A stretch of DNA of 64,000 bases from an uncultured bacterium. Lineage in GTDB: Bacteria > Patescibacteriota > Minisyncoccia > Phycocordibacterales > Zambryskibacteraceae. Positions 1 to 64,000 of the stretch are shown piece by piece. The stretch covers positions 67,388-131,387 of the forward strand of contig CAWBLF010000003.1 in the NCBI GenBank assembly GCA_963789635.1. Direction: 5' to 3'. A model generated the notes under the pieces. It had not been told where the DNA came from. It was given only the letters and a program-made list of their open reading frames with translations, and did no database searches. Numbering within the stretch: the first letter of the stretch is position 1; the number at the start of each line of letters is the position of its first letter. The position numbers and the translations under genes are program-made.

Positions 1-1
1 T

Positions 2-175
2 CTTGCTGCTGGAGATGATGAAAAGAAGAAAGAGGGCCGAAATATCATGATTTGGGGAGTTGTCGCTTTGTTTGTCATGGTTTCAGTCTGGGGTCTAGTG
101 TCATTTATTGGTAACGCTCTTGGTATTGGTCAGGGCGCAACAATCAACTCTGTTCCTGGTGTAGGTGGAGTATAG
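2..175 (+). CDS. C-terminal part of small two-TM membrane protein (paralog of next ORF; pilin-like/TrbC-like family uncertain)
   Basis: In-frame ORF running off the window start; its C-terminal half (EGRNIMIWGVVALFVMVSVWGLVSFIGNALG) aligns with ORF 185-451 (EGKKAILWGLIGMFIMFSVFGIIHIILNTFG); hydrophobic helices. Confidence 0.4.
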   Translation, partial: LAAGDDEKKKEGRNIMIWGVVALFVMVSVWGLVSFIGNALGIGQGATINSVPGVGGV

Positions 176-184
176 TTCTATCAC

Positions 185-451
185 ATGTCGATTGATCCCT
201 TTCTCGGCAAAGTGGCGGAGGTTATTCTCAATCCTCTGATTGTGTTTGGTTTCTTTGTCGCGATGCTTTACTTTTTTTGGGGAATATTCAAGTTTGTCTT
301 GTCTTCCGGCAATCCGTCTGATCACGAAGAAGGTAAAAAAGCTATTTTATGGGGGCTCATCGGGATGTTTATTATGTTTTCAGTTTTTGGAATCATTCAC
401 ATTATTCTGAACACATTCGGCATTCCGATAACCGCTCAAGTTCAACAATAA
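185..451 (+). CDS. small two-TM membrane protein (tandem paralog family)
   Basis: 88-aa ORF with two hydrophobic helices; tandem paralog of the upstream partial ORF; followed by a strong terminator. Confidence 0.5.
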   Translation: MSIDPFLGKVAEVILNPLIVFGFFVAMLYFFWGIFKFVLSSGNPSDHEEGKKAILWGLIGMFIMFSVFGIIHIILNTFGIPITAQVQQ

Positions 452-452
452 A

Positions 453-484
453 AACACCCCGCACTGCGGGGTGTTTTTATTTTG
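453..484 (+). terminator. Rho-independent terminator
   Basis: Hairpin CACCCCGCA-ct-GCGGGGTG followed by TTTTTATTTT. Confidence 0.7.
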
Positions 485-589
485 AAGAAACTATATTGAA
501 TCTGGTATTAAGATATTTTTTGGCTTTATGTTTAAGAAAAGGCCGACTCGCGTATGCGAGTCGGCCTGGCTTTTCTCACGCGTGCACAG

Positions 590-1798
590 TTACGATATTC
601 CTCTGATTATCATCACTGTGCCCGCTTGTTTTGAGGAACAAAACCTCATCACGTCCACATGCTGGGGCAAAGTGGACTCCGTCCCCGTGACGGGTTTTAT
701 GACGTTTTCACTCTTTGCACAATCTTCACTACAAACTTCCTGTGTGCAAAGAGTGATATCCATCCCGTTTTGGGCGATGACTTTTGAGCCCTTTCCGTAC
801 ATGTAGACCGGTTGAGTCCACTTACCATCAGTCGTCGTGTTTACGACGACGGTGTCGATTTTGCCAGACATTATGGCGATTGCCTCCGCCTGGCGGGGAT
901 TGCTCTGTGGTGCAACTTCACCACCGCCCCTTCCCGATAACTCATGATCTCTCCAGCAAGGGGCTGAGCTGTTCCACGGAGTCGTACCCCTTTCATTGTA
1001 TAGCGCTTGCGCAACCTCCATGTTCCCGCGCAGGGTACTTATGTTTCGGCCCGACTGAGCGACGAAATCGCTGTTTGCGATTTCGTTTATCTGCATGACA
1101 CCGAGGTCGTGAGGGTTTACCTTCCCCCTCAAGACCTGAGTCCTTCCGAGATCCTCAAACTGTCTGAACCCCGACTCGCAGGCCGCGATTTCAACCAGTA
1201 TTGAGTCTTGCGGACTGACTGAGAAGAAAGCGATGACGCTGTCACGGTCCGGTCCGTGAAAATAATCCCTAGGGTTGCCACTGAAATGTCCCGGAACCGT
1301 ATTCCTGTATGGAACGACTGGTCTCGGAATCGGTTTGTGCTCGTATATTGCGTAGCCGATTCCGACTACCACAATCAAAACAAGCAAAACCATTGAGAAC
1401 CCCGAATTATCTTTCTTCGGGATTTTACGAGTGACAACAACTTCCTTCTTCTGTGGAGCTGGGTGCGCGGAACGGTCATCGTCTGAAACGGTTTTTTCTC
1501 TCCGTTTCGTCGCCGCCCAAATCAAAAAAAACATCAAAGCTATTCCGCCGGCCGTTGCAAAGATGATTCCCCATGGCAGCTTCAATCCAGAAACCCAATT
1601 GCCGGTTCTGATGATTGAGGTTGCCACAATGTAAATCATCCCCAGAGCAACGGTGAGAACAACCATTGCTCCGAAGGCCCTCTTCGGATGGGTGTTAATT
1701 TTTTTACCGAGCTTTTCGACTTCCGCCAACACGTATTGGAAACTCTTTTTGAAAAAAGTTTCCAAATTGATTTTCCAGCTATGCAGTAGCCCTTTCAT
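590..1798 (-). CDS. membrane protein with transglycosylase-like (Rpf/lysozyme-like) domain
   Basis: Three N-terminal TM segments; motif AACESGF...GVMQINE...W..PCW resembles the PF06737/SLT-type lysozyme-like fold. Confidence 0.5.
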   Translation of the reverse strand: MKGLLHSWKINLETFFKKSFQYVLAEVEKLGKKINTHPKRAFGAMVVLTVALGMIYIVATSIIRTGNWVSGLKLPWGIIFATAGGIALMFFLIWAATKRREKTVSDDDRSAHPAPQKKEVVVTRKIPKKDNSGFSMVLLVLIVVVGIGYAIYEHKPIPRPVVPYRNTVPGHFSGNPRDYFHGPDRDSVIAFFSVSPQDSILVEIAACESGFRQFEDLGRTQVLRGKVNPHDLGVMQINEIANSDFVAQSGRNISTLRGNMEVAQALYNERGTTPWNSSAPCWRDHELSGRGGGEVAPQSNPRQAEAIAIMSGKIDTVVVNTTTDGKWTQPVYMYGKGSKVIAQNGMDITLCTQEVCSEDCAKSENVIKPVTGTESTLPQHVDVMRFCSSKQAGTVMIIRGIS

Positions 1799-1948
1799 GC
1801 TACCCCCCGTATTTTGGACGATGGTTTTGTTCGAATCAAAGAACTTATATACTATTATAATTATAGCATGTTTAATACCGATTTGTCAAATAAAAAAGAA
1901 AGGCCAAACACATATGTGCTTGGCCTATCCGTAACTCGAACTAACTTT

Positions 1949-3160
1949 CTATTGCGATGGAACAGCGCTAGGTGCTGGTTTTTCTCTCAGAGCCCCTAGG
2001 TCAATGATTTGCCCATGATCTGCACCAAGGGTTAGCACCTGGATGTTGGTCTTTTCGATGGCTTCTGCCATACGAATTGCAGGTCCCCCGGGCGCCTTTG
2101 CTACCGGCAAAATCGCCCGTTTGACATAGTCGGCAGACACGTCATTTGCCAACAGACCGACAGCCCGGGCCGCTTCCCCCTCTATGACCTTGGTCTTTTT
2201 ATCCATTTCTGCCTGGAGAAGTTGAGCGGCAGTTTCGCCTCTCTTGGCGATAATTACCATTCTTCTTTCGGCTTGGGCTACCTGAACGCGAGCCTTCTGC
2301 TCGCGCTTGGTGCGCTCTGCAAGCTCAAATAGTGCGCGTTCTTTGGCGTTGACATCCAGGTGGTAAACCTCGGTGTCAAATATTGAGAGGCCGATTTGTT
2401 CCTCGGCTTCAGCAATGATACTGTCCACGGCCTTTGCTATCTTCTCTTTGACCTCTTGCTTGCCGGCAAGAATTTCTTCGGGTTTCATGGTTCCTGTGAT
2501 AGCCACTACTCTTGCATTAGCCATAATAGTAATTATGGCATTGGCATCGGCTACTCGCAGGACAGATCGGACAAAATAAGTCCGCTCCCATAGAAAATTG
2601 AGACCAATATCCACCGTGAAAGTTCCCTTGGCCTCCGCGCCTTTGATATCAACCGCAAGCGCTCCCGAAAAAAACGGAAATAGTGTGTCGTAGGTTCTGG
2701 ACTCTACCCCGTACACATCCTCGTCCTCACCTCTTTCATTTTTCCGAGTCGTTTTCGTATAGCGGAGTTCGTTGATAGTGCAGACTCGGATTTCTCTCCA
2801 CGGTCCAAGGAAAAAAGCTCCCCCAGTAATCCAGTGCCAGAAACCCCAATCTTCTTCACCCTCAATCATCTGCCAAGCCATCGGATCAGGGCTAATCTTT
2901 TTACGTTTCTTCCCTGGGATGCCGTGAATCAAATTAAATACTGGACCGCCACTTCTCACGACTGTGCCGGTGGCATTGTCGCGAACATTGGTGTTTTGTT
3001 TACCCACGACCAATGCTCCTGTATTTGCGGGGACAAACACCCACCACCTTTTGTCGGTGATGGAGTATTTCTCTGCTGAATGTCGGATCCAAAAAATTGC
3101 TCCAACAACCAGCCCTACCACAGTTAAAGTGGCGATGAGAATCGCAAAAATGTTGAGCAC
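1949..3160 (-). CDS. SPFH/band-7 (flotillin/stomatin-like) membrane protein
   Basis: N-terminal TM, SPFH-like core, long Ala/Glu-rich coiled-coil tail (AQAERRMVIIAKRGETAAQLLQAEMDKK). Confidence 0.7.
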   Translation of the reverse strand: MLNIFAILIATLTVVGLVVGAIFWIRHSAEKYSITDKRWWVFVPANTGALVVGKQNTNVRDNATGTVVRSGGPVFNLIHGIPGKKRKKISPDPMAWQMIEGEEDWGFWHWITGGAFFLGPWREIRVCTINELRYTKTTRKNERGEDEDVYGVESRTYDTLFPFFSGALAVDIKGAEAKGTFTVDIGLNFLWERTYFVRSVLRVADANAIITIMANARVVAITGTMKPEEILAGKQEVKEKIAKAVDSIIAEAEEQIGLSIFDTEVYHLDVNAKERALFELAERTKREQKARVQVAQAERRMVIIAKRGETAAQLLQAEMDKKTKVIEGEAARAVGLLANDVSADYVKRAILPVAKAPGGPAIRMAEAIEKTNIQVLTLGADHGQIIDLGALREKPAPSAVPSQ

Positions 3161-3298
3161 GGTAGTTCTCCTTACGATTTGAGTAAAAAAGTTAGTATGT
3201 TTAACGATCTAGTTCTGTTTGAATGCTATCACAAAATAACAAAAAAGTCAAATATGAAAATAGAGTAAATAACGCAAGTATGATAAAGTGTTTTCCAT

Positions 3299-3380
3299 GC
3301 TGGGGTGGCGGAATTGGTATACGCGCTAGTCTTAGGAACTAGTCCCGTAAGGGTTAGGAGTTCGAGTCTCCTCCCCAGCA
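3299..3380 (+). tRNA. tRNA-Leu (anticodon TAG)
   Basis: Acceptor GCTGGGG/CCCCAGC; anticodon stem CTAGT/ACTAG with loop CTTAGGA; long variable arm TCCCGTAAGGG; T-arm AGGAG-TTCGAGT-CTCCT. Confidence 0.8.
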
Positions 3381-3421
3381 CATATTTCTGTCTTTGTGGT
3401 CACAGATAATAAAATTGCCGT

Positions 3422-3470
3422 CGCAATTTTATTTCTGCGACCCCGGCTCACCATAGCCAATTGCTATTGG
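3422..3470. repeat. partial copy (M4) of conserved tRNA-flank motif, plus a 9-bp perfect palindrome
   Basis: TTCTGCGACCCCGGCTCACCAT resembles the GCGCGACCCCGCCTCGCACCAT core seen at 13.7, 22.0 and 25.0 kb; ATAGCCAAT-tgct-ATTGGCTAT palindrome. Confidence 0.35.
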
Positions 3471-3534
3471 CTATATGGTTGCGCCTCGCACAGAATCAGA
3501 AAATCCCGCGCAGGCGGGATGTTTCTGTATTCTG

Positions 3535-3607
3535 TGCGCCCACCTGGATTCGAACCAGGGACCATCTCCTTAAGAGGGAGTTGCTCTACCAACTGAGCTA
3601 TGGGCGC
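3535..3607 (-). tRNA. tRNA-Lys (anticodon CTT)
   Basis: Reverse complement gives GCGCCCA-TA-GCTC-AGTTGGTA-GAGC...ACTCC-CTCTTAA-GGAGA...CCTGG-TTCGAAT-CCAGG-TGGGCGC-A. Confidence 0.8.
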
Positions 3608-3631
3608 AAAAAATGAAACCAAAAATAAACA

Positions 3632-3715
3632 GGTGGGTCAGGAGGGAGTCGAACCCTCATCCGCATAGCGGATAACATTTTAAGTGTTACGTGTATACCA
3701 TTCCACCACTGACCC
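3632..3715 (-). tRNA. tRNA-Leu (anticodon TAA)
   Basis: Reverse complement gives GGGTCAG...TAACA-CTTAAAA-TGTTA, long variable arm CCGCTATGCGG, GAGGG-TTCGACT-CCCTC, CTGACCC-A-CC. Confidence 0.8.
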
Positions 3716-3717
3716 GT

Positions 3718-3791
3718 GGAGGCGTGGAGGGGAATCGAACCCCTGAATAAAGCTTTTGCAGAGCTTCGCCTTACCACTTGGCTACCACGCC
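3718..3791 (-). tRNA. tRNA-Cys (anticodon GCA)
   Basis: Reverse complement gives GGCGTGG-TA-GCC-AAGTGGTAA-GGC...AAGCT-CTGCAAA-AGCTT...AGGGG-TTCGATT-CCCCT-CCACGCC-T-CC. Confidence 0.8.
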
Positions 3792-3841
3792 CTATTTTTT
3801 CATCTAAAGTGCGGACGAGCGAACAGGGATTCAACTAAATA

Positions 3842-4174
3842 CTAGTCTGAATTTGATAGAAAATCAATTTTCTGGCGATTCTTTTCGCCAAGATCAAGAG
3901 CAAAAGAAATATCAGGCGCTCTGCCGATACGGGATTTTTCTCTGATAAACATTCTAAATTCTTTGCGTTTTCTTTTTAAAAAATCAGAAGCGGCTTCCTC
4001 CTGATTATCGGGTAGCACCGTAAAGAAAACGGTCCCGTATTTATTGTCCGGAGAAAGTTTACAGCCGGTCACTGTGATGAGGGAAGTGCGATTTGACTCT
4101 ATGCCGATGAATTCGGCTGCGAGATGAGCGATAAGCTCAGGCATTTTTTCGTTGTGGTAGCTTGTTTGTCTCAT
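3842..4174 (-). CDS. rbfA: ribosome-binding factor A
   Basis: 110 aa; RbfA-like sequence; immediately downstream of infB. Confidence 0.8.
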   Translation of the reverse strand: MRQTSYHNEKMPELIAHLAAEFIGIESNRTSLITVTGCKLSPDNKYGTVFFTVLPDNQEEAASDFLKRKRKEFRMFIREKSRIGRAPDISFALDLGEKNRQKIDFLSNSD

Positions 4175-4183
4175 GGAGATAAT

Positions 4184-5683
4184 TTATTTTTGCGTCAGCG
4201 CAAAACATTCTATCTTGTCCCCAGGAGCAATTTCCATCTTGGATTCTATCATCGCGCCAAACTCTTTTCCTTCTTCGACACGTCCAATTTTATTCTTCTG
4301 CATTTGCAGTTCACGTATTCGTCCACGCCCGATTTCAGAATCTCGTCTCATAATTTTTATTTGTTCTCCGGAAACGATTTCTCCAGATTCCACACGCCCG
4401 CCGATAACCTGCTTGTCTTTATTTTTTGAAAAAAATTTGAGAATTTTGGCCGTACCTTTGGTTTCCTCGGATTCCACTCTGGGTGTTTGCTCTTTTAGAG
4501 TTTCTTCAAGCCATTCGGTGAGTTTGTATATGATGTCAAAGGTGTGAACCGTGATGCCGGAACGTAAGGCCAGACTTTCCGCTTTGGGGTCGCTTTGTAC
4601 ATGAAAACCAATGACCAATGCGTTGCCCGAAGTTTGCGATGTCCGAATATCGTTTTCAGAAATAGGTCCTAGTCCAGACAATACAATTTTGGGAATTATT
4701 CTTTCATTTTCCAACTTTTCGATTTCGTAGACAAGAGCATCAAGACTTCCGGATGTGTCGGTCTTGAGAATGATTGGTACGGTATGTTTTTCACCCTCGC
4801 TTTCTGTCTTTGGAGTTTGTAATGATGGGGTGTCTTTAAATTTGGCTACAATTGCAAGAGCCTCTTTCTTGTTTTTGACACAAACAAAACGTTCTCCGAC
4901 CGAAGGTGGTGTGTCCCAGCCGATAATGCGTACAGGGCTCGAGAATACGGCATTTTCAATTGGTTTGCCTTGAAAGTCTTCCACGATTCTAAGCGGTGAA
5001 ATACTTTTACCGCATACAGCAAATTCGCCTCGTCTCAATGTTCCATCTTTGATTATGGCTGTTGCGGTGATGCCTTTTCTAGCATCCATGTTGCTTTCAA
5101 TAATAATCCCTTCAGCCGGTAAGGCCGTGTTACCGGTCAATTCAAGCATTTCCGCAGATAAAATGATGAGATCCAATAGTTCCGATACACCCTCTCCGGT
5201 TTTGGCGGAAATAGCGGCCCACGGAATATCACCACCAAATCCTTCCACATACATGTCGTTTTCAGCTAAATTTTGTTTTGTTCTTTCCACGTTTGCTTCC
5301 GGTCTATCAATTTTATTTATAGCAATTACAAACGGCACTTTGTCCTTACGAAGTACTTTTAGCGCTTCTAGAGTTTGTGGTTTGACTCCGTCTTCGGCTG
5401 AAACAACCAAGACACCAATATCGGCAACTTTTGCCCCACGGATACGAATTGCTCCAAAAGCTTCATGTCCTGGCGTGTCCAAAAAAGTAATCTTGTGTTC
5501 GCGGCCGTCTTTGCCTTCGTGAACCACTTCATAAGCCGAAAGATGCTGGGTGATACCTCCCGCTTCTCCATCAACTACATTGCTTTTTCGGATAGAATCC
5601 AAAAGGGTGGATTTGCCGTGGTCAATGTGGCCCATAATCGTGACGACTGGTGGGCGTTCTGTTTTTTCTCCTTTGGATTGCAT
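4184..5683 (-). CDS. infB: translation initiation factor IF-2 (short form)
   Basis: G-domain motifs [24 protein letters not shown]; IF-2 domain order; 499 aa without the long N-terminal region. Confidence 0.9.
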
Positions 5684-5688
5684 AATAA

Positions 5689-6213
5689 TTATGTCGACTT
5701 GTGAGCCAAAGATTCTTTAGCCTGATTTAATACGGTTTTTTCTTCGGTAGTCGTTTCAAATTCAGCTTGAAATTTTTTTACCGGTTTGGAGAAGACGCTT
5801 ACGTGGTCGCGTGAGTAAAGAGAGGAGATTACTACGCCGTCACCTTTTTCGTTCATAAACGCGGTAGAAAAACTTTGATTGCCTCCAGAGCCGGTACCCT
5901 TGAACGGATTGAATCGTATGGTCTCAACTGCCTGAAGACTTCGTCTGAGACGCGCTTCAATGTTTTTTAGATAATCAATAGAATCAATTTTGAATTTCTC
6001 ATGATCTTCAATTTCCCTGGTCATTGCGATAATGGAATCTTCCAAACTTTTGCCGTCTTTACCGGTCATAAACCTCTTTAGACGTATTTCCAGATAAATT
6101 ACCCAGATGAGAAGAACGACCACCACGGAAAAAAGTATATAGACGACTATTGGCAGGCTTATATTTTGGAGGAATGAAAATTGCATATAAGTGGAATAAG
6201 TGGCGTTTAGCAT
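5689..6213 (-). CDS. membrane-anchored hypothetical protein (DUF4446-like)
   Basis: One N-terminal TM then a soluble domain; first gene of the apparent operon with infB-rbfA. Confidence 0.4.
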
Positions 6214-6320
6214 AGCAAAAATTGACGTTTATGCAAAGTAGTCAAAGCGATCATGCTTTCGGTCGGTAAAAAATTTCCAGAGCTTTATGTTTGAAGTTTA
6301 AAATGCTATAACAAGCGCTT

Positions 6321-7547
6321 ATGAAAGACGGCAAAAAATTATCAAAACTTTCGAACAAAAGTCCGAGAAAAGCGTCAAGACGAGTATATCTTGATTATGC
6401 TTCCACGACACCGATTGATAAGTCGGTTCTTAGAGAAATGAAACCATTTTTGGATGAACATTTTGAGAACCCATCTTCTTTATACAAAGAAGGCGTGGAA
6501 AATAACAAAATAATTATAAATGCGCGCGCAGGGGTTGCTCGTAGTCTTCATGCTCTTCCCGATGAAATAGTTTTTACCGGAAGTGGAACAGAGGCGGACA
6601 ACCTTGCTATTTTGGGAGTGGTAAAAGCTTCATTCAAGCTTATCAAAAAGCCACATATTGTTATTTCTGCCATTGAACACCCGGCAATTATTGAGTTGCA
6701 AAATGAAATAAAGCGAATGGGGGCTATGATTAGTGTCGTATACCCGAAAACAAATGGAATTATTGAACCGAAAGAGATTCAAAAAAATTTGAGGCAAAAT
6801 ACTGTGCTGGTATCCGTCATGTATGCCAATAACGAAATCGGGACCATTCAACCAATAAAAGAAGTTTCAAAAGTAATTCGTTTTTACAGAAAGCAAAAGG
6901 CAAAAGATTCACAATTACCTTATTTTCACACTGATGCCAGTCAGGCGGCTAATTATTGTTCGCTCAACGTATCGGAACTCGGAGTGGACCTTTTGACTAT
7001 AGATGGTTCCAAAATATATGGTCCAAAAGGTATAGGGGTGTTGTATATAAGGCGAAATACCGCTATAGAGCCCATTATATTTGGTGGTGGGCAGGAGAGG
7101 GGAATGCGTTCTGGCACAGAAAATTTGGCGCTCATTGTCGGTTTTGCAAAAGCTCTTGATCTTGTAAATAAATCTCGTGTCAAAGAATCGGCGCGCCTGA
7201 CTATACTAAGAGATTGGGCTATTAAAGAAATTCTTAAGAAATTTCCAGAAGCAACTTTGAATGGCGATTTGAAATTGCGTTTGCCAAATAATATAAATAT
7301 TTGCTTTCCTCAGTTAGACAGCGAGTACGCGGTAATTAAGGCAGATGCGTTTGGTGTATTGATATCGGCTGCTAGTTCATGCCGCACTTTATCGGAGAAT
7401 ACCACTTCTTATGTTTTGGAAAATATTGGTTCTATCGAATGCGCCGGGTCCAGTCTTAGGTTTACCTTAGGTCGAGACACAACGATGACGGAAATAAAAA
7501 TTTTACTGAAATTACTTCCTAAAATTGTACTTAATTATAATTTTTAA
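6321..7547 (+). CDS. cysteine desulfurase (class V aminotransferase, IscS/NifS-like)
   Basis: PLP-lysine region TIDGSKIYGPKGIGVLYIRR; active-site Cys loop SAASSC; about 400 aa. Confidence 0.85.
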   Translation: MKDGKKLSKLSNKSPRKASRRVYLDYASTTPIDKSVLREMKPFLDEHFENPSSLYKEGVENNKIIINARAGVARSLHALPDEIVFTGSGTEADNLAILGVVKASFKLIKKPHIVISAIEHPAIIELQNEIKRMGAMISVVYPKTNGIIEPKEIQKNLRQNTVLVSVMYANNEIGTIQPIKEVSKVIRFYRKQKAKDSQLPYFHTDASQAANYCSLNVSELGVDLLTIDGSKIYGPKGIGVLYIRRNTAIEPIIFGGGQERGMRSGTENLALIVGFAKALDLVNKSRVKESARLTILRDWAIKEILKKFPEATLNGDLKLRLPNNINICFPQLDSEYAVIKADAFGVLISAASSCRTLSENTTSYVLENIGSIECAGSSLRFTLGRDTTMTEIKILLKLLPKIVLNYNF

Positions 7548-7569
7548 TTTATTTTTTGATTCTTGATTA

Positions 7570-8409
7570 TTGCCATTTTTTTGTTATTATTTACTTATGT
7601 TAGATCAACTCAATAAACACCAGATAATACTGTTGACACTACTCATTAGCTTCGTGACATCCATTGCCACAGGCATTATTACTTTTTCTTTGCTACAGCA
7701 GGCTCCTCCTCTCGTCACACAAACTATCAATCGCGTAGTGGAACAAACTATCCAACAGGTCACTACACCATCGGATTCAGGTGCAAAGACCGTGAAGGAG
7801 ACAACCGTGGTGGTCAAAGAAGATGACCAAGTGGTTAATGCAATCTCCCAAAATACTCCGAGCGTTGTCCGAGTTTCAGACAACACCACAACCCCGGACC
7901 CGTTCTATTCTCTCGGTGTTGTTCTTACAAAAGACGGACTAATCATTGTTCCTGCTCGTAGCACCTTTAATGCGGGATACACATATTATGCGAAGTTTTC
8001 CGACGGGACCAACCAAACCCTGAAATACCTTGGTCAAGACATCACAAACAAAGTACTTTATTTCAAAGTCGTGCCAAGCACTGGAAACACTTTCTCCGGT
8101 ACCCCTGTTACAGTGGAAAGCGGTCTAGTCAAACTTGGTCAAACAGTCATTTTGATTGAGGGCGAAGCAAACGACATTGTGTCAGTGGGACATATATCAG
8201 CGTACAATTACACAGACCCGACAAACCACAATACCCAAAACGGGGTGGAGACAGATCTCACACCCAAAACTGCAGTATTGGGGAGCCCGCTTTTCAATCT
8301 AACGGGAGAATTTGTGGGATTCCGTATTTCTGATACGACATCTACAGGTGACCCAATTTTCCTTTCTCCCGAAATTATCGCCAGTTCGACCGCGCAGTAT
8401 TCAAAATAG
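7570..8409 (+). CDS. membrane-anchored secreted hypothetical protein (possible degenerate trypsin-like fold)
   Basis: N-terminal TM; Thr/Ser-rich; weak resemblance to S1/HtrA-like beta-barrel segments (LGSPLFNLTGEFVGF) with no clear catalytic triad. Confidence 0.3.
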   Translation: MPFFCYYLLMLDQLNKHQIILLTLLISFVTSIATGIITFSLLQQAPPLVTQTINRVVEQTIQQVTTPSDSGAKTVKETTVVVKEDDQVVNAISQNTPSVVRVSDNTTTPDPFYSLGVVLTKDGLIIVPARSTFNAGYTYYAKFSDGTNQTLKYLGQDITNKVLYFKVVPSTGNTFSGTPVTVESGLVKLGQTVILIEGEANDIVSVGHISAYNYTDPTNHNTQNGVETDLTPKTAVLGSPLFNLTGEFVGFRISDTTSTGDPIFLSPEIIASSTAQYSK

Positions 8410-8428
8410 GGCCTGAATAGGGCCTGAA
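8407..8428 (+). promoter_or_regulatory. tandem direct repeat TAGGGCCTGAA x2 upstream of clpB (candidate operator)
   Basis: Two perfect 11-nt tandem copies about 60 nt upstream of the clpB start; a TATAAT hexamer lies at 8460-8465. Confidence 0.3.
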
Positions 8429-8485
8429 AGCACAATGCACCAATTGTTTGCCACGAACGTATAATCGTTATATATTACACACCCA

Positions 8486-11188
8486 ATGCCACCACCATTT
8501 AGCCAATTTACCACCAAAGCCAAGGAAGTCATCCGCAAAGCGCATGAACTGGCCATAGAACGCGGGCAAAATCACGTAAGCCCTATGCACCTTTTGGCTG
8601 CCCTCATTCTCCAAGACGAAAGCATGGTTTCTTCTATTTTGGACCGTCTTGATATAGACACGATTTTGCTCACTGATTCTCTCTTGGAGTCTATTGAGTC
8701 GCCGGATGCCGGTGGCACAATGTCACCTTCGTACCAAATTTATCTTACGCCGGAACTGGCGCAGATTATCGACAGCAGTATGAAAGTGGCTCAGAACTTG
8801 GGAGATGAATTTGTTTCAACTGAGCATCTTTTTCTTTCGGTCATTGATACACCAGGAGTCGCTCACGATTTGCTCGCCCGATTTAAGATTGATCGCGCAA
8901 CAGTGGTGCGTTTGATTGAAGAACTCAAGACGACAAAATCTCATGATGTCAAAGAACCAAAAAAGTTTAAATCAATTCTCAAATATACACGGTCACTCAC
9001 CAAACTGGCGTCGCAGAACAAACTTGACCCAGTCATCGGTCGAGAGAATGAAATTTCACGCATAATTCAAATCCTTTCCCGTCGCACCAAAAACAACCCT
9101 ATACTTATAGGTGAAGCCGGTGTGGGCAAAACGGCAATTGTGGAAGGTCTTGCAATCAAGATCGCAAACGGAAGCGTGCCGGAAAGCCTGCGTGACAAAG
9201 AGCTTGTTTCATTGGATTTGGGAATGCTCATTGCCGGGACAAAATATCGCGGAGAGTTTGAAGAGCGATTGAAAAATATTTTGAAGGAAATTGAGCGCTC
9301 GGAGGGCAAAATTATTCTTTTCATTGATGAAATCCATACGATCGTGGGCGCGGGAGCCGCAGACGGAGCTATGGACGCGTCAAATATGCTTAAGCCGGCA
9401 CTTTCACGAGGAGAATTGCGAGCGATAGGGGCAACTACTTTGAAAGAATATCAAAAACACATTGAAAAGGACCCGGCTCTTACTCGTCGTTTTCAGCCTG
9501 TATATGTCAACGAACCATCGCAAGATGATGCCGTCACTATTCTTCGTGGTTTAAAAGAAAAATATGAGCTCTACCACGGAGTACGTATAACAGATGATGC
9601 CATTGTGGCGGCAGTAAACTTCTCTTCACGATATATCACGGATCGTTTTTTGCCTGACAAAGCGGTGGACTTGATAGACGAAGCGGCTTCTCATTTGAAA
9701 ATTTCTCTGGAAAATATGCCACCCATACTTGAGGAAACTCATGCCAAGATTATGAAACTTGAAATTGAAAAAGAAGCGTTGAAAAAAGAAGCCAACGGGG
9801 GTAAAAATTCCAAAGTTAAGGCGCGAGTCAAAGAAATCACGGAAGCGATAGCGGATTTGAAGGAAAAAACTTCCGAGATTGAATTAAAGTGGAAAAACGA
9901 AAAAGAAACGGTAAACGGCATCAAGTCGGCCAAAAAGGATTTGGAAAAATTGCGTTTGGAAGCCGAATCTGCCGAAGCTCGGGCCGATCTTTCTCTGGCT
10001 GCTGAAATTCGTTATGGCAAGATTCCTACAATAGAACGAGAGCTTGACCAAAAGAGTAAGAGGCTAAAGCGTTTGCAAAGTTCTCGCAGAATTCTCAAAG
10101 AAGAGATCACTGAGTCGGACATCGCCGATGTGGTGGCGCGCTGGACAGGTATTCCCGTATCAAGGATGCTTGAAGAAGAAGCAGAAAAACTTTCGCGTAT
10201 GGAAGAATTTCTCAAGAAAAGAATTGTCGGTCAAGACGAAGCGGTTCAGAAAATTTCAGATACAGTCAAGCGATCCCGAGCCGGCATATCGGACCCGAAT
10301 CGACCCATCGGTTCATTTATCTTTCTCGGTCCGACCGGAGTGGGCAAGACTGAGCTGACCAAAGCTCTTGCTGAATTTATGTTTGATGATGAAAAAGCGC
10401 TCATTCGCGTCGATATGTCCGAATTTATGGAACGTCATGCCGTGTCAAAACTTATCGGCGCGCCACCTGGATATGTAGGACACGATGAAGCGGGGACGTT
10501 TACGGAGCTCGTCCGTCATCGACCCTACTCGGTCATACTTTTTGATGAAATAGAAAAGGCGCATCCCGATGTCTTTAATATTCTATTGCAAGTTCTGGAC
10601 AACGGTCGTCTGACCGACTCAAAGGGCAGGGTGGTGAACTTCAAAAATACGGTGGTTATTTTGACATCAAATATTGGAGCCCAATACATAGATAAAATGG
10701 AAAAAATCGGTTTTGCTGAAAAGAGTGAAGCAAAACAAAACTACGAAGAGGCAAAACAAAAAGTGATGGAAGCGCTAAAAGACAGTTTCCGTCCGGAATT
10801 TCTTAACCGTTTGGATGATATTATTCTCTTTAATATTCTTTCACCGGAAGCTGTGGAGGATATAGTGAGAATCCAAGTTGAGCTGGTAATGAAGCGACTG
10901 GCAGAAAAGGAAATTACCCTAGAAGTTTCAAAAACCGCATACGAATTTTTGGCCAAGGAAGGATATAATCCCCAATACGGAGCCAGACCACTCAAGCGCC
11001 TTATCCAAAACAAAATTCTTACACCTGTCGCCGGTATGATGATTTCCAAAGGAGTATTGAAAGGAGGAACCGTTACCGTCGATGTGAAAAACGGAGAGTT
11101 TGTTTTTGATGTTAAGAAAGGAAAAAAGGGAAGTCTTTGGGTGGAAAATCTGACTGAAAGGAAAGAAAAAACCGGAAAATCCAAATAA
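8486..11188 (+). CDS. clpB: chaperone ClpB (AAA+ disaggregase)
   Basis: Clp N-domain, NBD1 [15 protein letters not shown], long coiled-coil M-domain, NBD2 [15 protein letters not shown], ClpB C-terminal domain; 900 aa. Confidence 0.9.
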
Positions 11189-11346
11189 CGCTTGAAAAAA
11201 AGCCATTTTTCGTTAAAATGAGTGGCGTTGCGTCGGTGGATAAAATCTGAAGTAGTTCAGCTTTTTATCCGTAGCGAAGCGGAGGTGGCTACCACCAACG
11301 CTATGTGCCGAGTGTAACTAGGGTTGCGACCTAATGTCGCAAAATT

Positions 11347-11429
11347 GCGTCGGTGGTAGAGTGGTCAATTACAACAGACTGTAAATCTCTCGGCTTCGGC
11401 CTACGAAGGTTCGAATCCTTCCCGGCGCA
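11347..11429 (+). tRNA. tRNA-Tyr (anticodon GTA)
   Basis: Acceptor GCGTCGG/CCGGCGC; anticodon loop CTGTAAA; long variable arm CGGCTTCGGCC; GAAGG-TTCGAAT-CCTTC; one mismatch in the anticodon stem. Confidence 0.7.
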
Positions 11430-11434
11430 CATGC

Positions 11435-11458
11435 AAACCCCGAAAGGGGTTTTGCTTT
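11435..11458 (+). terminator. Rho-independent terminator after tRNA-Tyr
   Basis: AAACCCC-GAAA-GGGGTTTTGCTTTG. Confidence 0.6.
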
Positions 11459-11587
11459 GTGCGTCGAGCAAGCAAACTACTTTGCTTGCATGGAAGATTC
11501 GAAAACCTTGAGTATATCGCGTAGCGATAAGAAAGGTGCACAGCTCCTGTCAGGAGAGAATCTTTGTGAACACCAAAAAGAAGCTTT

Positions 11588-12223
11588 TTAGAACAATTTT
11601 GTTTGGGGCAATTTTTCTTTTTTCTTGTCCTCAACGCGCGGAGGTAAGTTTGACTTGGCAAATTCTTTCAGGAAATCGCCGTTTACAACTTTTGGAAGTT
11701 TTTTAAAATCTTCTCTCAAATCATTGAGGACGGCGGTAGCGCGAAGCGCCGCCGCTGGGTGATAAAGAGGGAATATAGTTTGTCCATTGGCTTTAAAAAC
11801 TTTGCCGTGAGATGAGCTGATTTTGGCAAAAGGCAAAAAGTAGTTCATTGAAAATCTGCCAAGAGGTGCGACAACCTTGGGAGCGATGATTTCAATTTGT
11901 TTTGCCAAATATGGTTTGTAAGCTTCTATTTCATCAGGAGTGGGATCGCGATTTTCCGGAGGTCGGCGTTTTACAATATTGGAAATATAGACGTCTTCAC
12001 GTTTCCACCCAATTTCATTTATTAATTGGTCAAGTAGTTTGCCTGAACGGCCCACAAACGGCCTACCGAGCTCGTCTTCTTTTTGGCCGGGGGCTTCACC
12101 GATAAACAGCACATCGCAATCCGGATTGCCTTCGCCAAACACCAGATTTGCTTCCATTAAAGGCAGACTATGATCATTTAGAATTTCCTTTTTCAAATTC
12201 TCGAGGTCTTCCTTTTTGTTCAT
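11588..12223 (-). CDS. uracil-DNA glycosylase, family 4
   Basis: Family-4 UDG motifs GEAPGQKEDELGRPFVGRSGKLL and HPAAALR. Confidence 0.8.
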   Translation of the reverse strand: MNKKEDLENLKKEILNDHSLPLMEANLVFGEGNPDCDVLFIGEAPGQKEDELGRPFVGRSGKLLDQLINEIGWKREDVYISNIVKRRPPENRDPTPDEIEAYKPYLAKQIEIIAPKVVAPLGRFSMNYFLPFAKISSSHGKVFKANGQTIFPLYHPAAALRATAVLNDLREDFKKLPKVVNGDFLKEFAKSNLPPRVEDKKKEKLPQTKLF

Positions 12224-12291
12224 ATCGGAATTTTACCACAACCCTTACTGGTGTTGCATTTTTCAACTAGTATGATATTCTCTTCTCCACT

Positions 12292-12447
12292 ATGTCACAG
12301 GATAATCTAATATTGCTTCGCAACAAGGAGACCGGAGAGGTCTATTTTAGTCGTAAGAATAAGCGCAAGGTCGAACGCAAAATTGAACTAAAAAAGTACT
12401 CTAAAAAACTTCGCAAACGAGTAGTATTCAAAGAGGCCAAAAAGTAA
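12292..12447 (+). CDS. rpmG: 50S ribosomal protein bL33 (missed by ORF track, 51 aa)
   Basis: MSQDNLILLRNKETGEVYFSRKNKRKVERKIELKKYSKKLRKRVVFKEAKK has the bL33 signature (KNKRN..ERLELKKY..K..VHKE), non-zinc form; followed by a terminator. Confidence 0.65.
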   Translation: MSQDNLILLRNKETGEVYFSRKNKRKVERKIELKKYSKKLRKRVVFKEAKK

Positions 12448-12450
12448 ACA

Positions 12451-12482
12451 AAAACCGCGTTTTGCGGTTTTTGTTTTTTTGT
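12451..12482 (+). terminator. Rho-independent terminator
   Basis: AAAACCGC-gtttt-GCGGTTTT followed by TGTTTTTTT. Confidence 0.65.
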
Positions 12483-12506
12483 ATTGGAAACATTATACTA
12501 ACTCCC

Positions 12507-13643
12507 ATGTCCAAGATATCTGAGAAACAGCGAACATGGGTGGAGATAGACACCAAAGCTCTTATCCGAAACCTCAAGTATTTGAAGAAAATTCTTTCCG
12601 AAAAAACCGAGCTTTTGTGCGTGGTCAAATCAAACGCATACGGTCACGGTATCGTGGAGATATCACAAACTTTACAAAAAATTGGCGGAGTCCGTCTGGC
12701 AGTGGACTCTTTTGATGAAGCAATTTTACTGCGCAGGCACAATATAAAACTTCCTATTCTTGTTTTTGGCTATACTCCAAAAATTTGGTTTAAAGATGCA
12801 GTCAGGCATTCTATTGAGCTCACCATTTCAAATACAAAATCTTTGAATGAAGCGCTTTTGTTTCGCACCTCGAAACCACTCCGTATTTCCATAAAAGTGG
12901 ATACGGGGTTGCATCGTCAAGGATTTTTGCCGGCAGAAAAGCAAAAAGTGTTGTCTATAATTGGGAGGAAGAATAAGTCGGTTTTGATTACAGGATTGTA
13001 TTCACACTTTGCCATTTCAGAGAGTAAGTCGCACAAAAAATTTACATTAATGCAGATTGAAAGACTAAAGGAGTGGTCTAAAGGTTTTAGGGCTCTGGGT
13101 TTGTCTCCGGACGTCCATATATCCTCAAGCGCCGGCCTTATAGCGTACCCCGAGGCTCATTTTGATGCGGCTAGGGCCGGTATAGCCCTATATGGCTTAT
13201 GGCCTTCCCCAGATATAAAAAATGCTACAAAAAATGGCAATGGTCTGGCACCGGTGCTTTCGTTTAGAACGTTGGTATCGGAAATAAAGGCAGTAAAAAA
13301 AGGTGAAGCGATTGGTTACGATTTGACAGAGACACTAAAAAGAAATTCCACAATTGCCATTTGTCCCGTGGGTTACTGGCATGGATATCCCAGAAGTCTT
13401 TCTCGTGTGGGTGTGACGCTTGTCAACGGCAAGCGGGCGAAAGTGCTCGGCACAATTTCCATGGATATGATGATGATTGATGTTACCGGAGTAAAGAATG
13501 TGAAAGAGGGAACAGTCGTAACACTAATCGGCAAAGATGGAAAGGAATATATGTCCGCTGATGAGGTCGCAGAACGATCCGGCACGATTAATTATGAAAT
13601 AGTAACTAGGATAAATCCTTTTGTAAAAAGGATTTATAGATAG
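12507..13643 (+). CDS. alr: alanine racemase
   Basis: PLP motif VVKSNAYGHG; overall length and fold; likely start MSKISEKQ inside the longer listed ORF. Confidence 0.85.
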   Translation: MSKISEKQRTWVEIDTKALIRNLKYLKKILSEKTELLCVVKSNAYGHGIVEISQTLQKIGGVRLAVDSFDEAILLRRHNIKLPILVFGYTPKIWFKDAVRHSIELTISNTKSLNEALLFRTSKPLRISIKVDTGLHRQGFLPAEKQKVLSIIGRKNKSVLITGLYSHFAISESKSHKKFTLMQIERLKEWSKGFRALGLSPDVHISSSAGLIAYPEAHFDAARAGIALYGLWPSPDIKNATKNGNGLAPVLSFRTLVSEIKAVKKGEAIGYDLTETLKRNSTIAICPVGYWHGYPRSLSRVGVTLVNGKRAKVLGTISMDMMMIDVTGVKNVKEGTVVTLIGKDGKEYMSADEVAERSGTINYEIVTRINPFVKRIYR

Positions 13644-13649
13644 TTTTAG

Positions 13650-13800
13650 GATTGCGGGCGGTGAAGGAATCGGTCGGACGTCGATTTCTGCTGAAATCGC
13701 GCACGACCCTGCCTCGCGCCACCGCGCTCCGGCTTTCGATTCCTTTCGCACACGCAATGATGTTCCACTCGGAAGTCTCAGCGGTCTTGCGTGATCATTG
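13650..13800. mobile_element. about 128-bp tRNA-flank module between a 22-bp direct repeat of the tRNA-Trp 3' end (M1 motif)
   Basis: ATTGCGGGCGGTGAAGGAATCG at 13651-13672 and 13797-13818; between them hairpin CGATTTC-tgctg-GAAATCG and a GC-rich second hairpin shared with motif copies at 21962 and 25021. Confidence 0.5.
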
Positions 13801-13871
13801 CGGGCGGTGAAGGAATCGAACCCTCGACAGCGGTTTTGGAGACCGCAGTTATGCCACTTAACTAACCGCCC
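13801..13871 (-). tRNA. tRNA-Trp (anticodon CCA)
   Basis: Reverse complement gives GGGCGGT-TA-GTTA-AGTGGCA-TAAC-T-GCGGT-CTCCAAA-ACCGC...GAGGG-TTCGATT-CCTTC-ACCGCCC-G. Confidence 0.8.
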
Positions 13872-13910
13872 GGAAGTCATATCCTACCAGCTTTTGGGGT
13901 GTCTTTCCAT

Positions 13911-14831
13911 TTACTTGGTCAACACTCGGTGTTGACCAAGTAAGAGAAATTTATTAACCAGGTTATTTATTTGTTTGCTATTGTTTTTAATATTCTGGTC
14001 AAACCACATGATTTTGTCGTTAGCTTTAAACCAGGTCATTTGTCGTTTTGCATACTTTATTATTTCTCCCGTGAGCTGATGGAGCATTTCTTCTTTTGAA
14101 ATTTGATTTCGTAAATATCGTGACACATATCGATATTCCAACCCAAGCGCTTCCATACGTTTCCAAGACAGGCCGTTTTTATGTAGATTGTTAACTTCGG
14201 CAATCATACCCTGGCGGATACGTTTCAAAAGCCTTTTTTTAATGCGTGTTTCTAAATCTTTTGGGTATAGACCAATGTACAAAACATCATAAGGAGTATT
14301 TTTTTTCCACAGCGGTGGAACTTTACCGAGCTTTTTGACAATTTCAATAGACCGAATAATTCTCACCTGATTGTGCTTGTCAATTTTTTTGGCTCTGCTT
14401 GCGTCAATTTTTTTCAGCATTCCAAAAAGCTCAGACGTTGTCCTTTTTTCCAACATCTTACGAAGTTTTGGATTCGGTGGCACCTCAGGCAAAGAAATTT
14501 TATCCAACAGAGTATCTATATAAAGTCCTGTTCCACCGCAAACAAAAGGAATTTTGCTTTTTGACGTTATGGAATTTATCGCTTTTTGCCCAAACTTTTT
14601 GTATTCCGCGACGGAAAATTGTTCTTCGGGATTGATTATGTCGATGAGATGATGAGGAATTCCACGCATTTCACTCTTTGTGATTTTTCCTGTGCCAAGA
14701 TTCATTCCTCGGTAAACTTGTCGTGAGTCGGCAGAAATTATTTCACCATTCCATTTTTGGGAAAGATGAATAGCCAAAGAACTTTTGCCAGAAGCGGTCG
14801 GTCCTAGTATGACAATAATTCTAGGCTTCAT
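13911..14831 (-). CDS. miaA: tRNA dimethylallyltransferase
   Basis: P-loop ILGPTASGKSSLAI, motif ISADSRQVYRGMNLGT, MiaA length. Confidence 0.85.
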   Translation of the reverse strand: MKPRIIVILGPTASGKSSLAIHLSQKWNGEIISADSRQVYRGMNLGTGKITKSEMRGIPHHLIDIINPEEQFSVAEYKKFGQKAINSITSKSKIPFVCGGTGLYIDTLLDKISLPEVPPNPKLRKMLEKRTTSELFGMLKKIDASRAKKIDKHNQVRIIRSIEIVKKLGKVPPLWKKNTPYDVLYIGLYPKDLETRIKKRLLKRIRQGMIAEVNNLHKNGLSWKRMEALGLEYRYVSRYLRNQISKEEMLHQLTGEIIKYAKRQMTWFKANDKIMWFDQNIKNNSKQINNLVNKFLLLGQHRVLTK

Positions 14832-14882
14832 GCCCGTATTGTATCAATGAAATACAAAAATTAATTTTTAATGCACAGAAAA

Positions 14883-15629
14883 TTATATTGATCCTCCGCT
14901 CGGTATTGAACCACCGCTCTGTATAGAGCCACCACTAGGAATCGATCCGCTCTGTATTGGTTGTGTTGTGGATATAGACCCACCGCTTGGGATAAATCCG
15001 CCCGCGTAAATATATCCGCCAGGAGATGCGGGATTATATGCTCCGGTTGGAAAATATAAATTGTTCCCTAGGCTAATGCTCGTATTGCAGTAGTAGAAAT
15101 AGGTGTAGTAATAACCGCTCGTTGTAAAATGTTTTTGAGGAAATACTGTCACGCTTGAGCAGGTGTTGATTGATCCTCCGGTAGCTATAGAACCTCCCGA
15201 TGGTATTGTGCCACCGCTATTAATAGTGCCACCGTTCGTACCGGTAGTACCACTTGATTGTCCAGTTTGGTTGCTTGAAGTAAATGCTCCAAGAATCTTT
15301 TCCAAAAGGCTTTGCTTTGGTGGTGGCGGGTTTGAAGAAACAACGTAATTGGGACATGCAGGATCCTGGGAATTGATCAATCCATTGCCTGCGTTATCGA
15401 CACTTACAAAACATTTCGGACAATTGGAATCCTGCATATCGGTTTTTCCATTACCGTTGTTGTCTACGCCGTCAAAACACATAGCGTAGAAGTTTGCGGG
15501 GTATGGGTCGGTGTTGCTTGGAAACTCGGCTTTGACAATGGCTATGGGAATAAATAGCATCAAAACAAGCCCGATGGCAAAAGCCGGTTTAATTTGAACG
15601 TTTTGGAGTTTTGATTTAATTGATTTCAT
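14883..15629 (-). CDS. secreted Gly/Ser-repeat protein with Cys-rich D-x-D-x-D-G modules
   Basis: Signal-peptide-like N-terminus; CFDGVDNNGNGKTDMQD...C repeats (calcium-binding-like); C-terminal (PSGGSI)n low-complexity repeats. Confidence 0.4.
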   Translation of the reverse strand: MKSIKSKLQNVQIKPAFAIGLVLMLFIPIAIVKAEFPSNTDPYPANFYAMCFDGVDNNGNGKTDMQDSNCPKCFVSVDNAGNGLINSQDPACPNYVVSSNPPPPKQSLLEKILGAFTSSNQTGQSSGTTGTNGGTINSGGTIPSGGSIATGGSINTCSSVTVFPQKHFTTSGYYYTYFYYCNTSISLGNNLYFPTGAYNPASPGGYIYAGGFIPSGGSISTTQPIQSGSIPSGGSIQSGGSIPSGGSI

Positions 15630-15771
15630 GCCTCAGCATAATACCATAGATTAAATAAAAAAGCAAGTAGATAATGATAGATGAGCAATTGTTGGTATTT
15701 ATGGCTCAAATAGGCCATAAAATTGGTAAAAAAGGGAGACCGCGCAAGCAAATGAGCTTGCGCGGTCTTTT

Positions 15772-16398
15772 TCAATCATTTATCCAACTTACCTTGGTTA
15801 GGGTGTTGACGGCATCGACTTCTTCCTGAGTCAGCCTCTCTTGTGGCTGAAAGGAATTAAGCAAATCACGATACTTCAGAGCCGAGGATTTCATTTCTGG
15901 TTTGCCGGTCACGGCCCTCATGAATGCCATGATGCTCGTCCTATGTGAGCTGATTAGTTTCAATCCGCTCGGATGTTTGTCATTCAAAAGAGTGGACACT
16001 TCGACCCACTCCAAAGGGCCGTGAAATTCATCTGGATCGTCTTTGTCGATCTTGGAGAAATTTCGTATCTCTCCCTTTTTGATCTCCATAACCACGGAGA
16101 TCTTGGCATGGTATGCGCCTGAATTTTTCTGATCGGAATCGAGCGTCGCGCTTGCCATGCTTCGGATTTCCACCTCGAACTTCATTTTGTCCTTTGCGAC
16201 CTCTTCTTCGGCGCCACGATACGCCGTTTGACTGACGGATTCACCGTGCTTGCCGGTTTCTGCCGGCAGACGAAGAGTCGTATATGCCCTGGGGGAACCG
16301 TAGTGCTTTGTGTAGGGCATAATGGCAAGAAGAATAGTGCCATCGCTCTCAAACTTCGGAATGATGATTTGTACCGTGTAGCTTACAATCGGTTTCAT
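15772..16398 (-). CDS. hypothetical protein
   Basis: 208-aa ORF; no confident family assignment (weak Nudix-like feel only). Confidence 0.35.
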   Translation of the reverse strand: MKPIVSYTVQIIIPKFESDGTILLAIMPYTKHYGSPRAYTTLRLPAETGKHGESVSQTAYRGAEEEVAKDKMKFEVEIRSMASATLDSDQKNSGAYHAKISVVMEIKKGEIRNFSKIDKDDPDEFHGPLEWVEVSTLLNDKHPSGLKLISSHRTSIMAFMRAVTGKPEMKSSALKYRDLLNSFQPQERLTQEEVDAVNTLTKVSWIND

Positions 16399-16524
16399 TT
16401 GCCCTCCTAAGGCAAAGAGATGAACGTTCTATGATGATTGCCATGAGCAATCATTCTCGCACTATTATATTATATACTTTAACTATTGTCAAATCATCGA
16501 AATGAAGCAATGTTTTTTACAATA

Positions 16525-16547
16525 TGGTGCCGGAGAGAGGACTCGAA
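16525..16547. repeat. 23-bp direct repeat of tRNA-Leu(CAA) 3' end (candidate distal att site)
   Basis: TGGTGCCGGAGAGAGGACTCGAA is identical to 22079-22101; an imperfect inverted copy TTCGAGTCCTCTCAC at 16619-16633 lets the interval fold into a long hairpin. Confidence 0.6.
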
Positions 16548-16666
16548 TCTTACAGATTCGGTACACCTTTCTTATCGTACTCCCCGCTAGCGCGTGGTCC
16601 GTGCGATATACTCAAGGTCTTCGAGTCCTCTCACGCAAGTAAAATAATTTACTTGCTTCCGACACG

Positions 16667-17068
16667 CAAAAACCCCTAAAAGGGGTTTTCTTGTGCTGTA
16701 ATTATACACTTTGCGCGAACCTTTTTCGAGCGGAAACTGAACGAATGAATCAGCCCCGCCACCGCCTCGCAGAGCCTCGGCGGACACCAAAGAAAAATGT
16801 TCCTTGCTTTTCGGATTTGCGCGCGACCAATTTCTTCTAAAAAGGAAAGGACATTTTTCTTTGGTGCTCTGCCCTCCAAGTATTCGGGCAGGTGGCGGGA
16901 CTAATGCGGACGAGGTTTTGCGAAAACTTTTTTTTGGGGAAAGGATTTCGCAAAACACTCGGCTAATCTTTTTTGAATTCGGAAGTCGCAAGCGGAGGAG
17001 GAGGGGTTTGGGGAGGAATCCTCCGCTTGCTCCGCTGTTTTCTTTTTGGGGATTTCGGGCGGGCGGTG
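16667..17068 (-). repeat. about 400-bp inverted repeat, copy 1 (non-coding, structured)
   Basis: Reverse complement is about 90-95% identical to 21547-21940; contains a 20-bp perfect internal hairpin (CACCAAAGAAAAATGTCCTT...AAGGAACATTTTTCTTTGGTG) and a CCCC/GGGG terminator-like hairpin. Confidence 0.7.
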
Positions 17069-17079
17069 GACTAGAAATA

Positions 17080-19071
17080 CTAAGGAATAAGTCTTTTGTA
17101 TGTCCTTGGGAAAGGAACGGCGTCTGAAATCATTTCTTTGGCTAGAATTTTAGCAACAAGTCTGTCCAACCCAAGACAAAAACCTCCATGATCTACAGCT
17201 TTGTCTACAATAGAAATATAAAATTCATAATCGCTTATATTGATTCCTGACAATAACATTGATTTTTTAATTTGTGCCCCGTCTGTTTGTCTAATCGCAC
17301 CACTTACAAGCTCCCAGCCATCAACGATAATATCAAAAGTTTCAGTCAATCCACCAGATTTATTTTTTGTATAAAACTTTTTTATCGTATCTGGGTAATC
17401 TTTTATGATAAAAATATCACTAGCATTTCTGCTTTTGATTAACTGACCTAATTTAGCTTCACTCACTAGGCCAAGATCATCGCCCATTGTTACGGGGTTA
17501 CCATTTTCTTGAAGCAGTTTGACTGCTTCACAATATGTCAGCACAGGAATTTTATCAATTTCAGGTAGAACCAAATAGCTTGTAAGACTAAAAGTTTTAA
17601 TCAAATCATCGTTTGTCTTCTTAATTATCTGGCAAGCCAAATAATACAAGTTCTCTAAATTCTTTGGATTTTTCAACTCAATATCTAATCCAATTGATTC
17701 TTGTAGGTGTCGATAGGATTCACTCGTTTCTTTCCTCCAAAAGGGGCCAATTTCATATATCTTCTCCAGACCAGATGCAACAAGAATTTGTTTGTAGATT
17801 TGATTAGATTGTCTCAAAAACGCAGGAGCTCCATTCATCCAATCTACATTTATTGTCCCTCCCTTATCAACTTTTGGTGGGTCGGTAGAAAGGCCTACGA
17901 TATATGGTGTCGTTACCTCTAGAAACTTTTGATCATCCAAATAATTTCTGATAATTTTGTACATTTTACTTCTCTGACTGACCAAATCTAATTTATCCTT
18001 ACCCAGCTTTTTAAAATTACTTTGTCTTTGTTGATTTATATACAGCTTTGCGACATTCCTGTTAATTTGATCAACAATTACACCTAATTTCTTGTCTATA
18101 ATACTTTTTGCTTTACTAATTTCATTTTTTCTTGCCCCAACATTGTTTTCTGCGATTTCTGATAGTTTTTCTATCCCAATAAAGCTACTGACTTTGCCCG
18201 CTAACAATGAGGGCGTTGATAAATCAACAAAGAAAATCCTGTTAAGATCATCAATCTTGTTTAGCAAACCGCCTACAACTCGCTTGGTCTCGGCATTATT
18301 ATCAAGAGCAATAATAATACATGCTATATCTTCCGATGATTTGAAATCTGCAAAAGACGAGTATTGAACACTCGTTTCATTAAGATTTTCTTTTGGAACA
18401 TCAATAATTGTCCTATTGACTATGTGTAGTGGCAAAGCATTTTCTACGTTTAAAATTTTAGCAACAAGCTTTCCGGACTTCCCATAACCAATTAATACAG
18501 ATCTCTTTCCTTCTGGGATATTTTTTACCACAAGCTCACTTGCTATTCTTTCCAAAGAAGTGTTCCCTTCAAAAATACTAGTTTTTAGTTTACATTCATT
18601 GGCAAGCTCATTAAGCCAATCAGCAATGAATACAAAAGGGCTTCCATCTCCGTGTATTCCAGACTTTAATCCTTCAGCCATTTGCGATAAAACCTGAGAA
18701 TCGCCAATTGTAACGCTATGAATTCCGACAGCACATTCGCCTAAAAATTTTATAGCGTTGATCTCATCATAAAATTTTATATCCCTAATCAAACTCATTA
18801 TTCCACCATGTGCATGAGAATCCCAAGTTGATAACATTCTCCCTCTCAGATACTCAAAAGAAAGATCGTCTTGGTAAGAAATTAACAACATAACAGCATT
18901 ACACTTCTTTATCACTGCAATAGAATCAATATTAAGTCCTAGATCATTTTTAAATTGATTTAGAAATTCAGAATCATTTTTTAGATCTGCCAATTGTAAA
19001 TTACTCAGAGCCTTTTCATCAAGTCTTTGATAGTTCAACGCTGCACAAATTATTTTATTAGAGAGTGTCAT
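17080..19071 (-). CDS. fusion protein: glutamyl-tRNA reductase-like (HemA-like) N-domain plus class II aaRS (AspRS/AsnRS-type) catalytic core
   Basis: N-terminus aligns with GluTR (CN(A) active-site Cys region KKCNAVMLL, GDSQVLSQMAEG, Rossmann VLIGYGKSGKLVAKIL...IVNRT, FFVDLSTP); C-terminus has class II motifs 1 to 3 (FLEVTTPYIV; IGPFWRKETSESYRHLQESIGLDIE; HGGFCLGLDRLVAKIL) and no anticodon-binding domain. Confidence 0.55.
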   Translation of the reverse strand: MTLSNKIICAALNYQRLDEKALSNLQLADLKNDSEFLNQFKNDLGLNIDSIAVIKKCNAVMLLISYQDDLSFEYLRGRMLSTWDSHAHGGIMSLIRDIKFYDEINAIKFLGECAVGIHSVTIGDSQVLSQMAEGLKSGIHGDGSPFVFIADWLNELANECKLKTSIFEGNTSLERIASELVVKNIPEGKRSVLIGYGKSGKLVAKILNVENALPLHIVNRTIIDVPKENLNETSVQYSSFADFKSSEDIACIIIALDNNAETKRVVGGLLNKIDDLNRIFFVDLSTPSLLAGKVSSFIGIEKLSEIAENNVGARKNEISKAKSIIDKKLGVIVDQINRNVAKLYINQQRQSNFKKLGKDKLDLVSQRSKMYKIIRNYLDDQKFLEVTTPYIVGLSTDPPKVDKGGTINVDWMNGAPAFLRQSNQIYKQILVASGLEKIYEIGPFWRKETSESYRHLQESIGLDIELKNPKNLENLYYLACQIIKKTNDDLIKTFSLTSYLVLPEIDKIPVLTYCEAVKLLQENGNPVTMGDDLGLVSEAKLGQLIKSRNASDIFIIKDYPDTIKKFYTKNKSGGLTETFDIIVDGWELVSGAIRQTDGAQIKKSMLLSGINISDYEFYISIVDKAVDHGGFCLGLDRLVAKILAKEMISDAVPFPRTYKRLIP

Positions 19072-19817
19072 ATGTTTTTATGAATAACTTCTACAGTTGC
19101 TTGGTGTAGTGGAGTAACCGTAATCTCATTTATTTGAACATGTTCTGAAAGATTTATTACATATTTAATAATATCAGCAATGTCGTCTCCTGATAATGGC
19201 TTAATCCCTTTGTATACATTTTTAGCTTGTTTAGTATCTCCGCCGAAACGAACATTACTAAAGTTTGTTTCAACTAATCCTGGCTGTATATTTGTTACTC
19301 TAATGTCATTTTCTACTACTTCCTTTCTAAGTCCGTCAGAGATAGATTTTACAGCCGCTTTCGTTGCTGCATATACAATACCTTTGGAATAAGATGAGAT
19401 ACCTGCAATAGAACCAATATTGATAATATGTCCGCTGTTTCTTTCTTTCATACCCTTAAGCGCAAGCTTGGAAACCATAAGCAATCCTTTTATGTTGGTA
19501 TCAATCATCTGATCCCAATCCTTTATACAACCGTCTTCTAGTTTTTCTAATCCTAAAGCAAGACCAGCAGAGTTTATTAATACGTCTGGATAAAGATTGA
19601 GAGATTCTAAATTTTCAAACATTTTAGAAATCTGGGACTGGCTAGTAACATCAACAGCGAAAACATGTACGTCCTTATTGTTGCTTAGCTCTGATTTAAT
19701 ATTTTCTAACCCTGAGAGATTTCTGGAGCACAAAATCAATCTATTTCCGTCAGACAGTTTTTTGACACATGCCAATCCAATACCACTGCTTGCTCCTGTA
19801 ATTAGTATCGTTTTCAT
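19068..19817 (-). CDS. short-chain dehydrogenase/reductase (SDR)
   Basis: TGASSGIG cofactor motif, NSAG, catalytic YAATKAA; 4-nt start/stop overlaps with neighbours indicate an operon. Confidence 0.8.
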   Translation of the reverse strand: MKTILITGASSGIGLACVKKLSDGNRLILCSRNLSGLENIKSELSNNKDVHVFAVDVTSQSQISKMFENLESLNLYPDVLINSAGLALGLEKLEDGCIKDWDQMIDTNIKGLLMVSKLALKGMKERNSGHIINIGSIAGISSYSKGIVYAATKAAVKSISDGLRKEVVENDIRVTNIQPGLVETNFSNVRFGGDTKQAKNVYKGIKPLSGDDIADIIKYVINLSEHVQINEITVTPLHQATVEVIHKNI

Positions 19818-21232
19818 AGAGAAGATTTTTTAAAGTTTATTCCCAGCTCAACTTTTTGCTTTTCAGATATTTCAGCTGGCGCATTCATCATTAAATCTTT
19901 TCCATCACCCGTTTTTGCAAAAGCAATGATCTCCCTAATATTTGGCTCCTGTTCAAGGATCATCATAAGTCTGTCGAATCCCCACGCAATGCCACCATGC
20001 GGTGGAGCGCCAAGCTCCAACGCTTTCAACATATGACCAAAATTGTTTTCTATTCTTTCATTGTTATACCCCATAATCTCGAAAGTAGTTCGTAGTGCAG
20101 AAGGTTTGTGATTCCTTATACTTCCGCCGCCGATTTCGAGCCCATTCAAAGTAATATCGTATTGTGTGGTAACAATTTCTCCAATACTTTCTTTCCGCAT
20201 AAATTTCTCAAAATCATTGTCTCTTGGTTTTGAAAAAGGATTATGGGTGAATGTCCACTCGCCAGTGCCATCAACATTATCCTCTCCTGTCTTTTCAAAC
20301 ATAGGGAAATCTACAATCCAAAGAAATGCAAGAAGATTTGTGTCTGTTTTATCCTCTCTTATGTCAGGTTTATCATTCCCATATTTTTTCATTGCTTCTT
20401 TGTAGGACATTCTCGGAAACGGTATTTGTTGTATCTTTTTTTCCGGATAGTTTATTTTTACGATATCAATTAATAGTTTTTCATTTAATTGCATAATGTC
20501 ATCTTCAGTAACAAAGGACATTTCCATATCAAGCTGAGTAAACTCGGGCTGTCTATCCCCGCGAGTATCCTCATCTCTCATACAACGCGCAAACTGAAAA
20601 TATTTTTCAAAACCGCCAACCATCAAAAGTTGCTTATATTGTTGCGGAGATTGAGGAAGTGAATAAAAACTTCCTTTGTAAATTCTGCTTGGCACAACAT
20701 ATGAGCGAGATCCTTCAGGTGTTGGCGCAGACAAAAGAGGCGTTTCTATTTCTAAAAAGTCATCTTTTCCAAGATAATTTCGAATGAAATTTTGAATCTT
20801 AAATCTATTTGCAATATTTTTGTGCATTCTGTCGTTTCGTAAATCCAAATATCTATATTTGAGACGAATAGATTCATTCACCTCCCTAGTATCACCACTA
20901 ATCGGGAACGGCAAAGTTGCCGATTCATTTAAAACATTGATATGCAAAATCTCAAGTTCTATATCTCCATTTAGTATTCCTAATTTTTTATTTTTCTCGG
21001 GTCTTTCGTTTACCTTTCCAGTAACTTCAACTACAAATTCTTCTCGTAGAGTTTTACCGACTTCCATTGCATTACTGTTTGGTAATATCACACCTTGTAC
21101 AATGCCTGATGTATCACGAAAATCCAGAAAGATCATTTTCCCTTGATCACGGCGAACATTAACCCAACCATAAACAATGACGGTTTCCTGTTTTTTTCCT
21201 GACAATTCATTTATGTAAGTTCTTTTTTGCAT
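19814..21232 (-). CDS. aspS: aspartyl-tRNA synthetase, bacterial type lacking the GAD insertion domain
   Basis: OB-fold N-domain, RLKYRYLDLR, motif 1 FLEIETPLL, QSPQQYKQLLMVGG...FARCMRDEDTRGDRQPEFTQLDMEMSF, GGGSIRNH, motif 3 HGGIAWGFDRLMMIL; 472 aa with no approximately 110-aa GAD insert. Confidence 0.8.
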   Translation of the reverse strand: MQKRTYINELSGKKQETVIVYGWVNVRRDQGKMIFLDFRDTSGIVQGVILPNSNAMEVGKTLREEFVVEVTGKVNERPEKNKKLGILNGDIELEILHINVLNESATLPFPISGDTREVNESIRLKYRYLDLRNDRMHKNIANRFKIQNFIRNYLGKDDFLEIETPLLSAPTPEGSRSYVVPSRIYKGSFYSLPQSPQQYKQLLMVGGFEKYFQFARCMRDEDTRGDRQPEFTQLDMEMSFVTEDDIMQLNEKLLIDIVKINYPEKKIQQIPFPRMSYKEAMKKYGNDKPDIREDKTDTNLLAFLWIVDFPMFEKTGEDNVDGTGEWTFTHNPFSKPRDNDFEKFMRKESIGEIVTTQYDITLNGLEIGGGSIRNHKPSALRTTFEIMGYNNERIENNFGHMLKALELGAPPHGGIAWGFDRLMMILEQEPNIREIIAFAKTGDGKDLMMNAPAEISEKQKVELGINFKKSSL

Positions 21233-21237
21233 ATACT

Positions 21238-21447
21238 TTATTTCATTAAAACATCAAGCGAAACGCCAAGCGCGTCTGCAATTTTTTTGACTGTATCAAT
21301 AGTAGGGTTGGGCGTTGAGCCAGCTTCTATTTTAGCAATTGTATGAAAAGCCAAATTTGCCTTTTTTGATAAGACATCTTGAGAAATGCCGAGCTTGTTT
21401 CGGTATTTCTTTATGTTGTCCCCAATTGTGGATTTATCGTTTGACAT
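21238..21447 (-). CDS. XRE-family helix-turn-helix transcriptional regulator
   Basis: 69 aa; HTH_XRE pattern IKKYRNKLGISQDVLSKKANLAFHTIAKIEAG. Confidence 0.75.
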   Translation of the reverse strand: MSNDKSTIGDNIKKYRNKLGISQDVLSKKANLAFHTIAKIEAGSTPNPTIDTVKKIADALGVSLDVLMK

Positions 21448-21546
21448 ATTCGTATAGTTTTACTATTATAGTTAGTATGTATATAAAGTCCTAACTATAT
21501 ACGAGTTAGTATATGAAATTTTCACCATTTAGTCAAACGAAATTGT

Positions 21547-21940
21547 CCGCCCGAAATCGCCAAAAGAAAACAGCGGAGCAAATGGAAAATTCCTCCCCAA
21601 ACCCCTCCTCTTCCATTTGCGACATCCGAATTCAAAAACAAATGAGCCGAAGTTTTGGCGAAATCCTTTCCCCAAAAAATAGTTTTGCCAAAACTTCGTC
21701 CGCATTAGTCCCGCCACCTGCCCGAATACTTGGAGGGCAGAGCACCAAAGAAAAATGTCCTTTCCTTTTTAGAAGAAATTGGTCGCGCGCAAATCTGAAA
21801 AGCAAGGAACATTTTTCTTTGGTGTTCGCCGAGGCTCTGCGAGGCGGTGGCGGGGCTGATTCATTCGTTCAGTTTCCGCTCGAAAAAGGTTCGCGCAAAG
21901 TGTATGATTACAGCACAAGAAAACCCCTTTTAGGGGTTTT
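21547..21940 (+). repeat. about 400-bp inverted repeat, copy 2
   Basis: Near-identical to the reverse complement of 16667-17068; followed directly by a tRNA-Leu 3'-end copy (21944-21961). Confidence 0.7.
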
Positions 21941-21943
21941 CTT

Positions 21944-22078
21944 GTGCCGGAGAGAGGACTCGGTCACACATAAAATTCTGCTGAATTTTTGCGCGACCCC
22001 GCCTCGCACCATCGTGCTCCGGCCTTCTCGTCCTCTCACCAAAATATAAAAACCAGCAGTAAGCTGGTATTTATATTT
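21944..22078. mobile_element. about 127-bp tRNA-flank module (M2 motif) between an 18-bp direct repeat of the tRNA-Leu(CAA) 3' end
   Basis: TGCCGGAGAGAGGACTCG at 21944-21961 and 22081-22098; hairpin AAAATTC-tgctg-GAATTTT; GCGCGACCCCGCCTCGCACCATCGTGCTCCGG; imperfect inverted arm CTCGTCCTCTC; AT-rich spacer. Confidence 0.5.
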
Positions 22079-22162
22079 TGGTGCCGGAGAGAGGACTCGA
22101 ACCTCCACCCCTTGCGAGACACGATTTTGAGTCGTGCGCGTCTGCCATTCCGCCACTCCGGC
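22079..22162 (-). tRNA. tRNA-Leu (anticodon CAA), CCA encoded
   Basis: Reverse complement gives GCCGGAG-TG-GCGGAATGGCAGACGC-G-CACGA-CTCAAAA-TCGTG, variable arm TCTCGCAAGGGGT, GGAGG-TTCGAGT-CCTCT-CTCCGGC-A-CCA. Confidence 0.8.
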
Positions 22163-22298
22163 ATTACTACTACTGACAACATACAACTTACAACAAATAA
22201 AATGATGAAACAAGAAGATAATCTTGTGGTGTTACCCAATTTAAATTTTGGCTAAAATTTGTTTGGGATGATTGCTTATTGTATGTTAAAATCAACGT

Positions 22299-23297
22299 AT
22301 GAGCCAATTCTATAAAGATTCTATTTTTTGGATTGAACTGGATAAAATAGAACCCAATCCATTTCAACCTCGTCGGGAATTCAGCGAGCCTGAACTGCAA
22401 AGTTTGGCGGATTCTATCCGTCAATATGGTGTGCTTCAGGCTTTGGTTGTGACCCGCAAGGAATTTCAAAAAGAAGACGGAGGAATCGGAGTGAAATATG
22501 AACTTATCGCAGGTGAACGCAGACTTCGAGCCTCGCGGGTGGCGGGACTGACACAGGTGCCGGTGCTTATTAAGACCGGTGACGACACAGACTTGATGAA
22601 GCTTGAACTTTCCATCATTGAAAATATTCAGCGTGAGGATCTGAATCCAGTGGACAGGGCGAGAGCGTTTGACAGACTTGCCAACGAATTCGGTTTTAAA
22701 CATCACATCATTGCTCAAAAAATCGGTAAAAGCAGGGAATATGTATCAAACAGCCTTCGTCTTTTGATGTTGCCGGATTTTATCTTGCAGGCCTTGAGTC
22801 AGGGTAAAATTTCCGAAGGTCATACACGACCATTGATGATGCTCCAAGACAGGACAGATGAACAAACAGTGTTGTTTAAAGAAATAATGTTTAAAAAATT
22901 GACGGTCCGTGAAGCGGAGGGGATAGCCCGTCGCATCGCCGTAGACAAAGTCCGCAAAAAAGAAAATATTATTGATCCCGAACTTATTGATTTGGAAGAA
23001 AAGTTGCGGGAAGCGCTTGGGACTCGGGTACAGATAGAAAGACGCGAGCAGGGCGGAAAAATTATGATTGATTTTTTTAACAATGACGATTTGAAAGGTC
23101 TTTTGGATATTTTTCAGACAAATGTTGTTAAAGACCCGAACGAAGCTTTGAAAAAATTTGAAACTGAACATGGGCAAGCAACAGGAAATATAGCGCAATC
23201 GGGAGAAAGTATCACAGATGAAATGCCGATTGATGATCGTTCTCAAGCGGAAAAGAATGATGATCAAATGTACTCGGTCAGCAATTTTTCGATTTAA
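22299..23297 (+). CDS. parB: chromosome partitioning protein ParB/Spo0J
   Basis: ParB N-domain GERRLRAS, HTH, C-terminal dimerisation region; 332 aa. Confidence 0.8.
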   Translation: MSQFYKDSIFWIELDKIEPNPFQPRREFSEPELQSLADSIRQYGVLQALVVTRKEFQKEDGGIGVKYELIAGERRLRASRVAGLTQVPVLIKTGDDTDLMKLELSIIENIQREDLNPVDRARAFDRLANEFGFKHHIIAQKIGKSREYVSNSLRLLMLPDFILQALSQGKISEGHTRPLMMLQDRTDEQTVLFKEIMFKKLTVREAEGIARRIAVDKVRKKENIIDPELIDLEEKLREALGTRVQIERREQGGKIMIDFFNNDDLKGLLDIFQTNVVKDPNEALKKFETEHGQATGNIAQSGESITDEMPIDDRSQAEKNDDQMYSVSNFSI

Positions 23298-23300
23298 GTT

Positions 23301-24830
23301 TTACCACTTTCTGCTTTTTTGCACGGCAATCCGAATATGACGTTTGGCTCCCGTGGTTTTGGCATATTCCAACCATTTTGCGGTCGGTTTGTTGTTTGGT
23401 CTTGTCACAATTTCCACCACATCTCCGCCAAGAAGCACCGTATCAAGGGATACCAACTTGCCGTTGACCTTTGCACCGGACATATGATTGCCAATGTCCG
23501 AGTGAATGGAGTAAGCGAAATCTACCGGGGTGGAATCTTTCGGTAAATCCACCACATCGCCTTCCGGAGTGAAGACAAATATTCTGTATTGAAAAAAATC
23601 GCTTCGCAAATCTTCTTTCAATTTTTCATTATCCGTGACATTTCCTTGATGTTTTACAAGATCCTTTATCCAATGCGGGATATCTTCAAATTTTGAAGAA
23701 AAAATAGGCACTGATTTCCAGTCGATTACTTCTTTGAAATTTTGTTTTGGAAGAAGTTGTCTTAACCATGAGAAATTTTCACCTTTGGCTCCCTTTTTGT
23801 TTCCTTCTTTGTATGAAATGTGGGAGGCAATGCCGTATTCCGAGTGAAGATACATTTCCTCCGTTTTTATTTGAACTTCCACTACATTGCCGTCCCCGGT
23901 AAAAACGGTGGTATGTAGCGCCTGATAGCCGTTTGGTTTTGGAAAAGCGATGTAGTCCTTGATGCGTCCGGGAAGTGGACGGTATGTGCCGTGTATAACA
24001 CCGAGAGCCTGATAACAATCTGCAATAGTTGGCACAATGACGCGTAGTGCAAGAATGTCGGTCACTTCTTCCAAGTGTCTTTTCTTTCCTTGCAATTTTT
24101 TATACAGACTAAACAATCCTTTGACCCTATACTCGGTACGAATGTATGTAACATTCTCTTTTGCCAAAGTTTTCTTGAGAGATTTTAAAAATTTTTCCAA
24201 ACTTTGCAAATTTTCTTCATGTTGGATTTTTACTTCCTTTTGAAGTTTTTCATACTCCTTCGGGTAGACGTAGGGGAAGGACAAGTCTTCAAGTTCGCGT
24301 GACAACTTTCTAATACCCAATCTGTATGCAATTGGGGCATAGATTTCCAAAGTTTCACTGGCTATGCGTTTACGTTTTTCTGCCGGAACATGAATAAGGG
24401 TGCGCATATTGTGGAGGCGGTCGGCGAGTTTGATCATCAGAACTCTGATGTCCTGGGCCATTGCCACAAATAGTTTGCGCATACTTTCGTTGTGACGGTC
24501 GGCCCCGTGATATTGGAGTTTGCCGAGTTTGGTAACCCCCTCAACCAAAAAAAGAATCTCGGAGTTGAATTCTTTCTCAATAACTTTCGGCGCAGTACCA
24601 ATGTCTTCTATAGTGTCGTGCAGTAGTCCGGCGGCAACAGTGGAAGCTCCCATGCCGTATTCGGCAAGAATTTTTGCAGTTTCGGACAAATGTGAAAAAT
24701 ATGGTTCACCGGATAGGCGAAGGTGATCTCTATGTGCTTCTTCTGCGAATGTATAGGCATGACGAACCACTTCCTTATCTTCTTCGGAGGAATTGTCCAT
24801 TGATGCGAGTATTTCCTCGATGGCGGCCAT
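23301..24830 (-). CDS. RelA/SpoT-homolog (p)ppGpp synthetase/hydrolase, short form
   Basis: HD hydrolase motif HDTIEDIG, RelA_SpoT synthetase region, TGS domain; no ACT domain. Confidence 0.85.
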   Translation of the reverse strand: MAAIEEILASMDNSSEEDKEVVRHAYTFAEEAHRDHLRLSGEPYFSHLSETAKILAEYGMGASTVAAGLLHDTIEDIGTAPKVIEKEFNSEILFLVEGVTKLGKLQYHGADRHNESMRKLFVAMAQDIRVLMIKLADRLHNMRTLIHVPAEKRKRIASETLEIYAPIAYRLGIRKLSRELEDLSFPYVYPKEYEKLQKEVKIQHEENLQSLEKFLKSLKKTLAKENVTYIRTEYRVKGLFSLYKKLQGKKRHLEEVTDILALRVIVPTIADCYQALGVIHGTYRPLPGRIKDYIAFPKPNGYQALHTTVFTGDGNVVEVQIKTEEMYLHSEYGIASHISYKEGNKKGAKGENFSWLRQLLPKQNFKEVIDWKSVPIFSSKFEDIPHWIKDLVKHQGNVTDNEKLKEDLRSDFFQYRIFVFTPEGDVVDLPKDSTPVDFAYSIHSDIGNHMSGAKVNGKLVSLDTVLLGGDVVEIVTRPNNKPTAKWLEYAKTTGAKRHIRIAVQKSRKW

Positions 24831-24976
24831 GTGCCCATTATATTGGTAAGGAGAAAAAATAAAAGCACCGAGTCAAAACATCCTATGTCCCAACGCATTG
24901 GGACATCGGATGTCTGATTCGCCATTCCTTACGGGACTGCGAGATTACTTCGGTTTATTTAATTTATCCGGTCGAT

Positions 24977-25400
24977 GATTTGGGCACTTGTTATTACTGC
25001 AACGAACAGGGATTGTTTTTGGTCACACATAAAATTCTGATGAATTTTTGCGCGACCCAGCCTCGCGCCGTCGCGCTCCGGTTCACCAAGACCCGCGCGC
25101 AGGCAGCCCCGTTGCCTGCTTCTATTCGGACTTGTCAATTTTGTGTGGATTATGATTTTTGCAAGATTTATTTGAACAGCGCACGGGGATTGTTTTTAGT
25201 CACAAATATTTTGCTCACCGCCATTCGCAAAATTTTGCGACCCCGACTCGGCATTTTTTCTGCTGAAAAAATATGCCTCCGTCTCACAAAAACAAGTGAG
25301 TACGCAGTCTATACTGCGTACTTTCAAAACTACTTCATTAACTTATGCGGATTGTGATTTGGGCAAGCTTTATTACTGCAACGAACAGGGATTGTTTTTG
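24977..25400. mobile_element. about 334-bp insert downstream of topA bounded by 45-bp direct repeats derived from the topA 3' end; holds motif copies M3 and M5
   Basis: 24977-25021 matches 25356-25400 (about 40/45), which encodes the topA C-terminus (CSNKACPNHNPHKL); interior has GTCACACATAAAATTCTGATGAATTTTTGCGCGACCCAGCCTCGCGCC and a rearranged copy at 25215-25275. Confidence 0.5.
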
Positions 25401-27546
25401 TGCCTTCCATCATCAAGGAACCGCAAAGTTTGCAGATTTCTCCGGTCGGTTTGGCTTTGATAGCGTATCGGCATTTGGGATAGTTGGTGCAAGAATAAAA
25501 AATGCCAAAACGGCCGCGGCGTTCAATCATCTCCCCGTCACCGCATACCGAACATTTGATGCCGGTGAGAAGTTTTTTTCTGGTCTCTGGATCATCTTTA
25601 ATAAATTTACACTTTGGGTATCGGGCACAAGAAATAAACCGGCCAAATTTTCCGTCCCTCTCCACCAGATTGGCCTTGCCACATTTGGGGCAGAGTTCAC
25701 CTGTGTCTTTGGGTCCCTCCATAGCCACACCATCTATGGTGCGAGCGCCATGGCAGTCCGGAAACTTATCACAAGAAAGGAATCTGCCATTTTTGCCAAG
25801 TTTTACTATCATTCCGGAACCGCAGACAGGGCACTTCCATTTTGCGTCCGCGGAACCCATATTGGTAATCTTGGCAATTTTATCTTTGGATTTAACGTCT
25901 TTAAGAAAAGGCCCATAAAACTCTTTTAGTGTTTTGACGTAGTCGCGTTTGCCGAGAGCGATTTCATCCAATTCATTTTCCATTTCAGCGGTGAAAGTAT
26001 CGCTGATGTAATTCATAAAATTGTTTTCAAGAAAGGTGCTGACCACGTCTCCGGTGTCGGTGGGGACGAGCGCGCGATCTATTTTCATAACGTAGCCACG
26101 ATCGATAATGGTTTTGATGATGGAGGCGTACGTCGACGGTCTACCGATACCGCGTTTTTCGAGTTCTTTGACAAGACCGGCTTCTGAATAGTGCGCTGGA
26201 GGAGTAGTTTCTTTTTCTTCAGTTCGAAAATCTTTGAGTTTTAAATTTTCACCTTTTGCAATTTTTGGAAGCTCCACATCTTCTTGTCGAGCGCGGGGGT
26301 CTGCGACAAGCCAACCATCAAAGAGTATATGAGAGCCAGTTACAGAAAAATTTGGGATTATATTCGCGCTACTGCGCTCAGTATCTTCGTCGCTCCCGCT
26401 CCTCGACACATTGGCAATTATCTTGGTGCGCAAGGTATTGGCGGAAGCCATTTGAGATGCCACTGTTCGCGCCCAAATCAAGTTGTATAACTTTTTTTGT
26501 TCTTCATTGAAACCGGCGTTTTCTTTTCTCAAATCGGATGGTCGGATGGCTTCATGGGCCTCTTGGGCGTTTTTGCTTTTTCGCGAATATACTCGCGCTT
26601 CATAATATTTTTCACCAAATTTTGATTTTACAATGTTTTCAATTTGTTGTTTTGCCACGACAGACAAGTTTGTACTATCGGTACGCATATAGGTAATTAA
26701 CCCCGCCTCGTAAAGTTTTTGAGCGGTGCCCATAGTGCGTGAAGGTGAAAAACCAAGTCTAGAGCTGGCGGCTTGTTGCAGAGTGGAAGTAATGAAAGGC
26801 GGTCGAGGCTGGCGTTTGACTTCGGTCTCTTTGATATCTATTACCGACCAATCTTCTTTCTTTGCACTGTCGACGATTTTTTCTACTGTTTCATAGTTGC
26901 GAGGTTCTTCTTCACAGGTCAGTGTTATTGGTGTTTTATCTGAAGTAAGAAAATCTGCAGTCAATGTCCAAAATTTTTCCGGCACGAAGGCTCTGATTTC
27001 ACGCTCACGCTCCATCAATATGCGAAGAGCGGGGGATTGGACACGTCCCGCAGAAAGGCCATAACGCACCTTTTTCCAAATCAAACCGGATAGGTCATAA
27101 CCCACAAGGCGGTCTAGGACTCTGCGTGCTTCTTGGGCAATTTTTAGGTTATTGTCGATTCCACGGGGATGTTTTATGGCTTCCGATACTGCGTCTTTGG
27201 TAATTTCATAAAAAACAACACGTTTGGGTTTCTTCAGTCCTACGGCCTCAGAAATGTGCCAAGCGATAGCTTCACCCTCACGGTCCGGGTCGGTGGCTAG
27301 GAGGACTTCTTCGCTATTTGCGGCAAGGTGGCGAATTTCGTTTACCACTTTTTCTTTACCTTTTGAGATTTCGTAATGAGGAACAAATCCGGCTTCGATA
27401 TCAATAGCTTTTTTGTTTGATTTTGGGAGATCACGGACATGACCAACAGAAGCGACTACATCGTATTCGCCATCAAGATATTTTGAAATTGTTTTCGCTT
27501 TTGCTGGTGACTCCACAATCAAAAGCTTTTTACCTTTTGTTGCCAT
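25330..27546 (-). CDS. topA: DNA topoisomerase I with C-terminal zinc ribbons
   Basis: TOPRIM N-terminus KLLIVESPAKAKTI; topoisomerase IA core; multiple C4 zinc-ribbon repeats. Confidence 0.9.
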   Translation of the reverse strand: MATKGKKLLIVESPAKAKTISKYLDGEYDVVASVGHVRDLPKSNKKAIDIEAGFVPHYEISKGKEKVVNEIRHLAANSEEVLLATDPDREGEAIAWHISEAVGLKKPKRVVFYEITKDAVSEAIKHPRGIDNNLKIAQEARRVLDRLVGYDLSGLIWKKVRYGLSAGRVQSPALRILMEREREIRAFVPEKFWTLTADFLTSDKTPITLTCEEEPRNYETVEKIVDSAKKEDWSVIDIKETEVKRQPRPPFITSTLQQAASSRLGFSPSRTMGTAQKLYEAGLITYMRTDSTNLSVVAKQQIENIVKSKFGEKYYEARVYSRKSKNAQEAHEAIRPSDLRKENAGFNEEQKKLYNLIWARTVASQMASANTLRTKIIANVSRSGSDEDTERSSANIIPNFSVTGSHILFDGWLVADPRARQEDVELPKIAKGENLKLKDFRTEEKETTPPAHYSEAGLVKELEKRGIGRPSTYASIIKTIIDRGYVMKIDRALVPTDTGDVVSTFLENNFMNYISDTFTAEMENELDEIALGKRDYVKTLKEFYGPFLKDVKSKDKIAKITNMGSADAKWKCPVCGSGMIVKLGKNGRFLSCDKFPDCHGARTIDGVAMEGPKDTGELCPKCGKANLVERDGKFGRFISCARYPKCKFIKDDPETRKKLLTGIKCSVCGDGEMIERRGRFGIFYSCTNYPKCRYAIKAKPTGEICKLCGSLMMEGTKTIPVRCSNKACPNHNPHKLMK

Positions 27547-27660
27547 TGGTCCTCATTAGTACTACAGATATTTATTTGTTGCAAGTTTTTTGACAATTAA
27601 AATGGAAAATAAAACTTTTTATTTCATCGTAGCTTAGTATTTTGGTAAATAAAAAAATAG

Positions 27661-28518
27661 TTAATTTAATCTCATTTCGCCCATGCTTTCTGTCACCACC
27701 CCGCGGATTTCCAAGACGGCCAGTGTGGAGTTTGCAATGTGAGTAGGTAGGCCACTTTCACGGATAATTTCATCCCGAGACTTCGGTGTTTCCAGCAAGT
27801 CTAGTATTGTTTGCTCTTCCGGATTTTGCGCTTGATATATAACTTTTTCCTTTTCTTCCGGAGAAAAGCCAAGAGCCAATAAAATGTCATCAGCTTTGCG
27901 AATTGGTGTCGCCCCTAGACGAATGAGCATATGGGGTCCTTCGGATTGCTTGGAAAATATTGAGCCGGGAACGGCAAAGACATCGCGGTTGTATTCCGTG
28001 GCAAGTTTTGAAGTGATGAGTGTCCCGGATTTTTCCTCTGCCTCAATGACCAGCACAGCGTGACTCATCCCGGCCATGATGCGATTACGTTGGGGAAAGC
28101 TCCATTGGGTCGGTCGGAAGTCATCGGCAAATTCCGACAGCAAACCGCCTCCGGATTCAATAATATTTTCTGCCAGTCTCAAGTGGCTTTGGGGATACAA
28201 CACTTTTGGGTTGAGACCGGAACCAGGCACGGCAACGGTATGTATATTGTGTGCAAGCGCCGTCTTGTGGGCGATAGAATCAATACCTAGAGCCAGACCC
28301 GATACAATAGTAATGGGGTAACCGGCTAGACCGGATACCAAGGTTTCGCAAACCTCACGGCCGTATTCGGTGTGCTTGCGGGATCCCACAACACAAAGAA
28401 TTTTGTTCTCACTGGGTGGCAAAATCCCTGCAAAGCGAAGCGCATCTGGAGGGTCTGTGATTTCGGCTAATAGTGGCGGAAAGTCTTCCTGTTGTAAATC
28501 TTGAATGGAATACGGCAT
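27661..28518 (-). CDS. dprA: DNA processing protein DprA (Smf)
   Basis: DprA Rossmann-like domain (VSGLALGIDSIAHKTAL, VLVIEAEEKSGTLITS). Confidence 0.8.
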   Translation of the reverse strand: MPYSIQDLQQEDFPPLLAEITDPPDALRFAGILPPSENKILCVVGSRKHTEYGREVCETLVSGLAGYPITIVSGLALGIDSIAHKTALAHNIHTVAVPGSGLNPKVLYPQSHLRLAENIIESGGGLLSEFADDFRPTQWSFPQRNRIMAGMSHAVLVIEAEEKSGTLITSKLATEYNRDVFAVPGSIFSKQSEGPHMLIRLGATPIRKADDILLALGFSPEEKEKVIYQAQNPEEQTILDLLETPKSRDEIIRESGLPTHIANSTLAVLEIRGVVTESMGEMRLN

Positions 28519-28635
28519 CTTTTTATTGTATCATTGAAGCAAAGAAGCAATAAAATCATTCTTCCATCGTCCCTTGAATGAGTCGGGACTCAGGATGATA
28601 ATTTTCTAATCGCTTCTATCAAGAAAATCTATAAT

Positions 28636-29910
28636 ATGCTAGACATAAAATTTATAAGAGACAATAAGGACCTCATCATTGAAGCGGCTCGCAAGAAACA
28701 TGTGAAGTTTGACGTGAATGAGCTTATAAAGATTGACGACAAACGTCGGGAACTTCTTGGGTCCGTGGAGAGCAAGCGTACCATTCAAAACGAAATGAGT
28801 ATGGAGATTGTCAAAGAATCCAGCTCCACGGTGAAGCTCCAATTGATTGAGAAAATGAAAACGCTGAAGGAAGCGCTTCAAAAGGAAGAGGAAGAGCTAA
28901 AAGAGGTGATGCATAATTGGCAGATGAAAATGGTTGAAGTGCCAAACGTTCCAGATATTTCTGTGCCGGAAGGAGACAGCGACAAAGACAACAGAGAAAT
29001 AAAAAATTGGGGTCAAAAACCGCAATTTGATTTCAAACCAAAAAGTCATATTGATATTATGACTGAACTTGATATTGCCGATTTTGAACGGGGAACCAAA
29101 GTAGCCGGGTTTCGTGGATATTTTTTAAAGAATGACGGGGTACTCCTTTCTTTGGCTATCTGGCAGTACTCTATGGATTTTTTTTCGGCAAAAGGATTTG
29201 GGCCTATGCTTGTGCCATCACTCGTGCGTAGGGAAAACTTGCTTGGCACCGGATTTATTCCGCAAGGCGAAGAAGATCTGTACAAAACCCAAGATGCCGA
29301 CTATTTGGCCGGCACAGCCGAAGTGGCATTGATGGGGTATCGGGCAGGTGAGATTCTTTCATTGAAAGATTTCCCAATAAAATATTTAGGATTTTCCCCG
29401 TGTTTTCGCCGGGAAGCGGGCAGTCATTCCAAAGATGTCAAAGGCCTTATCCGTGTTCATGAATTTTACAAACTGGAACAAGTAATTCTTTGTGAAGCAG
29501 ACCACGAGACTTCGGTCAATTATCATGAAGCACTAACTCGCAACACAGAGGAGTTTATGGAATCGTTGAAAATTCCGTATCGCACAGTGGTAAATTGCGG
29601 AGGAGATCTCGGACTAGGGCAAGTAAAGAAATATGATATTGAACTTTGGGTACCGCTTGAAAATACTTATCGGGAAATAGCCTCGGCGTCATATTTTCAT
29701 GATTTCCAAACCCGTCGTCTCAACATTAGGTACAAAGACGCAGGCGGAAAGATGAAATACGCACACTCTCTCAATAATACCGCTACCCCGACCCCAAGAC
29801 TTCTCGTGTCGCTCGTGGAAAATTACCAACAGGCAGACGGCTCGGTGAAGATTCCCGATGCCTTGCAGAAATATATGGGTGGCCGAACAGCGATTGTCAG
29901 GCGTCCATAA
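28636..29910 (+). CDS. serS: seryl-tRNA synthetase
   Basis: N-terminal coiled-coil arm; class II motifs (FRREAGSHSKDVKGLIRVHEF, ATPTPRLLVSLVENYQ). Confidence 0.9.
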   Translation: MLDIKFIRDNKDLIIEAARKKHVKFDVNELIKIDDKRRELLGSVESKRTIQNEMSMEIVKESSSTVKLQLIEKMKTLKEALQKEEEELKEVMHNWQMKMVEVPNVPDISVPEGDSDKDNREIKNWGQKPQFDFKPKSHIDIMTELDIADFERGTKVAGFRGYFLKNDGVLLSLAIWQYSMDFFSAKGFGPMLVPSLVRRENLLGTGFIPQGEEDLYKTQDADYLAGTAEVALMGYRAGEILSLKDFPIKYLGFSPCFRREAGSHSKDVKGLIRVHEFYKLEQVILCEADHETSVNYHEALTRNTEEFMESLKIPYRTVVNCGGDLGLGQVKKYDIELWVPLENTYREIASASYFHDFQTRRLNIRYKDAGGKMKYAHSLNNTATPTPRLLVSLVENYQQADGSVKIPDALQKYMGGRTAIVRRP

Positions 29911-29915
29911 TTATA

Positions 29916-30719
29916 ATGGCGTACAAAGTTCATTCACAAAGGCTACTTAAAAAGAGAAGAAAGCGCTTCATCTGGCGAATGATTTTTATTGTGGCTGGCA
30001 CAATTTTTATCATCGTCGGTCCGATAATGTTTTTGCGAATGCAATTTTGGCAAATCTCAACAGTTAATGTCTCGGGCAATATTGCCGTGGCAAGCACCAC
30101 CATAGAAAATCTTGTTCAAGCCGACATTTCTGGAGATTATGCTTTTGTTTTTCCAAAATCAAATATTTTGTTTTACCCAAAACACGCCATTGAAACCGAT
30201 ATTCTGAAAATATTTTCACGTATTGAAAGCGTGAAAGTTTCCACAAGTGGCTTGCGGTCAATATCGGTTGCAGTAAATGAACGCACCCCGACCGCCACAT
30301 GGTGCCAAGATATCAGCTGTTATCTTATGGATAAGAACGGATATATTTTTGATACCGCTCCGGAATTTAACAGTTCCACGACCTTAAAATATGAAGGGTC
30401 AATAAACGGTGGTCCGATAGGGGCGGAGTATACCTCTCCGGAGGAATTTGCATTAATTGTGTCGTTGGTGGATGGAATAAAGGCCCTTTCGCTTACCCCT
30501 GTGTTGGTCAACGCTATAGGAAGCAAGGATTATGAGGTGACCCTTTCCGGCGGAGAAGTGATTACCCTAAGTATTGGAGCACCGGTAAATCAAACTCTTT
30601 CCAACTTGGCTTCTCTTCTTTCGGATCCAAAATTATCGCTTCGTTCTGGAACAGGTCTTTCTGTATCATCCCTTGACCTGCGTTATGACAATAAAGTGTA
30701 TTTTATAAGGAAAAAATAA
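29916..30719 (+). CDS. cell division protein FtsQ/DivIB-like (POTRA plus beta domain)
   Basis: Basic N-terminus, single TM, POTRA-like QISTVNVSGNIAVASTTIENLV; FtsQ-like size. Confidence 0.45.
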   Translation: MAYKVHSQRLLKKRRKRFIWRMIFIVAGTIFIIVGPIMFLRMQFWQISTVNVSGNIAVASTTIENLVQADISGDYAFVFPKSNILFYPKHAIETDILKIFSRIESVKVSTSGLRSISVAVNERTPTATWCQDISCYLMDKNGYIFDTAPEFNSSTTLKYEGSINGGPIGAEYTSPEEFALIVSLVDGIKALSLTPVLVNAIGSKDYEVTLSGGEVITLSIGAPVNQTLSNLASLLSDPKLSLRSGTGLSVSSLDLRYDNKVYFIRKK

Positions 30720-30788
30720 TGCGTTTTACATTGAAGGCGACGCAAGCTTTTGTGAGATTTTAAAATATATAAGCGTTATAATAAAAAG

Positions 30789-31178
30789 ATGGATTTTTTT
30801 CTAATCGTTCCTTATTACACACGATGGCACTATACACGGGGAATTCGTGAATTTGTTGATAATTGGGTTGATTTTGTTTGGTTTATATCCAAATTTTTTT
30901 CCTTAGGCATACTTTTTAAGACGCTATTTTCTCCGTGGGAGAAGATGAATGAGAGCTACGGTGGTCGTTTTGATATAGCCAATATTGTGCAGACATTCAC
31001 AGTCAATTTGCTCATGCGAGCGGTGGGTTTCGTGATAAGGGTGGTGGTGCTTGTAGTCGGTTTTGCGTCAATAATTGTCGCTACATTGTTGGGGTTGATA
31101 CTTTTTGTGGTTTGGTTCCTGTTTCCGGTGATTGTTTTCTTTTTGCTTTCACTCTCAATATATAATCTTTTTAAATGA
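30789..31178 (+). CDS. small multi-TM membrane protein
   Basis: 129 aa, hydrophobic; 4-nt overlap (ATGA) with the downstream ATPase gene. Confidence 0.4.
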   Translation: MDFFLIVPYYTRWHYTRGIREFVDNWVDFVWFISKFFSLGILFKTLFSPWEKMNESYGGRFDIANIVQTFTVNLLMRAVGFVIRVVVLVVGFASIIVATLLGLILFVVWFLFPVIVFFLLSLSIYNLFK

Positions 31179-33550
31179 CATACGCAGAACTCAAAAAGAA
31201 AACAAATTATTTACAGCCAGTATTTGCGCTTGAAAGTATTTTGTCGCATCGGGCCCGCGTTATGATGAAAAACTTATTTTTGATTGTAACTCTGATACTG
31301 CTAGCGCTTTCCTCTAACATATTTTTTCCCGCATCGGCGCAAATGACCGGTCTTTTCTTTTTGTCATTAGTCTTTTTTATGATATTTGTCGCCGTCGACG
31401 CTTTTTATTATTCATTTATGTATGAATATAATCCGGCCGAACCATACATTTTTGAACTTGGTGAAATTCTTTTTTATACAAAAGACAATGACATTATCGG
31501 TGGATTTGTAAAATCGCCAGTCGGGAGAATTATTATTTTTCGTTTAGGCGTAGATGCTGAAGCGATCAAAAATTATCTCAATAAACGCACATCCTTTGTG
31601 TCGGCCAGTTCTATGATATTGCCACCATCCGGTAACACTTTTTCTTCATTTCTTTTGGGACTTTATCAGTCAGACAAAGGATTCGAACATTTGCTGATTT
31701 CTCATGGTATAGAAGCGCAGACATTTGTCAGTTGTGCTTTGTGGGTGGCAGAAAGACAAAGACGAGATGATTACTCACATCGATGGTGGTCGCGAGAGAG
31801 ACTTGAGTCGATAGACAGCTTGGGACGTGACTGGGCATACGGTAAAGCCTATACCCTGATGAGGGTGAGCACACCACTGAGATTTTCTCGTTATCAATAC
31901 ACGGAATTGCACAGTCAGACGGTTGACCGTGTCGAACTGGTTTTGGCCAGGTCAGCGGAAGCGAATATACTTTTGGTGGGGGATGAAGGAGTGGCCAAAA
32001 TGGAAGTACTGGAAGGTCTAGCGCGCAAGACACTCCGCCAAAAAGCGATGCCCAAACTTGCAGACAAACATTTTTTTGTTTTGGATTTGGAGAGTTTGGG
32101 AGCGCGAGCAAAAGACAGACAAACATTTGAAAACACATTCACCAAAGTTTTTGTAGAAGCGGCGCGTGCCGGCAATATAATTTTTATTATTCCCGATATG
32201 GCTGGCTTACTCAGACTCGGGGAATCTGTGGGGGCAGAAATAGTTTCTCTTATGTCACGCTTCCTTGCGTCCACATCCCTTCAGGTCGTGGCCATATCCG
32301 ATTCCGATGATTTTCATAAATCAATTAAACCAAATCGCGAACTGATGCGTCACTTTGTGAAAATTCAAGTTGATGAAGTAGATGAACACATTATGTTGCA
32401 GACTATTGAAGACACCGTCATTACTCTGGAAGCGGAAAACGGCGTCTTTTTCAGTTATCCGGCTCTGGTGGAATCGGTGCAAAGCGCCAAAAGATATTTT
32501 ATTGATACCCCGTTTATCGATGCTGTCACCGATATTTTGACAGAATCTGCATCGTCAGCAAGAAATGAAAGTAGATTTGTGGTGGAGAAAGAAGACGTAC
32601 TTCTTCAAGTACAAGAAAAGACGGGCATTGCAACGGGGGAAGTGGAAAATCAGGAAAAAGACCGACTGATGAACCTTGAAACTCTTTTGCATGAGCGTGT
32701 GGTGGGGCAAAATGAAGCAATTTCCGCAATAGCCAATGCGGTGCGACGTTCCAGGGCGGGTATCGGCAATCCCGACAGACCGATCGGATCACTCCTTTTC
32801 CTAGGGCCGACCGGGGTGGGAAAAACAGAAACAGCAAAAGCGCTTTCCGAGATCTTTTTCGGTCCCAAGGCTTCAATGTTACGTCTGGATATGACCGAAT
32901 ATAGCGGAGAGGACAGTCTGAATCGTCTTATAGGAAGCATCGGAATGAAAATATCTGGAGTTCTCTCCGATATGATACGTGACCATAAATATGGTGTGTT
33001 GTTGCTCGACGAGTTTGAAAAGACAAGTGGCAAGGTGCTTGATCTTTTTTTGCAAATACTCGATGAAGGTTTTTTCACCGATGCTACCGGCCATAGAGTC
33101 AACGCTCGTAATCTTTTTGTTGTGGCTACTTCAAACGCAGGCAGTCAATACATATTTGATGTTATGAAGACAGGAGCGGACTTGTTGTCCAAACGAGAAG
33201 AAATAGTGGAGCATTTGATAGACGACGGTGTATTCAAACCCGAACTATTAAATCGTTTTGATGGAGTAATTCTTTTCCATCCACTTCTTGATATACATCT
33301 TATGGGAGTTGCAAAAATAATGCTCAGTCGCCTAGCATGGAGGCTCAAAGAAAAAGGCATGACACTGGTAATAAATGACGCGTTGCTAAATTTTGTAGTA
33401 TCGGCCGGGCGCGACCCAAAGTTCGGAGCAAGACCTTTGAACCGTTTCATACAAGACGTGGTGGAAAAAAAGATTGCCGATGGCGTGATTTCCGGTAAAT
33501 ACAAGGCTAGTTCGACCATAGAATTTTCATCAGCCGATTTTCAGGTCTAA
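31175..33550 (+). CDS. membrane-anchored Clp/Hsp100-like AAA+ ATPase with degenerate NBD1
   Basis: N-terminus has several TM helices; first AAA domain lacks the Walker A lysine (GDEGVAKMEVLEGLA versus GEAGVGKT in clpB); second has canonical [15 protein letters not shown], sensor and ClpB-like C-terminal domain. Confidence 0.6.
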   Translation: MTYAELKKKTNYLQPVFALESILSHRARVMMKNLFLIVTLILLALSSNIFFPASAQMTGLFFLSLVFFMIFVAVDAFYYSFMYEYNPAEPYIFELGEILFYTKDNDIIGGFVKSPVGRIIIFRLGVDAEAIKNYLNKRTSFVSASSMILPPSGNTFSSFLLGLYQSDKGFEHLLISHGIEAQTFVSCALWVAERQRRDDYSHRWWSRERLESIDSLGRDWAYGKAYTLMRVSTPLRFSRYQYTELHSQTVDRVELVLARSAEANILLVGDEGVAKMEVLEGLARKTLRQKAMPKLADKHFFVLDLESLGARAKDRQTFENTFTKVFVEAARAGNIIFIIPDMAGLLRLGESVGAEIVSLMSRFLASTSLQVVAISDSDDFHKSIKPNRELMRHFVKIQVDEVDEHIMLQTIEDTVITLEAENGVFFSYPALVESVQSAKRYFIDTPFIDAVTDILTESASSARNESRFVVEKEDVLLQVQEKTGIATGEVENQEKDRLMNLETLLHERVVGQNEAISAIANAVRRSRAGIGNPDRPIGSLLFLGPTGVGKTETAKALSEIFFGPKASMLRLDMTEYSGEDSLNRLIGSIGMKISGVLSDMIRDHKYGVLLLDEFEKTSGKVLDLFLQILDEGFFTDATGHRVNARNLFVVATSNAGSQYIFDVMKTGADLLSKREEIVEHLIDDGVFKPELLNRFDGVILFHPLLDIHLMGVAKIMLSRLAWRLKEKGMTLVINDALLNFVVSAGRDPKFGARPLNRFIQDVVEKKIADGVISGKYKASSTIEFSSADFQV

Positions 33551-33635
33551 TTTTGATCAAAGGCGATTTGCTCCGCCTGGATTTAAGTAAGTGTGGGATA
33601 TTTGCATAAAAATGTGAATGTGTTATACTATTGCC

Positions 33636-33893
33636 CTGGTAGCCCGTAGCCCGAGGCTGACCAGGTCGAATTCGCTTTCCTCCACCGTCGGGGGGACAAC
33701 AGGATGACTCATTGTCATCGTCGACATGGACACTGGGGCTTTGCCTAGCCGGCAACCCCATACCATCGTCTCTCGTCCGCCTGGGGCGAGAGACAGAACA
33801 TATCGGTCGCTTATTTTTTGGCGACCAGACAAATATATAGGAGGTTCACCTCCGCTCCGTGGACGGCTCGTAAGAGTCGTCCATATTTTTTTA
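33636..33893 (+). ncRNA. candidate small structured RNA (unclassified) with its own promoter and terminator
   Basis: Near-consensus promoter TTGCAT-16-TGtTATACT (33602-33629); strong terminator GGACGGCTC-GTAA-GAGTCGTCC plus T-run (33861-33893); many internal helices; no ORF. Confidence 0.35.
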
Positions 33894-33932
33894 TTATCCG
33901 TAGTTTATCGTTTTTTATGATATTTTATCAAT

Positions 33933-34898
33933 ATGAATTTTTGGAAAGAGCTTCATAAACCATTTTTCGTCCTGGCTCCAATGGCTGATGTCACTGATGT
34001 GGCCTTTCGTCGGGTAATTGCAAAATATGGCAAGCCCGACGTTTTGTGGACTGAGTTTGTTTCGGCAGACGGCCTAGTGCTGGCTAGTGATGAGGGCAAG
34101 AAAAAATTGATGCGAGATTTGATATATACGGAGGCAGAGAGACCTATAGTGGCACAGCTTTTCAGTTCAGATCCAGAAAATATGAAAAAGGCCGCAAAAC
34201 TTATCGCCTCGCTTGGTTTTGACGGACTAGACATAAATATGGGGTGTCCGGATAAATCAATTGAAAAACAAGGAGCTGGAGCGGCGCATATAAGAAATGC
34301 AAAGCAAGCGCGTGAAGTCATACGATCGGCAAAGGAAGGAGTGGACAATATTCCGGTGTCTGTAAAAACTCGTATTGGTTACAATAAAGACGAACTTGAT
34401 TCTTGGTTGCCGGAAATATTGGGAGAAGGAGTGTCGGCGGTTACCATACATGCGCGAACGCGAAAAGAAATGTCCAAAGTTCCCGCGCAATGGAGTGCAG
34501 TGTCACGTGCCGTAAAAATGAGAAATGAAATTGCACCCGATACGCTAATTATCGGAAATGGGGATGTCAAAAGCATGGCGCACGCTAGACAGCTTGCCGA
34601 AGAAACAAAATGCGACGGGGTGATGTTTGGCAGAGCAATATTTGGTAACCCTTGGTTGTTTGCCGAACGAGCAGTAACCACTGAAGAAAAATTGAAAGTT
34701 TTAATTGAGCATACAAAGCTTTTTGATGAACTACTTGGCGATGTAAAGAGTTTTGCTGTTATGAAAAAACACTTTAAGTCATATATTTCAGACTTTAATG
34801 GCGCCGGGGAACTTCGTTTTTTGCTAATGCAGGCAAACAACGCCTTGGAAGTAGAAACTATCATAAACAAGTTTCTGGAGAACTATCAAAAAACCTAG
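33933..34898 (+). CDS. tRNA-dihydrouridine synthase
   Basis: Dus signature VLAPMADVTDVAFRR; FMN TIM-barrel; catalytic Cys region INMGCPD. Confidence 0.85.
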   Translation: MNFWKELHKPFFVLAPMADVTDVAFRRVIAKYGKPDVLWTEFVSADGLVLASDEGKKKLMRDLIYTEAERPIVAQLFSSDPENMKKAAKLIASLGFDGLDINMGCPDKSIEKQGAGAAHIRNAKQAREVIRSAKEGVDNIPVSVKTRIGYNKDELDSWLPEILGEGVSAVTIHARTRKEMSKVPAQWSAVSRAVKMRNEIAPDTLIIGNGDVKSMAHARQLAEETKCDGVMFGRAIFGNPWLFAERAVTTEEKLKVLIEHTKLFDELLGDVKSFAVMKKHFKSYISDFNGAGELRFLLMQANNALEVETIINKFLENYQKT

Positions 34899-34982
34899 TA
34901 TTTTCAACATATTTTAGCAATTATATCTTTCTATATACAAATAGTGCTTGACTTTATCATCATAGGGTGCTACAATGTTACT

Positions 34983-35132
34983 GTTCATGGTTGGTGGAAG
35001 GTCCAAGAGACCACACCCTGTCAGGCGGACCAAGTTCGGATGTTTGGATAATCCGCAAGGCCTTCCACCAACCGTGGGCACAATTCCGCTTTTAGCGGAA
35101 GTATAAGACGAGGCCAGTTCCTCGTCTTTTTT
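34983..35132 (+). ncRNA. candidate small RNA (about 150 nt) with promoter and terminator
   Basis: Promoter TTGACT-17-TGcTACAAT (34948-34976); 13-bp closing helix GGUUGGUGGAAGG/CCUUCCACCAACC; terminator GACGAGG-ccaguu-CCUCGUC plus UUUUUU (35107-35132). Confidence 0.35.
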
Positions 35133-35195
35133 GTTGTTTAAATTTATTAAAAAAACTATTGAAATTTGACTTTTGTTTTGTAAGTAGTAGACTAA

Positions 35196-35446
35196 ATGAA
35201 GAAATTTTTTGTTATCATAAAAATTCAAATAGAGGGTTGTGCAAGCGTATAGATGTTGAGCTTGAGCGCGGACAAAGCACCGTCATTAATCGCTGCTTAA
35301 CGGCCGAACACCGTGCGCAATATGTACCGATGCCCGATAGGTATGTGAGAAGGGGAAAACTCACATATACCCGGTACACGCGTTCGCTCCGCTTGCACAA
35401 TCTTCACCCACTATGGTCCCGCGATGTTGCGGGACTTTCTTTTTTG
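35196..35446 (+). ncRNA. candidate structured leader or sRNA upstream of ORF 35489 (start uncertain)
   Basis: GC-rich; long-range pairing GGUUGUGCAAGCG...CGCUUGCACAAUC; long hairpin GUACCG...CGGUAC; ends in terminator GTCCCGC-gatgtt-GCGGGAC plus TTTCTTTTTT (35416-35446). Confidence 0.3.
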
Positions 35447-35488
35447 TAAACTAGTGGTACTATTGGTAATAGAAGTAAAAAAGCACCT

Positions 35489-35983
35489 TTGGTTGTACTG
35501 ATCGCAGTTCTTTTAGTTTTTACCATTTACCGCCGGGGGAAGTGGATTATGAAAGAAAGGAAGGAAGCAAAAAAAGGAAGTGCCTCTGCAGAGAGGGAAC
35601 CCTTCGACGAAGACAGAGCGGTTCCGATTGACGATGCGATCCGGCATTTGAACAACACGGCATGTTGTTCAAGTGATACGGTAAAGCGTAGGTCTGAAGT
35701 GGTAGGGCATGTACCGGTTCAGCCACTTTCCGATCAGGGTGACGAATTTCCTGATGAGGATGCCGAACAGTGCGGAAGTGGTTATCTCACCGGTGAAATG
35801 CCGATGACTACGGGAGAGCATCAAGTAAGATCCAAGCCGATTGACGAAAGCGACAGGTCGCCGCTCCTCTTGGGGGACGCCGAGGAAATGATCCCCGGCT
35901 TTCTGCCAGAGAGCGGCGTGCAAGTCTACGAATCGGCCCGTAACATGCGTGAAAGAGAAAGAAAGCATTTGAAACTCCGGTGA
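35489..35983 (+). CDS. hypothetical acidic protein with N-terminal TM anchor
   Basis: 164-aa ORF in a GC-rich block; N-terminal hydrophobic helix then an Asp/Glu-rich region. Confidence 0.4.
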   Translation: MVVLIAVLLVFTIYRRGKWIMKERKEAKKGSASAEREPFDEDRAVPIDDAIRHLNNTACCSSDTVKRRSEVVGHVPVQPLSDQGDEFPDEDAEQCGSGYLTGEMPMTTGEHQVRSKPIDESDRSPLLLGDAEEMIPGFLPESGVQVYESARNMRERERKHLKLR

Positions 35984-36180
35984 AGAAATGTCGGAAAGCG
36001 TAAGCGAAGCGAAGCGAAAAAAAGCACATTAGGAGGGGGCGAGTCTATCGGACTCGCCTTTGTTGTTTATATTCAAAATTTTTTCTTGACTTATATCTGA
36101 CTTTGTTGTAATGTCGCTTTGGAAGTTCATCACTTGCGTAGCTGTTGTGAATACAGTTATGTACACAACCGGGAGGAAAG

Positions 36181-37089
36181 ATGAGGTTTAACACCAGGTT
36201 TTACGGGGTTGCGATAATTCTGTCGGCAATGTTCGTGGCGTGTGATAGTGACCACGACGTGACGACTCCCAAGCAACCGGTAACAGTGACATTGTCACTG
36301 GCGGTGCACAACGACACGGTCGAGGCAGGAAAGACGGTGCAAGTGGGTATCGGCACAATGACAGTGACTCCGTCGGGAACGTCCACTGACATCGCGTGGT
36401 CAAGTACCAATGCGTCGGTAGCCACCGTTTCTCAAAACGGCATGGTCACCGGTGTGGCGACAGGTAGCGTCTTCATCATCGCAACTTCGGTTGCGGCTCC
36501 GGGCGTAAAGGATTCGGCATTGTTCACGGTGATGGAGCCGGTTTTGGCAACGATCACCATCAGTCCGCACAGCGCAAGCACGATTGCGGGAGGGCAGGTC
36601 GTCCTCACCGCAAACATCAAGGTGATAAACGGGCTATCCGACGGCATCGTGTGGTCAAGCTCGAACAACGCCGTGGCCACCGTTTCTCAAAACGGGGTTG
36701 TCAGCACCATGGCTGGCGGTTCGGTACTGATCACAGCTTCGTCGGTTGCTGTTCCGGCGGTGAAGGATACTTCGCGGATTACAGTGATACCGATTCCGCA
36801 AGTGCAATCCATCTCACCACCTTTTACCTCGGATACGATAAGGGTAGGACATACCCAGAACCTGAAGTTGTTTACCGTGGTCGCCGATTCTGGAGTGGTG
36901 ACGACTTATCATTGCCTCTCCACCAACCCTTTGGTGGCGACGATTGATCCGGTGACTTGTGTGCTCAAGGCATGGGCCACTAGCCCCTCGGGTGGGGCGT
37001 TGCCAATTCAGATCATCGCCACGACAGACGGTGTGAATCTGAAGTTGGGGCAACTCTCGGCGGGGATCAACGTGTATGTATTGCCATGA
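36181..37089 (+). CDS. lipoprotein with two Big_2 (bacterial Ig-like) domains
   Basis: Signal peptide plus lipobox (AMFVAC); repeated W(S)S(T/S)N..VATVSQNG(M/V)V...GSV.I.A(T/S)S modules; high GC. Confidence 0.6.
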   Translation: MRFNTRFYGVAIILSAMFVACDSDHDVTTPKQPVTVTLSLAVHNDTVEAGKTVQVGIGTMTVTPSGTSTDIAWSSTNASVATVSQNGMVTGVATGSVFIIATSVAAPGVKDSALFTVMEPVLATITISPHSASTIAGGQVVLTANIKVINGLSDGIVWSSSNNAVATVSQNGVVSTMAGGSVLITASSVAVPAVKDTSRITVIPIPQVQSISPPFTSDTIRVGHTQNLKLFTVVADSGVVTTYHCLSTNPLVATIDPVTCVLKAWATSPSGGALPIQIIATTDGVNLKLGQLSAGINVYVLP

Positions 37090-37094
37090 TGGAT

Positions 37095-37135
37095 GGGGCG
37101 GAGTCTCTTTCGAGAGACCCCGCCCCGTATTTTTT
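37095..37135 (+). terminator. Rho-independent terminator
   Basis: GGGGCGGAGTCTC-tttc-GAGAGACCCCGCCCC then TATTTTTT. Confidence 0.7.
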
Positions 37136-37156
37136 ACTCTGAAATTTTTCTAAAAA

Positions 37157-38254
37157 TTGGCTATAATGCACACAATGTCCAAGTCATCAAAAAAGGAAAA
37201 CCACGTAGCTTTATACCGCAAATATAGACCGGAGACTTTTAAAGACGTCATCGGTCAGGACCAGGTGGTATCTGTGCTTGAGGCGGCGATAAAAAATAAA
37301 AGTATTTCGCACGCCTATCTTTTTGCCGGTTCGCGCGGAACGGGCAAGACATCGGTGGCTCGCATTGTGGCGCGCGAGATTGGCTGTAAGGCAAATGACT
37401 TGTATGAAATAGACGCGGCGTCAAACCGTGGCATAGACGATGTGAGAGAAATAAAAGAATCGGTTGGGACAACGCCTTTTGAATCACCATATAAGGTTTA
37501 TATTATTGACGAGGTGCATATGCTCACCAAAGAAGCGTTTAACGCGTTGCTCAAAACTTTGGAAGAACCGCCTTCATACGTCGTATTTATTTTGGCTACA
37601 ACCGAAATAGACAAAATCCCCGAAACTGTGCTTTCACGATGCCAAGTATTTCAGTTCAAAAAACCATCGGAGGCGATGCTCAAAGAGGTAGTACTATCCG
37701 TGGCAAAACAAGAAGGATTTGCCATAGAAACCTCAGCCGCCGAGCTCATCGCTCTGCTTGGAGATGGTTCATTCAGGGATACTCAAGGAACGCTTCAAAA
37801 AGTATTGGGTCTTTCGTCGGACAAGAAAGTCAGTCTTGCGGAAGTGGAAAAAATCACAGGCGCTCCTCGCAACACACTGGTGAATGAATTTGTCAGTGCA
37901 GTGTCCGCTTCGGATGTCGGCGCGGCTCTTGAGACACTAAGTAAAGTGACAGAAGGGAATACTGATGTAAAAATGTTTCTCAAACTGGGGTTAATGAAAA
38001 TGCGCTACGTTCTTCTCCTTAAATACGCCAAGGAAATGGAAAAAGTGATTAAAGAAAAAGTTTCGTCGGATGATTTCAAATTACTTTTAAAATTGTCCAG
38101 CGAAAAAAGTAGCGGTATCAATTCTATTCTTCTATATGAACTGCTCGGTGCTTATGATATGGTGAGTCGCACCCAGATTCCGGAGTTACCAATAGAGCTT
38201 GCATTAGTAAAAACACTTTCAACTCACAACCAACAACCGACAACGAATTCGTAA
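37157..38254 (+). CDS. dnaX: DNA polymerase III subunit gamma/tau (short)
   Basis: AAA+ clamp-loader motifs GSRGTGKTS, DEVHML, SRC; 365 aa. Confidence 0.85.
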   Translation: MAIMHTMSKSSKKENHVALYRKYRPETFKDVIGQDQVVSVLEAAIKNKSISHAYLFAGSRGTGKTSVARIVAREIGCKANDLYEIDAASNRGIDDVREIKESVGTTPFESPYKVYIIDEVHMLTKEAFNALLKTLEEPPSYVVFILATTEIDKIPETVLSRCQVFQFKKPSEAMLKEVVLSVAKQEGFAIETSAAELIALLGDGSFRDTQGTLQKVLGLSSDKKVSLAEVEKITGAPRNTLVNEFVSAVSASDVGAALETLSKVTEGNTDVKMFLKLGLMKMRYVLLLKYAKEMEKVIKEKVSSDDFKLLLKLSSEKSSGINSILLYELLGAYDMVSRTQIPELPIELALVKTLSTHNQQPTTNS

Positions 38255-38316
38255 TCCGTTTCTTTTATCTCCATTTTATTGTAAGTTGTAGGTTGTCTGT
38301 TGTTTGTTTTATACAT

Positions 38317-38390
38317 TGCGGGATCGTCTAAAGGTAGGACATATGCCTTTGAAGCATAGTATCTTGGTTCGATTCCAAGTCCCGCAGCCA
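38317..38390 (+). tRNA. tRNA-Gln (anticodon TTG), CCA encoded
   Basis: U1-A72 acceptor TGCGGGA/TCCCGCA, discriminator G73; anticodon stem TATGC/GCATA with loop CTTTGAA; CTTGG-TTCGATT-CCAAG. Confidence 0.8.
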
Positions 38391-38459
38391 ACTTGAGATA
38401 GGTTATTGTGCTCGGGATGCGTCGATAATCTTTCGTAACTATTTTGTTATAATAAAGTT

Positions 38460-39203
38460 ATGAATTCTAGTAAGATAAAAATTGCTGTTATAACTGGATC
38501 AAGTAGTGGAATAGGTAAGGCTATTACTGAGTTATTGATTGAAAATAAGTATAAGGTTTATGGAATTTCTCGTGAAGAAAGTGTGATAAATAATCCAAAT
38601 TTTACTCAAATTAAAGCAGATTTGCTCGACTTAACTTTTTATGAAAAGGTAGCAGATCTTATTAATGAACCCTACATTGATATACTTATTAATAATGCTG
38701 GAATAATAACTAAACAAAAAGGTTTAGAATTCACAGAAGATATTTTTAAGAAAACATTTGGTACTAATTTTAAAGCCTCCATTCTTCTTACTCAAGCTAT
38801 GAAGAATAAATTAAATAATAGCTTAGTGATAAATATCTCTTCTGTATCGGATAGATTGGTTGGTGAAGAGTCTGGTATTTATTGTGCTTCTAAGTCAGCG
38901 TTGAATAAATATTTTGAAACAATCGCACTAGAAGAAAAGACAATAAAATTCGTTAGTATTCTACCTAGTTATGTGGATACACCACTTTTGCATAGATTAG
39001 AGGATGGGAACGATTTTAATTGGAGTGAGGTGATTAAACCTGAACAGATTGCTCTTCTAATAAAAAAGATTGTTGGTGAAGAAATTAAAGTTTCTTCAGG
39101 TGCGAAAATAATTGTTGTAACTGAAGCTTTAAAAGAAGATCTAGAGTATGACGAGGATATATGGGGCTATAATGTTGATTCTCAAGCTTTAACAAAATTA
39201 TAA
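38460..39203 (+). CDS. short-chain dehydrogenase/reductase (SDR), AT-rich gene
   Basis: TGSSSGIG, NNAG, catalytic YCASKSA; GC about 30%, well below neighbouring core genes. Confidence 0.75.
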   Translation: MNSSKIKIAVITGSSSGIGKAITELLIENKYKVYGISREESVINNPNFTQIKADLLDLTFYEKVADLINEPYIDILINNAGIITKQKGLEFTEDIFKKTFGTNFKASILLTQAMKNKLNNSLVINISSVSDRLVGEESGIYCASKSALNKYFETIALEEKTIKFVSILPSYVDTPLLHRLEDGNDFNWSEVIKPEQIALLIKKIVGEEIKVSSGAKIIVVTEALKEDLEYDEDIWGYNVDSQALTKL

Positions 39204-39214
39204 CTTTATTGAAT

Positions 39215-39235
39215 TGCCGAGGCTTAACCTCGGCA
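39215..39235. repeat. 21-bp perfect palindrome TGCCGAGG(C)TTAA(G)CCTCGGCA, copy 1 of 3
   Basis: Same palindrome at 42562-42582 and 47303-47323; here between convergent genes, where it could act as a bidirectional terminator. Confidence 0.6.
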
Positions 39236-39292
39236 AATTGATAGATTAAAGCCCCGTGACATACGGGGCTCTAGGGTGTAGGCATATTGGAA

Positions 39293-39721
39293 CTAATTAT
39301 TCCGGATTTGATCAAGTGGGGGGCGTGAATTATGGATCAGTTCCTCAAGCATTTCCAACTCTTCATTCAGATCGTTTTCATCTTGGATTTCTTCCAATAA
39401 ATCATCGATAATATTACGGTTCGAAGGAAGCGCAGAAAGTGCAAGTTGATTTTCGAGGAAATCCCTTTCTTCGCTGGACAGGGTATTTTCTTCGAAAGCA
39501 AAATCAATCTCAATTTTGCCAGTCTGCTTTGACCCGAAATCAGGACTTTCTGTTCCGTTTGCGAATACAATACAAGCGTGTCCGCCACAATCTTTGCATA
39601 TTTTAAGATATGCTGACTTCCTTATCTTTCCCATATGCAGCCTCGTTTTTGAATGTGATACATAATTTCTGTTTATCAGATTAACACAACAGTTAGATAA
39701 TGTAAATATGGGAAATTCCAC
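39293..39721 (-). CDS. hypothetical protein (acidic C-terminus)
   Basis: ORF only; contains a CxxC pair. Confidence 0.3.
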   Translation of the reverse strand: MEFPIFTLSNCCVNLINRNYVSHSKTRLHMGKIRKSAYLKICKDCGGHACIVFANGTESPDFGSKQTGKIEIDFAFEENTLSSEERDFLENQLALSALPSNRNIIDDLLEEIQDENDLNEELEMLEELIHNSRPPLDQIRNN

Positions 39722-40017
39722 CGATAGAGCGCGAGTAAAACATTATTGTCAAATAACGACGGCAAAATAGTCGCCGTTATGATGGAGATAGTGGTTCGGC
39801 CATAGACGAGTCTGTGGCCATTTTGCCTTTAAAATGAGGCTTATTTCAGCGTTCAAATTTAATACCTGTATTGCGAGCGATTTATAGTGAAAAAATTTTA
39901 GAAATATTAACTAATAACAAAATCCAGTGAGATAATTCAGCTACGTTTGAAAGCGGCTTAAGTAAAGGTGCTGACATTGGAGACTCAAATTATTATTAAT
40001 AACCAAACAAAAATAAT

Positions 40018-40947
40018 ATGAAAACAAAAATCGTAATAATACTGACGCTAATGTTTTGGCTTAGCTTTAGTGGTTTTGTGTATGCGCAAGGTAAAGGGAG
40101 TGGAGGATCTTCAGGAGGGTCTTCCGGTGGTGCTATTCAGGTAGGAGGTAGTGGTCAGGGTCTACAAGGTGGGGCAGTGGTCAACACGACTTCTGTTGTC
40201 ACTCCGTCCAGCGGGACTCAAGACCAAATCCGTCTTCAAGACAGAGATCAGATCAGGGATCCGAGTACCCACGATGGCACTGTCCCAATTCAAGATCGTG
40301 ATATGACCCAAACTAGGGATCGTTTGTATTTAAACAGCACCACTTCTACAACTACCAGTACCACCACAGCTGGTGATCAATTGCAAGATAGAGACAGGAT
40401 ACGCGACAGGGATATGATACACATCAATCCTGAAAGTGTGCCCGTTCCCGCCGGTTCGGTACTGCAGTTGAGACAAATGATACAAACACGCTCCGGTCAG
40501 CTTGATCAAGAAGTGGCGACAAGTACAGCTTCTGAACAAGAAACCATTAAAAATCAAAATCGGGTGAGATTGGCGGTCAATACCATGCTCTCCGCCCAAA
40601 CTCTTTTGGGAGGTATTGGTCTTCAGGTTTCAAATATTGCCAAACAAATAGATAATTCGCTACAAGTCACTGTAAACGCAGAAGATAGGATTCAAAATAG
40701 AAGCGCGCTCGCCAGAATATTTATGGGGGGTGATAGCGCAAACGCTAATGCGATAAAACAAGAAGTCGAACAAAATCAGACACGCATCCAACAGCTAACA
40801 CAGCTTATAAATCAAGCCAACGTTTCGAGTGATGTTAAGACTGTTCTGCAAGCACAGATACAAAATATGACGGCCGAGCAAACGCGTCTGCAGAATTTGG
40901 CAAACCAGCAACTTGGTCAATGGGGCATATTTAGTTGGAGATTCTAA
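40018..40947 (+). CDS. secreted low-complexity repeat protein
   Basis: Signal peptide; Gly/Ser-rich region; repeated QDRDQIRD/RDRIRDRD units; Gln-rich C-terminus. Confidence 0.45.
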   Translation: MKTKIVIILTLMFWLSFSGFVYAQGKGSGGSSGGSSGGAIQVGGSGQGLQGGAVVNTTSVVTPSSGTQDQIRLQDRDQIRDPSTHDGTVPIQDRDMTQTRDRLYLNSTTSTTTSTTTAGDQLQDRDRIRDRDMIHINPESVPVPAGSVLQLRQMIQTRSGQLDQEVATSTASEQETIKNQNRVRLAVNTMLSAQTLLGGIGLQVSNIAKQIDNSLQVTVNAEDRIQNRSALARIFMGGDSANANAIKQEVEQNQTRIQQLTQLINQANVSSDVKTVLQAQIQNMTAEQTRLQNLANQQLGQWGIFSWRF

Positions 40948-40988
40948 AACTAACTACCGAGGAGACTCCTCGGTAGATTAGGGTATGT

Positions 40989-42164
40989 CTAGGGGTTGGT
41001 TGAACTTCCTGTTGTAGGCGTGGAGGAAGAATATTGTCCAGATGTTTGCGTGTCAACGCCACCTTGTTGTTGAGTGTCGTTTTGACTTTGTTGTTGTCCA
41101 CCTTGCCAGTTGCCCATTTTTTGGAAGACTGCCTGACATTCGGCTTGGTGACTCACCACACTGCAGTAGGCATCGCAACTTTGTTGTGAATTACAGCCTC
41201 CCGGGCCAGCAATGTTTTGCTCATTACCATTTTGTTGGCCGTTGTTTTGATTGCCATTTTGTTGATTGCCGTTTTGGTTGCCTCCTTGCCAGTTGCCCAT
41301 TTTTTGGAAGACTGCCTGACATTCGGCTTGGTGACTCACCACACTGCAGTAGGCATCGCAACTTTGTTGTGAATTACAGCCACCAGGACCTTGGAAATTG
41401 TTGTGAATCTGGGCATTTTGCGTCATGGCACTATCAAACCCCATTAATTGCGTAAACACGGTGCATTCTGCGCCGTGACTGGGATCACTGCAATAAGATT
41501 CGCATGCTGAAAATTCGCTACAACCGTTTGGTGTTTTTCCTTGTTGGACCAAGGTGTTAAATTTTTGCAAAACCTCCGGACTGACATTGTCCAAACCTCC
41601 TTGTCCGGTAGGATTTATATTTAAACCGATAGCTTTAAATGTTTGCATGCACGCATCCATATGGGCCGGATTTGAACAATATGTTTGACAAGAGGATTTT
41701 GAGGTGCAGTTGCCAGGCATTTGGCCACCACTTTGTAGATATTTCAAAACTTTTTTACCTTCCGTGAGGTCAGGCGTGGTGAAGCCGTTTTTCTGGGCGA
41801 AATTCAGACAAGTCGAAAGGTTGCTGATGGTAGAGCAATAAGCATCACAAGCGTCGGCAGAATCGCATCCACCCGGGCCGTTGCCGTGTGTCAAGAGCGC
41901 AGCATACTGGCTCGCTGTCGACGCTTCATCGGCTGTTATCATGCCGTGTTCCTTGGCGAAGTTTGCACAGGCAGGAATATTGGCGGCGATATCACAGTAA
42001 GCATGGCACGAAGTCTGATCGGTGCAGTTGCCGAGCGCGGCAACAGGGAAGCTAATGCCGTTTTGATTCCCTGAATTTTGCGCCAATACCCTTTGGGAAG
42101 TAAAAAAACTACTTAAAATCATCGCACAAATAAGCAAAACTTTTATTGTTTTAGTGTTTTTCAT
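40989..42164 (-). CDS. secreted cysteine-rich tandem-repeat protein
   Basis: Signal peptide; at least 6 repeats of an about 45-aa C...C..YC......C module; two near-identical DNA repeat units about 135 nt long around 41100-41400. Confidence 0.5.
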   Translation of the reverse strand: MKNTKTIKVLLICAMILSSFFTSQRVLAQNSGNQNGISFPVAALGNCTDQTSCHAYCDIAANIPACANFAKEHGMITADEASTASQYAALLTHGNGPGGCDSADACDAYCSTISNLSTCLNFAQKNGFTTPDLTEGKKVLKYLQSGGQMPGNCTSKSSCQTYCSNPAHMDACMQTFKAIGLNINPTGQGGLDNVSPEVLQKFNTLVQQGKTPNGCSEFSACESYCSDPSHGAECTVFTQLMGFDSAMTQNAQIHNNFQGPGGCNSQQSCDAYCSVVSHQAECQAVFQKMGNWQGGNQNGNQQNGNQNNGQQNGNEQNIAGPGGCNSQQSCDAYCSVVSHQAECQAVFQKMGNWQGGQQQSQNDTQQQGGVDTQTSGQYSSSTPTTGSSTNP

Positions 42165-42183
42165 TTTTAAGCGAGTTTAGTTT

Positions 42184-42435
42184 TTAAAATGGATTTTTGT
42201 AAACGCTTTGGATTGGATTTACCACAGGATTAACAGACGAAGGTGTGCTTGATCCCGTTTGCGTCGTAGTCGAAGCGACACTCTGTGTCGCTTGGGAGGT
42301 GGTCGCTTCCGCGTTATTAGCCGTGGGAGTCTGCGAGCCGGGTAAAGAATTCATATAAATGACAATACCAACAATTATAACGACAACTACCGCAACGGCG
42401 ATAATTATTTCTTTTTTTGGTGAAGTCTGTTGCAT
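42184..42435 (-). CDS. small membrane-anchored Ser/Thr-rich protein
   Basis: N-terminal TM IIIAVAVVVVIIVGIVIY, Thr/Ser-rich tail. Confidence 0.35.
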   Translation of the reverse strand: MQQTSPKKEIIIAVAVVVVIIVGIVIYMNSLPGSQTPTANNAEATTSQATQSVASTTTQTGSSTPSSVNPVVNPIQSVYKNPF

Positions 42436-42561
42436 ATATTATTACGAATTTATTAAAACTTAACTCTAAGCTTCTAATTATATAATAATAAATTTATTGT
42501 AAACTAACACTCTCTTTTCAACACTATCGTTTTACAATTTTATCAGAATTTGGTTTGATTT

Positions 42562-42582
42562 TGCCGAGGTTAAGCCTCGGCA
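42562..42582. promoter_or_regulatory. 21-bp palindrome copy 2, nested in a larger inverted repeat just upstream of the P-type ATPase promoter (candidate operator)
   Basis: ATCAGAATTT...TGCCGAGGTTAAGCCTCGGCA...AAATTCTGAT; -10-like TACAAT at 42598-42603; ATPase start at 42620. Confidence 0.45.
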
Positions 42583-42619
42583 GAATCTGGAAATGAAAAA
42601 ATTCTGATACAATCTAAGT

Positions 42620-44965
42620 ATGAAGGAAGAAACGCCAATTTACACACTAAACGGACTAAACGAAACGGAAGTCGCAGGATTGCGAGCCAAATACGGGTAC
42701 AACGAACTGCCGGCTCCACATGAAAACGCATTACTTTCGTATCTGAAAAATTTTTGGGGGCCGTTGCCGTGGCTCATGGAGCTTTTGGTTTTTTTAAGCT
42801 TTTTTTCAGGTCAGCGAATAGAAGGAGGGGTAATCGCCTTGTTACTTTTTTTAAATAGTCTGGTGAGCAGTATGCAGAGAAGAACCTCCGATGCTGCGCT
42901 TGCGACGTTGGTAAAAAATCTGAGTGTCTCCGCCAGAGTAAAAAGAAATGGAAATTGGCAAAGTATACAGACTAGGGAGCTTCTACCCGGGGATATCATA
43001 AGAGTGAGGACAGGAGACATAGTCCCGGCTGACGCCAAGATCGTGGAGGGAAATATTAGCGTGGATGTATCAAGTCTGACCGGGGAATCACTTCCAAAGG
43101 ACGTAGCCTCCGGTGACGACATTTTTTCTGGGAGTGTGGTAAGGCGTGGAGAAGCCACTGCTCAAGTGACTTCCATCGGAATTTCTACAGCATATGGCAA
43201 GACGGCGGAACTACTGGAAACATCACATCCGCCGACTCATATGGAAAAGATTATATTCAGCATCATCAAGTATTTATTTTTCCTGAATCTTTTTTTGGCA
43301 TTTGTAATCATCGTATTCGGCATTGCTGTGCACGCAGAAGAAACAGAGATAATTAATTTTGTCATAGTGTTACTCTTGACCTCGGTGCCGGTAGCTTTTC
43401 CGACAATGTTTGCTGTCGCCCAAAGTTATGGAGCACTTGACCTTGCCAAAAGTAAGGACAAAGGGGTTCTGGTTCACAGACTTGCGGCTGTTCAGGAATT
43501 TGCCATGGTGGATGTGCTTTGCAGTGATAAGACAGGAACACTGACAAAAAATGAATTGAAGGTTGTCAGCGTTCAATCCTATGGAACTTTTGAACAAGAT
43601 GATGTGTTGTCCTTTGCGATGGTGGCAAGCGACGAAGCTGACAAGGATTCCATAGATGAAGCAATTTTCGAAGAAGCCAAAAGTAGAAACATCACGTCGC
43701 CAGCGAAGAAAAATTTCAAACCGTTTGATCCGATAACAAAAAGAACGGAGGCGGATATGGTTTCCAAAAATGGCGAAAATGTTCACATCCTTATGGGTTT
43801 GCCTGAATTGTTGCTTAATTCCGAAATACCAAATCATGATGATATTAAAAATGATGTTTTGAAATTGAGCGAAAAGGGTTTGAGGGTGGTGGCCGTGGTG
43901 ATAGAAGATGGAGCTCTTGGCACGCAGTGCGCCGGAATCATCGCTTTGGCGGACCCGATACGAGATGACGCTTCGGAGATGCTCCAAGAGCTCAAGGAAC
44001 TTGGCATCAGAGTGGTAATGATAACTGGCGATGGGCTTGCCACAGCGCGAACAGTAGCGTCAGAACTCGGTCTTTCCGGTAAGGTAATCACCGCGTCTGA
44101 ATTGAAAAATAATCCGGAAGAGGCGGTGGAAGCTTCGGTTTTTGCCGAGGCATATCCGGAAGACAAACTGACTATTATCAGAGCTTTTCAGCGCACTGGG
44201 CACACAGTGGCAATGACGGGTGATGGGGTCAATGATGCGCCGGCACTGAGACAGGCCGAAGTGGGGATAGCGGTTTTGGGAGCCACAGATGTGGCAAAAC
44301 AGTCTGCAAGCTTTATTCTGACAAGCTCGGGGCTTGAGGGAGTGGTACGAGCCGTAAAAGTCAGTCGTAGCGTGTATGCCAGACTGAGAACTTGGGCGCT
44401 CAATAAGATATTGAAATCATTTGAAGTATCCTTTTTTACAACGATTATATTTTTTATTACAAAATCATACATATTGACTCCACTTCTTGCGGTGCTACTC
44501 ATTTTTGCAAATGATTTTGTTACCATATCCATAGCAACCGATAACACAAAGCCGGTGGATTATCCCGGACACTGGCATATCGGAAGTTTTATTCTGGGTG
44601 TGGCGGTTTTGTCGATAGCTCCACTACTTATTTTGTGGCCGACGTACTTCTTTACTCAATGGCAAGGATTTTCACTTGATGTCACACGAACCGCGGTGTA
44701 CCTGGCTTTAATCGTATACGGCAAGGCCAATTTGTACGGACTTCGTGCGTGGCCACACGCTTGGAATGTGCGTCCAAGCCGCACACTGGTATTGGCAACA
44801 TCTTTTTCTGTTATTTTTGCCGCTACTATATCCGGTTTTGGTGTTTTGATTGCGCCAGTGCCGATGATGTATATATTGCTAGTTTTGGCCGCGGGAATCG
44901 TCAATTTCTTTTTTATCGATTTCATCAAGCATACTCGTTTATTGAAAAAACTTTTGGCGTATTAG
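42620..44965 (+). CDS. P-type ATPase, P3-type (H+/Mg2+-transporting-like)
   Basis: DKTGTLT phosphorylation site, TGDGVNDAPAL hinge, KYGYNEL N-terminal signature, 8 to 10 TM. Confidence 0.85.
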   Translation: MKEETPIYTLNGLNETEVAGLRAKYGYNELPAPHENALLSYLKNFWGPLPWLMELLVFLSFFSGQRIEGGVIALLLFLNSLVSSMQRRTSDAALATLVKNLSVSARVKRNGNWQSIQTRELLPGDIIRVRTGDIVPADAKIVEGNISVDVSSLTGESLPKDVASGDDIFSGSVVRRGEATAQVTSIGISTAYGKTAELLETSHPPTHMEKIIFSIIKYLFFLNLFLAFVIIVFGIAVHAEETEIINFVIVLLLTSVPVAFPTMFAVAQSYGALDLAKSKDKGVLVHRLAAVQEFAMVDVLCSDKTGTLTKNELKVVSVQSYGTFEQDDVLSFAMVASDEADKDSIDEAIFEEAKSRNITSPAKKNFKPFDPITKRTEADMVSKNGENVHILMGLPELLLNSEIPNHDDIKNDVLKLSEKGLRVVAVVIEDGALGTQCAGIIALADPIRDDASEMLQELKELGIRVVMITGDGLATARTVASELGLSGKVITASELKNNPEEAVEASVFAEAYPEDKLTIIRAFQRTGHTVAMTGDGVNDAPALRQAEVGIAVLGATDVAKQSASFILTSSGLEGVVRAVKVSRSVYARLRTWALNKILKSFEVSFFTTIIFFITKSYILTPLLAVLLIFANDFVTISIATDNTKPVDYPGHWHIGSFILGVAVLSIAPLLILWPTYFFTQWQGFSLDVTRTAVYLALIVYGKANLYGLRAWPHAWNVRPSRTLVLATSFSVIFAATISGFGVLIAPVPMMYILLVLAAGIVNFFFIDFIKHTRLLKKLLAY

Positions 44966-45017
44966 GTTTTTGTTTGGCCCAGATAAGGCTAGTTGGACTT
45001 TGTGATACGATTTACAG

Positions 45018-45422
45018 ATGAAACAAAATATAATTGTAAGGATTCAAGAGCTCAATCTGCCTGAAGGGCAATATATGGTTTGTGGAAGCGCTATCCTTGA
45101 ATTATTTGGAATCCGAAATGCAGAGGACATAGACCTCCTTGTTTCTCCGGAACTTTTTGCGGAGCTTGAGTCAATTCGTGGATGGATTCGCAATCCAAAG
45201 TATCCGACTGGGATAGATTCACTTGACCAGAAGGCAGGAGCAAAGCAGAGTCTTGATTTTATGAAGGAGAACTATAATTTAGAAGAGTTGCTTCCCAATG
45301 CATATTTACATGATGGAATTCATTTTATGAGTCTTGAAATGTTAATGGAAGCAAAAATTCAACTTGGTCGCGAAAAAGATCTTCAAGATATTAAACTCAT
45401 TGCCGAGTATCTTTCTATATAA
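45018..45422 (+). CDS. nucleotidyltransferase-fold protein (minimal NTase-like)
   Basis: GS...x(n)...EDIDLLV pattern typical of the Pol-beta-like NTase fold; 134 aa. Confidence 0.4.
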   Translation: MKQNIIVRIQELNLPEGQYMVCGSAILELFGIRNAEDIDLLVSPELFAELESIRGWIRNPKYPTGIDSLDQKAGAKQSLDFMKENYNLEELLPNAYLHDGIHFMSLEMLMEAKIQLGREKDLQDIKLIAEYLSI

Positions 45423-45431
45423 TTCACAAAT

Positions 45432-45944
45432 ATGACGGGAGAAATAAACACAAACTCAAATACTCGGGAAAAAAGAATTGATTTATTTTTTCGTGTGGGC
45501 ATTTTTCTCAAAGGATTGTTTTCTTTGACCGAAGTGACTGCCGGAATATTGGCGTTTTTCATACCAGCTTCCAGCGTGACCACAATTATCATCAATTTGG
45601 CGCAAGGGGAGTTGTCCGAGGACCCAGGCGACTTTATCGCTTCGCATATTATTCCGTTTGCCCATCAGATTTCAATCGCTAGCGGAGTTTTTATTGCTTT
45701 TTATCTACTGAGCCGAGGCTTCATAAAACTTTTTTTGGTTTTTGCTCTTTTAAAAAATCAGCTTTGGGCTTATCCGAGTTCGCTCGTTGTTTTGTTTTTG
45801 TTCGTTTTGTATCAGCTTAGTCAGATAATTCAGACTTTTTCACTGTTACTTATTATTCTTACTGTTTTTGATTTTGTCGTTATGTGGCTTATATGGGCGG
45901 AATACAAAATAGTGAAAGAACATTTGAAAGCTCGACAATTGTAA
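45432..45944 (+). CDS. multi-TM membrane protein (DUF2127-like)
   Basis: 170 aa; 4 predicted TM helices. Confidence 0.35.
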   Translation: MTGEINTNSNTREKRIDLFFRVGIFLKGLFSLTEVTAGILAFFIPASSVTTIIINLAQGELSEDPGDFIASHIIPFAHQISIASGVFIAFYLLSRGFIKLFLVFALLKNQLWAYPSSLVVLFLFVLYQLSQIIQTFSLLLIILTVFDFVVMWLIWAEYKIVKEHLKARQL

Positions 45945-45979
45945 TTTGTGATTTAAAGTGTTTTGTAAATCCCAGTTAT

Positions 45980-47248
45980 TCAACCGTTGATAATGACTTT
46001 GGAAATGCCGTAGATACTCCTAATGGTGTAGTGCGAATTGAAACTAATGTCTTTACCATTTGCTATATATGGATCGCGCATTAAATAGTTGCCCCTACTA
46101 CCGCTCGTGAGGACGACAAAGTGCGTACCACCGTAGGCATGCAAACCTACCACTACAGGGTTGCCCGATTGCAAGGTGGCGTCTATCTTGGCGGTTTTTC
46201 GTGTCGCTGATATTCCGTCAACATAAATGGTGAACATAAGATACGCTGGATAATAAACGGCAAAGTTGTTCGGGTTTGAGTTTATAGTAACCGGAGTGAC
46301 ATCACGATAACCATAATGCGTCATTACCATAGCCATAGCGGTAACGAGACAGCCGTCACTGGCGAGATGGTAGCTGGTGCCATTTAAAGGGTCGTTGCCC
46401 CAAGCCGAGTCGCGTTGGTTGTAGTAACAGCCCCACGCGTCGCAACTGGTCTGGTTTGTGAGTAGTTTGGACCCGCCAGCGCTTTGGGTGAAAGTGGAGA
46501 AACTATTTAGTTCGGCTTTTGCTTGTACTATCAAATTTTGGTAAACAGATTCCTGCGCCTTCGTCTCTACCAATAATTGATTTTCCGACTGTTTCGTTTG
46601 ATTGAGAGAGATTTGTTGGGAGGTGAGCAATTTTTTCTGAGCAGTCAGATTGTCCTGCTGTTGTTTGGATGAAGCTTGTGATGAAGTAAGTTTGCTTTTT
46701 TGAGTTTTTAGTATTTGAGTACTGTTCCTTATAGAGTTTAGGATTTGCGTAATTGAATTGACGTCGTTCCATGCGTCATAGACATTGTCTGTTGAAAATA
46801 TCTGCAACAACATGGGTTGGGAGTCAATTTCCTGCAAACTTCTGATGCTGGAGGAAAGCGCCAAATTATTGGTAGAGATCGTCTGTTGTGTGTCCGCGAT
46901 GCCGGTGCCCAATTGTTCAATCTGCAACTGGGTGGCATTGATTTGGTGTTGGGTCAAAGCGATTTGGGCTTTCACTTTGTTTATTTGCAAATTGAGCGAG
47001 TTTATAGCGTCTTGTAGAGTTTTTTTATTATTGCCGATTTTTTGGAGTTCGACCTGATACTGCGCGATTTGCAGGTTGATAGCATTTATCTGCTGATTTT
47101 GGGCATCAATTTGGCTTTGCAAGTTGCTTGGGGTTGTCGCTGTCGTAGTAGTCAAAGCTAGGACGATGGATTCGTCCGGCAAAGATGTGGCAAAAAGAAA
47201 TATGGCAACAAAAAAAGATACTCCAAATATTTTGAAAAATATTTTCAC
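45980..47248 (-). CDS. secreted coiled-coil protein with C-terminal papain-like (NlpC/P60- or C39-like) cysteine peptidase domain
   Basis: Signal peptide, long Gln-rich coiled coil, then Cys (ASDGCLVTAMAM) ... His (GGTHFVVLT) catalytic-dyad-like arrangement; CwlO-like architecture. Confidence 0.5.
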   Translation of the reverse strand: MKIFFKIFGVSFFVAIFLFATSLPDESIVLALTTTTATTPSNLQSQIDAQNQQINAINLQIAQYQVELQKIGNNKKTLQDAINSLNLQINKVKAQIALTQHQINATQLQIEQLGTGIADTQQTISTNNLALSSSIRSLQEIDSQPMLLQIFSTDNVYDAWNDVNSITQILNSIRNSTQILKTQKSKLTSSQASSKQQQDNLTAQKKLLTSQQISLNQTKQSENQLLVETKAQESVYQNLIVQAKAELNSFSTFTQSAGGSKLLTNQTSCDAWGCYYNQRDSAWGNDPLNGTSYHLASDGCLVTAMAMVMTHYGYRDVTPVTINSNPNNFAVYYPAYLMFTIYVDGISATRKTAKIDATLQSGNPVVVGLHAYGGTHFVVLTSGSRGNYLMRDPYIANGKDISFNSHYTIRSIYGISKVIING

Positions 47249-47302
47249 ATAGCTATTCTATCAGCATATCAGAAAGCATGAAACTCTTTGGTTATAAAAA
47301 TC

Positions 47303-47323
47303 TGCCGAGGTTAAGCCTCGGCA
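47303..47323. repeat. 21-bp palindrome copy 3 (upstream region of nadK)
   Basis: TGCCGAGGTTAAGCCTCGGCA followed by TTGACATATATTAT. Confidence 0.5.
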
Positions 47324-47509
47324 GAGGGAAGGCAGATTGACATATATTATGAATAGTTGTTTATTTTGCTTAGATGGCATGGCATACAGACTTTGATTTT
47401 ATACAGAGGTTTTTACTTACCGGACAAAATGTCGTTTACTAGCTCTTGCGTTTGATATCATTGTTTTAACCCGTACAATACGATAGACTTTCTCTTTACC
47501 GATAATCAA

Positions 47510-48361
47510 ATGTCATCTAAATTGAACAAAATAAAAAAAATAAGTTTTTATTACCGAGAGAATAACGAAGAGGCAAGAGAGTGGCGGACAAAAATTGAAT
47601 CTTGGCTGAAAGATAATCAGACACAAGTCGAGGTAGTGGAAAAATCACCAGATACCGTAATCGTCCTTGGTGGAGATGGGACCATAATGGAAGCTTCAAG
47701 AAAATTTGCAAATGAAGACATTGTTATTTTTGGTATAAATTTGGGTCAGCTTGGATTTTTGTCATCAGTCAATAATCCGGAGGATTTTTCGATGATGCTC
47801 GGCAAGTTTTTTAACGGGGAATACACAGAAAATCCAGGAATGATTGTCCAAGCCAGAGTGATCAGGGACAAAAAGGAGATTTATGTTACAGACGCGTTCA
47901 ATGAAATTGTGGTTCAAAATCCTTTGGGTATCGTTGAAATAAATGTGGTGGTAAGAGACGAGGTGGTGGAGTCGATACAAGGCAGTGGTATTTTGGTGGC
48001 AACCCCGCTCGGTTCAACTGCATACAATCTTTCCGCGCACGGTCCGGTCGTGGCGCCCGGCATCGACTGCATTGTGGTGACGGAACTGTTTGACCACGAT
48101 ATCCCTACACCAAGCTTGGTGTTGTCTTCCGGAGAAACCATAAAATTAATTATTGAAAAATTTCGTGAACATAAACTTTTAAAAATCGGAGTTACAGGCG
48201 AACCCCTAGACGTATTACTGATAGCGGATGGCAGGTCTCCGTTTGTGTTGAAACAAAAAGACGAAATACGCATAGCCAGAGCGGACAGCAAGTTTAAATT
48301 GGTGTCTTTTGAACCAAATCAATTTTTCAAAAACTTTCGTTCAAGATTTGATTTCAAATAA
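47510..48361 (+). CDS. nadK: NAD+ kinase
   Basis: GGDGT motif (VIVLGGDGTIMEAS), NE/D short motif, NadK length. Confidence 0.85.
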   Translation: MSSKLNKIKKISFYYRENNEEAREWRTKIESWLKDNQTQVEVVEKSPDTVIVLGGDGTIMEASRKFANEDIVIFGINLGQLGFLSSVNNPEDFSMMLGKFFNGEYTENPGMIVQARVIRDKKEIYVTDAFNEIVVQNPLGIVEINVVVRDEVVESIQGSGILVATPLGSTAYNLSAHGPVVAPGIDCIVVTELFDHDIPTPSLVLSSGETIKLIIEKFREHKLLKIGVTGEPLDVLLIADGRSPFVLKQKDEIRIARADSKFKLVSFEPNQFFKNFRSRFDFK

Positions 48362-48381
48362 ATTTCGATGCTTGTGATAAA

Positions 48382-49794
48382 ATGGTATTTATGGATGATA
48401 CTGATGGTTCCAAAACATCGTTTAAGGAAATAGTTTTCGATCTTATGATTAGGAACGTGCCGTCTTTTGCCAACAAGATTTATTATTCACTTGGTTTTCT
48501 TTCGATGACAAGTCTGATGATGCTTGTCATTTCCGGAATAGTGTTGGTCTTCAATGGACCAAATTGGTGGCTGACCACGCCTATCGGGCTGTATGTGAGA
48601 AGCGTGCACCTTTGGGCGGCTCAGGCGTTTATTTTTTTCATACTTCTGCATTTGTTGATCGTTTTTTTGACCTCAGGCTATAAAAAACCCAGACGTCTGA
48701 CTTGGGTGCTTGGTGCCTTGATGTTATTTTTTGCAATTGCCGAAGCGGAATTCGGATACGGATTGAGAGGAGATTTTTCTTCGCAGTGGAGGGTGTTGCA
48801 GGCGGCGGACTTATACAACGGTAGCGGACTCGGACTTTTTATCAATAATTTGAATTACGCGCAGATTTACGGCATTCATATTGTCGCCATTCCGCTCGTC
48901 ATTATTGTTCTTTTATTTTTTCATTATTTGTTGGTCAAGGTTCGTGGAATTGCAAAGCCGTTCAAGCCGGAAGTGAAATACGAGGTGGTGCGGGCTAATC
49001 ACACGGTTTTGTTTGCCCGCGGGGCGACGCTTGTAGCCGTAATAATGTTGCTAGCGGTTGTTTTCAAATCACCGTTTATAATTCCCACGACAATACAAAG
49101 TGTCGCCCAAGATGATCCATCACTCGTGGCCAAGACGCTTGTTTCCGAAATCACCGGAACTTCGGACACGGCAACTTATTCGGACAACATTGACCCGTAT
49201 ACTTTTGATACCAAGATGGTCTATGTGACGACACCATTTTCTCAATATACGCAAAGCGGGAATTTGCCGGATAGTCTGGCTATTTTTGACGGTCAACAAT
49301 CGGGTTTGCAACAGATGGAACTGTCGCAAGCAAATGATTATTTTGATGGCGGGGGCGTATTGAATCAGAATTCTGACAACCCAGTCATTGCCACAGTGAG
49401 CGTTTTGACCAAAATGGCACAGAGCGGACTTTATGAGTCTGCGTTGAGTAGTGAAAGCGCCGGCAATGACAAAACTTACGTCACTAGGTTTCTACAGGAT
49501 ACCGGGATTATGGATGTCAAAGCCCTGCAATTGAAAATGACGACCGAACAATATGGCATGATTCGTGAGGAGAGCGGGATTTTGCCTCCCGGTGCTTGGT
49601 GGTTGATGCCTATTGGTGTGTTGGACCACACCATACTGGCCAACGATGAAAATCAGGACAGGGATGGAGCGGAAATTCTTGGGTTGGGTCTCTTGCTTTT
49701 GATTGCTTTCCCGTATATTCCGTATTTGAATCGTCTGCCGGAGAAACTTGGCCTGGATGTCTTTATATGGAGAGATAAAAAAGCAAAAGATTAG
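48382..49794 (+). CDS. cytochrome b/b6 N-terminal-like di-haem membrane domain protein with large C-terminal extracytoplasmic region
   Basis: Four TM helices with paired histidines spaced 13 and 14 residues apart (SVHLW...ILLHLL; GIHIV...FFHYLL), like bis-haem cytochrome b; soluble C-terminal about 250 aa. Confidence 0.45.
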   Translation: MVFMDDTDGSKTSFKEIVFDLMIRNVPSFANKIYYSLGFLSMTSLMMLVISGIVLVFNGPNWWLTTPIGLYVRSVHLWAAQAFIFFILLHLLIVFLTSGYKKPRRLTWVLGALMLFFAIAEAEFGYGLRGDFSSQWRVLQAADLYNGSGLGLFINNLNYAQIYGIHIVAIPLVIIVLLFFHYLLVKVRGIAKPFKPEVKYEVVRANHTVLFARGATLVAVIMLLAVVFKSPFIIPTTIQSVAQDDPSLVAKTLVSEITGTSDTATYSDNIDPYTFDTKMVYVTTPFSQYTQSGNLPDSLAIFDGQQSGLQQMELSQANDYFDGGGVLNQNSDNPVIATVSVLTKMAQSGLYESALSSESAGNDKTYVTRFLQDTGIMDVKALQLKMTTEQYGMIREESGILPPGAWWLMPIGVLDHTILANDENQDRDGAEILGLGLLLLIAFPYIPYLNRLPEKLGLDVFIWRDKKAKD

Positions 49795-49816
49795 ACTTTC
49801 AATAACAAATTTTAAC

Positions 49817-50236
49817 ATGGCAATTCCTTGGTTTAGCACCTTAACACTTTTTACCGAAATATTGGTCACAGCAAGCATTCTTTACAGTTTTTATTCTGCA
49901 ATGAAAAAGAATCGTTTTCCTTACATTCTTGTATCCATTACGCTTGCTTATGAAATTTTGTTCAACATAAGTTATATGGCCTCACGCGCTGTTTCAGGCG
50001 AAAATCCGAGCAAGCTTGAGTCACCACTTATTATTGGCTTGGCTATTTTCCATGGGATTTTTTCCTTGGTGATGTTTGTTTCGCTTCTCGTTTTCATGGT
50101 TTTGGCTTGGCGGAATTATAAGAAAGGAATTAATTTTTTCTCCAATCACAAAAAAATTTCTTATAGTTTTATTTTTCTTTGGCTGATTGCCGTTTTTTCC
50201 GGTATTTTCTTTTATTTTTTAACCTACTTTTCATAA
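49817..50236 (+). CDS. multi-TM membrane protein
   Basis: Start chosen at MAIPWF, downstream of the overlap with the preceding gene; 4 hydrophobic helices. Confidence 0.4.
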   Translation: MAIPWFSTLTLFTEILVTASILYSFYSAMKKNRFPYILVSITLAYEILFNISYMASRAVSGENPSKLESPLIIGLAIFHGIFSLVMFVSLLVFMVLAWRNYKKGINFFSNHKKISYSFIFLWLIAVFSGIFFYFLTYFS

Positions 50237-50255
50237 AATGCTTAATACTTAATAT

Positions 50256-50435
50256 ATGAAATATCTCAAAAACGTAGCCATAGCAGGGAATATACTTTTC
50301 ATTCTTTGGATTATTTACAACGGTATTGATGAAGGTTTTAGAGCGGTCGGTCGGGTGGAAGCTTTTTCTTTGACTGGTCTATTGTGTCTTTTGGTTCTAA
50401 ATATTTTTCTTTTATTTAGAAAAAATAGTGTATAG
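50256..50435 (+). CDS. small (59 aa) two-TM membrane peptide, not in ORF track
   Basis: MKYLKNVAIAGNILFILWIIYNG...LLCLLVLNIFLLF; intergenic position. Confidence 0.3.
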   Translation: MKYLKNVAIAGNILFILWIIYNGIDEGFRAVGRVEAFSLTGLLCLLVLNIFLLFRKNSV

Positions 50436-50602
50436 TAGAGTTCATGGCAAAAAGATTCGCAGTAAATACCAAGAACAAAACTTCGCGTTCCAAGAAAACT
50501 AAAAAACGTTTGGCTTTGAAGAATGCCAAGATTCAAGCGAAACGCAAGAGGTTTTAGTTTTATATCAAAAAACTTTTTGGGTTTTTGATATAATGCAGTT
50601 AT

Positions 50603-50998
50603 ATGAAAAAACTTTTAATAACACTATTTGTTCTAGTGGCGATTTTATTAATCATCGGGTTTTTGCCGGCCGGTCCCTCGTCGCAAACACAATTGAATGC
50701 GCCGACGACAAACATCGTCCAATATACCTGTGATGGTGGAAAGGTGATTTTGGCCCGATATTACGAGGGGACAACGACACCACCGTCGGCTCCGGGAGAA
50801 CCACCGATTCCTAGCGGAAGTGTGTCGTTGACGCTTGATGATGGCAGTAGCATGACATTACCACGGACAATATCTGCGGATGGTCTCAGGTATGCAAACA
50901 GCGACGAGTCTTTTGTCTTCTGGAGCAAAGGACAAGACGCTTTAGTGCTTGAAAATGGCGCTCCCAAAAACTACACCAACTGCGTAGCCAATCAGTAA
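50603..50998 (+). CDS. MliC-family (membrane-bound lysozyme inhibitor of C-type lysozyme)-like secreted protein
   Basis: Signal peptide; Cys...Cys frame with YxCDGGKVILARY...LTLDDGSSMTLPRTISADGLRYAN...FVFWSKG..A.L....C pattern typical of MliC/PliC. Confidence 0.5.
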   Translation: MKKLLITLFVLVAILLIIGFLPAGPSSQTQLNAPTTNIVQYTCDGGKVILARYYEGTTTPPSAPGEPPIPSGSVSLTLDDGSSMTLPRTISADGLRYANSDESFVFWSKGQDALVLENGAPKNYTNCVANQ

Positions 50999-51117
50999 AC
51001 AAATTACCATCTGGTAGTTTGTTCAGCTTCTCCATGGTAATTTCGTAAAGCACCGTAATTCAAACTTAATTCGTATATAATGTAATTGTCCTTTTATAAG
51101 CACAATTCTCATTTTGT

Positions 51118-52554
51118 ATGAAAAGAATATATATTGCTCCTTTAGTGGTACTGTTTTTCGCGGTTTTTTTGATGCCCATTCATTTTGTTTCAGCTTTTAC
51201 TTTGGGCCAGAATCTTATTACTGTTCAACAAGGGCAGACAGTATATGTGAGCATCTCCGCCAGTAGTGGAGTTTCTATAAACAATTCCAGTTCAGCTGTC
51301 GCCACGGTTTCTCTTTCAGGTAATCAAATCAGTATTACCGGTGTTTCTGGCGGTCAAACATTGGCGACCATTTGTGTTTCCGGAGATAGTTGCCAGACTC
51401 TTACTATCACGGTTCCGGCTGTTTCCGCGTTTACTCTGAGCCAAAACGCCATAACGGTGCAGACAGGGCAGACGGTGTATGTCAGCAGTTCTGTAAGTAG
51501 TGGCGTGTCAATCAGTAATTCAAATTCTTCCGTCGCCACCGCTTCTTTTTCCGGAAACCAAATCAGTGTTACCGGAGTAGCCAGTGGTCAGACCACCATC
51601 ACTCTTTGTGTCGCCGGACAAAATTGCCAAGCACTTACCGTTACTGTCCCTGCAGTCGTTACTACCACGACCACTGTGACGACGCCTCCCACTTTTAGCT
51701 CCAGCAATACTCTTTCAATGCAAGCCGGGGCAAACCAGGTTGTGACTATTTCGGGCGCCGGAGGATTCACACTTTCCAACAACTCCAATCCTTCTGTGGT
51801 TGGCGCCAGTGTCGTGGGGAACAATATTTATGTAATGGCCAATAGCCAGGGGGGAGACAATCTGACAATCTGTGACCAATCAAACCAATGCAGTGTGCTT
51901 TATGTCTCAGTCAGTGGTACGGTTGCCCAAACAAGTGTTCCCATAACCCTCGTGTCGTTTACGGTTGCCTCAAACAACAATCAAGGAAGCTTTCTCCATA
52001 TCGGTAGCAATATTCAATTTAGTTTTAATACCAATATTCCTGTGACCAATGCCACAGTTGTCGTGGGCAACGCCCATATTGACGCGGTAGGGAGTGGGTC
52101 CGGTCCGTATACGGCCAGTTACACTATGGGTGGATATGAATCGATTCCAATTCCGGTGACAATTACTGTGAGTGACGCAAATAATAACTCCGGACAATTT
52201 TCTTTCAGTCTTGGCGCAGGTGTGCCAGCGACGACTGCACCTCCGGCGCCGGTTGTTGTTTCTACTCCGGTAAATACGACCACGACGACGTCTGACACCG
52301 CAACATCCTCCGTGACGACACCTTCAATTATGCTGTATAAATTCAAAAATTATTTGTATGAAGGAATGACAAGCACCGACGTTCTTGCTTTGCAGGAACG
52401 CCTGAAATTAGAGGGCGTTTTCAGAGGACCTTCGACTGGCTTTTTTGGCCCATTGACCGTAGCTGCGGTCAAAGTGTATCAGGCCAAACATGGTTTGGAT
52501 CAGCTTGGAGTTGTAGGCCCGGCCACCAGATCCTCATTAAATAATGGTAATTAG
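51118..52554 (+). CDS. cell-surface protein with tandem Ig-like repeats and C-terminal peptidoglycan-binding (PG_binding_1) domain
   Basis: Signal peptide; two near-identical about 95-aa repeats (SAFTL.QN.ITVQ.GQTVYVS...); C-terminal LYEGMTSTDVLALQERLKLEGVF...GFFGPLTVAAVKVYQAKHGL matches PG_binding_1. Confidence 0.55.
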   Translation: MKRIYIAPLVVLFFAVFLMPIHFVSAFTLGQNLITVQQGQTVYVSISASSGVSINNSSSAVATVSLSGNQISITGVSGGQTLATICVSGDSCQTLTITVPAVSAFTLSQNAITVQTGQTVYVSSSVSSGVSISNSNSSVATASFSGNQISVTGVASGQTTITLCVAGQNCQALTVTVPAVVTTTTTVTTPPTFSSSNTLSMQAGANQVVTISGAGGFTLSNNSNPSVVGASVVGNNIYVMANSQGGDNLTICDQSNQCSVLYVSVSGTVAQTSVPITLVSFTVASNNNQGSFLHIGSNIQFSFNTNIPVTNATVVVGNAHIDAVGSGSGPYTASYTMGGYESIPIPVTITVSDANNNSGQFSFSLGAGVPATTAPPAPVVVSTPVNTTTTTSDTATSSVTTPSIMLYKFKNYLYEGMTSTDVLALQERLKLEGVFRGPSTGFFGPLTVAAVKVYQAKHGLDQLGVVGPATRSSLNNGN

Positions 52555-52678
52555 CCATATTTATTGGTTTGAATGACTGATTTTTTAATTTCAGCTATTC
52601 AAGAGTGGTCTTGATATGCCAAGGACGGGGTATATAATTAACAGCTGTGCTCGTTTACCATTAATTAATTTCCAATAT

Positions 52679-52987
52679 ATGTCATCAAAAAAGTGGGTTA
52701 TTATTGTTGTCGTTATCGTTCTCATTCTTATAGGCTGGTGGTTCTTTAGCAGTCAGGGTTCAAGTAGTACTACCGTTCCGGCCACGACGCAGCCTGCCGT
52801 GACACAAACACAAACGGGTCAAGCCAACTCGCCTTCTGCTCAAAATACTTCCAACAACGGTGTTTCTAGCACGGATACTTCCAATGCTGCGCTTACCCAA
52901 GATATGAGCGCAGTTGATTCACAGATGAGCGGTCTCAGTGCCGATACAGCGAATGCCGATGCCGGTTTGAGTCAGCCAAATCAGTAA
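52679..52987 (+). CDS. small membrane-anchored Thr/Ser/Gln-rich protein
   Basis: Start at MSSKKW inside the listed ORF; TM VIIVVVIVLILIGWWFF. Confidence 0.35.
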   Translation: MSSKKWVIIVVVIVLILIGWWFFSSQGSSSTTVPATTQPAVTQTQTGQANSPSAQNTSNNGVSSTDTSNAALTQDMSAVDSQMSGLSADTANADAGLSQPNQ

Positions 52988-53041
52988 ACCAAAAACTTGG
53001 ATTTCAACCCCCTTATAACTAAAACTTACAAATATACACAT

Positions 53042-53833
53042 ATGACTTATAAAAAAATTACCGCTTCAATCGTTTCGTTTTTGATTTCTCTGATGGCTTT
53101 TTCCGGTTTGGCAGTTGTGCCAGCTTTTGCCGCCACTACGAGCACAAACGTGACCGCAAACACCGCCACCCGTGAGCAAAAAATTATTACCCGTAGTGAT
53201 ACTGAAATTGCCAAACGTATCACCACACTTAACAATATTTCCGAGCGTATTTCTGGGATGAAAAATTTATCGGATGCCGAAAAAACAAGTATTAACAATG
53301 AAATCAATGCAAACATTACCGGGCTGACAGCTCTAAAGGCAAAGATAGACGGCGAGACAGATTTGACGACGTTGCTGGCCGATGAAAAATCCATCATCAC
53401 CACGTTTCGCATTTATGTTCTCATCGTTCCGCAAGGATACATTGCCGCTGCTTCTGACCGCATAACAACAGTTTCATCAATGCTTTCTACGGTGGCAAGT
53501 AAATTGCAAACCAGAATTACCGAGGCCCAAAGCGCAGGTAAAAACGTGGCTACACTTGTGACTACACTTGCAGACCTAAATGCCAAATTGGCTGACGCAA
53601 ACACACAGGCAGCCAAAGCTCAAAGCAGAGTTGTCTCTTTGGTACCGGATCAGGGCAACACCACTGTAGCCGCATCAAACCACGCCGCACTAGTGGCAGC
53701 ACGAGCCGATATTAAGGTTGCTACGGCCGATCTCAAGGCAGCACGACAGGATGCCGGCACGATAATCAAGGCTATCATTGCGTTCCATATTGAAAACACC
53801 CCCGCCACCACCACCCCGACAATCACTCAATAG
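53042..53833 (+). CDS. secreted alpha-helical hypothetical protein
   Basis: Signal peptide ending AFA; Ala/Thr-rich helical repeats. Confidence 0.4.
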   Translation: MTYKKITASIVSFLISLMAFSGLAVVPAFAATTSTNVTANTATREQKIITRSDTEIAKRITTLNNISERISGMKNLSDAEKTSINNEINANITGLTALKAKIDGETDLTTLLADEKSIITTFRIYVLIVPQGYIAAASDRITTVSSMLSTVASKLQTRITEAQSAGKNVATLVTTLADLNAKLADANTQAAKAQSRVVSLVPDQGNTTVAASNHAALVAARADIKVATADLKAARQDAGTIIKAIIAFHIENTPATTTPTITQ

Positions 53834-53910
53834 TTTTGACGCACGTTTGGTTTAGTACAACAAAAAATGAGCACTCGTATGCTCATTTTTTGTTGTATAA
53901 TGTATAAAGC

Positions 53911-54555
53911 ATGTCCACTAAATTTTCCACACCGCTTCTTGTTTTTATCATTCTCATTTCAATCGGGACCGGTATTTATTTTTATCCGGTGCTTCCCGCA
54001 CGCATCGCTTCACATTGGGATTCCAGCGGTCAGGTCACCGGTTTTATGGACAAAGGCGTGGGAGTATTTTTGATTCCGCTCATTGAAGCCTTGGTGTTTA
54101 TTTTTTATCTCATCATTCCATATATTGACCCGCACAAACAAAACTTTTGGTTGTTTAGAAAAGAATACAATGCCTTTTTTATTTTGATTGGTTTGTTTCT
54201 TTTTGGCATTGAGCTAATGACGCTTTTGTGGAACAGCGGGGTGTATTTTAATATGATTGAAATCGTTTTGCCTATGACAGGGATTCTTTTTTTCTATATC
54301 GGCACATTGTTGCACTACACCAAACCAAACTGGTTTGTGGGGATAAGAACACCGTGGACATTGAGTAATCCTATCGTTTGGGACAAGACACACGCTCTTG
54401 GAGGAAATTTATTCAAGATTTCGGGTATTTTTGCCTGTATAGGCATGCTTGTTCCAAATTATGGAGTGTGGTTTGTTTTGGTGCCGGCAATTGGGGTGAG
54501 TTTGTTTTTGGTTGTATATTCGTACATTATCTATCAAAGAATAGTGCCAAGTTAA
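53911..54555 (+). CDS. SdpI/YhfL-family membrane protein (DUF1648 plus SdpI)
   Basis: Motif NWFVGIRTPWTLSNPIVWDKTHALGG; 4 to 6 TM. Confidence 0.6.
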   Translation: MSTKFSTPLLVFIILISIGTGIYFYPVLPARIASHWDSSGQVTGFMDKGVGVFLIPLIEALVFIFYLIIPYIDPHKQNFWLFRKEYNAFFILIGLFLFGIELMTLLWNSGVYFNMIEIVLPMTGILFFYIGTLLHYTKPNWFVGIRTPWTLSNPIVWDKTHALGGNLFKISGIFACIGMLVPNYGVWFVLVPAIGVSLFLVVYSYIIYQRIVPS

Positions 54556-54624
54556 CTTTGGTAAACGGAGCAACGATTCATGGTGATGCATTTCAAAAAT
54601 ATTATGCCATATTAAAATAATCTT

Positions 54625-55029
54625 ATGCCGGAACACAATACTAATACAAAGAAAAAAGTGATTATCTCAGGGGTGATTGTCCTACTCGTCATTTTCGGAC
54701 TTTTCTTTTTTGCCCGTTATAACAACAATCAAATTTATACTTCTACGGAGCAAACCACCTCTACCCCTACGGTAGCTTCGGAAATGGCTCGAAGCACCAC
54801 TTACACGTGTGGCGATAATTTTTCTGTTGGCGCAGTTTATAGTGATAATCAAGTGGTGCTTACATTGAGTGATGGTCGAACAATGACTCTTTTACAAACT
54901 CCGGTTTCTAGCGGAGTAGAATTTACAAATGGCGATGGCAGTTTCATTTTCTTGACCAAAGGGCCGAGTGCCACTATTACTGAGGGAGGAATAGTTACTC
55001 ACAACGACTGTATCGAACCAAAAGGTTAA
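54625..55029 (+). CDS. second MliC-family-like secreted protein
   Basis: TM/signal; YTCGDNFSVGAVYSDNQVVLTLSDGRTMTLLQTPVSSGVEFTNGDGSFIFLTKG...C frame parallels ORF 50603. Confidence 0.45.
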   Translation: MPEHNTNTKKKVIISGVIVLLVIFGLFFFARYNNNQIYTSTEQTTSTPTVASEMARSTTYTCGDNFSVGAVYSDNQVVLTLSDGRTMTLLQTPVSSGVEFTNGDGSFIFLTKGPSATITEGGIVTHNDCIEPKG

Positions 55030-55080
55030 TTTTTGATACAATTAGAAATATTTATTAAGTATAAAGACTAATCTCATTAG

Positions 55081-55242
55081 ATGAAATCATTTATTTGGCT
55101 TGGATTGTTTGTCGGTTCGACCATAGGAGGCATGGTGCCTATGCTTTGGGGAGGGAATGCTCTTTCCGTTTCCTCGGTCATTTTTGGCGCAGTGGGTGGA
55201 ATTTTGGGAATTTGGGCAGGGTATAGAATAGGTGAGCCATAG
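55081..55242 (+). CDS. small (53 aa) two-TM membrane peptide, not in ORF track
   Basis: MKSFIWLGLFVGSTIGGMVPMLWGG...GAVGGILGIWAGYRIG (GxxxG-rich). Confidence 0.3.
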   Translation: MKSFIWLGLFVGSTIGGMVPMLWGGNALSVSSVIFGAVGGILGIWAGYRIGEP

Positions 55243-55437
55243 TTTTGCTATTGGCAAATTAGAGCCAACAAAAAGGGTTTATTAAGCGAAATACCCAACA
55301 ATTTTTATGACCAAATTTCTTCTGGTATTTAACAGTTTTTGTGTTATTGTCCTAGGTAGGAGCCCTTATGTGGCTATTGCGCGTAGTGCGTTTTTCGATT
55401 GCCAAACCGGATAATTTTTGTTTAGGTTTTACATTTT

Positions 55438-56571
55438 ATGAAGTATTTATTGCCATTTTTCATTTTTGTTGTCCTGGTCATGCCGGTGGTCAGTCACGCG
55501 GCTGTTTTTAGTGCCAGTAACTCATACACCTTGAGACAAGGTGATGTTGTGAATGAAGATCTGTATGCCGCAGGAGTCAATGTGACTGCAGTCGGCAATG
55601 TCAAAGGAGATGCTTCTTTGGTCGGAGCGAATATTTTTGTCGGTGATTCAATTACCGATAATGCTTTTTTGATTGGCGGAACGGTAGACGTCATCGGTGA
55701 TATTGGAAAAAATCTTCGCATTATGTCCGGTAAAACTATTTTTCACGGCACAGTGGGGCATGATCTCGTTGTCGCTTCGGGAAATTTTCAAATATTGCCG
55801 CAGTCCACGATTACCGGTGATGTGGCCATGGCTGTAGCCAACGCCGTCATCGATGGCACGATAAAGGGTGACGTCAAAGGGGTCTTTGGTTCTCTGGTCA
55901 TAAACGGCACCGTTTTGGGTTCTGTCAAAGTAACAGCCGATTCAATTACCGTTGGTCCAAACGCCCACATTGTTGGTAATTTTGATTATTCTTCTTCACA
56001 ACCAGCAAATATAGATAAAATGGCGGCGATAAACGGACAAGTCACTTATACCAATGTGGATACCCGTTCACGTTTCGAAAGGTTGCTTCCAACCGTTTGG
56101 GGCACTTGGATTGTAATTAAATTTATCATTCTTCTCATCTCGGCTCTTGTCATTCAAGGAGTCTTTCGTTCTACCTCTCAAGTTTTTGTCCGCACAGCAA
56201 TAGAAGATTCGTTCTGGTCTTTTATCCGTGGTTTTGTCATTGTGGTGGCGACACCTCTTGCTTTGGCTGTGCTCTTTCTCACATTTGTCGGCATTCCTTT
56301 TGTAATTCTGGGTCTTTCTCTCTATACTTCGTTTTTAGTTTTGGCATACCTTTTTAGTCCGATTGTTCTTGGTGGCTTATTGACGAAACTTTTCTGGCGT
56401 AATCACAACCTGACAATTAACTGGAAAAGTATCGTGCTCGGCGTATGTGCTTTCATGATACTTTCGCCACTCGGTTGGTTTGGCACCGCTCTGCAAGCAA
56501 TACTTTTTCTTGTAACACTAGGGTCTCTTTACAAAGTTCTACTCGAACGTTTCGCCAGAGCTAGGGAATAG
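55438..56571 (+). CDS. membrane protein with bactofilin-like beta-helical repeat region (polymer-forming/DUF342-like) plus C-terminal TM domain
   Basis: Signal/TM; repeated (V/I)xGxVxGD units (NVKGDASLVGANIFVGDSITDNAFLIGGTVDVIGDIG...); then 4 TM helices. Confidence 0.45.
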   Translation: MKYLLPFFIFVVLVMPVVSHAAVFSASNSYTLRQGDVVNEDLYAAGVNVTAVGNVKGDASLVGANIFVGDSITDNAFLIGGTVDVIGDIGKNLRIMSGKTIFHGTVGHDLVVASGNFQILPQSTITGDVAMAVANAVIDGTIKGDVKGVFGSLVINGTVLGSVKVTADSITVGPNAHIVGNFDYSSSQPANIDKMAAINGQVTYTNVDTRSRFERLLPTVWGTWIVIKFIILLISALVIQGVFRSTSQVFVRTAIEDSFWSFIRGFVIVVATPLALAVLFLTFVGIPFVILGLSLYTSFLVLAYLFSPIVLGGLLTKLFWRNHNLTINWKSIVLGVCAFMILSPLGWFGTALQAILFLVTLGSLYKVLLERFARARE

Positions 56572-56577
56572 GCGATA

Positions 56578-57756
56578 TTATTTGGTATCTTTCAGTTTGT
56601 AAGCAAAATATATTCCCAGCACGCAAAATAAGGCAAAAATCAGAAAAATCAGTCGAAACGGCATAAATAGGAGTGACACGGCCGCTATAATTGGAGCGAT
56701 AATGTATCCAAGTGGATGAGTGGCTCTGAATATGCTGATGAAATCCGCATCGGTTTCGTTGACATGTTTAAAAAAGTAACTTTCAGTTGTAGCTTCGACG
56801 AAACTTGCGCCTATTCTTGAAGCTACCAGTACCGCTGTCCACGCAAGAAATGTGGCTTGTGTCACAAAAGGGAAAAATAAAAGCGAACCAATTATAATCA
56901 AAAATCCAAACATCATCATTTCTTTCTCGCCGATCCATCTGTCGGCGATTATTCCCACCGGAATTTCTATGACCACGAAAGGTACAAGCATTATTGTGAA
57001 GATAATACCAAGAGTCGACCAAGGGAAACCAATATATTCATGAAGATATATGGGAGTGTAGATTATCATCCACGTGTAAAAAGTTTGCAGTACAATCGAA
57101 GCTCCGGTGATATAACGAATATCTCTTTTTTTCCATATCTCCTTGAGCGTATGAAATACGGCGGTGTGCGCCGGCGCTGTGACGACTTTTTTACCCAAAC
57201 CGCCGATGACCACAAGAATGAAAGGAATGATGGAAAGTGCCGACAAAATATAGACTGGTCGGTAATCATTGTTTGTCACGAAGAACGCGACAATCAAAGG
57301 ACAAACTACGAGCACGGCATTTGCTACGGTTATATACATTGTGCGCAACCTACCGGTCTGATTTTCACCCATGATTTCGCTTTCAAAAAAGACATCTAGA
57401 CCGAACCCGATAAGGGCGATAATTGTCTGATGAACCAAAAAAGCAAGGATGATGATGAGCGGGCTGTGGGCAAAAATAAAAGTAGTTATGGCAGAGGCTT
57501 CTAATATCGCTCCGATGAGAAGAAAACGGTATATACCGATTTTCTTGATTATTCCTGCCGATGGCAGAAACAGTAGTAGATTGATGATGGAGCCGGCTAC
57601 ATAAAGAATGGATAGACCAGTATTGTTGAAAAAACCAGAAAGAAACGATGAATTAATATAGATAATTAGATAATAGTGAAATGACAAAAACAAATTCGCC
57701 AAAAAAATTTCAAGAAGAATCATCCCGTTAGAAGCAGGTCGCGGGCAGCGTGACAT
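56578..57756 (-). CDS. MFS transporter
   Basis: 12 TM; MFS-like loop motifs. Confidence 0.75.
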   Translation of the reverse strand: MSRCPRPASNGMILLEIFLANLFLSFHYYLIIYINSSFLSGFFNNTGLSILYVAGSIINLLLFLPSAGIIKKIGIYRFLLIGAILEASAITTFIFAHSPLIIILAFLVHQTIIALIGFGLDVFFESEIMGENQTGRLRTMYITVANAVLVVCPLIVAFFVTNNDYRPVYILSALSIIPFILVVIGGLGKKVVTAPAHTAVFHTLKEIWKKRDIRYITGASIVLQTFYTWMIIYTPIYLHEYIGFPWSTLGIIFTIMLVPFVVIEIPVGIIADRWIGEKEMMMFGFLIIIGSLLFFPFVTQATFLAWTAVLVASRIGASFVEATTESYFFKHVNETDADFISIFRATHPLGYIIAPIIAAVSLLFMPFRLIFLIFALFCVLGIYFAYKLKDTK

Positions 57757-57924
57757 GCGTAAGATTAAAATGGTAAATGTTCTGACCCTTTTTCATATAT
57801 TTGAAAGTAATAATTGAAACCGTGACCGTGGCTTCGTACGGGATCAGAAAAAAGTGTCCTTTTATTATAACGTATTTTTAGCGTATTCGGGGCTTAGTCT
57901 TTATGATTTGATTGAATTTTGGAC

Positions 57925-58082
57925 TCGATTTGGTATCCGAGGTTTAATCTTTTAACATTTCGAGGACTTAGCCTCTGGGTACCAAAAAGACGTCAAAGAA
58001 TTAGCAAATACTAGTAATCCTAAATAGTATTCGAGGTTTAGCCTTGAGAATTTGAAACTAAGGCTAAATCCTCGGATCCGAA
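57925..58082. promoter_or_regulatory. cluster of three CGAGG(T/A)(T/C)TTAGCCT repeats ending in a 14-bp-stem hairpin between the rnj 3' end and the MFS 5' region
   Basis: CGAGGTTTAGCCTT-N14-AAGGCTAAATCCTCG inverted repeat at 58032-58073 (likely rnj terminator); earlier direct copies at 57927 and 57961. Confidence 0.4.
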
Positions 58083-58093
58083 TTATTTATTGT

Positions 58094-59971
58094 TTACACT
58101 CCCAGTATTACCGGTATGACCAAGGGTCTCTTGGCCGTCTTTTGGAACAAAAATCTTTCTATCGTGTCTGTAACATTTCCTTTGACCAAGTCAAAGTTTA
58201 TCGGGTTCATTCCTTGAGTAGTCTGTTCTATTGAACGCTTGATGACAATACGAGTTTCTTGCAACAAACCTTGCGATTCACGCAAATAGACGAAGCCACG
58301 GGAAATAATATCCGGAGATTTTCTCAACTTGCCGGTTTTGGCGTTGACAGAAGCGACGATGACGACAAAACCGTCTTCGGCTAGCATTTTGCGATCACGC
58401 ATTACCACTTCCTGCACATCTCCGACTGAAAATCCATCCACCAACACGTCATTGGAAGGCGCTTTTACCGGAAGCATTCTGATTTTTTGTCCGTCCGGTG
58501 AAATTTCTATGATTGAACCGTTGTCCGGCACAACCACATTCTCTCTTGGTACTCCTCTGCGGTAAGCCAGTTCAGCATGCTGTCGAAGCATGTAGTGGTG
58601 TCCGTGTACGGGCATAAAGAAACGATAGTTGATGTGATCGTGTATCCATTTAAGTTCTTCACGGTTGCCGTGTCCCGAGGCGTGCACGTCTGCGTCCAAA
58701 TATGTAATGATTTTCGCTTCCGAACGATACAGATTGTCTTTTAGTTTTACAACCGCGTTGAAGTTTGAAGGAATAATGGAGCTGGACAAAAGGATTGTGT
58801 CTGTCGCTCTCAAACGCAAATACTTGTGAGTTTTGTTGGCAATTCTCATGAGAGCGGAATATTCTTCACCTTGTCCTCCGGTCACCAACATCACTATTTT
58901 GTCCGGAGGATAATTTTCAATTTCTTCAATCGGAATGATAATTTTTTCGGTATCCACGAGCTTCAGTTGTTTGATGATATCAATGTTGGTTTTCATACTT
59001 CGGCCTTCTATCACCACTTTTTTGTTTAGTTCACGGCAAATATTGATGATGGCAATAATGCGCTCTACCTGCGAGGCAAAAGTGGCGATGATGAGGCGAG
59101 AGCCTACGGATTTAACAATGTTTTCAATATTTTTTATGACCACCTGCTCGGACAAAGAGAATCCGGGTTTTTCTATGGAAGTGGAATCCATAGTCAAAAG
59201 AAGAACGTCCATATCTTTAAATCTTTTATACTGTTCGTTTTCTTCTTCGGTCGGCACTCCTTCTATGTTGTCCACGCGCACGTCTTCGATAAACACGATG
59301 TTTCCTATAGGAGTTTTGATGACTAGTCCCATGGAGTCGGGGATGGTGTGCGATATTGGGAATGTGGAAATTTTGAAGTTCTCCGAAATGGTGATATTTT
59401 CATCGCCGTCAATTACTTTTATGTTGAGTGGCGCAAATTGAGGAAATTCTTCTTGTCTCTTCTGAATCATAATTGCTCCGAACTGGCGAGTATAAATCGG
59501 CGGATTGCCAATCATATTCATAATGTAGGGGATACCGCCAATGTGGTCTAGATGTCCGTGAGTTATGAAGACCGCTCGGATTTTATCTTTGCGTTCTTCA
59601 AGATATTTGGTATTTGGCAAAATATAATCAATGCCGGGAGTTTCTTCCTCACGAAACTGAAAACCGATATCAACAATGATGATGTCGTTTTTGTATTCTA
59701 AGGCGGTCATATTTTTGCCCACTTCTTCCACTCCGCCTAGAGGAATGATACGCAAATTATCACCAGCCGGAGGGATAATGTCCGGCTTTTTTCTAGTGTC
59801 TCGGTCAAATGCCGGGGCAGGGAAACGACGATTGCGTGCAGGCAACCTTCTGCTGCCGACGCTTCTCATGTGCCTGTGTGATCCTGTTTGGATAGGACGC
59901 GGAGGACGAACTGGGTTATTGCCACGCTGTGCGTCCGGTCTTTCTGGTTGATTTGGTGTTGACGGGTTCAT
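58094..59971 (-). CDS. rnj: ribonuclease J (beta-CASP metallo-beta-lactamase) with Arg/Pro-rich N-terminal extension
   Basis: HxHxDH motif ITHGHLDHIGGIPY; beta-CASP and C-terminal domain; first about 75 aa low complexity. Confidence 0.85.
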   Translation of the reverse strand: MNPSTPNQPERPDAQRGNNPVRPPRPIQTGSHRHMRSVGSRRLPARNRRFPAPAFDRDTRKKPDIIPPAGDNLRIIPLGGVEEVGKNMTALEYKNDIIIVDIGFQFREEETPGIDYILPNTKYLEERKDKIRAVFITHGHLDHIGGIPYIMNMIGNPPIYTRQFGAIMIQKRQEEFPQFAPLNIKVIDGDENITISENFKISTFPISHTIPDSMGLVIKTPIGNIVFIEDVRVDNIEGVPTEEENEQYKRFKDMDVLLLTMDSTSIEKPGFSLSEQVVIKNIENIVKSVGSRLIIATFASQVERIIAIINICRELNKKVVIEGRSMKTNIDIIKQLKLVDTEKIIIPIEEIENYPPDKIVMLVTGGQGEEYSALMRIANKTHKYLRLRATDTILLSSSIIPSNFNAVVKLKDNLYRSEAKIITYLDADVHASGHGNREELKWIHDHINYRFFMPVHGHHYMLRQHAELAYRRGVPRENVVVPDNGSIIEISPDGQKIRMLPVKAPSNDVLVDGFSVGDVQEVVMRDRKMLAEDGFVVIVASVNAKTGKLRKSPDIISRGFVYLRESQGLLQETRIVIKRSIEQTTQGMNPINFDLVKGNVTDTIERFLFQKTAKRPLVIPVILGV

Positions 59972-60005
59972 TTGATTGATTTTGTTACGAGCTTGCGAGT
60001 TTCAA

Positions 60006-60050
60006 AATCATCACCCCGCCATCATTCAGGATCCTCTCTGGTGAGGGTGG
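60006..60050 (-). terminator. probable terminator of SBP gene
   Basis: Imperfect hairpin ACCCCGCCATCA...GGTGAGGGTGGGGT followed by a U-rich tract on the minus strand. Confidence 0.35.
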
Positions 60051-60091
60051 GGTAATTAAATTTATAGTCGCTTCGCTCCTTAATTTAATAA

Positions 60092-61837
60092 TTATTTTTT
60101 AATAAAAATATTCCAAATATGATTTGTTTCCACATACCATTCGTTTATTCCAGCGAATCTTTCGGACGGTACGGTCAGATAACTAATATTGACGCCCCGC
60201 ACTTTCTTCGGAAGTATATATAGGAAACTTGGTGAATACACAAATATCGCAGGTTTGTCGTTCTTAATTATTTGTTCAAAGGCCGCATAATCCGAATCTC
60301 GCAAAGCAAAATCAGAAGTGGCTCGTGCTTTTTCCAGTAGTTTGTCAGCAGCCGAGTTGACATAAAGGGCTATGTTTAGACCTGGGTCATTTCGTTCCGT
60401 AGAATGCCAAAAGGGGTACAGGTCCACACTGCGACCGATAATTTCACCAAACAGAAGCGCGTCGTATTTTCTCGGCCGGATGATGTTTTGGTTTAAGTCT
60501 CCCGATTCGTAGACTTGGACATCCACTTGCGCGCCAAGAGCTGTCCAGTCATTTTTGATTATATTTGCGACGGCCTTTAGCTCAGGCGTATCACCGGTAG
60601 CTATGGAGAAGGCAAGAGTCTGAGTGCCACTTTTTGTTTTCTTTTGCCAAATTCCGGTTGAAGAACTTATTTTCCATCCGGCCTTTGCCAAAGTCGTACT
60701 TGCGATGGCGAGACGTTCCACTTCGGTAGTAGTTGAAACCAAATAATTTTTTGTTTTTGGCGGAATGGGTCCGTCTATGGTGGCGCCGAACCCAAACAAG
60801 ACCTCTTTCACTATGGCCGCCTTATCAAGACTTTGGTCAAGCGCCAGTCTTACTTCATTGTTCGCAAGCACATGCGCCTGATTTTGATTGAAAAATACTC
60901 CAAAAATTCTTGGCAAAACAGATTCAATGATATTGATGTTGTCATTTTTTAACCCGTAGACGGTTTGAGCCGAAAGTCCATACACGCTTTCTATATCTCC
61001 CGCATTATATGCGCTTATAAGGTCATTCTCGTCTTGATAAAACTTCATTGTTAAGGTGGAGATATACGGCTCGCCACTTATATAGTGTGAGAAACTCTTC
61101 AAGGTGTAGGCGCTTGGAATGCCGTTTGAATCTTGCGATATGCTACTTACTTCATATGGTCCGGATCCGACTGGAGTTATGTTGTATTTGCTGAACGGAA
61201 ATTGCTCCGGTGCCACAGCGCTCCAAATGTGTTCCGGCAGAATGCCGAGAGTGGTGTTGTCAAGGAAAGGACCGTATGGCTGTTTCAAGATAAATTGGAT
61301 TTCATGGTCATTTACCACGTGGACAGTAACGCCATCCCAATTTGCCTGCATAGGGCTTTTGATTATCGGATCTTCGGCTTTGGCTATTGTAAATTCCACA
61401 TCATTTGCGGTTACCGGAGTGCCGTCTTGAAAAGTGGCATCTTTGCGGATGACAAAATCATAAGTCAGCCCGTCGGGAGAGATGGAGTAGTGGTCCGCCA
61501 AGTCTGTAACCAATGTTCCGTCCGGTCCGGCCTTGAGAAGTCCGGAGTATGTCAGAGCCACCAGATCCTTGTCAGTATCGCTCATGGCCAAAAGAGGATT
61601 TATGAAACGTGGTGTGCCGATGACACCCTCGGTAAGCTCTCCGCCGTGGGCCGGCACTTCGGTCTGATACGCCAGACTGACTTTTTCCAAAAGAGCAATT
61701 CCGGAAAAGATGAAAACTGCCACAAAAAACCAAAAAATGATTTTTTCGGTTAATGAAAAAGAGCGGATTGCATTTTCAATGACGTCTTTTTTGGGAAAAT
61801 TAAAACGCTTGGTGAACAAAGCTAAAAAATCTTTCAT
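60092..61837 (-). CDS. ABC transporter substrate-binding protein, family 5 (peptide/nickel/OppA-like), membrane-anchored
   Basis: N-terminal TM anchor; SBP_bac_5 architecture and length. Confidence 0.75.
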   Translation of the reverse strand: MKDFLALFTKRFNFPKKDVIENAIRSFSLTEKIIFWFFVAVFIFSGIALLEKVSLAYQTEVPAHGGELTEGVIGTPRFINPLLAMSDTDKDLVALTYSGLLKAGPDGTLVTDLADHYSISPDGLTYDFVIRKDATFQDGTPVTANDVEFTIAKAEDPIIKSPMQANWDGVTVHVVNDHEIQFILKQPYGPFLDNTTLGILPEHIWSAVAPEQFPFSKYNITPVGSGPYEVSSISQDSNGIPSAYTLKSFSHYISGEPYISTLTMKFYQDENDLISAYNAGDIESVYGLSAQTVYGLKNDNINIIESVLPRIFGVFFNQNQAHVLANNEVRLALDQSLDKAAIVKEVLFGFGATIDGPIPPKTKNYLVSTTTEVERLAIASTTLAKAGWKISSSTGIWQKKTKSGTQTLAFSIATGDTPELKAVANIIKNDWTALGAQVDVQVYESGDLNQNIIRPRKYDALLFGEIIGRSVDLYPFWHSTERNDPGLNIALYVNSAADKLLEKARATSDFALRDSDYAAFEQIIKNDKPAIFVYSPSFLYILPKKVRGVNISYLTVPSERFAGINEWYVETNHIWNIFIKK

Positions 61838-61902
61838 AATTAGAAAATAAGAAATAATTCGAAAAATAATTCAAATCGTAACAATCGCGTTTAAGTGTCG
61901 TG

Positions 61903-62136
61903 TTAACGCGCGAGAATGAGTGCAATAATTGCCGAAAGGGCGAAGAGAATAGAGACTACAATGGTCAGTCTAAACAATGTTTTTTCAGCCCCTCTTCGGA
62001 CGTATCCTCCCGTACTAAAAGAGTCAGCACCGAAGGCGCTACCCAGTCCAGCATCAGATCGTTGCAAGAGGACTCCTCCGACGAGGATAATCGAGAGCAA
62101 GATTTGAATATATGGGAGAATCGCAGAAATACTCAT
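61903..62136 (-). CDS. secG: preprotein translocase subunit SecG
   Basis: 77 aa, two TM; LLQRSDAGLGSAFGADSFSTGG...LFALSAIIALIL matches SecG. Confidence 0.7.
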   Translation of the reverse strand: MSISAILPYIQILLSIILVGGVLLQRSDAGLGSAFGADSFSTGGYVRRGAEKTLFRLTIVVSILFALSAIIALILAR

Positions 62137-62357
62137 TAGTTAGACACGATACACGAAACCTGCATTGAAGTAAAGAGGTGAAATGAAATTTGTGTTTTGA
62201 ATTAGGTTCAACTTTGATTTCCTAATGTTTGGTCACTGGATATTGGTTCCGAAACAAAACCTCAAAGTCGATGAAACACAGTAGCAACATACCCATATTT
62301 CTAGCTATTTTATGGCTATTTTAACGCTTCAAGATTTGCAACTTGTCAATTTTATGC

Positions 62358-62385
62358 TTGACATATATTGCATATATGCTATAAT
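62358..62385 (+). promoter_or_regulatory. consensus sigma-70-type promoter TTGACA-16-TATAAT driving the GC-rich cassette
   Basis: TTGACA (62358-62363), 16-nt spacer, TATAAT (62380-62385). Confidence 0.55.
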
Positions 62386-62471
62386 TGGAGGAGCAGTTTC
62401 ATTCGTTCTGTAACATCTCTATTTCACACATTGCTTGCTTTCTTTCAGGCCCAAAAGGGCGGAGGCTCCAA

Positions 62472-62627
62472 ATGGACAACGCGAAGATCGTCGCCGAAGC
62501 GAACCAGAAGTTCCTTGGCGAAATGAACATGCTTCGACAGGATGTCGAAAGCGCAAAGTTGGTCAACGGTTTCGCGTTCCAGTACATCCTCGACCTTCTC
62601 ACGATTCTCGAGCGCGTCGCGTTCTGA
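62472..62627 (+). CDS. small hypothetical protein (GC-rich cassette gene 1)
   Basis: Start MDNAKIV within listed ORF 62385-62627; high-GC codon usage unlike flanking genes. Confidence 0.3.
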   Translation: MDNAKIVAEANQKFLGEMNMLRQDVESAKLVNGFAFQYILDLLTILERVAF

Positions 62628-62665
62628 TCCTGAAGGAGCCGTTACAGTCGAACCCCAAGAGGGTC

Positions 62666-62872
62666 ATGGCTGCCACAGTCGAGGCGACTCGCGCCATCAG
62701 GGCTCTCCAGTCGGACCGTGAGGCCTTCTTCCTCAATAGGGAGAAGGAACACACGATGGCCAAGTTGGCGGTGGCACGTCGTCTTTTCACCCACTTCGTC
62801 AAGCTCCTCAATACCGAGCTTGCAGTGGCAAAGAGGGTGGTCAGGTTTGACATCCCCGACTTCGGTGATTGA
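62666..62872 (+). CDS. small hypothetical protein (GC-rich cassette gene 2)
   Basis: Start MAATVEAT within listed ORF 62435-62872; helical. Confidence 0.3.
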   Translation: MAATVEATRAIRALQSDREAFFLNREKEHTMAKLAVARRLFTHFVKLLNTELAVAKRVVRFDIPDFGD

Positions 62873-62899
62873 GGTTGAGCGCGGTAGCTCTTCGTCGAC

Positions 62900-63103
62900 A
62901 TGGCGCTTGAGCTAGCGGAGGCGACGAATGAATCCGTCTGGCGTTATGAGGAGGAGGCAAAGAACGTCTCTACGGCGTTCAACACCGTTCGCAGTCTGCA
63001 GGAAAGCTTTCTGCAGAAAAAGAAAGTGGTTGCGATACTCTACGACCGCGCTCGAGCCGTTCGCGACTATCCTGCAGTGTTCGGCGAGGACCCCGATCGG
63101 TGA
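62900..63103 (+). CDS. small hypothetical protein (GC-rich cassette gene 3)
   Basis: 67-aa ORF; 4-nt overlap with next ORF. Confidence 0.3.
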   Translation: MALELAEATNESVWRYEEEAKNVSTAFNTVRSLQESFLQKKKVVAILYDRARAVRDYPAVFGEDPDR

Positions 63104-63405
63104 TCTTCACCAACATCCGGCGGCTCGAGCATCGTATCCTCAAGGGGCATGTCTCTCTCGATACGTTGCGCAGTGAGTACATCGAGATCACCACGTCGCT
63201 CTGGAATCGAGAAGGAGACTCCACCGATGGCAGTGGCGAAGTCCCTGACGTCAAGCGCTTTCTTCTTGGCCTCGAAAACGAGGCCAACCTGACAGAGAAG
63301 AGGCCGACGGCGACTGACAGGATCAGCGAAGTCCGAAGCCAAGTGCCAGAACGGTCTCAAGACCTGCGTCAAAGCGGAGGCACAAGCCCGGGCTTTGCCG
63401 CGTAA
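63100..63405 (+). CDS. small hypothetical protein (GC-rich cassette gene 4)
   Basis: 101-aa ORF ending just before a strong terminator. Confidence 0.3.
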   Translation: MIFTNIRRLEHRILKGHVSLDTLRSEYIEITTSLWNREGDSTDGSGEVPDVKRFLLGLENEANLTEKRPTATDRISEVRSQVPERSQDLRQSGGTSPGFAA

Positions 63406-63437
63406 GCGGCGTGGGGCAGGTAGCAAACAGAAAAAGA

Positions 63438-63478
63438 GAACGCCGACGACTTCGTGTCGTCGGCGTTTTTTCTTTTTT
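63438..63478 (+). terminator. strong Rho-independent terminator
   Basis: GAACGCCGACGAC-ttcgt-GTCGTCGGCGTT followed by TTTTTCTTTTTT. Confidence 0.75.
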
Positions 63479-63489
63479 GGTCTTAAAAT

Positions 63490-63545
63490 CACTTGGACAT
63501 CCTTATTGTCCAAGTGATTGACATAGGGTGACCTATCAATATAAT
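63490..63545 (+). promoter_or_regulatory. groES promoter TTGACA-16-TATAAT preceded by a perfect inverted repeat CACTTGGACA-N7-TGTCCAAGTG (candidate heat-shock operator, HAIR-like rather than CIRCE)
   Basis: IR at 63490-63516; -35 at 63518-63523; -10 at 63540-63545; no CIRCE (TTAGCACTC-N9-GAGTGCTAA) present. Confidence 0.5.
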
Positions 63546-63581
63546 GAGGGCCTCATTACCAGCAAACAATTGCTTTTGAAT

Positions 63582-63929
63582 ATGAAAAAAATAAAAAATA
63601 AGACAGCCCAAAAAGCAACTCCTTCGAGAGTTAAACCCCTCGGTCTCACTCCTCTCGGCGACCGGGTCTTGGTCAAAGAAATCAAAACAAAGGAAGACAA
63701 GAAAACTGATTCGGGCATCTTTATACCGGCTTCGGTAAAGGCGGATGATGGCACTAAGAGAGGTATAGTCGTCGCAATCGGACGTGGTCGCATTGAAGAC
63801 GGCAAACTTATCCCGGTCAATCTAAAAGTCGGTGACGAAGTATTGTATCAGTGGGGCGAAAATCTTATTTTCAAAGATGAAGAATATACTTTGGTCAAAG
63901 AGTCGGAAATTTCTGCGTTAATCAACTGA
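63582..63929 (+). CDS. groES: co-chaperonin GroES
   Basis: LKPLGDRVLVKE...DSGIFIPASVKADDGTKRGIVVAIGRGR...KVGDEVLY signature; start at MKKIKNK inside the longer listed ORF. Confidence 0.8.
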   Translation: MKKIKNKTAQKATPSRVKPLGLTPLGDRVLVKEIKTKEDKKTDSGIFIPASVKADDGTKRGIVVAIGRGRIEDGKLIPVNLKVGDEVLYQWGENLIFKDEEYTLVKESEISALIN

Positions 63930-64000
63930 CAACAAACAACCCACAACAGACAATTATACAAACGAGTTTTTGAATTTTGTCGGTTGAGGGTTGTTTGTTA

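What the first reader, a model, noticed from the sequence alone, without database searches (positions are those of the whole stretch)
62150..63480. GC-rich cassette of four or five small ORFs with a consensus promoter and a strong terminator, inserted between secG and groES
The segment's GC content and codon usage differ from all neighbouring genes. It starts with a textbook TTGACA-16-TATAAT promoter and ends with a 13-bp-stem terminator. It encodes only small helical proteins of 52 to 101 aa with overlapping start and stop codons. This is typical of compact mobile or phage-derived modules such as toxin-antitoxin, anti-defence or regulatory cassettes. The secG-groES interval is otherwise a conserved core region.
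Basis: seen in the sequence. Interest (0 to 1): 0.55.

Follow-up and report, generated by a model that had tools for sequence, protein, structure and literature searches.

The report
Variable GC-rich gene slot before groES
The GC-rich stretch is real. It is this genome's version of a strongly promoted, fast-changing gene slot that related Paceibacteria (candidate-phyla bacteria) also carry between secG and groES, swapped in by recombination; nothing marks it as a phage, toxin-antitoxin or defence insertion.

Summary
Bases 62472-63405 are 57% GC in a 42.7% GC window. They follow a perfect TTGACA-16-TATAAT promoter and end at a strong terminator. Four short ORFs (51, 68, 67 and 101 aa) lie there, and codon-position GC tracks each frame.

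In related Paceibacteria the secG-groES interval is a conserved slot. It has the same consensus promoter, a 42-87 nt leader, a GGAGG ribosome-binding site and a terminator. It usually carries one fast-evolving, all-helical ~200 aa orphan protein, which I call "X". X has the same non-host codon usage: GC3 0.63-0.84, and AAA 0 against AAG 87.

One relative has an empty site. The nearest relative (flanks ~90% identical) has an intact X. Its similarity to the window stops abruptly at 62157 and returns only at the terminator. groES is also unusually diverged, which points to a recombinational swap of at least 1.8 kb.

The window's ORFs have X-like codon usage (r=0.79). ORFs 1-3 add up to X's length. 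Homology to X could not be shown.

I found no hit to toxin-antitoxin, defence, phage, plasmid or RNA families, and no flanking repeats. Function is unknown, and the codon anomaly is unexplained.

The parts
61903..62136 (-). secG, the conserved left flank. Identity to relative L012 is 95-99% here and ends abruptly at 62157.
62157..62357 (.). AT-rich spacer between secG and the promoter. The left end of the non-alignable (swapped) tract lies at about 62157.
62358..62385 (+). Consensus sigma-70 promoter TTGACA-16-TATAAT with an extended -10 TG. It is conserved in position and form in all related slots.
62386..62471 (+). 86-nt pyrimidine-rich leader with GGAGG at 62461-62465. It is partly alignable to the leaders of L007 and L012. 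A short hairpin is predicted to pair the ribosome-binding site, but this is not statistically supported.
62472..62627 (+). o1, 51 aa, helical, GC3 0.77. It sits exactly where the X gene starts in relatives. It was called as a gene in the source record and is a singleton.
62666..62872 (+). o2, 68 aa, GC3 0.72, one base back (-1) from the o1 frame. Its ribosome-binding site is weak and too close (AGAGGG, 2-3 nt from the ATG).
62870..62887 (+). Cluster of three in-frame stops (TGA, TGA, TAG) separating o2 and o3, which share one frame. The coding-phase signal, measured in 90-nt windows too wide to resolve this 27-nt gap, stays in that frame on both sides.
62900..63103 (+). o3, 67 aa, GC3 0.65, with no ribosome-binding site nearby.
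63100..63405 (+). o4, 101 aa, GTG start overlapping the o3 stop (GTGA), GC3 0.68. It is an orphan (singleton). The AlphaFold model is helical but of low confidence.
63435..63481 (+). Intrinsic terminator. It is homologous to the terminators of L012 and L007, with stem positions that differ on both arms in L007 yet still pair. The right end of the non-alignable tract lies at about 63441.
63487..63545 (+). Perfect 13-bp inverted repeat (63487-63519), shared in part with L007, abutting the consensus promoter of groES (63518-63545).
63582..63929 (+). groES. It is only 83% identical in protein to L012, whereas the substrate-binding protein is 96% identical. It probably lies inside the same recombination tract.

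Best explanation
The segment is this genome's copy of a conserved expression slot between secG and groES in Paceibacteria. In what follows, SBP is the neighbouring peptide substrate-binding protein gene, used as the yardstick of relatedness. GC3 is the G+C fraction at third codon positions. X is the slot's usual orphan protein.

**Shown.**
- A consensus promoter, a leader with a strong ribosome-binding site and an intrinsic terminator frame the GC-rich coding part.
- The same frame exists in relatives. There it normally holds one fast-evolving, all-helical ~180-235 aa orphan protein (X) with extreme non-host codon usage.
- The content differs completely from that of the nearest relative, while secG next to it is 95-99% identical.

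**Inferred.**
- The content, together with groES, was exchanged by homologous recombination with a divergent lineage.
- The unit is transcribed very strongly.
- o1 is translated from the X start site.
- o1-o3 (186 aa in all) are most likely a split or decaying, highly diverged X-type allele, and o4 is an extra downstream ORF coupled through the GTGA overlap.
- X itself is a dispensable, abundant cytoplasmic helical-bundle protein under rapid turnover. Its cellular role is not known.
For: **The slot is conserved.** Relatives L001, L004, L005, L007, L012, L013, L014, L016, L017 and L018 all place a unit between secG and groES. Each has a perfect or near-perfect TTGACA-16-TATAAT promoter; those whose leader was examined (L017 and L018 were not) have a 42-87 nt leader and, except L001, a GGAGG-type ribosome-binding site. 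Terminator hairpins were read by eye in eight of them.

**X is one family.**
- X of L012 against X of L007 gives E 5e-46 at 40% identity, where SBP is ~80% identical.
- P0002 finds P0123-125 by phmmer (E 2e-10 to 1.5e-4).
- P0123 is again located secG|X|groES.
- The AlphaFold model has pLDDT 90 and six helices.

**X is compositionally anomalous.**
- GC3 is 0.74-0.84 in eight X genes and 0.63 in L016, in loci of 41-44% GC. In seven of the eight loci with a full-length X gene, X is the only long ORF that passes the GC3 screen (L016's X falls just below the threshold).
- Third-position A is 5.9%; AAA 0 against AAG 87.
- groEL of the same genomes prefers A/T-ending codons.
- The enrichment is mostly confined to the coding sequence.

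**The window's cassette shares this usage.** Relative synonymous codon usage correlates r=0.79 with X and -0.26 with the window's own genes.

**Evidence for a swap.**
- Identity to L012 is 95-99% up to 62157. It is then unalignable until the terminator at 63441.
- The promoter, leader and terminator can still be aligned by hand or with MAFFT.
- groES is 83% identical to both L012 and L007, while SBP is 96% and 80%.

**Dispensability.** L015 is an empty site in which the promoter drives groES directly. L001 and L005 carry short remnants.

**Weak collinearity with X.** Profile-profile comparison places o1 residues 18-35 on profile positions 19-36, o2 5-26 on 75-96, and o3 23-32 on 142-151. The family's aromatic anchors F24 and F80 are matched. 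o1+o2+o3 is 186 aa against 181-235 aa for X.
Against: **Homology to X is not demonstrated.**
- The profile comparisons give P values of 0.07, 0.08, 0.33 and 0.42.
- The fused o1-o3 sequence scores 6.5 bits (p=0.008 against shuffles), but the reversed sequence scores 8.4 and permuted orders score 2.9-5.7. The signal cannot be told apart from generic helical similarity.

**The ORF layout could be a real operon.**
- Frame changes coincide exactly with ORF ends.
- o3 and o4 overlap by GTGA, as coupled genes do.
- o1 has a good ribosome-binding site.

**Other limits.**
- Which lineage (the window's or L012's) is the recombinant is inferred only from parsimony.
- The right end of the tract lies beyond the window.
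- No expression data exist.
- One distant X homologue (P0125) sits upstream of rpsS, so the family is not strictly tied to this slot.
Confidence: 0.6

Rival explanations
1. It is a genuine operon of four unrelated small helical proteins (for example a toxin-antitoxin, anti-defence or regulatory module) that replaced X in the slot after horizontal acquisition.
For: - Each ORF shows a coding-type GC phase.
- o1 has a GGAGG ribosome-binding site, and o3/o4 overlap by GTGA.
- There is no demonstrable homology to X.
- The content is absent from the nearest relative.
- A 10-bp palindrome, GCATATATGC, lies in the promoter spacer.
Against: - There is no hit in Pfam, PHROGs, NCBIfam or PADLOC.
- There is no DNA or protein similarity to 50,697 phage records. 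There is no DNA similarity to 72,556 plasmid records. o4 has no relative in IMG/VR viral contigs.
- o1 and o4 are singletons among about 15 billion proteins.
- o3 has no ribosome-binding site, and o2 has a poorly spaced one.
- Codon usage matches the slot family rather than being arbitrarily foreign.
- There are no repeats and no recombinase.
Confidence: 0.27
2. It is a GC-rich structured non-coding RNA, and its ORFs are chance products of high GC.
For: - A GC-rich island in an AT-rich genome, with its own strong promoter and terminator, is typical of RNA genes.
- Long antisense ORFs also occur.
Against: - No Rfam family matches, even at E up to 10, apart from the terminator hairpin.
- There is a clear three-base periodicity with GC3 > GC1 > GC2 that switches frame at the ORF ends.
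- Relatives encode a protein family that folds with pLDDT 90.
Confidence: 0.03
3. It is an assembly artefact: either a chimeric join, or indel errors that break one gene.
For: - The sequence comes from a metagenome-assembled genome.
- The ORFs tile the region with -1 frame steps.
Against: - Both junctions lie in sequence homologous to relatives (promoter, leader, terminator).
- Other genes in the 64-kb window are long and unbroken.
- Three stops within six codons are not a single indel error.
Confidence: 0.05

Closest known systems
Flexible genomic islets or hotspots between conserved core genes, exchanged by homologous recombination in the flanks
   Same: - Fixed position between core genes (secG and groES).
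- Content differs between close relatives.
- Sharp identity breakpoint at 62157.
- A neighbouring core gene (groES) is carried along.
- An empty site exists.
   Different: - The regulatory frame (promoter, leader, ribosome-binding site, terminator) is conserved around the variable coding part.
- The content is usually one family of orphan proteins with a maintained non-host codon usage, not assorted accessory genes.
Integron gene cassettes, as a working analogy only
   Same: A fixed outward promoter next to a variable, compact coding content.
   Different: - There is no integrase.
- No attI/attC-like recombination sites were seen.
- The terminator hairpin is conserved rather than specific to each cassette.
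- The exchange tract includes groES.
Type II toxin-antitoxin or anti-defence small-gene modules
   Same: - Small adjacent ORFs.
- One start/stop overlap.
- Its own promoter, with a palindrome in the spacer.
   Different: - No family match in Pfam, NCBIfam or PADLOC.
- No phage or plasmid relatives.
- Four ORFs rather than a pair.
- The same locus in relatives holds a single 200-aa helical protein.
Lineage-specific orphan genes of candidate-phyla-radiation bacteria
   Same: - No homologues outside a narrow clade.
- No known domain or fold.
   Different: Syntenic conservation over deep divergence is combined with GC3 of 0.63-0.84 and complete avoidance of AAA in 41-44% GC genomes. Ordinary orphans do not show this.

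Membership tests
Slot family X (Paceibacteria secG-groES helical orphan; defined here) | Located between secG and groES on the groES strand, with its own consensus promoter, leader, ribosome-binding site and terminator | tested here: met
Slot family X (Paceibacteria secG-groES helical orphan; defined here) | GC3-rich codon usage poor in third-position A, unlike the host genome | tested here: met
   GC3 is 0.65-0.77. Codon usage correlates r=0.79 with X genes. AAA 2 against AAG 12.
Slot family X (Paceibacteria secG-groES helical orphan; defined here) | Detectable sequence homology to the family profile | tested here: inconclusive
   Profile comparison gives P 0.07-0.42. The fused o1-o3 scores 6.5 bits but the reversed sequence scores 8.4. 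Placement is collinear.
Slot family X (Paceibacteria secG-groES helical orphan; defined here) | A single uninterrupted ORF of about 180-235 aa | tested here: not met
   There are four ORFs of 51-101 aa, with one -1 frame step, a three-stop cluster and a second -1 step.
Type II toxin-antitoxin module | Recognisable toxin and antitoxin domains in adjacent genes | tested here: not met
   Pfam, NCBIfam and PADLOC give no significant hit.
Anti-phage defence or anti-defence cassette | Match to known defence models, or relatives in phages | tested here: not met
   PADLOC and PHROGs give nothing. No blastn or tblastn match in phages. No relatives of o4 in IMG/VR.
Mobile element, prophage remnant or integron cassette | Recombinase or transposase, terminal or direct repeats, and an empty site with target duplication in relatives | tested here: not met
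   There is no recombinase in or next to the segment. Only chance-level repeats are present. Relatives are occupied by a syntenic unit. One empty site exists (L015) but without repeat scars.
Known structured RNA families (Rfam 15) | Covariance-model match | tested here: not met

The most novel reading that the evidence does not exclude
The secG-groES slot may be a dedicated, very strongly expressed site for a hypervariable protein family. On this reading the coding sequence is actively kept compositionally separate from the AT-rich host: AAA 0 of 87 lysine codons and third-position A 6%, the opposite of groEL's usage. One possible purpose is an mRNA that escapes ribonucleases or toxins specific for A-rich codons, or that is translated under stress next to the chaperonin operon. 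Alleles, including split versions such as this window's four ORFs, would be exchanged by recombination, like a contingency or antigen-type locus in an episymbiotic candidate-phyla bacterium.
Probability: 0.15. Interest if true: 0.75.

Novelty: new variant of a known kind. Interest (0 to 1): 0.48.

Why it matters
The result shows that a foreign-looking GC island is not evidence of a mobile insertion here, because the anomaly belongs to a conserved slot.

The slot poses a concrete puzzle for candidate-phyla-radiation genomics. A syntenic, dispensable, rapidly diverging gene sits under one of the strongest promoters of the genome. It has kept codon usage opposite to that of the host's highly expressed genes across deep divergence.

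Explaining this could reveal a new regulatory or conflict-related function, or a local evolutionary force in reduced genomes. Candidate causes are selection on the mRNA, biased gene conversion at a recombination hotspot, or repeated exchange.

Tried and rejected
**RNA gene.** Rfam at gathering and at permissive thresholds found only tRNAs elsewhere, plus sub-threshold hits on the terminator. I rejected an RNA gene because of the codon periodicity.

**Programmed -1 frameshifting.**
- The only slippery-like site (CAG AAA AAG at 63014) lies where the phase signal stays in the o3 frame. Shifting there gives an Arg/Ser-rich junk reading.
- The weak Rfam DnaX hit is the terminator.

**Dual coding or an antisense gene.** Long antisense ORFs appear in some relatives but are not conserved. 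They follow automatically from avoidance of third-position A.

**Translational selection as the cause of high GC3.** Rejected, because groEL and groES in the same genomes prefer A/T-ending codons.

**Internal paralogy of o1-o4.** None was found.

**Flanking direct repeats.** Only chance-level repeats are present, plus the similarity of the two -35 regions.

**Exact look-ups.** Look-ups of o4, GroES and SecG in the contig index found nothing on record.

**Leader structure.** The leaders do not fold better than shuffled sequences.

**Literature.** Two searches gave nothing relevant.

Full report
**1. The observation**

The window is 42.7% GC. The stretch 62472-63405 is 57.0% GC, the highest of all 932-bp windows (mean 42.7%, sd 4.0). 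The profiles show the same rise.

A 12-of-12 sigma-70 consensus, TTGACA-16-TATAAT, lies at 62358-62385 and has an extended -10 TG. A 12-16 bp stem followed by a T run lies at 63435-63471. Only four perfect consensus promoters occur in 64 kb, where 0.04 are expected. Two of them bracket this segment; the second (63518-63545) belongs to groES.

Four plus-strand ORFs fit the codon-phase signal:

| ORF | Coordinates | Length | Note |
|---|---|---|---|
| o1 | 62472-62627 | 51 aa | GGAGG 6 nt upstream |
| o2 | 62666-62872 | 68 aa | weak, close ribosome-binding site |
| o3 | 62900-63103 | 67 aa | no ribosome-binding site |
| o4 | 63100-63405 | 101 aa | GTG start, GTGA overlap with o3 |

Their GC1/GC2/GC3 values are 0.58-0.65 / 0.25-0.46 / 0.65-0.77. 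The 54 long ORFs of the window have a mean GC3 of 0.425 (sd 0.08, max 0.65). A sliding phase score puts the coding frame as follows:
- frame 0 from about 62460 to 62620;
- frame 2 from about 62625 to 63070. The signal holds on both sides of a cluster of three stops at 62870-62885, although the 90-nt windows cannot resolve the 27-nt gap itself;
- frame 1 from about 63100 to 63335.

So the description is correct.

**2. Not an RNA, and not a known protein module**

- Rfam finds nothing here except sub-threshold hits on the terminator hairpin.
- Pfam, PHROGs, NCBIfam and PADLOC give no significant hit for any ORF on either strand.
- o4 has no relative among 5.8 billion protein clusters. o1 and o4 are singletons from one 269-kb contig among about 15 billion proteins.
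- blastn against phage and plasmid collections, tblastn against phages, and an IMG/VR scan with o4 all found nothing.
- No meaningful direct repeats flank the segment.
- The AlphaFold model of o4 alone is helical but of low confidence (pLDDT 58).

**3. The surroundings in relatives**

I used the neighbouring peptide-binding protein (SBP) as a handle to collect related loci from Paceibacteria/Parcubacteria genomes and metagenomes. The gene order RNase J - SBP - secG | slot | groES - groEL - LemA - HtpX is conserved.

In L001, L004 (identical to L009 and L010), L005, L007, L012, L013, L014, L016, L017 and L018, the secG-groES interval holds a unit on the groES strand. Its parts are:
- a perfect or near-perfect TTGACA-16-TATAAT promoter with a TG extension;
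- a 42-87 nt leader, where it was examined (not in L017 or L018);
- a GGAGG-type ribosome-binding site (absent in L001);
- a GC-rich ORF;
- an intrinsic terminator, read by eye in eight of the loci;
- then groES's own promoter.

L015 has only 102 bp there, and the consensus promoter drives groES directly. This is an empty site. A more distant genome (L011, 31% GC) lacks the slot.

**4. The usual occupant, family X**

The slot ORFs are mostly 181-235 aa.
- X of L012 and X of L007 align at 40% identity (E 5e-46), although their SBPs are about 80% identical.
- The L004 protein (P0002) has no relatives by word-based search. A full phmmer scan of 1.84 billion representatives found three (P0123-P0125, E 2e-10 to 1.5e-4).
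- P0123 again lies secG|X|groES (L018). P0125 lies upstream of rpsS on a short contig.
- An 11-sequence alignment shows shared anchors, including a G-[FY] motif near residue 24, G51, F80 and an A/S-P motif near residue 100.
- AlphaFold on four sequences gives pLDDT 90 and six helices.
- Foldseek finds no similar solved or viral structure (best E 0.4-0.9).
- Pfam and PDB sequence profiles give only generic helical-bundle noise.

X is therefore a fast-evolving, clade-restricted helical protein of unknown function. It is dispensable: L015 is empty, and L001 and L005 carry short forms.

**5. The compositional anomaly belongs to the slot**

- X genes have GC3 of 0.74-0.84 (0.63 in L016) in loci of 41-44% GC. 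In seven of the eight loci with a full-length X gene, X is the only long ORF that passes the GC3 screen.
- Over six X genes the third-position bases are A 5.9%, T 15.5%, C 41% and G 37%.
- Lysine is AAA 0 against AAG 87 (Fisher test against GAA/GAG, p=2.5e-6).
- groEL of the same genomes uses AAA 167 / AAG 118 and ATT 147 / ATC 35. This is not the host's codon preference for highly expressed genes.
- The enrichment is largely confined to the coding part: leaders are 0.32-0.51 GC and coding sequences 0.57-0.63.
- The window's four ORFs share this usage. Their relative synonymous codon usage correlates r=0.79 with X and -0.26 with the window's own genes.

The cause of the bias remains unexplained.

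**6. What happened in this genome**

L012 is the nearest relative: SBP is 96% identical and the flanks are about 90% identical in DNA.
- Its identity to the window is 95-99% through secG and stops abruptly at 62157.
- Nothing aligns until the terminator at 63441.
- The promoter, leader and terminator can still be aligned with L012 and L007. In L007 the terminator stem differs on both arms and still pairs.
- L012 carries an intact 215-aa X related to that of L007.
- The window's GroES is only 83% identical to both L012's and L007's, although SBP is 96% and 80%.

The simplest reading is a homologous-recombination tract of at least 1.8 kb. It would run from about 62157 past groES and bring in a divergent slot allele. 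It was probably imported into the window's lineage, because L012 and L007 share the X type. Direction and donor are inferred, not shown.

**7. Are the four ORFs a broken X?**

*For:*
- o1 starts exactly at the X start position.
- o1+o2+o3 is 186 aa, which is X-sized.
- Profile comparison places o1, o2 and o3 collinearly on the family profile, with the F24 and F80 anchors matched.
- o2 and o3 share a frame across a stop cluster.
- o2 and o3 lack good ribosome-binding sites.
- Codon usage is X-like but less extreme.

*Against:*
- No comparison is significant (P 0.07-0.42).
- The fused sequence beats shuffles (p=0.008), but its reverse scores higher and permuted orders score nearly the same.
- The frame steps coincide exactly with ORF ends, and o3/o4 show a coupling-type overlap. 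That pattern fits a real small-gene operon.

I rate the split or decaying X-type allele plus o4 somewhat above a genuinely new four-gene operon. I cannot decide between them.

**8. How it most likely works**

*Shown:*
- promoter, leader, ribosome-binding site, coding phase and terminator;
- conservation of the slot;
- replacement of the content.

*Inferred:*
- very strong constitutive transcription of a ~1.08-kb RNA that ends before groES;
- translation at least of o1, and coupled translation of o4;
- products that are small cytoplasmic helical proteins (no signal peptides seen).

For X, I commit to an abundant, non-essential helical-bundle protein whose gene turns over by rapid divergence and recombinational exchange. 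A stress-linked role is suggested only by its neighbours (groESL, LemA, HtpX). A predicted short hairpin pairs the ribosome-binding site in the window, L007 and L012, but it has no statistical support.

**9. Verdict**

- The mobile, toxin-antitoxin or anti-defence interpretation is not supported.
- The segment is a variant of a conserved hypervariable slot.
- Novelty: a new variant of a known kind, namely a recombination-exchanged flexible islet, with an unexplained and maintained codon anomaly.
- Interest is moderate.

Noticed in passing
window 63487-63519 (also L007 3565-3595, minus strand): A perfect 13-bp inverted repeat, AATCACTTGGACA-N7-TGTCCAAGTGATT, abuts the -35 box of the groES promoter. 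Its core, ACTTGGACA...TGTCCAAGT, is conserved in L007 and absent in L012. It looks like an operator. It is neither CIRCE nor an exact HAIR element (comparison from memory).
   Followed up: partly
L012 1479-2261 (minus strand): A gene with an HUH motif (HYHILL) and a weak hit to REP-associated tyrosine transposase (E 2e-4) is flanked by identical hairpins, CGTGTCAACCTCAGAGGTTGACACG. It is inserted between the -35 and -10 boxes of the groES promoter. The right-end hairpin supplies a new TTGACA 18 nt from TACAAT.
   Followed up: partly
window 58029-58077 and 57950-57975; L007 1389-1437 and 4440-4540: A ~49-bp hairpin element, GAGGTTTAGCC...GGCTAAATCCTC, is 98% identical between the window (RNase J-MFS spacer) and a different place in L007 (downstream of groEL). 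Related copies lie in L007's secG-promoter spacer. It looks like a small REP- or MITE-like repeat.
   Followed up: partly
six X genes in L004, L007, L012, L013, L014, L016: The lysine codon AAA is completely absent (0 against 87 AAG), and ATA, TTA, CTA, ACA and GTA are nearly absent. groEL in the same genomes prefers A/T-ending codons. No explanation was found.
   Followed up: partly
window 36181-37089 (+): This is the only other GC-rich spot of the window (55% GC, GC3 0.65). It is a 302-aa protein with a lipoprotein-like N-terminus and repeated Ig-like segments. It is unrelated to the finding.
   Followed up: no
L017 26-655 and 802-1509 (minus strand): Two X-type genes (235 and 209 aa) lie in tandem next to secG. 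This shows that the slot can hold more than one gene.
   Followed up: partly
L019 361-957: The distant X homologue P0125 lies upstream of ribosomal protein S19, not next to groES. It again has its own promoter-like site and leader.
   Followed up: partly
L003 3088-3774 (+): In a 51% GC relative, the secG-groES interval holds a 228-aa ORF on the secG strand that looks protein-like and is unrelated to X. This is another type of slot content.
   Followed up: no
window 1860-1889 (-) and 16464-16492 (-): These are the only other perfect consensus promoters in the window. They lie upstream of a 402-aa membrane-like ORF (590-1798) and a 208-aa ORF (15772-16398). Both ORFs have a somewhat raised GC3 (0.56).
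   Followed up: no
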